DNA of 64,000 bases. It comes from Eledone cirrhosa (taxonomy: Eukaryota). Numbering within the stretch: the first letter of the stretch is position 1; each line of letters begins with the position of its first letter. The DNA lies in assembly GCA_964016885.1 (NCBI GenBank), contig OZ024742.1:249054001-249118000 (forward strand), given 5' to 3'. Shown here one piece after another: positions 1 to 64,000 of the stretch. A program made the translations under genes and the position numbers. The notes under the pieces were generated by a model. It was not told where the DNA came from, searched no databases, and saw nothing but the letters and a program-made list of their open reading frames with translations.

Positions 1-885
1 GATATCGCTAGATATAGACTAGTTGATTTATTTACTATAAAACATTCATTCTTCAAATTTTTCTAATTAATTACTCAGCGACGACCACGTAATCGGAGCT
101 TCCATCCATACCACCATCCTACCTACCACCACACCCTTTCTTCCCTCGGCCACTATCTCTTTTTATCTTAGGTTCAGGAGTTATTTTTTGGTAATCGTCT
201 GTAAAGAATTGTTAATGAATAAAACACTGTAATCTTCTAGAGAATTCTTCAGATCCTCATTAGTGTCATAGCTAACCTGATGCCACATTGTATCTGCTAA
301 ATCATTGTTTTTTGTTATTGTTGCTACTGTTGTTAATATTGAAGTAGTCTTGTTGCAGTTTTTAATATTGTTGCAGTAATAATTATTGTTGTTGTAGTTG
401 AAGCTGTTGCTGTTGCTACTGCTACAGTTGTTATGCTGTTGTTAGTTATTTTGGATATAGCTATTGTTGTTGTTAATATTCTATATGTTGTTATAGTTGT
501 TTTTAATATTGTTGATGTTGTATTTTCAGATTGTGTTGTGGTTGTCATTTCAAATATTGTAATAACTATTGTAGGTGTGTGTGTGTTTGTATGTGTGCGT
601 AAATCTTTCTTTGAACGCAGTATAGTCGATTGGTTGAGGTTAGCCTCAAAATTCAAAGGAGCAGCCTTGTCACACAATATCAAAGTGAATCTCCACGAGA
701 ATTATGTTAGGGGTAAACGAGTCTAAGGGATTCTCAACCACTTACACCTTAATTTCATGAGCAAGTTGTTTCGTTAATTGAAAGATTGGGATACTCATCG
801 TCGGATCGACAGAGGTCCATTTCCTTTTATACCCCTCTCTGTGTCTGCGCCTTCATCTCTGTGTGTATTTGTGTTGGTATCTCAG

Positions 886-1066
<181 letters not shown>

Positions 1067-1741
1067 ATTCCACTTTTGTTTCTGAAAAATCCTTTCCGTT
1101 TTGTAATGCCAAAAAGTTAGAGTTAATAACAAAATTAATAATAACAAGAATAATATCAGTTTCTGACATAAATATGAGAACAGATAGTTGAACACATCGT
1201 GGAATAGCTATGTGGTAGCGTACATGCTATTCATGAGGTATATAAGGAAATGAGGAGATAGAAATGTTTTCTACAATGAGAGCAACGATATAGACTTACG
1301 AATAACATCGACAACTACGTCCTTTGTTGGCGTAGCTTCTAGACTGTGAAGAATTAAGTAGAAGAATGGTACTTGGTGTGCTATTTCGCGAAAGACCATG
1401 CCTTTTTCTCCGTGGAGTTCAGCAAGGTGTGGGGGAAGATTACAGTACCATTTTGCTGTTGTTGCTGTTGTTGTTATCATCATTAGCTCGGGGAATATAG
1501 AAAATCGTGAGAATATCGGACAAGTGCTTGGCAATATTTAATTATGGCGTTTTACGTTCTGTGTTCAAATCCCTATGCGGTGAACTTTACTTTTTTTCTT
1601 CTGGGGTCGATAAAATAAAGTACCACTTAATTACAGAAGTCGATATATTCGACTTTTCCCATATCCCAAATTGGTGGCCTTGGGCCCAAAACAGATTTAC
1701 TGATGAATTAATTCATTGATATCTTTTTTTCTGCCAAACAG

Positions 1742-1883
1742 GTAATAACGTCTTCAAGAAGAATCAACTCGACATGGTTAAACAATGATATATACAGAAT
1801 GAAGAGTGTACAGTGTTCTTCTATGCCAGATATAGAACTTTTGTCAGCGAGAAAGCCGAAGGCTTCTCTCTATTTACAAGACA
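1742..1883 (+). CDS. Internal coding exon of an unidentified host gene (VITSSRRINSTWLNNDIYRMKSVQCSSMPDIELLSARKPKASLYLQD)
   Basis: Polypyrimidine tract plus AG acceptor (tctttttttctgccaaacag) and GTAAGT donor at 1884. The 142 nt are open in phase 0 and end in phase 1, matching the exon at 12190. Confidence 0.6.
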
Positions 1884-1980
1884 GTAAGTAGACCGTCTTC
1901 CTGATTTTTATTATTTCTCACATTAACTAATAAAAACATATTTAGCGCGAGAGTCGAGTTTCCAATACGTATATATATAT

Positions 1981-2074
1981 GAGAACATTTAGGACACCGA
2001 CGGCTGAGCACCGGACGTTTCGACAGTTTCATGAGACTGGTATGTTACCACACCCTATCTGATCGAATATTAAC

Positions 2075-2077
<3 letters not shown>
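1981..2077 (-). mobile_element. PLE pseudo-LTR fragment related to family A, inside (TA)n
   Basis: Minus strand gtcgaaacgtccggtgctcagccgtcggtg resembles the family A hammerhead 3' half gtcgaaacggcttgagctcagccgtcgggg. Confidence 0.45.
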
Positions 2078-2144
<67 letters not shown>

Positions 2145-2667
2145 CTAATTATAACATATGGAGAAGGAATACACGAGTTGGAATATATATATATATATAT
2201 AAATAGGGGGGAAAAACGATTATTAGGAAGAAAAATATATTCTCTTCCTTTATTTTTTTCTCTTTTTTCTGGGTTAGAAAATGTTTAAAACAAAATATTT
2301 AACTCTGTGTCAAGTGTTAAGGTATTTGTTAATTTATTCATTAATTACCAATAGCATTTATTTATTTATTTAATAATTATCAATTACTCACAATTATGTG
2401 AGTGGGAGAGACAAAAAGGTGGGGAGTTTGTATTGGTATAAAATGTAGGAGAGAAGATAAGGTGATATTGAACATGTTATTGAAATGGGAAAGAAAGAAT
2501 ATTATTTACAAACAAGGTTTATGAAGTAAAAAAAAAGGGTGATGTGGAACATGATAAGGTAATGGGAAAGAAAGAATAATATTATTTACAGGCATGGTTC
2601 TTGAGGATAAGCAGTTAAAAAAGTGTTATTATGGCAGGAGCGCTTGTAGGAGTTAATCCATGATGGT

Positions 2668-2734
<67 letters not shown>

Positions 2735-2740
<6 letters not shown>

Positions 2741-3271
2741 GAAAAAAATGAAATTTCATTTCTCACTCTTAGTACGGCTGATGCTTAAATGTAAGAAGTA
2801 ATTTGATTGGTTGGTCAATAAGTATAATACAATTTCGCGCCAGTTCGCGTTACAAAGTTCTTCAAACAGGGGGGGGCTCAGGTTGTTTTTTCATATATGA
2901 GTGTTTGAATTTCTTTTTACTTTAAAAAAGGGGGCTCACGAAGGCTTTTTTTTTTTCATAAATGTAATTTGATTGGTTATAAATGAAATTATGGTGTCAC
3001 GTGAACAAGTTCATTACATTTCGCACCCATATTTGGGAATTTATTTTGTAGCATTTTAGAGAATTTTATGACAAACAAAAGATAATGGTCAAGAGGAATG
3101 GGATGGGAGAATTGTTCTGGTCAGTGAATATAGCAGGTTGTTTTTTCATATATTAGTGAAGTTTGGTTGGTTGATGTAGTCATGTGAATAAGTATATCAG
3201 CTTTCGCGTAAGTTTGTTGGAATTTCTTTTTACTTTAAAAAAAGTGGCTCATGAAGGCTTTGTTTAAATAA

Positions 3272-3275
<4 letters not shown>
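2735..3275 (-). mobile_element. (TA)n-inserted element whose end matches the 61-62 kb retrozyme-like family; internal partial tandem repeats
   Basis: aaatttcatttctcactcttagtacggctg matches ~61099-61129; internal blocks repeat at ~2880 and ~3137. Confidence 0.5.
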
Positions 3276-3335
<60 letters not shown>

Positions 3336-4559
3336 TATTCGACCTGTTTGCATTTATCAATGTTGTGCTATTAACTATGGCCACATACATTTAATCGTTT
3401 TATTCTTTCTGTCACACTTTCTTAACTTTTTGCTTATTCTGGATGAAAATGTATTAACTTTTCACACCATTGACAGCTTTGTGACCTCCTCAAACAATTC
3501 GATTCGCATCTGCTATACTGCGGCTACAACTTCGATCTATGCCAATATTACTATATTGTATACTATATTATTATTATCATTATTAATTCAGTGTGTATCT
3601 CATCAGATACGCACACACACTCTCTGCCTCCCCTCTCTCTTCCTCTCTCTCTCTCTTTCTCTCTCTCACTATATATATATATATATATATAAACGTTGGC
3701 GTTTGTTTTTTTTTTGTTTTGTTTTTTAATATTTGGAATTGTAGCACATGTTATATACGTGTGTGAAGAGAGAGAGAGAGCCAGAGAGGGGGAGAGAGAG
3801 AGAGGGGGCAAGCGTTCACCAAGTAGATGGTATCTCCTGTTCCCTGAAACAATGTAGGTCCCCGTTTGAAGAAACATGTAGCTGTGTCTGATTACCTTTC
3901 TTGTCAAGTTTCAACATGATTGGTTTACTGGTTTTTGAGTGCATTGGTAACATATAGACCAATAAACAAGTAATTTTATATATAGATAGTCTTCACTTTA
4001 TCTTAAAAAACAACTATTTCACGTTCGATGAGACAGCCTCCTGAAAAAAATCAGGAACAGTCGCTGTAATAAAAGTTGTTTCTACATATGTCAACCAAGT
4101 CATGTAATGGCATGTATATACGAACAATCTTCACAAATATATGGGGATGAATTTAGCTGTTTTATAAAAGAAAACTTGAGAAGATACCTAAATAACTGAT
4201 TTATTTTGCGGAGGGAAATTTTGGGTAAACTGAAAAGTCTTCCCAAATATCGTCAATAATAGAATCCCTAACATGTTGTTCATTATAAACTTGAGTAACA
4301 CAAAATGTGTCTCTCTTTTGATACACTTATAACAAAAAGTTAGAAAAAACTAGGAACTGATATATATTTCAAACTTATGGACTCCCGACAACACCTCCTT
4401 TTTACATTTTCTCACCCAAAACACACCCGGACCAATATCGTATTTAAGTTAACAAAGACAAATCGACAAAACACCACCGGTTAGAAGAGACAAAACAATA
4501 TTCAAGAGGAAATATCATTGTCTCTTCTCTTCGTCTTCGCTCACTTATTCCTGAGAGGG

Positions 4560-6330
4560 TCATATCGGCATGATCCTCAAACATTTCTTCTAGCTGGTCC
4601 TGTTAGAAGCAACCATCTCCCTCTTGCCCGGGTTTGCACCTGAATCTCCTGCCGGATAGTTTTGCCCGTACACTCTAGCGATTCTTTCCTGAGACATTCT
4701 AACCACAAGCCCATTGTATCGGAGCTGTGATCCCTCAATTCTGAGAAGTAGCGGTACTATTTGCAGTGTATCTTTGATCTCCGAGCTATGCACTCTATCG
4801 AGTAACGTTACTCCAAAATCTCATCAGGGGAACCACATACCGGCCGCTTGTATTCGCGATCGTATTCTTTCGGTTATTACTCAAGATTCATTATCATAGC
4901 TAAGGTTTGGCACGAGTACCGAATTGAAGACAGGGAACCTGGCCGCCACACCCACCTCCCTACCCCCGATTACAAATGCTGAAGCTGGTGCATTACTGCA
5001 CCTGCTCCTGCAATTCGTGCCTCCTGCCTTCCATCCCTTGCGAATACGACCACGAGATACATGAAATTCTCCCCCCCCCCCTTCAGTGGAAGTCCATTTA
5101 CATGTAGAGTGCACTGCACAGGCTTCCTGTAGGTGACAAGATTCTCAGATATCGTAACACTTGTTTCCATTCCATCCATGCAGCACTCGGCATCAAACCT
5201 ATCAAGTGCAAGTCGGAGCCAGCTGAATTTACACCCACCATTAATGATAATTCTTCCAACCCGGCTGCGTATGTTAATCCTGTTCATGTAAATGATAAAA
5301 AGTTGAGGTGACAGTACGCACCCTTGTCGGAATCATATTTACACATTGAATTGTTTTGATTAAGCATCATTTATCCGAACACAAATACTTGGGCATACGT
5401 ACAGAGACATCAGGACAGCAAGGAGCTGACCATCGATCCCATACTCCTGCAGACCATCCCACAGTAGGTCTCGAGGAAATCGATCATATGCCTTTTCAAG
5501 ATTGACAAAACAAAAATAAAGCTCTTGGCAATACTCCTAGTATTTCTCGAAGACCTGCCGCAGTGTGAATATTTGCTCGGATGTGCTGCGTCCAGGGCGA
5601 AAACCACACTGTTCATCAGCTTACTTGGACTCTTTACCAGACACTTAGCATAGACTTTACCGGGAGGTTTAACAAGAAGATCCCTCTGTGATTGGGACAA
5701 TCTCTCTTGTATCCCTTTTTAAAAATTTGGATTATCATTCTCTATAGTCATTCCTTAGGTGCCTTTCCCGAGATCCAGGCCATCCGGCACACACGAGTCA
5801 ACCAGAGAACACTTTGTCTATCTCAGGCTTTTAAGATTTCATCTTCCACAGCGACCTTGCTACATTTGAACAATTTAAATGCTCTGGTTGCCTTAGCCAC
5901 TGAGAGATTAGCCACCACTCACAGATGCACCTCGTGTACTTCCGAAGAGGCTATTGTGATCGGGTTTAGGGGATCAGAAAAGTATTCTCTTCACCTCGTA
6001 AGGATGCACCTGCTGAAGAGAGGAGAACCACAACGCGTTCTTGATAGAAGGTGTGGAAGAGGTCTACTTATTACGATAACGCGGATGTTTTGCCCGAACA
6101 CTTTACTAGCTGATCTGAAGTCGGATTCCAGCTTAACTCCAAAGTCTTCCCTTGTCTTAACTTTGGACGCCTTTACTGTCTCTGCTGCGATTATTCGTGC
6201 TTGCTTGTACTGCAAGTGCAAGAAAGAGGATTTATTTCTAAGCCAAGCTTTCTAAGCCTCTTTCTTTGCTCGGATGTAATCTTTGACCTCTTGATTTAAC
6301 AAAGTCTGCACACAATAAAAAATAAGGAGC
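4560..6330 (-). mobile_element. Decayed RTE-clade LINE (RT region)
   Basis: Fragments NQEVKDYIRAKKEA, LLVKPPGKVYAKCL, RQGCVLSP and LRLALDRFDAEC; many stops and frameshifts; similar to 52780-53935. Confidence 0.8.
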
Positions 6331-6339
6331 CGTACGCAA

Positions 6340-9300
6340 TAAAAACCTTTCTGTGTCAACATATACAGATTTGCAGATGACGAACCTTGAATTGTGATGT
6401 TTTCCCATTCTATCCTTGCAGCTATTCGATATCGGATCAAAAACACCTTGATAAGGAAATGAACTCGTTAATCTTTAACAAATATACTACTGGTAGTCCG
6501 AGCAACTTTACCGGTCCGTCTGTTCAGCGCCGAATGAAGCTGTTGGATGGCATGTACTTGCCTCTCCTGGTGCCGAGCTACAAGCCTAGCGACATTTCAT
6601 GTTTTAGTTTCGCTCCCGTCAACTTTTCTTATTCCTCCAAGAAGGTGCAGACCACCTCGATTTCCGAGGTGTTTGACAGCATCACCGTAATGTCGTCCGC
6701 ATATGTCGATAGAGCTTTTGTGCGTCCCATTTCGAGTGGGATACACTGCAACAGCTCTAGCTTCCGTAGTAAAGGCTAGAGAGTCAATACGTACAGAAGA
6801 TAGGAGAGAAGGCACATTTGGCGAAACGATCGGTATATCTGAAATGCATTGAGGACAGCCTCCAGGTGTTGACGGCTGACCCTATCTAAAGGTTTTGATT
6901 GATCTAAATTGAGCAGAGATCCACCGAAGCCAGGTTTACACACTACCCTTTCTATGATGTAACGCATGAGGTGGAGATTGTCGCGTGTAGACCTGGTCGT
7001 GATTGCGCAAGTTTGCACTCCCCTACCAAATTCTCGACGACAAGCGCGAACCTCTTCACTAACGCCTTAGCCAAAATCTTAAACTCAGTGTTGATCAGAG
7101 TTATGGACTCGAAGTTGTCTAACATTTCCTTCTTGTCCTCATCTTTCCTTATAAGCGAACAGGTTTAGTTCCCTCGTTTTCTAGAGCACGCATCTTTGCT
7201 CTGACAATGCAACCTTTCACATCAAAGTTATGGCTAATGTCATTCTCACCGCTAGCACGTCAGTTGCAATGCCACTACAAATAGCCTCGTCTAATATAGG
7301 TACCAGTTCTACCTCTTTTCTATTTTTCTCCAATGCTACTGTTTTGCTAAAACCTATCGAAATTACTCTCTCTCTTTCTTGAAAGTCCCCCACCACCTGT
7401 AAACTTTTGCTTAACTAAATTGTTGACCCCGTCCCTGTAAGTCTTACGTGCCAGAAACGATATATCCAGCTTCCAATAACCAGGTTCTAACCAGCAAGTC
7501 TTCTTTAAGTCGACCTTACAGATCACAATTTTGTGGCCTCAGTAGGTGACCGTTTGAAAATGTGTATACTCTATACTATTCTTATATATTGAGCTAATGA
7601 AAAATCTATCTATATACGATGACCCTAAGCAGTTGGTCATGTCCACACTGGCAAGTTACGGAAAACTAAACGGTACCTGTGAGACAGTTGGATCTGGCTG
7701 ATTAGGTACTTTAGACTTTTGCACACTCCGCTCCTATCAGCTACTCCCATACAATCCCAGCGTGCGTCTAAGATGTCGTTCTAACCCCCAGCTAGCAGTA
7801 TAGGCGTCCCGAAAGGCTTCTAGGCGCCTAAAGACGTTCGTCCGTCCGACCCCATTCCAGGGCATAGACAGCCACCTGTCTAATGACATCAGCTACACAA
7901 TTGTTCACGTGCAAGACCACCAACTTACCGTGCGGGTCCCGGAAGATCGACCTTACCTCGAGATTCCAGCCTTACCTAAACAGCACTGTCTCCCCATCTT
8001 TCATTCTCGGTCGACTAAGAAATGCGAAGATCTGATAATCGTTGAAAATGGGGGCTAGTGCGCGCATGTCGGAAATCATGGTCTCACTGACGGCAATCGC
8101 ATCCATAATTAGCGATCTAAGTTCATTGAGCAGGCAAACCTTCTTCCAGGACGACACTAGGCCATGAACATTTAAACAACCTACTATTAGGATGGCCATG
8201 TACGCGGGCTAAATGAAAAGAGAAAATATTTAGTTATTTCCCGGGGGATTGTGGAGGTCGGGTGGTTCGACCTCCATGGTTGGTGGGTATTCCATTGGGA
8301 ACCGCTTTAAGAGCCTACTGGAGGCTTTCACATTCGGCGTCCCCATGTCGTCGGGAAATCTTTATTGGGATCCACACCATCAGCTGGTTTTGGGGGTTCT
8401 TTGAAGATGCAGATGCTAAAAATCTCTCCCTCGTTCTCAATGTCTTGACTTCGTGTTACAAGAGCCATGAATTTTTTTTTTTTTTTTGGCCTTCCTTAAT
8501 AACTGTTGCTACTTTAGGCACAAGGCCAGCAATCACCCAGTGCATTACTGGTACTTTATTTTATCGACCCCGTAAGGATGAAAGGCAAAGTCAACCTCGG
8601 CGGGATTTGAATTCAGATCGTAAAGGGACGTAACTATGCTGGAGAGCATGGCGTCAAACCCTCTACAGATACTGCCAATCCACCGCCCTTGGCCTTCCTT
8701 CATAACAAGAATTTGGGTGTGTTTGTCATTGTTGGTGTCTGCGTGTGTTTTATTTTGTTGGGCATGGTTTGTGGTTGTGTCGATATTATTGGCGTTTGGG
8801 GTGTTGTTGTTGTTGTATGTGTGTCTGTGTTTGCTGTGGATGTGTATGGAGCTGAATTTTACTTTTTCTTTTTTTCTCTTCTCCTTTTTGAGAGTCACCT
8901 TCATTTTCACTTGGAGATGTGGAGAAACAGGTGTCTGGGGCCTCTGTATCAGAGGGGAGTGGGAGTCTGTTTACGGGTGTGTGAATGTTGCTCTCTGTGT
9001 GTGTGTTTGAAAGATGTTTAAAAGAATACTCTTAAGTGAGTTGTTTCACCGCAGACGAATTGATTTGGCCGTTTGTTCTCGGACATTACGTGTAGGACAG
9101 ATATGATCCGGGTATTTTCTCACTTCTACAGGCCGTATCTGCAGATGTATCTCCAGTTCAACCCCGAACCAGTCCTCCCTGGCTGTACTTGTTACCTCGA
9201 TCAGGACGGTATCCATCTCCTCCTCGATCACGCAATCCTACGATCCACCACATGTCTATTCATCGGGGAATCATAGGAATGTGGATTCTCACTGATCTTT

Positions 9301-9700
9301 TTCCCATGTTGGAGGGGTACATAATAACCTTGCTGGTTTTGAAAGGGGTCATCCGGTGTTTAATAGCGTGGATTTCAGGCTTAAACAATACCCAAATGGT
9401 GCCGTATTGTCTGCCCCTCACTATGAACTCAGTGTCATCCCCGTTATTCTCCTGCGCAGCTTCAATTTCGGGTTGGGCTATTATTGTCACTTTTTTCGCT
9501 TGGATTGAAATGAATCTGAAATTCACCGTTCTTCTCTCCATCGCTTCTATGGCTTCCGTCGAGGCATTTAAGTTGGCCCAGGTTTGCTCTTATTTGATGA
9601 ACATACATGCCTGAGACAACTTTTTATCTTTCTCGCTGAGGTCCATGCTGAAGCATGGCCTCTTTTCGGATGCTACAGCAGCAAAAGTTTTGTCGTTGTT
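6340..9700 (-). mobile_element. Decayed L1/Tx1-like LINE (ORF1 remnant ~9050-9650; ORF2 APE endonuclease from 8199; RT ~6600-7150)
   Basis: MAILIVGCLNVHGL...AIAVSET (APE N-terminus), DNLHLMRYIIERV...LLNLDQSKPLDRV and TYADDITV at ~6700; interrupted by a SINE. Confidence 0.8.
8498..8688 (-). mobile_element. tRNA-derived SINE (MetaSINE-like central domain) with TSD
   Basis: A box tggcagtatc, B box gaattcaaatcc, core gcctttcatccttacggggtcgataaaataaagtacc; TSD ttggccttcctt. Confidence 0.9.
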
Positions 9701-9902
9701 TGTGATGTTGTACTTGGTGTTGTCATTGTAGTTGATCCTGTCGTTGCTGTTGTCACTGTTGCAGTTGGTGTTGTTCTTGGTGCAGTTGTTGTTTTCGTTG
9801 AAACGTTGCTGCTTGTTTATTTATTTATTACACATCTCTCTTTCTATATATATACAATCTTTATCCAGTCCTCCATCCATCTTGGACTTAGTATTTATTA
9901 CT

Positions 9903-9967
<65 letters not shown>

Positions 9968-10096
9968 GGGGGGGAGGGGGTTCAAAAGTAGCAATACATA
10001 GGATATTTTTAAGTTTCTGTATTTATTTATTTTGAATAAATTGTTTCGTATAAAACATTATTTTTCTTTATGTATCTCGACATTTGGGCCACCCTG

Positions 10097-10174
<78 letters not shown>

Positions 10175-10586
10175 TGTGTGTGTGTCTGTGTGTGTGTGTG
10201 TGTGCATATATATGTATGTATGTGTATATGTGTGTATGTTTGTGTGTGTATGCGCGTTTGCATTAGTATTCCTATTATGCCTGGCGCTTTGTATTCTCAG
10301 CCCATAACTCATAGATGTGCTGAAATATATAAATGCATAAATATCTGATCACTGACAAAAAAATATTATTTAGATTACACCTTCCCAACAAATTCTATTA
10401 GTCAATGTGTGCTCAGCCTGTGTTATAGTTTATATAGTTTATACAATGGAATACGGCTACCTACAAATCTATCGGTAACATTTATTACCGGAAACAGGAA
10501 ATGTTTTATGACGGGTGGGTGATATAGATATAGGGAAACAGATAGCTCAGGGTGAAGGGTGTGTACGTATGTATGTTATGTATACA

Positions 10587-10649
<63 letters not shown>

Positions 10650-10666
10650 ATTTATGTATATATATA

Positions 10667-10738
<72 letters not shown>

Positions 10739-10740
10739 AT

Positions 10741-10927
10741 ATAACGTAGGAGGTGTGGTAAGGAACCAGATGGACCATAACGCACCAGAGTACTCAGTAC
10801 TTAGGGTAGTAGAGTGGGTAATAGGAAAATGTATAACCCCGACGGCAGAGCTCGAGCCCTTTCGACGGTCCAGAATTAGCTGCCGAAACGGTTTGAGCTC
10901 TGCCGTCGGGGTTGTACATTTTCCTAT
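10741..10927 (-). mobile_element. Family A PLE pseudo-LTR fold-back insertion in (TA)n
   Basis: Inverted arms around ~10869 plus a ~75-nt unpaired tail; matches 31010-31148. Confidence 0.85.
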
Positions 10928-11361
10928 ATATATATATATATATATATATACAAGCGCGTGCATTTAGAGAAGGAAAGTGAGTGATTGGAGAATAACTACA
11001 TACACAGATATACACTCATACACATATATGAAATATAAAAACAAAGCTATACATTGATCTCTGAGGCTATCTGTCTGCCCCCCCCCCCTCCTCTCTCTCT
11101 CTCTCTCACCACCTTCTCCCTCTTTCTCTTTCCTTCTCTTGATATACAACAATATACGTTTTTATCTGTCTTACATAACAAATGTAGATGTGTTAAAGTG
11201 TTTATCAGTTATATTGTCATTAATATATTTGCTCCAAATACAAAAATCCCTCGCACCCATTTCTAAACGAAACATAAACCGCAAAATGCAATCAAATGAC
11301 TTCATTACTGATATATTTTATACATAATGAAAGAGACAGTCACCATGTTTTATTATTTCGA

Positions 11362-11575
11362 TTGGCAGTATCGGTAGATGGTCGGACGCCATGCTTTGCA
11401 GCATAGAGTTACGGCCCTTTATGATCTGAGTTCAAATGCCGCCGGGGTTAACTTTGCTTTTCATCCTTACTGGGTGATAAAATAAAGTACCAGTCACGTC
11501 CTGGGGTCGATTTAATCGACTTTCCCCTCCCCCTCCAAATTACTGGCCTTGTGCCTAAACTAGAAAACATTATTT
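11362..11575 (+). mobile_element. tRNA-derived SINE
   Basis: Same A box, B box and core as the other copies. Confidence 0.9.
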
Positions 11576-12189
11576 AAACTTCTTGATACTAAACCGCCTG
11601 AAACCGACTTTGATCCTACGACAGAAAGCTATTTATTTTAACATTTTTGCATTTATCTCGCAACCTTCCATTGTAATTCGATGTCGGAAAATTTATTAAG
11701 TTATGTACCCAACATAAGCCTTATAATGAAAAGGTTAGTTATGTTTTACAAAATCATTTTGAATATTTTCAAAATTATTTGAAATGTATAGACAATGTCT
11801 TCTATTAGAAATATGAAATTGTTAAACTGTTTATATTTATCTAATAACATTCTCTCGTAATTGCTCAGAAGAATATCCTAACACAAGCTTCATAATGGGA
11901 GAAGTAAATTAATATAGCCTTCTAAATTTCTGATTACATTCTAAATTATTTGCAAAAAAAATCTAGTTCTTATATAAGTTATATTGGTTTTCTTTAATAC
12001 GGTAGATATTTATGGATTGGTAAGAAATGGCTTAAATATTAGATATTATATCAATAATTATACCATAGTGGTGCATGCATTTCGCAATTTCATCCCCTAA
12101 CAGAAAAGAACAAAAACAAATTAGGAAAATGTTGATTGCATCATTTTGTAATTCATAGTGTTTTATGATTTTTTTTATATATTTTTCAG

Positions 12190-12476
12190 ATGCTAAATCA
12201 AGATTTTGTAAGCCATACATTCTGTCAACCCGAAGTAGCTCTGGTGATGTCGCGAAAGTAGGTGGCAAGACACGCTATCATGTGGATTCTGACATTAGTA
12301 CTCGTACGTTGATTAACGTGCCAAGGGAGAGTAACCAGCGGTCCGACAAGCCGGACGTTCCAGAAACTAACGAATACGGTCGGGCAAAGGGCCGAGCCTC
12401 ATTCACGATATCTTCCATTAGCTTATTGATATCAACATGCTGGACAGCCGCATTATTACTATTCAGCCTTTCGTAA
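12190..12476 (+). CDS. Terminal coding exon of the same gene; probable GPI-anchor signal or C-terminal membrane tail
   Basis: Acceptor atttttcag, phase-1 start and open frame to TAA. C-terminus GRAKGRASFTISSISLLISTCWTAALLLFSLS has small residues, a spacer and a hydrophobic end with no cytoplasmic tail. Confidence 0.6.
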
Positions 12477-12808
12477 GAAAAAAAATGCAAACACACACTG
12501 TGTTACAAAAAATTATATATATATGTATGCATACATATAAATATATATATACATATATACTTACACTCATTTACACACACATACACAAACACATACATTC
12601 ACACACACACACGCATATATTTATAATTATATAAATTTAAATGCATATGTGTTTAAGTATATATACACATATATATATACACACATATATACATACATAT
12701 ATATATGAATGGCGATCTATATGTCTGGCTCGTTAAAATTAACATATATATATATATACATATATATATATACATGTGTGTGTCTGTGCATATATATACA
12801 TATGCATG

Positions 12809-12939
<131 letters not shown>

Positions 12940-13079
12940 ATATGTAAGTAGGTATATAAACAGTTGATTAAAATACGGGAGAAAAAGGTACTAAAAAAAA
13001 CATGTAGTAGAGTTTCTTAATTTATTCGAAGCTATGATCTCGGATGAATGGAAATATATATATACATACATATATTTGC

Positions 13080-13128
<49 letters not shown>

Positions 13129-13332
13129 AATATAAATTCAGCGAGAATCGTATATATATATATATATATACATATAATTACGGAAAAATATATATGGGTG
13201 ATATCGGTACGAACGCAAAAAATATTCATGTGGGCGTATATATCAGAATAATTTGTATGTTTCTATACGTAGGCCAAATCATACGTATATAAAAAAGACT
13301 TACACACAATTATACACTCAGACACAAATATT

Positions 13333-13374
<42 letters not shown>

Positions 13375-13501
13375 TACATATATATATATGCATGTATATA
13401 TATATATATATATGCATGTCTAAGATAAATACATTGTATAGAATTATGGTTATATATATTTGTACATACATACATATGTATATCCATACATGCATATATA
13501 T

Positions 13502-13573
<72 letters not shown>

Positions 13574-13735
13574 GTACATGTAAATATGAAGAGATAATTT
13601 AAAAACCTTTTACTTGGGTGAGGTTTTGAAAAGTAGACGCAATTTATGAAAAGAAAAATATGTATGACATACTGCAGTCGAATATCAAAATAATCTGTAA
13701 TTACACACACACACACACACACTCATACACACATT

Positions 13736-13928
<193 letters not shown>

Positions 13929-14206
13929 GTGTGTATATATATGTGTGTATTTATGCATATATCTCTCTATCTCTCTCTATATATATGTTTGTGTGTGTGT
14001 GTTTTTGTGTGTGTGTGTAATAGAAATGTATATGTGTGTGTATCTGTGACTTGCTCGTGGTGGTCTGCACATTCTGTATTTATTTTGCAAGATACTTCAC
14101 GTGATTTCTTGGTGCCTGTTCAATGGTAAATGTCTATTTCAGAGAGACATTCAAACATAAATACGCCGACTCTGTTAATACCATCCTTCTATGATATATA
14201 TTAATC

Positions 14207-14237
<31 letters not shown>

Positions 14238-14249
14238 CAATGGTAATTA

Positions 14250-14452
14250 GGGCCGTGGATTGCCAGTATCAGTAGAGTGTCAAACACCATAGAGTTATGG
14301 CCCTTTACATCTGAGTTCAAATTCCGCCCTGGTTAGCTTTCCCTTTCATCCTTACGGAGTCGATAAAATAAAGTACGAGTAATGTACTGGAGTCGATTTA
14401 ATCGTCTTTCCCCTCCTCCCAAATTGCTGGCCTTGTGCCTATACTAGAAATC

Positions 14453-14455
<3 letters not shown>
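14250..14455 (+). mobile_element. tRNA-derived SINE between (ATT)n tracts
   Basis: Same A box, B box and core; (ATT)n tail. Confidence 0.85.
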
Positions 14456-14503
<48 letters not shown>

Positions 14504-14912
14504 TTGAACAATCAATTTTCAATCAATTACTCTTATATTTTATCAACGTCTTTCACCAGAAAAATATGATCTTTTCAATGTCCTCTCCTATATTTTATGA
14601 TTGAATTAATGATCAATTGTAAAGGCTACAATGATACGGTGATATACTTTGACAAAACAAACACATATTTATTTAGTAGATGAATAACAAGGGATTGATC
14701 AAGAACCAGTGCGTTTTTATTTTTATTTTTGGCAGATTGGCCCTCTTAGATTTAAGTATATCTAATTATATTATTATTAATAATCCATTTTATTGTTATT
14801 AGATAATATGGGAATTTATTTATTACCATTCAATATTATTATCATACTCATCTCAAAAGGAGCATTTGCATTTAATTTAAATGCAAAACTTTTCCACATC
14901 TAGTATGCCTTG

Positions 14913-16021
<1,109 letters not shown>

Positions 16022-16150
16022 GGTAAGTTATTCCGGGTTGAATCTCATATATATTAAAACTATATATATATGTATATGTGTGTATGTTTATTTATATATA
16101 AATATATATATAAATATATATATCTATGTGTGTGTGTATATACATATATG

Positions 16151-16216
<66 letters not shown>

Positions 16217-16384
16217 TATATATACATACATGTATATATATGAATATATATGTATCTTATATATATTATATTATTTAACTATAATACACTCCGTATAGCT
16301 CTACATCTCGACACTGAAGTGAACCTAAACATCTTGTGCTCACCCGGGTGAACCTACATTAACTCAAAGTTACACTGGATATAT

Positions 16385-16441
<57 letters not shown>

Positions 16442-16780
16442 CATACATATATATATACATATGTATACATAAATATATGTATATATATATATATATATAT
16501 TTATTCATATATATATATATATATGTGTGTGTGTATATACATTGTGTATATATATTATATATATATATTTCTTTGTAACGCAAACATGCATATCATATGA
16601 GAAATCACGAAATATCTACATTTAAATATTATGTTGACACAATTTGAGCAAACCCAAAAGAAAGGATATTGATAATGTATTGATGTCAGCCATTTTTAGA
16701 TTATCTAGATATCAGATAGAGATTCACTTGCAGGCAAAATGAGACAACAGTTTGACATTAAGTATATATATATATATATA

Positions 16781-16847
<67 letters not shown>

Positions 16848-16872
16848 AGTGTATATATATATATATATATAT

Positions 16873-17333
16873 ATAAAGGACGTAAAATAAGAAAATATTT
16901 TTTTAAAAAAATTAAAAAAAAATTTTTTTCTTACTTAAATTTTCACTCCAACTAATTAGTTTCTGCAATGGGATAAAGACAGTTATGTAATCCAACTGTC
17001 GAGAATTCATTGCGTCATCAGGAAGTCTATTCTCAGTTAAGTCTCCGCGGACTTAACTGAGAATAGACTTCCTGATGACGCAATGAATTCTCGACAGTTG
17101 GATTACATAACTGTCTTTATCCCATTGCAGAAACTAATTAGTTGGAGTGAAAATTTAAGTAAGAAAAAAATTTTTTTTTAATTTTTTTAAAAAAATATTT
17201 TCTTATGTTACGTCCTTTATATTATTGTTCTGCATTCTCCTGCATTGAACCACCTAGGTACTATGACATAACCTGTGTATTTGCTGGCATGGGCGTGCAT
17301 CTGTGCGCTTATGTTAGTTGATATATTAAATTA

Positions 17334-17335
<2 letters not shown>
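16873..17335 (+). mobile_element. Family C PLE-type fold-back element: 171-bp near-perfect inverted arms plus ~115-nt tail, in (TA)n
   Basis: Arms 16873-17043 and 17050-17220, loop tccgcg, about one mismatch. Confidence 0.9.
17067..17148 (+). ncRNA. Type I hammerhead ribozyme (mirror copy on the minus strand at ~16945-17026)
   Basis: acttc CTGATGA c gcaatg..gacagtt/aactgtc..cattgc a GAAA ctaattag TT ggagt; predicted cut after 17143. Confidence 0.8.
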
Positions 17336-17382
<47 letters not shown>

Positions 17383-17405
17383 ATGCATGTATGTATATAT
17401 ATATG

Positions 17406-17449
<44 letters not shown>

Positions 17450-17706
17450 AGCCCGTGTGTGTGTGTATATAAAAATGTATGTGTGTGTGTGTGTATATAC
17501 GGGTGGTATGCGAGTGTACGTGTATTTAAATTTAAAGCCACCACTTGTATACATTTTAACCTATATCATGTTAAACAAAAGACACACTAAAATGTATATA
17601 TATATTGTAAAATAATTCTGACAATCTAAATCACTGCATGAATTGTCCAGCTTGCCAGAATAAGTCCTGCCTCACATACACACACGCGCGCGCGCGCACA
17701 CACACA

Positions 17707-17793
<87 letters not shown>

Positions 17794-18073
17794 GCATATA
17801 TGCCCATACATATATATATAAATATACATATGTATGTATCTTTATATATTTATATATTTATATATGTTTGTACATATGCAATATTGACAAAAAATATTTA
17901 ATTATTTACTATATTGCTGAGATTAGTCAGTAAATGCACACAGTTATCTCAACAACTTGATGTATATATGTGTATATGTATGTATAGAAATAGACATACA
18001 AGCATACACAGACATACACACATTCAGACACACACATATATATATCTATATGTATATGTATACACATATATAA

Positions 18074-18140
<67 letters not shown>

Positions 18141-18859
18141 ACAAAATGGTGTTTGTATTCAAATAACTATATCATTTTAAATGCTTAGTGCATCAAGGTA
18201 GAGAGGCGTGTGTCTTTGTGTATATATATATATATATATTTGCCTCTGTTTGTATCGCATGTACTATTCCACGTGTGTGAATGTCTGTATGTGTGTGTGC
18301 GTGTTTTATTGAATATATTTGTGGTGTGTGTACAATAGTGTATATATAGCCTGAATTTTTCTGTTAAGAAAGGATATGTTTAAAAGCATGTGTATATATG
18401 TATATCAACATATTATTATGAAATGATTTTCTAACATTTATTAGATGATATTTTTGTTTTCTTTTCTTTTTTATATTATTTTTTATCTATAAATATAAAT
18501 ATACACCCGCTGCCACAACATATCGAATATAAACTTATTGAACGTTAACTCATGTGAGCCAAGAACTATCATTCTTTTTTAAAATATGTATACATATATC
18601 TATATATACATACAAACACACACACACACTGGCATATACGTATATGTATGTGTGTGTATAATTTAGAATGACAAAATTCATAGAACTAAATGGAAAATGG
18701 AGGCTGGAGATAACACTGAAAATGTGATAGAATATTTATGGAAAGGAACACGCCGATTCTTTAGTTTTTTTCTTGAAAATGTACCTAAAATCTGGAGACG
18801 CAATGGAAAATGTTGGTTGCAATCTGTTTCACGCTGTCAAATTATATGAAGTAATGTAG

Positions 18860-19390
18860 AGGAAATTCGAATAAAACGTGATAAAGACGATTCATTGTAT
18901 GTGTGATACAATGTATAAAAGATACAATGTATATGTGATACAATGTAAATATGATAGAAGTACAGACAATACAATGTACAAACTGTGTACGTTGTAGATG
19001 ATAGAAAGTTCAAACGACAGAAGATAGAGATGATACAATGTACGGATGATGACAAGGTACAGAAGAGACAAGGTATAGACGAAAGAAGGTACTGATTATA
19101 CTTCAAACATACGATGAATGGTATGGAGAATTCTATAGAAGATAGAGACGATATATTGTGCATGCTCCAGAAAATACAGCTGATACATTGATATAGACGG
19201 GAGAATGTAGTGATGATACATTGGTATAGACGAGAGAAGGTGCAGACGAACAATAAAAAGGACTATAGAAGATACAAAATATACACGGTAGATACAGGAC
19301 AATAGAAGGTAATGGCTATAGAATGTACAGATGGCAGAATGTACAGTTGATACATTGATATAGGCGATAGAACCTATAGATGATGAAATG
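18860..19390. repeat. Degenerate purine-rich tandem/low-complexity block (gatacaatgta/gatagaag motifs)
   Basis: Recurrent short motifs; no credible ORF. Confidence 0.55.
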
Positions 19391-20021
19391 TCCCTATCGT
19401 ATGGTAGGATCTGAATTGTAAGATCGTTGTTATGACATGCTATGCACCAGTCATCTGTCCAACAGTGGCGGTTGTGTGTCAAATCACAGGTCAAACTTAA
19501 GGATTTTCCCTAGTTCACACTGTAATGTTCTCTACACATATTTTTCTTTGACAGTCTCTCTTTCTCTCCCTCTCCACAGAAGATACATAGTATAGATGCA
19601 TCGCAGCTTTTCTTTCTTCGCTGTTGCGGGAAAATCTCCAGGAAGGCCAATGAGATGTTGACTAGTTTTACAGAGCTGTTTGTTTGTTATACGTTCTATG
19701 TATGAGATGCCTCAGGCTTTGCGGTGCCATCTTATGTCCAGTGCCTGTATCTTTCGCTATATCTCGCATATGCACCGGAAGATAGTGAACATCAGTTTAA
19801 TGTTAACGTGAAACTAAAGCCACCATATTTCTCTGTATTATTTTGCTCTGCAATATTTATGTTGGTACCATGTACCTTGGAACAACTCTAGAGTTTGGTT
19901 TAGTTATTTGAGTGTGTATTTTTTTTTTGTTCTGTCTTTTGTGTTACGACGATTTAAAATGTCTTCTGTCATAAACCGGAATTGAATAATCTGATTACAT
20001 ACATACATGTATATACATACA

Positions 20022-20615
<594 letters not shown>

Positions 20616-20662
20616 TATATATATATATACAGACGACATACACACTCTCACCACATATATAG

Positions 20663-20727
<65 letters not shown>

Positions 20728-20782
20728 TATATATATACATATATATAAGTGTATATATATGTATATATCTATATATATATGT

Positions 20783-20853
<71 letters not shown>

Positions 20854-20908
20854 TATAAGTGTATATATATATATAAATATATATACATATATATAAGTAT
20901 ATATACTG

Positions 20909-20939
<31 letters not shown>

Positions 20940-20955
20940 ACTTATATATATATAA

Positions 20956-20995
<40 letters not shown>

Positions 20996-21036
20996 TTATA
21001 TATATATAAGTATATATATATATATATATATATATC

Positions 21037-21091
<55 letters not shown>

Positions 21092-21095
<4 letters not shown>

Positions 21096-21261
21096 ATATG
21101 GGTGAGAAGAATACTGCTGGTTGCACATGGATAACATGTTATAAAATGAGTCCCTCATCAGTGATTTACCAAACGATCATGGTATTTCATCGCATTAAAA
21201 ATTAATGCGATGAAATACCCATGATCGTTTGGTAAATCACTGATGAGGGACTCATTTTATA
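21092..21261 (-). mobile_element. Short fold-back element (59-bp arms plus 48-nt tail) in (TA)n
   Basis: Arms 21140-21198 and 21202-21261. Confidence 0.85.
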
Positions 21262-21463
21262 TATATATATATACTTATATATGTATGTATGTATATATAT
21301 ATATATATACTTATATATATGTATGTATATATATATATATATACTTATATATATATGTATGTATGTATATATATATATATATACTTATATATATGTATGT
21401 ATGTATATATATATAAATATATATACATATACATATATATGTATATATATGTATATACATATA

Positions 21464-21546
<83 letters not shown>

Positions 21547-21864
21547 GTATACATATATATATATCTATATCTATCTATATATATATATATATATAAATAT
21601 ATATATATGAGATTGTGTGAATTTCTTTATGTGATAACATAATATACAAACAAATGTTAGTCATCATAAAAGAAGACCATTCTTAAGTCTGTCTTTTATT
21701 CAACACATTTATAACACCATAACGGCGCAATAGTGAATTCTATGTGTTTAATTTTTATGGGGCTGTTACTTATGATATAGTAACACAATTACATTTAATC
21801 CCCACCTCAAGTAAGATGTCAGCTAAGGATCATCAAAGATCATTTCCTCGTATATATATAGTTC

Positions 21865-21993
<129 letters not shown>

Positions 21994-22302
21994 ATCATGT
22001 GAATGTGTTTGTGTGTATGTGGCCAAAAATCTCAACAATTCGAAAGCGTGCTCTCTATATAAATAGAGAGGTAATATTTATCTATTATGAATCGTACACA
22101 CGATAATCTATTTATAACTAGTGAGTTCATAGGCTAATAAAGCTCATCAAGCCATTTTGTTAGTGCTATCGCCAGATCGTCAGGGGAATATTCAAACATT
22201 AATAGCTTGCAGTCCTGCTGTCTTTTTTAGCACGTGAAACCACTTGTCACAAATGTATATTCGTGTGCACAAATCATTAAACACTCACACGAAAACACTC
22301 TT

Positions 22303-22369
<67 letters not shown>

Positions 22370-22587
22370 TATGTATATATATATATATATACGGTGATGA
22401 ATTTGTTTGCAAGGTTTTTATATGGAATCGTGTATTGAAACACATAATGTTATATTTGGGATGGGTCATATTCATATAAGATTTTCAGAAATATTTAATA
22501 TAATAACAGTGAGTGTGTTTTATATATTTCTGACAATATTATAAGAATATGACCCTCCTCCAAATATAACAATATATATATATATAC

Positions 22588-22653
<66 letters not shown>

Positions 22654-22749
22654 TTATATATATGCTGATATATATGCTGAAATATGCTGATATTCTGCCG
22701 CCTTTCATAACCAATCTAAATAGTCATGTATAGTGCCGTGCTGCTCATG

Positions 22750-23180
22750 TCATTGACCTTCGATAAAATAAATTTCCAGTAAAATACTGAGGTTGACCAA
22801 ATCAGATTACACGTTCGCTCAAAAGTTGCTGGCCTTGTGCCTAAATTAGCAACCATTCTAAGTATTATTGTTTCATCATTCCAGTGACGTTAAAATAAAG
22901 TACCAGTCAGTTACTGAGGTTGATTTAATCAACGTACATCTTCGCCTAAAAATTATTGGCCTTAGTATATATTATTGTTATTATTATTGTTGTTACTATT
23001 ATTATCATAATTATTATCATTGTTATTATTATTTTTATCATTAATATTATTATGATTTTCCTTCTGGGGTCTATAATATTAAGTACCATTCAAGTATTGC
23101 AGTCAATTTAATCGAAGTTCCCTATCCCCCATACTCGACAAACAAACTGATGGCCATGTGCCTGAATTAGAAACCATTAT
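22750..23180 (+). mobile_element. Three degenerate SINE 3' fragments
   Basis: Recurrent aaataaagtaccag...gctggccttgtgcct motifs. Confidence 0.65.
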
Positions 23181-23388
23181 TTTTGTTGATATTTTAAAAT
23201 ATATTTTGTATTATATCAGGTTCTGTTTGTATGTTTCTGAATTCTTATTCTTGCTTGAGTTCCAATTCTTCTTCTCATTCTACCTGTTATATATATATGG
23301 TAGTTTGCAATTCAGTCTTTTTTACGTGAACAATGGGTGGTGCTGATGTGTATGACAGTTGTTCTTGAATATCTAGGAAATATATTGA

Positions 23389-25105
<1,717 letters not shown>

Positions 25106-25143
25106 ACTCTTTTACCTGTTTCAGCCATCCGGCTGAGGCCATG

Positions 25144-25196
<53 letters not shown>

Positions 25197-25227
25197 ATAT
25201 ATATATATATATATATGTATAGGCATA

Positions 25228-25271
<44 letters not shown>

Positions 25272-25419
25272 TATGCCTATACATATATATATGCCTAGGC
25301 ATATATCCATATATATGCGTGACTGTGTGTGAGGTGGCATGGATGTGTTGGTGGTGGTATTTACGCATATGTATATACATATATGCATATTTATACGTCA
25401 TTTACAACATATGTTTGAG

Positions 25420-25450
<31 letters not shown>

Positions 25451-25468
25451 ACATACTCACACACACAC

Positions 25469-25521
<53 letters not shown>

Positions 25522-27665
25522 CATACATACATACATATATCATGCTTATAGATGCACATGGACTTTACACGCATGTGTTTATGATTATGCAGCAGCGAAG
25601 CAAGATTTGTAAACAGTATTGGAAGCAGAGAAACTTGATTAACATGCAGTAATATGTTCCATATATGGTATTGTGGTAGCAGCAGCAGCAGCAGTGATTG
25701 GAAGGTCACATGAATAACTGACCCTCTGAATTTTGTGAATGCAGGGACTACTAAATTGACATTAAAAAATAATTACAAAATTTTCACTCTCAGTTCCATG
25801 CAGAATTCTTTCAAAATTTGAAATCTGTGTTGTTGTTGTTGTTGTTTTTGATGTTTATAATGTTGTTGTTGTTTTCCCCCTTTTACAATTTAAGAAGAAG
25901 ACGAAGACGAAAAAACTGAAGAAGAAAAAATGGAAAAGCGCAGCTAAATTTTCATTTATTTAAAAATAAAATGAAAAAATTTTAAAAAACATTATGTTTA
26001 AAATACTATAATAAAAAAAAAAGATGCAGATGAATAAATCGATAAATGAATTAATAAAGAAAGAAATATTAAAAATAAGAAGAAAAGAGAAAGAGTACAG
26101 GAATTACCATTGTTAACTTTAAGATTTGCATGTGGAACTGTTGGTAAATGATGCGGTTTGGTGCATTAACCAACAGTAGAGATTCATTCAACAAAACCAA
26201 AATGATTTTTATAGAGAAAAGTGCTTTGAATTTTTTGTTTTGAATAAATTTGGTTTTGTTATGAAATATTTCCGAAAGTTGTTTTTTTTAATATTAATTT
26301 TCGATCTTGAATCTGATCTTTGAAAGAAAAGTTGTGAGCCTTAGTTTGAGAAATATCTGATACAATTAGTCAAGTGTCTACCTCAATAATGGTTAAATAT
26401 GTTCCGACAATTGTTACAGATGTTCAAACAAATTAACATGCACGTTGCTGAACATTGCACAAATACGTGTACCCTTATTTCTCAAGGAGATCCAATGAGG
26501 CACAATGTATTAAAAGACTGTCGTTTTAAATTCCAGATGCAACTCATTTTTGTTTTAGCCACGAGAGATGAAGTAGCACGAAGTAAAATGTTTTGCTCAA
26601 ACAGAATACATACTAATAGGAAACGAACTCACAACATTACTATCCTGAGACGAACACCCTAATAACTAAGCCACGCGCCTACTAAGTAGTAAAATTCTCT
26701 TGAATACTGTATATTCTCCTCGTGTAAATAGTCACACCACTGTAAGTTTCCTTCAGTCTTTACCAGGATCTAACTTTTCAATTGTTTAACCGTATTGCAG
26801 AAAGTTAAAATATGTTGCAGTTTGAAGTTAAGTGTATATATTTCTAAAGAATAATCAGTCTCTTGCACTATAATATATTTGATTATCTAACCCTGGATTC
26901 GCTATGTGTGCAAATCTTTAAATGCAATGAAATTGTGTAACGCCTAGTGTCATCTACTTTCATTAAATACATTAGTAAGGGATGTAGCAATGTCAATATT
27001 TATCTATTCACATATAAATACAACATTTGATAATGTCTAGAAATCTGTAAATAATATGAAATTTGCAAAACCTGAAGGCCCCATATATAGCAAAGTCAAT
27101 ATTTATTTATTAACAAATGAATACAACAACATGAAGTGTCATGAAAATAATTGGCTAGATTTTGTCTAAAAAAAGCATTATTGCAACTAGCAGAAAAAAC
27201 ACCTGTGTAGTGGTCATATTGATATTATATGCAAACATACATGCATGTAGAAATGATATGTCAAATAAAATCGTAATTGACAATAAGCACAGAAATTGAA
27301 GAGAGACTGTTTTACACTCTCTTTTGTAATTAGTAAAGTAATCCGTAATCCATGATACATTTAAAAAAGACGATATTATATATAAACTGCATTACGGTGA
27401 AATGTAATGAAAGAGGAAAAAGGAGAAAATTAACGACAGAAATATAAACCTTATATAACGATTCAAATATATAAACGTTTACATAAGCGATGTAATAAGT
27501 ATTTTGATATAACGGACGCTAATCGGAAGTGTAGACATTTGAAAATATTTAAAGAAATGTATCTTAAAATAAGGAATCATTATATATAAGAATATTTACG
27601 TTTAATCAACAGCTACGAAATTTAGTACAAACATTATGTAATATTCTTTCATTATTTATTCAAAG

Positions 27666-27852
27666 GGGCGGTGAATTGGCAGTATCGGTAGAGGGTCGGA
27701 CGCCATGCTTTGACGCATAGAGTTACGGCCCTTGCCATTCTGAGTTCAAATCCCGCCGAGGTTAACTTTTCCTTTCATCCTTGCGGGGTCGACAAAATAA
27801 AGTACCAGTAATGCACTGGGTATTTGCTGGCCTTGTGCTAATAGTAGAAACA
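27666..27852 (+). mobile_element. Full-length tRNA-derived SINE with 15-bp TSD
   Basis: TSD attatttattcaaag at 27651-27665 and 27853-27867; a second small inverted SINE fragment lies at 27868-27948. Confidence 0.92.
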
Positions 27853-28234
27853 ATTATTTATTCAAAGTAAAGGCAAAGTTAACCTCGACTGAGTTCAAAT
27901 CCTGCCGAGGTTAACTTTGCCTTTCATCCTTACGTGGTCGATAAAATAACAAAAAACAGTAAAGCGTATCAGTGAGCTGCTCAACATTACCAGAGAGACC
28001 AATTACATCAATAGTCAAATCAAGAGAACTCAAACTATACGGTTATATAAAAAGATCAACTCGTCGTGTTATGCCTGGAAGGAAGGTTGGCTGGTGGGAG
28101 AGCAGTGGCCGGCAGCCAAAACGATGGCTAATTTTAGTGCCGTGTCGCACAGAATTTAGACGCCTCTCATTTTGATATGTCATCTGTTTGTGCTGATATA
28201 TATATAAATATATATATATATAGGAAAAAGTATG

Positions 28235-28331
28235 ACCCCAACGGCAGAGATCAAACCCTTTCGACGGCTATTTCTGGACTAAATTAGAATTTTTAGCCTG
28301 GTGAATAAATAACCGAACTTGTCAAGGGGGC
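28235..28331 (-). ncRNA. Decayed family A hammerhead (core deleted in the right-arm copy at 30968-31052)
   Basis: Composite of both arms: gccccc TTGACAA g..cggctattt..aaatagccg tc GAAA cggc ttgagctct gccg TC ggggg. Confidence 0.6.
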
Positions 28332-29024
28332 ACTTCCTTATATGGGAAGATTGTAGTTGTCAAGAGGATTGGTTAACATTTGTTGTAAACACAAATAAGT
28401 CTATCATGGCATTTGGTGGGAGGTAGAGGCGGCTGAACTTGACTGTAGAACAATAGGGAAGTGACTGGAGCGGTCAAGCGTTGAAGGTGATATGTATACA
28501 GCAGATTCTAAGGATAGTGTATGAAGTGGAAGAGGGAGGTTATAGAATAGGTAAATCGAATGAGAGTAGGAGACAATAAAAGATAATAGAAAGAAAGACA
28601 AATTTAATAAAATATATAAAATTAGATAGTGAGAAATGAATTAAAAAAATCACAATGCTATCTTACAATTACAAGTTAATAAGTTGAGAATAGAAAAAAC
28701 ATGTAGAATGAGTAATAACAAAACTGATACAAAATTAAAGGGGTTTTAAATCATCTGCTATAAGTAGTTAGTAAAACGTATCCGGCCAATTCTATCTTAA
28801 AATTACAGGGGTCGGGGAACTGATGCTACAGAGGCGCGATGGGCTGCATCGGAGTAGGCGAAATGGGAAAAGCAGACGAGGAAGAAAATAGGGCGTGGAA
28901 GGAAGTGATAGGATGAAACAGGGGGAAGAAGAAGACAAAGAGGGAAAGAAAAGTGATACATCTCCCTATTTAAGCTGGGGTTTTCCCTAACTTATTCGGC
29001 AAGTGGGGGACTATCAGCCCTTGT

Positions 29025-30142
29025 CTACCCACCCGGGTCGTTATGAGGTTTGAGGGCGAGGTAAGTCCTACGCAATCTGTGTTTGCATGCGGTTTCCAGT
29101 TCGTCTTTCTTGTTTAGGAGTTGATCCTTCGAAAACAACATTTGTAATGTTTCCTCCGAGCATAAGTTACACGGACGGCGTTCTCCCGTGTAAGAGTTAG
29201 CTTTGGACGGTAAGTTCCAAGTGAGATTGTAGGTTATATTATTATCTTTGAGGTCCCAGATGTGGCCCGAACGTGTAGTGGCATGTCGCCGGACCGGGTT
29301 TCGGAAAGTTTGTCGGTGTTGGTAGAGCCGGGTCTTGAAGTCACATGCGGTTAATCCTATATAAGCTTTGTTGGAGGTGTCCGTCCTCACGTTGCACTGG
29401 TAGATCACGTTACGTTCTCGGCATTTGTTGTTGAGGGGGCACGTAGATCTATCAGGGCAGTTACACCTCCTCGTCGGCTCTCCACTGATGTCTAGGTTAT
29501 TTCTTCCATAGGGGTTGAGTTTTTTGTTGTTTGAGGAGACGATGTTTTGTGCGAAGTTAGGTGTGGTGCTGTAGGAGAGTTTTATGTTGTTTTTGTTGAT
29601 TATGTTGTGGTAGCGGTGTTGTAGTGGGAAATGTTTTTCGAGGAGTCTAAAGAAGATTTTCCCGATAGGTGTTGCAACCTCGGCATTATGGGGAGGATTG
29701 AACCACATTACGTTGCGTGAGTGGCGGTGTCGCCTGCTGGATCCGCTAAGGGAAGCTGGATAAAAGGATATTTCCTCCCGTAAGCCACTCCGCTTGAGGG
29801 GCTGGTTGTAATGAGGCGCGTGTTCGTCGAATATCTGATCATTAGCGGAAAAACGAGATATGCGGAGGGAGATGTTTTTAACCAGGCTATTGGTGATGTT
29901 TCTATGATGGTTAGAGCGGCGGTGGTTGTAGTGCAGGTTGTCATTTGGTTTCCTGTATGGGTAGTACTGATCATTTTCGAGGTTAAGGGTAACGTCCAGG
30001 TAATTGGCTCGGGTTAGGGATGTTTGTAGGGTGATTTTAAATCCCCAGTCCTGGAAGAAGTTGATTAGTTGTTTACGGACCCGGTCTGTACTACTGGGGT
30101 TGTACCCTTTAAGGGTGAGGAGCCCATCATCCCGGTACAATC
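29025..30142 (-). pseudogene. 5'-truncated PLE ORF: RT C-terminal half plus GIY-YIG endonuclease (Hydra-clade-like)
   Basis: GLYRDDGL, NYLDVTLNL, WFNPP, CNCPDRSTCPL (CxCx5C), NVIYQ..AYIG, FKTRLYQH, CNLC; the ORF 5' end in the track is read through the inversion junction. Confidence 0.9.
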
Positions 30143-30686
30143 CACGCCGTCCGTGTAACTTATGCTCGGAGGAAATATTACAAATGCTGTTTTCGAAGGA
30201 CCAACTCCTAAACAAGAAAGACGAACTGGTAACGGCATGCAAACACAGATTGCGTAGGACTTACCTCGCCCTCAAACCCCATAAGGACCAGGGTGGGTAG
30301 ACAAGGGCTGATAACCGCCCACTTGCAGAATAAGTTAGGGAAAACCCCAGCTTACATAGGTAGATGTATCTCTTTTATTTTCCTCTTTGTCTTCTTCTTC
30401 CCCCTGTCTCATCCTATCACTTCCTTCCACGCCCTATTTTCTTCCTCGTCTGCTTTTCCCCTTTCCCCTACCCCGATGCAGCCTATCGGGCCTCTGTAAC
30501 ATTAGTTCACCCACCCCTGTAATTTTAAGATAGAATTGGCCGAATACGTTTTACTAACTACCTATAGAAGATGTGTTAAAACCCCTTTAATTTTGTATCA
30601 GTTTCTACAAGTTTTTGTCTATACTCAACTTCTTAACCTGTAATTGTAAGATAGCATTGTGAGTTTTTTATTCATTTCTCACTATC

Positions 30687-30748
<62 letters not shown>

Positions 30749-31144
30749 ATTTCTTTCTATTATCTTTTATTGTCTCCTACTCTCATGCGATTTACCAATT
30801 TTATAACCTCCCTCCTCCACTTCATACACTATCATTAGAATCTGCTGTATTGTTCTACAGGTAAGGTCAGCCACCCCTACCTCCCACCAAATACCATGAT
30901 AGACTTATTTGTGTTTGCAACAAATTTTAACCAATCCTCTTGACAACTACAATCTTCCCATGTAAGGAGTTCGGCTATTTATTCACCAGGCTAAAAATGT
31001 TAATTTATTCCAGAAATAGCCGTCGAAACGGCTTGAGCTCTGCCGTCGGGGGTCATACTTTTTCCTATTTCCCACTCTACTACCCTAAGTATTGAGTACT
31101 CTGGTGCGTTATGGTCCATCTGGTTCCTTACCACAATTCCTTTG

Positions 31145-31183
<39 letters not shown>

Positions 31184-31189
<6 letters not shown>

Positions 31190-31381
31190 ATATAGAAATG
31201 GCTTCTACAGGACTAGAACTGTTTCATTCGGGAGAAATCATCAGGGCTTCCTGGTGATTTCTCCCGAATGAAACAGTTCTAGTCCTGTAGAAGCCATTTT
31301 TATATTAAATATTTATACACTGCTATGTATTGAGTACCTTACTTACTGTGGTTATCCCCGAGTGAACCCAGGATAAACTTA
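31184..31381 (+). mobile_element. Family B fold-back element (~62-bp arms plus 70-nt tail) in (TA)n
   Basis: Arms 31184-31245 and 31250-31311. Confidence 0.88.
31245..31295 (+). ncRNA. Type I hammerhead ribozyme
   Basis: ggcttc CTGGTGA (CTGATGA in the mirror arm) t ttc tccc gaa t GAAA cag ttctagtc ctg TA gaagcc; predicted cut after 31289. Confidence 0.78.
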
Positions 31382-31391
31382 TATATATATG

Positions 31392-32565
31392 TACTAGCTG
31401 AGCTACGCGGTAATTCCCGATTATTTTATTAAATTTTAAATATTTGACCATTTAAATATGATTGCCGAATTTTAACTAAAGTAGGAATTATAGCAGAATA
31501 TTTATTGTCGTTAGTTGAAAGCAAATCATGTAGATAAAAATATTATTAGTTTTGTCTAGTGGTGATTTTTTTAATACTGCTCCCTATTACAGTTAGCATA
31601 TATAATGCTTTTCACTTGGAAGAATCATTAGGTATGTTGTCATTGAAAAGGGCATGATAAAAAAAAAAAAATTTAGATTTTATTTATCCGTTTTTTTTGT
31701 TTTTTTTTGCACAATCAGAACCTCTGAAAATCAAACAAAATGTGAAGGCTATTTTAAATAATAAATTTACAATTGGTTTATGAATGAATGAATAATTTAC
31801 TTACTTACATCTGTAATTTAGGAAAGTTTATTTAAATGTGTATAAGTGTGGTAAATATATACATACCAGCCGGATAGCGCCTGGCGGTAGGCCTGCATCA
31901 GATCTTTTAGAAAGCCCTCACAACCAGTGTGACAATAGCAGGATTGTGGCAAAACTAATGGTACAACACAGTTGTAACTTTTACCACGGAATCTAGTGAT
32001 TATGGTCATTGAGCATTCCAATGGTGGTGGTGGTATTTTTCACGCGTCAGAAACGAGTCACCACAATAGCTCCCCCTAATACGTGCTCGGAACGACAATG
32101 TGACTTGAGAGAGCGTGCGGTATCTTTGCACTGCAGTGGAGGGGGGCTTCCTGAAAAGATAAAATGCCGGTATACCTAGCCGGACGCCAGTCGGACGGGC
32201 CAGCTCGTATATATATATATCTAGCCGACGTACCTAGCTTCGCTTAGATAAACAGACGATAAGAGAAGACAGGTAAAAAATATATATATATATATGTACT
32301 TGGAAGTGTAAGTATTACAAACCTGTTTCGATTCTGCTGTGCGAGTATGTCTGTATGGCAGCTCCGCTATTCTAATTGCTTACCCTTTTCGAATATACTT
32401 TATTGCCGTGGTCTTTTCATAAATCGAGTCGTTGCTCGTCTCTCGGACGTCAGAGCTCGACAAAAATAGCCTCACTATGGTGCAAATTTGATGCCGTTTG
32501 GTGCACCTGTTTGGCCCAAAGTTTGTTACATACATAGATACATACATACGACCGTCAGCTTAAAA

Positions 32566-32570
<5 letters not shown>
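31392..32570. mobile_element. Possible non-autonomous Helitron-like remnants
   Basis: CTAG ends next to GC-rich pseudo-hairpins (31392, ~32190, 32221); family resemblance only. Confidence 0.3.
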
Positions 32571-32632
<62 letters not shown>

Positions 32633-32968
32633 CATATGTGTGTATGTGTGTATGTATATAAGTGTGTGTGTGTGTGCATGGATATGTTTGTCTCTGTATG
32701 TCAGTGTGTTTGTATGTGTGCGTAAATCGTATTTTAAGGAACGTTGAGTGAATCACAAATTTCGAATGTATATTAACTTAAAGTTAACTGTTTTAACAAA
32801 GATTTGTACATTGCCTCTAGGAAAGGAAATAAATTGAACAGCATTGCCTGTATGATTATAACTCACATCTGCCTAATGCTGCACGGCTACGCATCCGAAT
32901 ACACCTAAGCGGGCTGATAAGTTTTCCCGTCATTCTAAGCGTTATCTGTTGGCCAGTAGATGTAAATT

Positions 32969-47675: not shown

Positions 47676-50600
47676 ATTAATTTATTGTACGCAGAGAGTT
47701 CGAAAACCATATTTAAATTATTCGGGTTTTTCTTGTTACATGTTCCATTTTAAGATATATTTTAATCTGTCCCTAAGTATCTGTAGCACATCTCGTCAGA
47801 TACCGTTAAAACAGTCAGGTCATTGATAGAAATAATCCTAGATTAGCTTGTAGTTTTCCATCGCTTTACAAGCATATAAAGATTCTTTCTGGTCAAACTG
47901 CATTGCTATATCATTCGAGAACGGCATAAACAAATCAATTGGCATAAAGTTTCAGGTCAGCCACGAAGAAGCTATATATTACGTTTGTGTTCCTAGCCTT
48001 GTGTGAACCAATTACTTATATTTCATATTTCCTCACCATTAAAACAGGGGGTTTACTGACAGTATAAATTGCATCAAAGTGTGACTGAATTTTAAAAATA
48101 TATCCCTGTGATCCTCTACTCTAAATTATCAGTGATAATATAGATCGATTTCTCAGTATTTAACTTCAAGATAGTGGCCCAGAAAATGATTGTTTCTCCA
48201 TGGCTTCGATTATGGTATCTGTAATTTTAGCGAGTCTAGCGGCCACTAACATTCAAAAATGAGGAATAGAATCGAATGCTTCCCTGTAAACCAGTTCCTC
48301 CTGTTCGATGGATCTCTGACATCGTGGTTTTGTTATTTGGGAGTTGCTCAACACTCACACACGTACTAAGGTTTTTTTTTTAAATTGGGAGTTGCTCAAC
48401 ACATGCTAAGCTTCTTTTTTCTTCCCAGCTGCTTGATCATCTTTGAAGATATTATTGTCACTGTGATCCTGGGAAATAGGTTCAGACAAGATGTATACAT
48501 TTTATACATTAAGTTCTAGCATACGATAGATCGGTGTATTTTTGCGAAGTGGGTCATTTTGTTTCGAAAGATCAATCTTTCTTCTGTTAATGTCAACTAG
48601 ATTCGTATATGAGAGCTTATTAGTAGAATTTGATTTGATAAATCCGATAGAAAGTCAATTTTGATTTTTACAAGTAGCCGAATATCATGTCTCTTACTGG
48701 TGCTTTGTCATCTTGAAGATTTCCTTTTACAGTCTCAAGTATATTATCATTAATTGTTTCTACTTTTGGCACAAGGCCAGCAATTATCCAGTACGTTACT
48801 GGTACTTTAATGCTGTATGTTTTTGGTGTAATGCAGAGGCAATTGTTCGTTCGTATCTCTTTCAACCACACTGCGTTTTGGTTGAACTTCTTTTCCTCAT
48901 CTCAAATTTTTCTCCCGATTGCATCTTTCTTTCTGAGCCGGAATCTAAGTGATATTTAATGAGATGCCTCTCATATCTCTATAGACTGATGTTTGCTTTA
49001 GACTGAAACTTTTCTTAATCATTTTTGTTTCAGCCATTCTCTTTTGATATCGGAGTGTCTCACAGACAGCACTTAATTCTTGTTTGAGTGTGGATCAACT
49101 TGTATTGAAGAGTTCGGCTTGTACTTTATTCAACTACATTTCTATTTTATTTTCCAATCTGAGTTGGTAAGGCGTGTAGTTCTTTTGTTTATATTTACAT
49201 GTGATAAGCATTGTCTAATGCCCGATAGATTTTGATAGGTTAGCGATCGATTTACCTATTTTTGACATATACGGTGATACGTTTTGTATTGTTTTGTTTC
49301 TATTAAATTCTTTATTATGACTAAGCTAAAGCTGTCGTTGCTAGTTCATATAGGCAGACATAAATTTGCCAAATTTTAAGGGCATTAATTTGTCGTAAAT
49401 ATACTCCGTCGATTTCGTTGATTGCACACAGAATTTCTTTATTGGGGTTCTTATTTAATATTATCGTTTTATGCATTTTTCGAGAGAAAGTTTTATACAT
49501 AAATTAATCTCATTTTGGAAACTTTCTCTAAATAAACATTTTAATTGTTTGCACTCTTCACATTCCCATCTAGTAGAAGACCTATTATCATTGACGGTAT
49601 TTGGATGTTGATGGTCAACGTGACTGCGAGATATAGCAGGCGAGGTAGTCTTTTGTGGCACTTGGTGTCAATTTTGTTGTCGGTTTGGCTGTTTCAAGAG
49701 ACTGTTTGTTTAATGCTGTTGTTTGTTGATGATGATCGGGCTGGCTTCGAGAAAACCTTATAGCATGGTAGCCTGTTGTGACACTTGTTGATTGCATGTC
49801 TGTGCTAGGAGAATGCTCACTAAATGCTGTCATTTGTTAACATTTCACAATTTCATTGTTTTGAATAAGTCCCATGTTATTTTTACGCTCAACAAGCGTT
49901 GCTTGATGGCATGCCTGGGTGAAACCGTCACAGTGTAGCTTCTTTCTGCTAACAGAAAGATCTTTTTCGGCTATCGTTTGAATAGGTTGTTATTAATTTC
50001 ATAACTCCAAGAAAAATGCGATTTATAGATTCAGTTCTTTTTGTAACTCCAACTCAAATGTTTCTGTTTAACTTTCTCGTTAGTGTTTTTCTTCGATTCT
50101 TCACTAGTGTTGTTGATGTTAATGTTCATGTTGACGTGTCTAGCCATGGTGTTTGTAGCAAATCCTTGTAAAAAGTGAATTCAACGTTTAGATGGATATC
50201 TCTACGATTTCGGATAAAAGGTGTCTTTAATGAATATTATGAGAACAATATCCAGTTATTTAACAATGCTGGTTATTGTGACATTACTGTTGGAGATAGT
50301 ATTCATATTAAATTGAATGAATACTCCCACTGTACACCATATGTTAGACTTCTCAGGTCAAGTATGTATGTATGTATGTAAGTAAGTATGTATGACTCAT
50401 AAGAGTCAAGAGCCATCCAAAAGTGTGTAAATATGTATATATACATGTACATGGGTGCATGTGTCTGTATATGCGCGAGGACATAGAAAGGGTCGGGCTG
50501 GACACCCGATCGGGCGGTTAAACCACTGAGAGTAAAGGACCCCTAGCCTTTGTCAGGGCATTCTTCTAGGAGAAGGCATCTCAGGAAACTGGTATAACTC

Positions 50601-51289
50601 CGATATAAAACCTGCGGCTCAGTGGTTAGCGATGTTATTGATCTTTTCTTCTTTTCGGGTTATAGCTATTGTCGCTGAGAGAGTGGGATTGGCTAAGTGC
50701 ACAGTCTTTCCTCATTTAAAAAAATATCTTCACGCACAGGTTTTGCACGATAGAATTAATTATTAATTATTAATAATGGTATATCGTTGAATGGCCATAC
50801 TCGATAACGAAGGAGCAGCCATCATGTTTGTCTGTATGTATGTATGTATGTCATCTCTCCCGATGACTTTGGATGGCCATTGACTCTTAAGAGTTCCTTT
50901 GCCCTTTGACAGGTTTTGCTTTTATTCCTGCAGGATGTCCAAAGTCACCCTCCTCACCAAGAGAGTGGGACTGGCTTTGTGCAGTGCCTTTGCTCACTAT
51001 AAAAGCTTCACGGCACAGGCATTGCTTTATATCTGGAGATCTCTCTGCACTTGTCATCACATGGTACCATGGGCCCAGCACTATGTGTCAATAATTGTCA
51101 CAAGTGTAGTGTTTGTACCAGAGTTTTCAAGTTGCTGGCTGGACTAAAAAGTCACACTTGTTCAGCGCATCGGTAGGGTTTCTCCTACATGGATATAAAG
51201 TAGTGACCGTACTCGAAAACAAGTTGGCAGCCACAATGTATGTACGTATGTACGTGTTTGTGTACGTATGTATGTACATGTGTGTATTC

Positions 51290-51332
<43 letters not shown>

Positions 51333-52038
51333 TGATTTTCGTCTTTTCGAGGTCGATAAAAAATATCAAACCAGTACTGGGATCGGATGTTACTCCTGAT
51401 CACTTTCTCGCTCTCTCTTTCTTTCTCAGGAAGAAATCGGCTCTTCTGACATGGAGATGAATGGATATATGTCTTTCTCACTTCTTCAGTATCAATCTTT
51501 CTCTCACACCGCTGAAGAATTGGATGGTGTTCACACCTGGAGAGGTTATAGGCCTGCCAGGTTTCAGAAAAGGATGCAAAAAAAAAACGTCGTATGTCAC
51601 TAAGTAGCGCTTTAGCCCCTACGATCCCAGGAGGAGTTACTCATACATACACACACACACACACACAGAGACACACACACACACACACATAGACACACAC
51701 ACACACACACGCACACACAAATATATATATATATATATATGTGTGTGCGTGTGTATGTGTGTGTGTGTGTGTGTGTGTGTCTATGTGAGTGTCTGTGTAT
51801 ATATGTGTGTGTGTATGTGTGTGTCTGTGCCTGTGTGTTTGTGTTTGTGTATGTGTGTATATGTATGCGTGTGTGTGTCTGTGTGTTGAGGATCCTTGTA
51901 TATTTTTGGTATATATACACAGCATGGCCTCAGCCTGTCGACAAGAATACGTAATTGTGTAATAGAATAATAGAGTAGGCTCATGTATGTATGTATATAT
52001 ATTTATATATAGGCTCTGCTAAGGGTCCCGAATCTTTT

Positions 52039-52092
<54 letters not shown>

Positions 52093-52159
52093 AGTTTCAG
52101 AAGATCCCGTTAAGTGTGAAAGCAGCGATTCTTTACTTAAACTTTAATCTGTTATTTTA

Positions 52160-52297
<138 letters not shown>

Positions 52298-52320
52298 AGA
52301 CGGAGAGATAGAAAGAGCGA

Positions 52321-52383
<63 letters not shown>

Positions 52384-52779
52384 ACAAAGAGGGCGAGCTG
52401 TTCTGCTAGTGAACGCGTCGCAGCATGCGAATACAGATACGGCCACCAGATATGATGGTTTTGATGTAAGCGGGTCACTGCCGGACTAATAATCAGCCTC
52501 GGACCAAAAGCAGTAAGCCACCAGTGGAAATGGAGCAATGGATGACACCTGTAGCTGCCAAGAAAGCTCTCACAACCCAGTGGTGTAGCTAAGACGAGGC
52601 GAGTAATGGTGGCCTCTAAAAGCATAGTCTTCGCAGGTTTGAGAATGTACCGAATTGGTGATTGGTGCGAATAAAGTCACCAAAACTGCAATATGGGGAA
52701 AGGTAAGAAAAAGAATCATACCGCATCCTCTTTCACGTGGGTTAGCAAGGAACACTTTTAGGCCTTAGATAGAGGGCCT

Positions 52780-53935
52780 GTTTGAAAGATATTGCAATCT
52801 AAATTTCATGTCGTAAAAACTGGTGAGGGGGCTGCAAACTTCCTTGGAGACAAAGATTGCGTATCCCGAGAATTCAAAGAGAGTTCGGAAGGCAGCTAAC
52901 CTTGACAATTGGAACCTGGAACATCACAACCCTTTCAGGTAAGTAGCAGGAAGTAGTTGAAAAGCCTCGATGCTACCGGATAGATAAAGTCAGCGTTGCC
53001 CCAACAAAGATCTGTGGTTCTGGTACTGTAGATTTGGATGGGGAATGGAAACTCTACTATTTGGGTGTGGCCCCAGAAATGACTCCACAGGTTGGAGTGT
53101 GAATACTCACAAGCCCCCGACTGTCAGAATGTGTTATGGACTGGATACGATTTGGAGGGAGCATTTGGCTCTTGATGCTTAGGTTGAAAGATAAGTCTCT
53201 CTGAGAGCAGCACGTTTATATACCAAACAAAGCGTCCGAATACAGATCGTTCTTTGATGGAGTCACTGAAGCGTTAGATGTAGATATGACTGAGTCATAT
53301 ATCCTAAAGGGAGACTTCAATGAATATGATGGCACTGAACACCTGATATGGAAGGGAGTGATTGCAAGGAAAGGCGGTCGATCCGATCTAAAAATAAATG
53401 GAGACACCTTATTAGACTTCTGTTCTAGCAATGGACTCTTATTATGAACAACTTCTTCCAGCACAAAGACATTCATAAATATACATGGTATAAGAGGAAT
53501 CAGGGACAGAGATCAATAATTGATTTTGTTATAGTCTCTGATCTCTTCGATTCTGTGCAGAATGTTCGTGTTAAGAAGGGGGATGAGCTGTCAACTGATC
53601 ACAAGGCTTTTGTTGCTCTGCTGTCGCTATAGAATACCCGGGTATTTGTGTTCGGATAAATGGTGCTAAATCGAAACCCTTCAATATGGGAGTCGGACGC
53701 CAAGGAAGCGTACTGTCACCTTTCCTGTTCATTATTGTCTGGAACATGATTGACATGGGCAGCCGGGTACGAAGTAGTATCACGACCAGTCCGCTGGGAT
53801 TTGCAGTCGACATGATATTACTTAACTCGACAGAAAGTGATCTGCGACTTGTATTTGATAGGTTTGATGCCGTATGTTGCATGGCTGGAATGAGAATTAT
53901 TGCTGTGAAAACGGAATATAGTTCAAGGACTCTGC
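52780..53935 (+). mobile_element. Internally deleted RTE LINE (APE endonuclease joined to mid-RT)
   Basis: IGTWNITTL, KGDFN, NNFFQHKDIHKYTW, SIIDF, STDH, then RQGSVLSPFLF..FAVDM. Confidence 0.85.
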
Positions 53936-54085
53936 CGCAAGAATAATTTGGCGGAGAAGAAAAGAGGAGGTAGAGGGAGAGGGACAAATATAAAATGAAT
54001 TAGATAGTGAGAAAGAAATACTGAGAGAGACACTGAGATACTGCCTAAAAGAGTGATAGTGATATATGGGACATAGATAAATAGT

Positions 54086-54117
<32 letters not shown>

Positions 54118-54219
54118 AGTGTGTGCATACACATATATATATATATATATATGTGTGTGTGTATATATATATAGATAAAGAGAGAGAAAGAAAGAGAAAG
54201 GCAGAGAGAGAGAGATAGG

Positions 54220-54271
<52 letters not shown>

Positions 54272-54589
54272 GAGATAGAGAGATAGATGCAAAGAGCAGC
54301 AGAGACGAAAATGAGACCAGAGAGAGACGCCAATTAGGAGAATGAGTGGGAGAGCAAGAGTGAGAGGGAGATATGTTTCTTTATTTGCGACAAGGGGAGA
54401 TAATGAGAATGAGTGATTAGTAGATAGTCTGAAAGATATAGAGAATATGAAGGAGGGTGGGCAGTAGATGTGGATATGATTTATTTCTATTGAGACAGTA
54501 GGAGTAGTGTGGTTGTAATGAGAGTAGGAATGGGAGAGAGGAAGTTTGAGTAGGAGAGTGAATGTCAAAGTGGGACGGTAAAAATCAAT

Positions 54590-55095
54590 GAGTGTCATGA
54601 GAGTGACACAAGATAGAGAGGGGGAGAGAGAAAGTGAGGGGGAGAACGAGACAGAAAGAAAGAGAGGGGAAAAAAAGAGAGATGAGGGAGAGAGAGAGAC
54701 GGAGTGAAAGAGAGAAATAGAGAGAGAGGGGGTGAGAGAAATGGGGAGAAAGAGAAAGAGAGAAAGTGGGGGAGAAAGAGAGAGAGAAAGAGAGTGGAGG
54801 GTGCGGGAGTAGAAAGAGAGAGAGAAAGAGAGGGGGAGAAAGAGAGAGAAAGAGGGGAGAGAGAAAGAGAGGGGGAGAAAGAGAGAGAGAAAGAGAGGGG
54901 GGAGAAAGCGAGAGAGAAAGAGAGGGGGGAGAAAGAGAGAGAAAAAGAGAGGGGGGAGAAAGAGAGAGACGAGGGAGACTGTCATGGAGTGAGAAAGAGA
55001 GGGGGAGAAAAAGAGAGATGAGGGAGAGTGTCATGGACTAAGATAGAGAGGGAGACTGAGAAAGACAGATAGAGAGAGAGAGATGGAGAGAGAGC
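54590..55095. repeat. Polypurine (GA-rich) degenerate tandem repeat
   Basis: Recurrent agagagaaagagaggggg units. Confidence 0.85.
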
Positions 55096-55374
55096 ACGAA
55101 AAACGACTTACAAGGAAGGCAAACGCAAACACGAAATATATAAAGATATAAAGAGGTAACCAAGACAGAGAGAATGGAAGAGGGTAGTTTATATATATTA
55201 TTGCCACAGGGGGAGGGTGGTTAGTTGATATAAATATGGCTATTACAGCGTGAGGGGTGTGGTGGGGGGTCTTTTATATAAGTGTTGCTCTTCCAGCGAC
55301 ACCAGTTACAGAATTGCCAAGCAAAGTAGTCAGTTAATGTGGACAGCAAGCAGCAGCTTGATAGCCTGTTGAAG

Positions 55375-56250
55375 TGGTGTTTGTTGTTGTTGGTGGTGTT
55401 GGTGGTAGTAGTGGTGGGAGTGGTGCTGTGAGTGGTGGTGGTGGTTGTAATGGTGTAAGGGGGGGGGGCGTGGTCGTGGATGGTATCGTAGTGGCAGTGG
55501 GTGGTTGTTGTTGGTGTTGGTGGTAGGTAGTAGGTGTGACGGTGGTGGTAGTAGTGGTATGAGTGGCGGTGGTGGTGTTAGTGGTGTGAGTGGTGAGTGG
55601 TGGTAGTGTGAGTGGTGGTGTGAGTGGTGGTGGTGGTGGTGGTGGTAGTTATTGGTGTTGGTGATAGGTGTGATGGTGATGGTAGTAGTGTTGGTGTGAG
55701 TGTTGGTGTGAGTGTTGGTGTGAGTGGTGGTGTGAGGAGTGGTGGTGGTGGTGTTGTGAGTGTTGTTGGTGTTGGTGGTAGGTGTGATGGTGGTGGTGGT
55801 GTGAGTGGTGATAGTGGTGGTGGTTGGTGTTGGTGGTAGGTGGTAGTAGGTGTGATGGTGGTGGTAGTGGTGGTGTTGTGAGAGTTGGTGTAGTGGTGGT
55901 GTGAGTGGTGGTGGTAGTGGTGGTGGTAATGGTGGTGGTTGCTGGTTTGGGGAGTAGGTCGTGATGGTAGTGGTGGTGCTGTGAGTGTTGGTGGAGTGGT
56001 GGTGTGAGTGGTGGAGGTAGTGGTGGTGGTTGTTGGTGTTGGTGGTAGTAGGTGTGATGGTGGAGGTAGTGGTGGTGCTGTGAGTGTTGGTGGAGTGGTG
56101 GTGTGGGTGGTGGTGGCAGTGGTGATGGTTGTGGTATTGGAGTTGGTGTGACGGTAGTTCTGGTGGTGGCGGTGAGGTGAGTGGTGGTAGTGGTCGTCGT
56201 GGTCTTGGTATGGTAGTAGCGGTGGGTGGTAAATGTGATGGTGGGGGTGA
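55375..56250. repeat. (GGT)n-like low-complexity region
   Basis: Direct reading. Confidence 0.9.
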
Positions 56251-56251
56251 T

Positions 56252-59200
56252 GGTGGTGGTGGTCGTCGTGGTCATGGTATGGTAGTGGCAGTCGGTGGTT
56301 GTATGGGTGTTGTATGGGTGGTAGTAGTGGTGTGAGGTGTGGTGGTGGTCGTCGTGGTCATGGTATGGTAGTGGCAGTCGGTGGTTGTAAGGGTGTTGTA
56401 TGGGTGGTAGTAGTGGTGTGAGGTGTGGTGGTGGTCGTCGTGGTCATGGTATGGTAGTGGCAGTCGGTGGTTGTATGGGTGTTGTATGGGTGGTAGTAGT
56501 GGTATGACTGGTGGTGGTGGTCGTCGTGGTCATGGTATGGTAGTGGCAGTCGGTGGTTGTATGGGTGTTGTATGGGTGGTAGTAGTGGTGTGACTGGTGG
56601 TGGTGGTCGTCGTGGTCATGGTATGGTAGTGGCAGTCGGTGGTTGTATGGGTGTTGTATGGGTGGTAGTAGTGGTGTGACTGGTGGTGGTGGTCGTCGTG
56701 GTCATGGTATGGTAGTGGCAGTCGGTGGTTGTATGGGTGTTGTATGGGTGGTAGTAGTGGTGTGACTGGTGGTGGTGGTCGTCGTGGTCATGGTATGGTA
56801 GTGGCAGTCGGTGGTTGTATGGGTGTTGTGTGGGTGGTAGTAGTGGTATGACTAGTGGTGATGGTCGTCGTAGTCATGGTATGGTAGTGGCAGTCGGTGG
56901 TTGTAGGGGTGTTGTATGGGTGGTAGTAGTGGTGTGAGGTGTGGTGGTGGTCGTCGTGGTCATGGTATGGTAGTGGCAGTCGGTGGTTGTAGGGGTGTTG
57001 TATGGGTGGTAGTAGTGGTGTGACTGGTGGTGGTGGTCGTCGTAGTCATGGTATGGTAGTGGCAGTCGGTGGTTGTAGGGGTGTTGTATGGGTGGTAGTA
57101 GTGGTGTGAGGTGTGGTGGTGGTCGTCGTGGTCATGGTATGGTAGTGGCAGTCGGTGGTAGTATGGGTGTTGTGTGGGTGGTAGTAGTGGTATGACTGGT
57201 GGTGGTGGTCGTCGTGGTCATGGTATGGTAGTGGCAGTCGGTGGTTGTATGGGTGTTGTATGGGTGGTAGTAGTGGTGTGAGGTGTGGTGGTGGTCATCG
57301 TGGTCATGGTATGGTAGTGGCAGTCGGTGGTTGTATGGGTGTTGTGTGGGTGGTAGTAGTGGTGTGAGTGGTGGTGGTGGTCGTCGTGGTCATGGTATGG
57401 TAGTGGCAGTCGGTGGTTGTAGGGGTGTTGTATGGGTGGTAGTAGTGGTGTGACTGGTGGTGGTGGTCGTCGTGGTCATGGTATGGTAGTGGCAGTCGGT
57501 GGTTGTATGGGTGTTGTATGGGTGGTAGTAGTGGTGTGACTGGTGGTGGTGGTCGTGGTGGTCATGGTATGGTAGTGGCAGTCGGTGGTTGTATGGGTGT
57601 TGTATGGGTGGTAGTAGTGGTGTGACTGGTGGTGGTGGTCGTGGTGGTCATGGTATGGTAGTGGCAGTCGGTGGATGTAGGGGTGTTGTATGGGTGGTAG
57701 TAGTGGTGTGAGGTGTGGTGGTGGTCGTCGTGGTCATGGTATGGTAGTGGCAGTCGGTGGTTGTATGGGTGTTGTATGGGTGGTAGTAGTGGTGTGTGGT
57801 GTGGTGGTGGTCGTCGTGGTCATGGTATGGTAGTGGCAGTCGGTGGTTGTATGGGTGTTGTATGGGTGGTAGTAGTGGTGTGACTGGTGGTGGTGGTGGT
57901 GGTGTCGCCTGGTCAAGGTATGGTAGTGGCAGTCGGTGGTTGTATGGGTGTTGTATGGGTGGTAGTAGTGGTGTGAGGTGTGGTGGTGGTCGTCGTGGTC
58001 ATGGTATGGTAGTGGCAGTCGGTGGTTGTATGGGTGTTGTATGGGTGGTAGTAGTGGTGTGAGTGGTGGTGGTGGTCGTCGTGGTCATGGTATGGTAGTG
58101 GCAGTCGGTGGTTGTAGGGGTGTTGTATGGGTGGTAGTAGTGGTGTGAGGTGTGGTGGTGGTCGTCGTGGTCATGGTATGGTAGTGGCAGTCGGTGGTTG
58201 TATGGGTGTTGTATGGGTGGTAGTAGTGGTGTGAGGTGTGGTGGTGGTTGTCGTGGTCATGGTATGGTAGTGGCAGTCGGTGGTTGTATGGGTGTTGTAT
58301 GGGTGGTAGTAGTGGTGTGAGGTGTGGTGGTGGTCGTCGTGGTCATGGTATGGTAGTGGCAGTCGGTGGTTGTATGGGTGTTGTATGGGTGGTAGTAGTG
58401 GTGTGAGGTGTGGTGGTGGTCGTCGTGGTCATGGTATGGTAGTGGCAGTCGGTGGTTGTATGGGTGTTGTATGGGTGGTAGTAGTGGTGTGAGGTGTGGT
58501 GGTGGTTGTCGTGGTCATGGTATGGTAGTGGCAGTCGGTGGTTGTATGGGTGTTGTATGGGTGGTAGTAGTGGTGTGAGGTGTGGTGGTGGTCGTCGTGG
58601 TCATGGTATGGTAGTGGCAGTCGGTGGTTGTATGGGTGTTGTATGGGTGGTAGTAGTGGTGTGAGGTGTGGTGGTGGTCGTCGTGGTCATGGTATGGTAG
58701 TGGCAGTCGGTGGTTGTAGGGGTGTTGTATGGGTGGTAGTAGTGGTGTGAGGTGTGGTGGTGGTCGTCGTGGTCATGGTATGGTAGTGGCAGTCGGTGGT
58801 TGTATGGGTGTTGTATGGGTGGTAGTAGTGGTGTGACTGGTGGTGGTGGTCGTCGTGGTCATGGTATGGTAGTGGCAGTCGGTGGTTGTATGGGTGTTGT
58901 ATGGGTGGTAGTAGTGGTGTGAGGTGTGGTGGTGGTTGTCGTGGTCATGGTATGGTAGTGGCAGTCGGTGGTTGTATGGGTGTTGTATGGGTGGTAGTAG
59001 TGGTTCGAGGTGTGGTGGTGGTCGTCGTGGTCATGGTATGGTAGTGGCAGTCGGTGGTTGTATGGGTTTTGTATGGGTGGTAGTAGTGGTGTGAGGTGTG
59101 GTGGTGGTCGTCGTGGTCATGGTATGGTAGTGGCAGTCGGTGGTTGTAGGGGTGTTGTATGGGTGGTAGTAGTGGTGTGAGGTGTGGTGGTGGTCGTCGT

Positions 59201-59660
59201 GGTCATGGTATGGTAGTGGCAGTCGGTGGTTGTATGGGTGTTGTATGGGTGGTAGTAGTGGTGTGACTGGTGGTGGTGGTCGTCGTGGTCATGGTATGGT
59301 AGTGGCAGTCGGTGGTTGTATGGGTGTTGTATGGGTGGTAGTAGTGGTGTGAGGTGTGGTGGTGGTCGTCGTGGTCATGGTATGGTAGTGGCAGTCGGTG
59401 GTTGTAGGGGTGTTGTATGGGTGGTAGTAGTGGTGTGAGGTGTGGTGGTGGTCGTCGTGGTCATGGTATGGTAGTGGCAGTCGGTGGTTGTAGGGGTGTT
59501 GTATGGGTGGTAGTAGTGGTGTGAGGTGTGGTGGTGGTCGTCGTGGTCATGGTATGGTAGTGGCAGTCGGTGGTTGTAGGGGTGTTGTATGGGTGGTAGT
59601 AGTGGTGTGAGTGGTGGTGGTGGTCGTCGTGGTCATGGTATGGTAGTGGCAGTCGGTTGT
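56252..59660. repeat. Minisatellite, 86-bp unit, about 40 copies
   Basis: ggtcgtcgtggtcatgg recurs at 56261, 56347, 56433 and onward. Confidence 0.95.
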
Positions 59661-59661
59661 T

Positions 59662-61000
59662 GTACTCAACCATAATTACAGAAAAATCTTCAATAAGAAC
59701 AATGTTAAAATATCCTTCTCCACTACACCTAATCTAGCAGACATCATAGGGATAACTAATTACAGTAAACTCACCAAAACACGGCACCATAACAGCGATA
59801 GGTCTAGACATGACAGCAACTCTAATAACCTTTACGTTTCCCTAGCAGCACCCGATAATAGTGGTGAGACTGGGGAGCATACTGGCGACCAGTACGGGTC
59901 GCAAGGCGGCAACAGAAGGCGCTGTGGCGCGCGGAGTGATAATTGTACTACCCCGCGCGCCATTGGATATAATAGTACTAACTACGGAGATGGCGGCGAT
60001 GGTGTGGATAATAACGTAGGTAGTGATAGTAATTTTCTTTCTTCGGGCACTAGGAGCCACTGCAGCGGCAACGACCGTGGCCGATACAGCAACTGTCGTG
60101 ACCCGAGAAGCTGTCCGCTCAGGGGAAGTTGTCTGACAGACAATGTTATTTATAGGTGCACTGTAACTAGCCATAATAGAGTCAAACATTATATAGGGGC
60201 CACCTCTGGCTCGTTCAAAACTAGATTTCGAACACATCTTCACTCTTTTAGAAACAGGAAGCTAAGGTACTCCACATCACTCGCCAACTACATCACAAAA
60301 TTGAACGACTCCAACTCAGCGTCTCCACATACTGGGAAATTGTCAGCAGGGCAACACCTTACAACTTCAAGAGGAAGTGCCAACTCTGTCTTATGGAGCT
60401 TTACCATATCGTAAGAGCACCCCTACATCTCATCAATAGCAGAGCAGAATCTGTGATAAACTGCGGACACAGAATACAACAGTCACTCTATGGTTGGACC
60501 CCGGTTGATATCTGAACACCATAAACCGGGTCATCCTGTAAAAAACCATAACACGCCGGAGGGCGGTGTGCATAACTAAACATCTGTACACCAACTATGC
60601 CTATAATAAACACAGTAAATTCTGCGTCTCCCTATCTAGGTGAGCTTATAAGATGAGTGTAATAAGGCTATTATTTCTAGCATACCCACTCACACCACGT
60701 ATAGCTTTCAACCCACGAGATGCATTATTTACTTCCGTGAGTTCTTGTTAGATGTGTTTTGTTTCATTTAATCTTATCTCTCGTTGATGAAATACCTAAC
60801 GATTATCTGTTACAAACACAATTTTCAGGGCGAAACAGATTAAATCTGCAGTCTGTCCGAGAGAAGAAATCGTTATTGATACGTTCTGGATATGAAATTT
60901 TGTATCTTACTGTATGCTTCAGTTTAAATATATAAAACATTTGTGGTATAATCTACCCTCGTAATTTTAGACGCAGAATTTACTGTGTTTATTTCTACAT
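59662..61000 (+). mobile_element. 5'-truncated Penelope-like element (thumb, linker, GIY-YIG and 3' pLTR)
   Basis: KIFNKNNVKISFSTTPNL, NCRDPRSCPLRGSCLTDNVIY..HYIG, FKTRFRTH, CQLC, CGH; frameshift ~60320; stop at 60515. Confidence 0.88.
60777..60864 (+). ncRNA. Type I hammerhead in the PLE pLTR (C3U variant, weak stem II)
   Basis: tctctcg TTGATGA ..gggc GAAA cagatt aaatctgc agtctg TC cgagaga; predicted cut after 60857. Confidence 0.7.
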
Positions 61001-61001
61001 A

Positions 61002-61071
<70 letters not shown>

Positions 61072-61639
61072 TTTATATATAAACGGAAAAAATGAAACGA
61101 AATTTCATTTCCCACTCTTAGTACGGCTGTTACTTAAATATAAGTATGTACACGTACATACAGACATGTATACAGACGTACAGTAGTATGTATATATACA
61201 TACATGCACATATATATATATGTACGTATGGATTCACCGAACATTTATTATAATGCTCGGTGTGTTTGTAAAAAAACATCCCTATTAAGCCGTAGTGTCC
61301 AGCAACCATCGTTGCTCGTTTGTTCAACACTGACAAACACACCGAGCATTATAATAAATGTTCGGTGAATCCATACGTACATATATATATGTGTGTACAT
61401 GTATGTATATATATATACATACTACTGTACGTCTGTATACATATATGTATGTACGTGTACATACTTATATTTAAGTAACTGCCGTACTAAGAGTGGTAAA
61501 TGAAATTTCGTTTCATTTTTTCCGTTTATGGTTTTCGGTGCACCCGGCCGATTAACCCACTCGATATGCAAATTGGGCTACTCAGCCGTTAATATGCATA
61601 AGGTAAGTATATACATTCAACAATCTGGCGGGAAGATAT

Positions 61640-61682
61640 ACGTTGCTGACGATAGCTAATAAGCTTGAAACTAGTACAACGT
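61640..61682 (+). ncRNA. Minimal type I hammerhead ribozyme
   Basis: acgttg CTGACGA t agct aata agct t GAAA ctag TA caacgt; predicted cut after 61676. Confidence 0.88.
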
Positions 61683-62062
61683 TCCTTTGTCAGTGTTGAA
61701 CAAACGAGCAACGATGGTTGCTGGACACTACGGCTTAATATGGGATGTTTGTTTACAAACACACCGAGCATTATAATAAATGTTCGGTGAACGCATACGT
61801 ACATATATATATGTGTGTGCATGTATGTATATATATATATACACACTACTGTACGTCTGTATACATATATGTATTACGTATACATACTTATATTTAAGTA
61901 ACAGCCGTACTAAGAGTGGTAAATGAAACTTCGTTTCATTTTTTCCGTTTATGGTTTTCGGTGCACCCGGCCGATTAACCCACTCGATATGCAAATTGGG
62001 CTACTCAGCCGTTAATATGCATACGGTAAGTATATAGGTTCAACAATCTGGCAGGAAGATAT

Positions 62063-62105
62063 ATGTTGCTGACGATAGCTAATAAGCTTGAAACTAGTAC
62101 ATCGT
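62063..62105 (+). ncRNA. Minimal type I hammerhead ribozyme, second unit
   Basis: atgttg CTGACGA tagctaataagctt GAAA ctag TA catcgt; predicted cut after 62099. Confidence 0.82.
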
Positions 62106-62246
62106 TCCTTTGTCAGTGTTGAACAAACGAGCAGCGATTGTTGCTGGACACTACGGCTAAATACGGGATGTTTGTTTACAAACACACCGAGCATTATAAT
62201 ACATGTTCGGTGAATCCATACGTACATATATATATATGTGTGCATG

Positions 62247-62293
<47 letters not shown>

Positions 62294-62788
62294 TTTTATA
62301 TATGAAAAAAATGTATTGCTTATCGTCCTGTTAATAAATTTATATTTATGACTGAAAGACGCAGTCGAACTTTTTATTTAAATAGATTTTGGAGATATAT
62401 TTTTATATTCTTAAATTTATTAGCTTTTATTAACTTTATAAATTGTTGTAATGCTTATGATGTATGTTTATTTACTAATTATGATATATGCCTTGCACTA
62501 TTCTTAACTTCTTTATAGCGGGATATTTCTCTGTACCAACATTCATTTTTTTATTTTTAATGCTTTTAGCTGCTCCTAATTTCATTTTTTGCATTTATAT
62601 GCTCATATTTTTCATATGCTTCTTCTACCTTTGCTATCTTCTCTTATATGAATGTTCTAAAACACTCTTTGATTGCTGTTTATAAAGTATTTCTGCTCTG
62701 TATATACTTGTTATTTTACATTGAGTTATTCTCATACTTGTAATTGGATAATATTTAATATTAACCACATTTTATACAGACACACACA

Positions 62789-62906
<118 letters not shown>

Positions 62907-62978
62907 CATATATATATACATATATATATATGTGTGTATGTATATATATATATATATGTATATAAATATATGTATACA

Positions 62979-63046
<68 letters not shown>

Positions 63047-63497
63047 TGTGTGTGTGTGTGTTTTAATACAATTATAAAAATATATATTACTTTAATTTAA
63101 TCATGTAAACAAAAGGAACAACATTTATTTAAAAAGCATTGAAAGTGTTAAATGAGAGGAAACATCTTAATAGGTTCAAACTTATAGAAAAATAGACAAA
63201 GTGCTGTTTTATTTTATTCTATGAGAAAAATTGCTATGACTCCACACTATACTTACTTGTTATGCTGCTTTAGATGGGAGAGAAAGGAGTGACCTACCCA
63301 AGGTCATTTCAAGATGTGTGACGATTCTGGACGAGAAAGAAGAACCAAACCGAATGTTTGTCTTACACTTTATTTATCAAACCCCGTAAAGCTGAAAGGC
63401 AAAGTTAAGATAAATGGGATTTGTACTGAGATCGCAAGATTTTCTTTCAAGTTCATGTTCTAATGACTCTGCCTATTCCTTAGTGGTAACATTGCTA

Positions 63498-63790
63498 GCG
63501 GTGGTGGTAGTGGTGATGGTGGTGGTGGTAGTGGTTGTGGTGGCTGTGTTGGCGGTGGTTGTGGTGGTAGTGGCGGTGGTTGGTAGTGGTGGTGGTGGTG
63601 GTGGTGGCTGTGGGGGGGTGGCGATGGTGACGGTGGTGGTGGTGGTGGTGGTGGTGGTGGTGGTGGTGGTGGTAACGGTGCTGGTAACGGTGGTGGTGGT
63701 GGTGGTGGTGGTGGTGGTGGTGATAGTGCTGGTAATGGCCGTACGAGGAACGGTGACTGTTGCAGTAGTGACGGTGGTGATGATGAAGAT
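63498..63790. repeat. (GGT)n low-complexity repeat
   Basis: Direct reading. Confidence 0.9.
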
Positions 63791-64000
63791 TGTGCCGGAA
63801 TCATGGCTGCTGATGTTATCGTTCATTCAGTAATTATTGGTATGATGCGAAGCGTCTCAATGTTGGTTCCATGGCATTACCCAAGAATATGGCTAATGAA
63901 CGTTACACTCTGTAAAGATATATGATTTTCAGACACCTTTACTGTGATGTTCCTCACTCTACAGGGCATACCTAGACATTTTGGCTCTTGATTTTATATA

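What the first reader, a model, noticed from the sequence alone, without database searches (positions are those of the whole stretch)
61079..62250. Minimal-hammerhead retrozyme array (423-nt unit) whose inverted arm stops at the cleavage site
Seen: two intact minimal hammerheads 423 nt apart with a palindromic CTAG stem/loop III, in non-coding units that carry their own TA-rich microsatellite. The inverted arm ends ~9 nt 3' of the predicted cut and joins through ACAAA microhomology. It sits ~80 bp from a PLE 3' end, and a related terminus occurs at 2735. Established: minimal type I hammerheads cleave as dimers, and tandem non-LTR retrozymes give circRNAs. Inference: RT ran off a self-cleaved 5' end, tandem units reflect a circular template, and the element spreads new (TA)n targets.
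Basis: partly seen in the sequence, partly recalled or inferred. Interest (0 to 1): 0.78.

Follow-up and report, generated by a model that had tools for sequence, protein, structure and literature searches.

The report
Ribozyme repeat bearing Penelope insertion ends
This is one of over 23,000 copies of a small non-coding repeat with a predicted self-cutting RNA, and its copies end at two fixed sites in back-to-back pairs inside TA repeats, so it is likely pasted in by Penelope-type jumping genes from an uncut or circular RNA, not from a freshly cut one.

Summary
The anatomy is real: two type I hammerhead cores 423 nt apart, an inverted arm ending 9 nt 3' of the predicted cut, and an ACAAA overlap. 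It is one copy of a dispersed non-LTR retrozyme family (23,244 exact hammerhead copies). The headline inference fails: 5' ends do not pile at the cut (9 seen, 7.4 expected in 160 arms; genome-wide 32/26,441 at the cut, 28/30,376 at a control site), and 92 of 160 arms cross it. What is fixed are the 3' ends: two sites about 60 nt apart, each abutting (TA)n. Head-to-head pairs are almost always one short plus one long end (39 to 0, 17 to 0, 19 to 1), and both arms mostly share one haplotype. This is the Penelope-like (PLE) 'tail' signature; two protein-coding PLE families here show the same rule. Best reading: a PLE enzyme likely primes both strands of a cut (TA)n on one circular or uncut multimeric RNA. 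Cleavage, expression and the partner PLE are untested. The neighbour 80 bp away is a second retrozyme, not a PLE end. Known class, with new evidence for how it moves.

The parts
61079..61337 (-). Inverted arm, u10-u276; outer end is the family's fixed 'long' 3' terminus against TA
61333..61337 (.). ACAAA/TTTGT overlap joining the two arms head to head
   Evidence: 16 of 39 such junctions overlap by 1-5 nt
61333..62264 (+). Forward arm, 2.2 units of 423 nt (u79 to u165); ends inside the unit's TA run, about 50 nt short of the usual 'short' terminus
61640..61682 (+). Type I hammerhead copy 1, stem I fully paired, predicted cut after 61676
62063..62105 (+). Type I hammerhead copy 2, U.U and G.U in stem I, predicted cut after 62099
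61794..61896 (+). TA-rich segment, predicted to form a long hairpin; the 'short' terminus (u214-217, 61890-61893) lies at its 3' base
61890..61952 (+). The 'tail' between the two fixed termini (u214-217 to u276), about 60 nt
61002..61078 (.). (TAT)21 plus TA run, left target side
62226..62291 (.). (TA)33, right target side, fused with the unit's own TA run
60605..61000 (+). Neighbour: second hammerhead repeat family B (about 470-nt unit; tiny inverted arm about 60605-60632; hammerhead 60777-60864 with core C3 read as T in this copy)
59647..60602 (+). Neighbour: 3' part of a PLE ORF with Hydra-type motifs (family A), frameshifted, cut at 60602; no sequence link to the 423-nt unit
2735..2795 (-). 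Short long-terminus arm of a sister subfamily, joined in direct orientation to the 3' UTR of a Neptune-like PLE (2796-3265)

Best explanation
This is one copy of a high-copy, non-coding hammerhead repeat (a non-LTR retrozyme) whose copies end at two fixed sites in head-to-head pairs inside (TA)n, and it is likely inserted by a Penelope-like enzyme that primes on both strands of the cut target and copies an RNA with no fixed 5' end, probably the ligated circle. Shown: two 3' termini about 60 nt apart, one-short-one-long pairing, 5' ends spread over the unit, arms crossing the cut site, shared haplotype within a locus. Inferred: a tandem transcript self-cleaves, probably as a dimer, and is ligated to a circle of about 423 nt; the PLE endonuclease nicks both strands of (TA)n; one primer starts at u276 and the other at u214-217, where 3-4 nt of UAU(A) could pair with the primer; each cDNA stops at random after about 400 nt on average; the two cDNA ends join by microhomology or a short insert. 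The hammerhead would make the template, not end the copy.
For: Ends: 4,047 exact long-end+TA and 4,279 short-end+TA matches, reversed controls 0; 1,246 and 715 more long ends in older subfamilies. Pairing: of 89 long-anchored arms, partner short 39, long 0, internal TA 2, other 3, none 45; of 29 short-anchored, partner long 17, short 0, other 4, edge 1, none 7 (about 9 loci are in both sets, and about 3 of the 39 are weak calls); of 60 older-subfamily loci, short 19, long 1, other 20, none 17, no arm 2, edge 1. Two primings rather than fold-back: arm lengths are uncorrelated (rho 0.16, p 0.33), 33 of 39 pairs have 5' ends more than 15 nt apart, and in L046 and L091 the arms share almost no sequence. 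No stop at the cut: (at most about 8% of 121 passes). One template lineage: at 14 common polymorphic sites, discordance is 32/320 between adjacent units, 30/313 between opposite arms and 43% between loci. Ribozyme under selection: stem I pair 3 reads U-G 129, G-U 33, A-U 16, U-A 4, C-G 3, unpaired 9 in 194 copies; the circle folds at z -6.1 and -8.2 against 25 shuffles. Same rule in protein-coding PLEs here: Neptune-like family N has two ends about 62 nt apart, with 6 of 7 inverted pairs short+long by my reading; Hydra-type family E has 23 of 23 resolved end-partner calls short+long (each locus counted up to twice). Literature: the tail equals the gap between two RT start sites (PMC11167929) and is often at one end only (PMC8557442).
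Against: No cleavage, expression or circle is shown; 8 of 9 Xenopus retrozyme dimers did not cleave in vitro (10.64898/2026.07.22.740005). No autonomous partner with matching termini was found: BLAST of the unit against families N, A and B gave at best 17 nt, E 0.08. Half of the long-anchored arms (45 of 89) had no inverted partner detected. Two long+long cases exist, both with a non-TA outer flank (L025, L334). This locus itself lacks the short end. In PAc the RT start site did not differ between strands, and uncleaved RNA was the main substrate, which fits a linear template as well. About 10% of common sites are discordant within a locus and a few loci switch haplotype (L082, L084). Conversion after insertion could inflate within-locus likeness. 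At u244 the two forward units share a private base that the inverted arm lacks.
Confidence: 0.62

Rival explanations
1. Same PLE two-primer insertion, but the template is a linear, uncut multimeric transcript of long source arrays; the hammerhead acts at another step or only with protein.
For: Arrays of 7 or more units exist (L090, L243). In PAc, hammerhead mutants still insert and the ribozyme cleaves only with protein. Homogeneous source arrays would also give shared haplotypes.
Against: No pile of 5' ends that would mark a transcription start; the only large excess is in the TA run. I saw no inverted junction repeated at unlinked loci in the lists, apart from palindromic ones and local duplicates. 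Conservation of the ribozyme across subfamilies about 75% alike needs a role.
Confidence: 0.27
2. One reading: RT runs off the 5' end made by self-cleavage, and the inverted arm marks the cut.
For: This arm ends at u10; 4 of 160 arms end at u421-423.
Against: Expected 2.1 in that window, p 0.16; genome-wide rate at the cut equals two controls; 92 of 160 arms cross the cut; in older subfamilies 2 of 37 arms reaching the cut end near it.
Confidence: 0.03
3. Inverted structures arise by fold-back self-priming of a single cDNA or an antisense template, as proposed for rotifer Penelopes.
For: PMC3846280 reads junction palindromes this way (passages); 4 of 39 junctions have long palindromic overlaps and 6 of 39 have mirror-like 5' ends, against about 3 expected.
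Against: Most pairs are not mirror images, two share no sequence, and both outer ends are fixed sense-strand sites.
Confidence: 0.05
4. A satellite or MITE-like repeat amplified at the DNA level, with a passenger ribozyme.
For: Local tandem duplicates of whole insertions occur (L043, L044/L045, L091/L092).
Against: Fixed 3' and random 5' ends, dispersal over many contigs, and outer ends that are not symmetric TIRs.
Confidence: 0.03

Closest known systems
Metazoan non-LTR retrozymes (Cervera and de la Pena 2020, PMC7229834; parts 2-3 of 6 and passages read), above all axolotl Rtz331/Rtz353
   Same: Tandem non-coding units with one type I hammerhead each, weak palindromic helix III, U.U at the base of helix II as in HHR_Amex2, highly self-paired predicted circle, tens of thousands of copies.
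   Different: Units of 420-540 nt, at or above their 150-450 range; two fixed termini, inverted pairs and (TA)n targets are not in the parts read; expression and cleavage untested here.
EN+ Penelope-like elements (PAc, PMC11167929, main text read; Hydra, Neptune, Naiad, PMC8557442, passages and section 11 read; Adineta Penelopes, PMC3846280, passages read)
   Same: Two 3' ends forming a tail, head-to-head inverted 5'-truncated copies, tandem units, (TA)n targets, hammerhead upstream of the start sites.
   Different: No ORF; tail about 60 nt, not 30-40; near-strict short+long pairing counted here, where those papers call the tail optional or often one-sided and saw no strand bias in vitro.
Xenopus retrozymes as PLE pLTR derivatives (10.64898/2026.07.22.740005; parts 1-3 of 5, abstract to discussion, read)
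   Same: Same conclusion, that animal retrozymes are non-autonomous PLE passengers.
   Different: Their evidence is co-occurrence and pLTR homology, and they favour local tandem amplification; here it is insertion anatomy, with no pLTR homologue found.
Non-autonomous Chlamys elements such as MRC1 (PMC8557442, passage)
   Same: Non-coding PLE passengers with multicopy head-to-tail insertions.
   Different: They resemble their partner at the 3' end; that clade is described as lacking canonical hammerheads.

Membership tests
Non-LTR retrozyme | Tandem units of a few hundred bp, each with a type I hammerhead | tested here: met
Non-LTR retrozyme | No protein-coding capacity | tested here: met
   Only TA-derived frames over the array; six PLE protein probes hit nothing at 61-62 kb
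Non-LTR retrozyme | Dispersed, many copies | tested here: met
Non-LTR retrozyme | Highly self-paired monomer circle (predicted) | tested here: met
   z -6.1 and -8.2 for two units
Non-LTR retrozyme | Self-cleavage as monomer or dimer | not testable with these tools
   Core and paired variation present; activity needs the bench
Non-LTR retrozyme | Expressed as linear and circular monomer | not testable with these tools
   No RNA run available
Non-LTR retrozyme | No LTR, PBS or PPT | not tested
   No LTR-type terminal repeat seen in the maps; PBS and PPT not searched
Minimal hammerhead (min-HHR, PMC4209133) | No helix III, helix II 7-8 bp, helix I 4-5 bp | tested here: not met
PLE-mobilised element | Two 3' termini (tail) | tested here: met
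PLE-mobilised element | Head-to-head inverted, 5'-truncated copies | tested here: met
PLE-mobilised element | (TA)n target preference (Hydra, Naiad) | tested here: met
   Most outer ends abut TA in the 30 loci found without regard to ends
PLE-mobilised element | Sequence likeness to the pLTR of an autonomous PLE | tested here: inconclusive
   No match to families N, A, B; only these three were compared
Autonomous PLE | RT plus GIY-YIG ORF | tested here: not met

The most novel reading that the evidence does not exclude
Penelope-type insertion is an obligately asymmetric two-primer reaction: a dimeric enzyme starts one cDNA at each of two sites about 60 nt apart, one per target strand, on a single ribozyme-made circular RNA and rolls through the ligation junction. 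That one mechanism would explain the PLE tail, the head-to-head inversions, the tandems and retrozyme spread, with a Hydra-type PLE (family E, itself in this window) as a candidate driver.
Probability: 0.35. Interest if true: 0.78.

Novelty: new member of a known kind. Interest (0 to 1): 0.55.

Why it matters
A 2020 review says that metazoan retrozyme repeats show no motif that tells which retrotransposon moves them (PMC7761336, passage), and a 2026 preprint infers a PLE origin from co-occurrence and pLTR homology only. Here the insertion anatomy itself is the PLE signature, counted on well over 100 insertions. The near-strict short+long pairing constrains how PLE tails and inversions form, which the in vitro work left open. 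The lack of any stop at a conserved ribozyme site is indirect evidence for a circular template. A 423-nt RNA with two mapped start sites is a ready substrate for the existing PLE assay. Six searches listed no paper on this family or on tail pairing in retrozymes. The supplement of PMC7229834 could not be read, the preprint's supplements were not seen, and Repbase/Dfam were not searched; any may hold this repeat.

Tried and rejected
Run-off at the cut: rejected. Rfam: no hammerhead family listed. Pfam: 0 families for two frames of the neighbouring PLE fragment; its clade label rests on motifs compared with PMC8557442 section 11. Expression: no RNA holder listed. Three contig sets of unknown kind from one sample, possibly the assembly's own, were laid on 61900-62190: loose TA ends at 61952 were listed in 2 of 3 runs and none at 62099 among the rows shown (299 hidden), which is not independent support. 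The rest of the locus was not covered by reads. snRNA-type internal promoter (idea recalled from newt satellite 2): ATGCAAAT is kept at u312-319 in 3 of 4 aligned units, but 3 U2 genes of this genome had no octamer within 700 nt and no clear shared element; dropped. Family D as partner: L242 proved to be an insertion into D with a 9-nt duplication, not a mixed pair. Family N as partner through 2735: one direct-orientation join only; the other 19 fetched loci with that variant motif showed retrozyme or unrelated flanks, none N. The missing short end of this locus was not found in the next 9 kb. A first partner-calling script gave false 'long' calls on mutated read-through and was replaced (then 32); a regex end census was too insensitive and was not used. 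Rows dropped before counts: L045, L092, L151 (local duplicates); u116-170 left out of the hazard, u112-212 out of the variant calls. Earlier findings: three look-ups returned nothing.

Full report
Observation. Positions are numbered from the base after the first predicted cut (61677 = u1). The locus is a minus-strand arm (61079-61337, u10-u276) joined head to head, through a 5-nt ACAAA overlap, to a plus-strand arm of 2.2 units (61333-62264, u79 to u165), between a (TAT)n/TA run and (TA)33. The two hammerhead cores lie 423 nt apart. Copy 1 has a fully paired 6-bp stem I; copy 2 has U.U and G.U there. The motif has the canonical metazoan type I layout, not the min-HHR of PMC4209133 (passages); a U.U at the base of helix II is also in axolotl HHR_Amex2 (PMC7229834). 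Rfam listed no hammerhead.

Family. The window lies in a 3.0-Gb animal genome; that it looks like a cephalopod is my recall, not a call result. The unit is dispersed: 1,449 candidates, the 41 long matches listed at 95-100%; 23,244 exact 33-nt cores; 30,376 exact matches to a 20-mer just 3' of the cut; reversed controls 0. Older subfamilies of 426-538 nt, about 75-85% alike, keep the core. In 194 copies, stem I pair 3 reads U-G 129, G-U 33, A-U 16, U-A 4, C-G 3 and unpaired 9; these are related copies, so it is a few events, not 194. Folded as circles, two units score z -6.1 and -8.2 against 25 shuffles; the TA-rich part forms a long hairpin.

The 5' ends are not at the cut. From the first 90 of 4,047 listed long-end matches and the first 30 of 4,279 short-end matches (all on contig 1) I traced 160 arms, after dropping three local duplicates. 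Outside the TA run, 115 ends in 46,132 nt give one stop per about 400 nt. At -3..+3 of the cut there are 4 ends (2.1 expected, p 0.16), at -3..+20 there are 9 (7.4 expected); 92 arms cross the cut, 18 of them twice or more. The upper bound for stopping at the cut is about 8% of 121 passes. Genome-wide, matches with all four upstream bases changed number 32 against 26,441 intact at the cut, 28 against 30,376 at +13 (a slightly stricter pattern) and 25 against at least 23,244 at -20; Fisher p 0.30 and 0.69. Some of these matches are small indels, in all three sets.

The 3' ends are fixed and paired. In 30 loci found without regard to ends, outer ends fell mostly at u276 or u214-220, next to TA. 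Of 89 long-anchored arms, the inverted partner ended short in 39, long in 0, in the internal TA run in 2, elsewhere in 3, and none was detected in 45. Of 29 short-anchored arms the partner ended long in 17, short in 0 (about 9 loci are shared between the sets, and about 3 of the 39 are weak). In 60 loci of older subfamilies: short 19, long 1, other 20, none 17, no arm 2, edge 1. The two long+long cases seen (L025, L334) each have a non-TA outer flank. Some 'none' cases hide partners of about 15 nt (L031). Of 39 junctions, 16 overlap by 1-5 nt, 4 are blunt, 15 have inserts and 4 have long palindromic overlaps. Arm lengths are uncorrelated, 33 of 39 pairs are not mirror images and two share almost no sequence, so the arms are two separate primings.

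One template lineage. At 14 common polymorphic sites, adjacent units differ at 32 of 320 and opposite arms at 30 of 313, against 43% between loci; background at other sites is 3.2-4.4%. A few loci switch haplotype, and conversion after insertion is not excluded. At this locus the forward units share three private bases, and the arm lacks the one it covers.

Comparison with PLEs. In PAc, RT starts at two internal sites whose gap is the genomic tail; the protein cuts and extends both strands and is predicted to be a dimer; ribozyme cleavage was not needed, and no reads ended at the cut (PMC11167929). PLE copies often carry an inverted 5'-truncated copy and a tail at one end only, and Hydra and Naiad elements target (TA)n (PMC8557442). 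In this genome a Neptune-like family (N) has two ends about 62 nt apart, with 6 of 7 inverted pairs short+long by my reading, and a Hydra-type family (E) has two ends about 80 nt apart, with 23 of 23 resolved calls short+long. The retrozyme thus follows the rule of the protein-coding PLEs around it.

Partner. Not identified. The unit does not resemble N, A or B. Two insertions join a long-ended retrozyme arm directly, head to head, to a short-ended arm of family E (L054, L239). One joins it to another hammerhead family (L040), and 2735 joins it in direct orientation to N. E is very abundant, so this is a lead only.

Neighbours. 60625-61000 is a second non-coding hammerhead repeat (B; 1,735 candidates, the 20 best at 92-100%, no PLE frame near the 19 other copies fetched) with its own two ends and inverted pairs; its core C3 reads T in this copy. 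The 423-nt family lies within 1.5 kb in 4 of those 19 copies, which fits shared AT-rich targets. PLE A is cut at 60602.

TA seeding. The longest pure TA run inside the unit has a median of 12 nt, reaches 20 nt in 14 and 50 nt in 4 of 133 complete passes. L250 holds about 400 nt of foreign sequence inside that run, with the unit continuing on both sides. 44 5' ends fall in the run, about 25 expected, partly an alignment effect. This locus's right arm ends there too; loss by slippage between TA runs, or priming in the run, are both possible.

Mechanism and odds. PLE-type two-primer insertion: about 0.9. Within it, circle against uncut multimer about 2 to 1: a ribozyme kept across subfamilies must act somewhere, yet copying never stops at it and no transcription start shows. 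Against this, PAc uses uncleaved RNA and most Xenopus dimers did not cleave. The circular-template idea itself is in print as a proposal (PMC4209133, PMC7229834).

Verdict. Interest 0.55.

Noticed in passing
window 28223-31145: Head-to-head copy of Hydra-type PLE family E: short end left, long end right, with an open RT-thumb to GIY-YIG frame of about 420 aa on the minus arm. Candidate driver of the retrozyme.
   Followed up: partly
window 16870-17220 and 39534-39620: Another hammerhead family (long helix II, helix III CTAATTAG); at 17 kb it is a mirror-like head-to-head pair.
   Followed up: no
window 44635-44668, minus strand: Small hammerhead with GTAC helix III and U.U at the base of helix II; relatives in L062, L110, L138.
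   Followed up: no
window 60605-61000: Second retrozyme-like family B, about 470-nt unit, long helices; a small repeat often sits at its AT-rich short end.
   Followed up: partly
window 56253-59664: 86-nt G/T-rich minisatellite, 39.6 copies, 96% matches, abutting the PLE A fragment.
   Followed up: no
L016 (minus strand, about 1980-2560 of the reverse complement) and upstream in L351: A distant relative of the 423-nt family: same layout, ATGCAAAT, CTAG helix III, different helix II, ending at the equivalent long site.
   Followed up: no
L242:5385-6290: Single-arm insertion into a PLE family D copy in non-TA DNA with an apparent 9-nt target duplication; the junction recurs inverted at 4048-4641.
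   Followed up: partly
all fetched loci: At least eight distinct hammerhead types recur in about 1 Mb of flanks; the TA microsatellites hold nested PLEs and retrozymes.
   Followed up: no
G000:C3:307.35-307.45 Mb: U2 snRNA genes in a tandem array of about 2.2-kb period; no octamer upstream in 3 copies read.
   Followed up: no
L043, L044/L045, L091/L092, L087: Whole insertions duplicated locally in tandem between TA runs.
   Followed up: no
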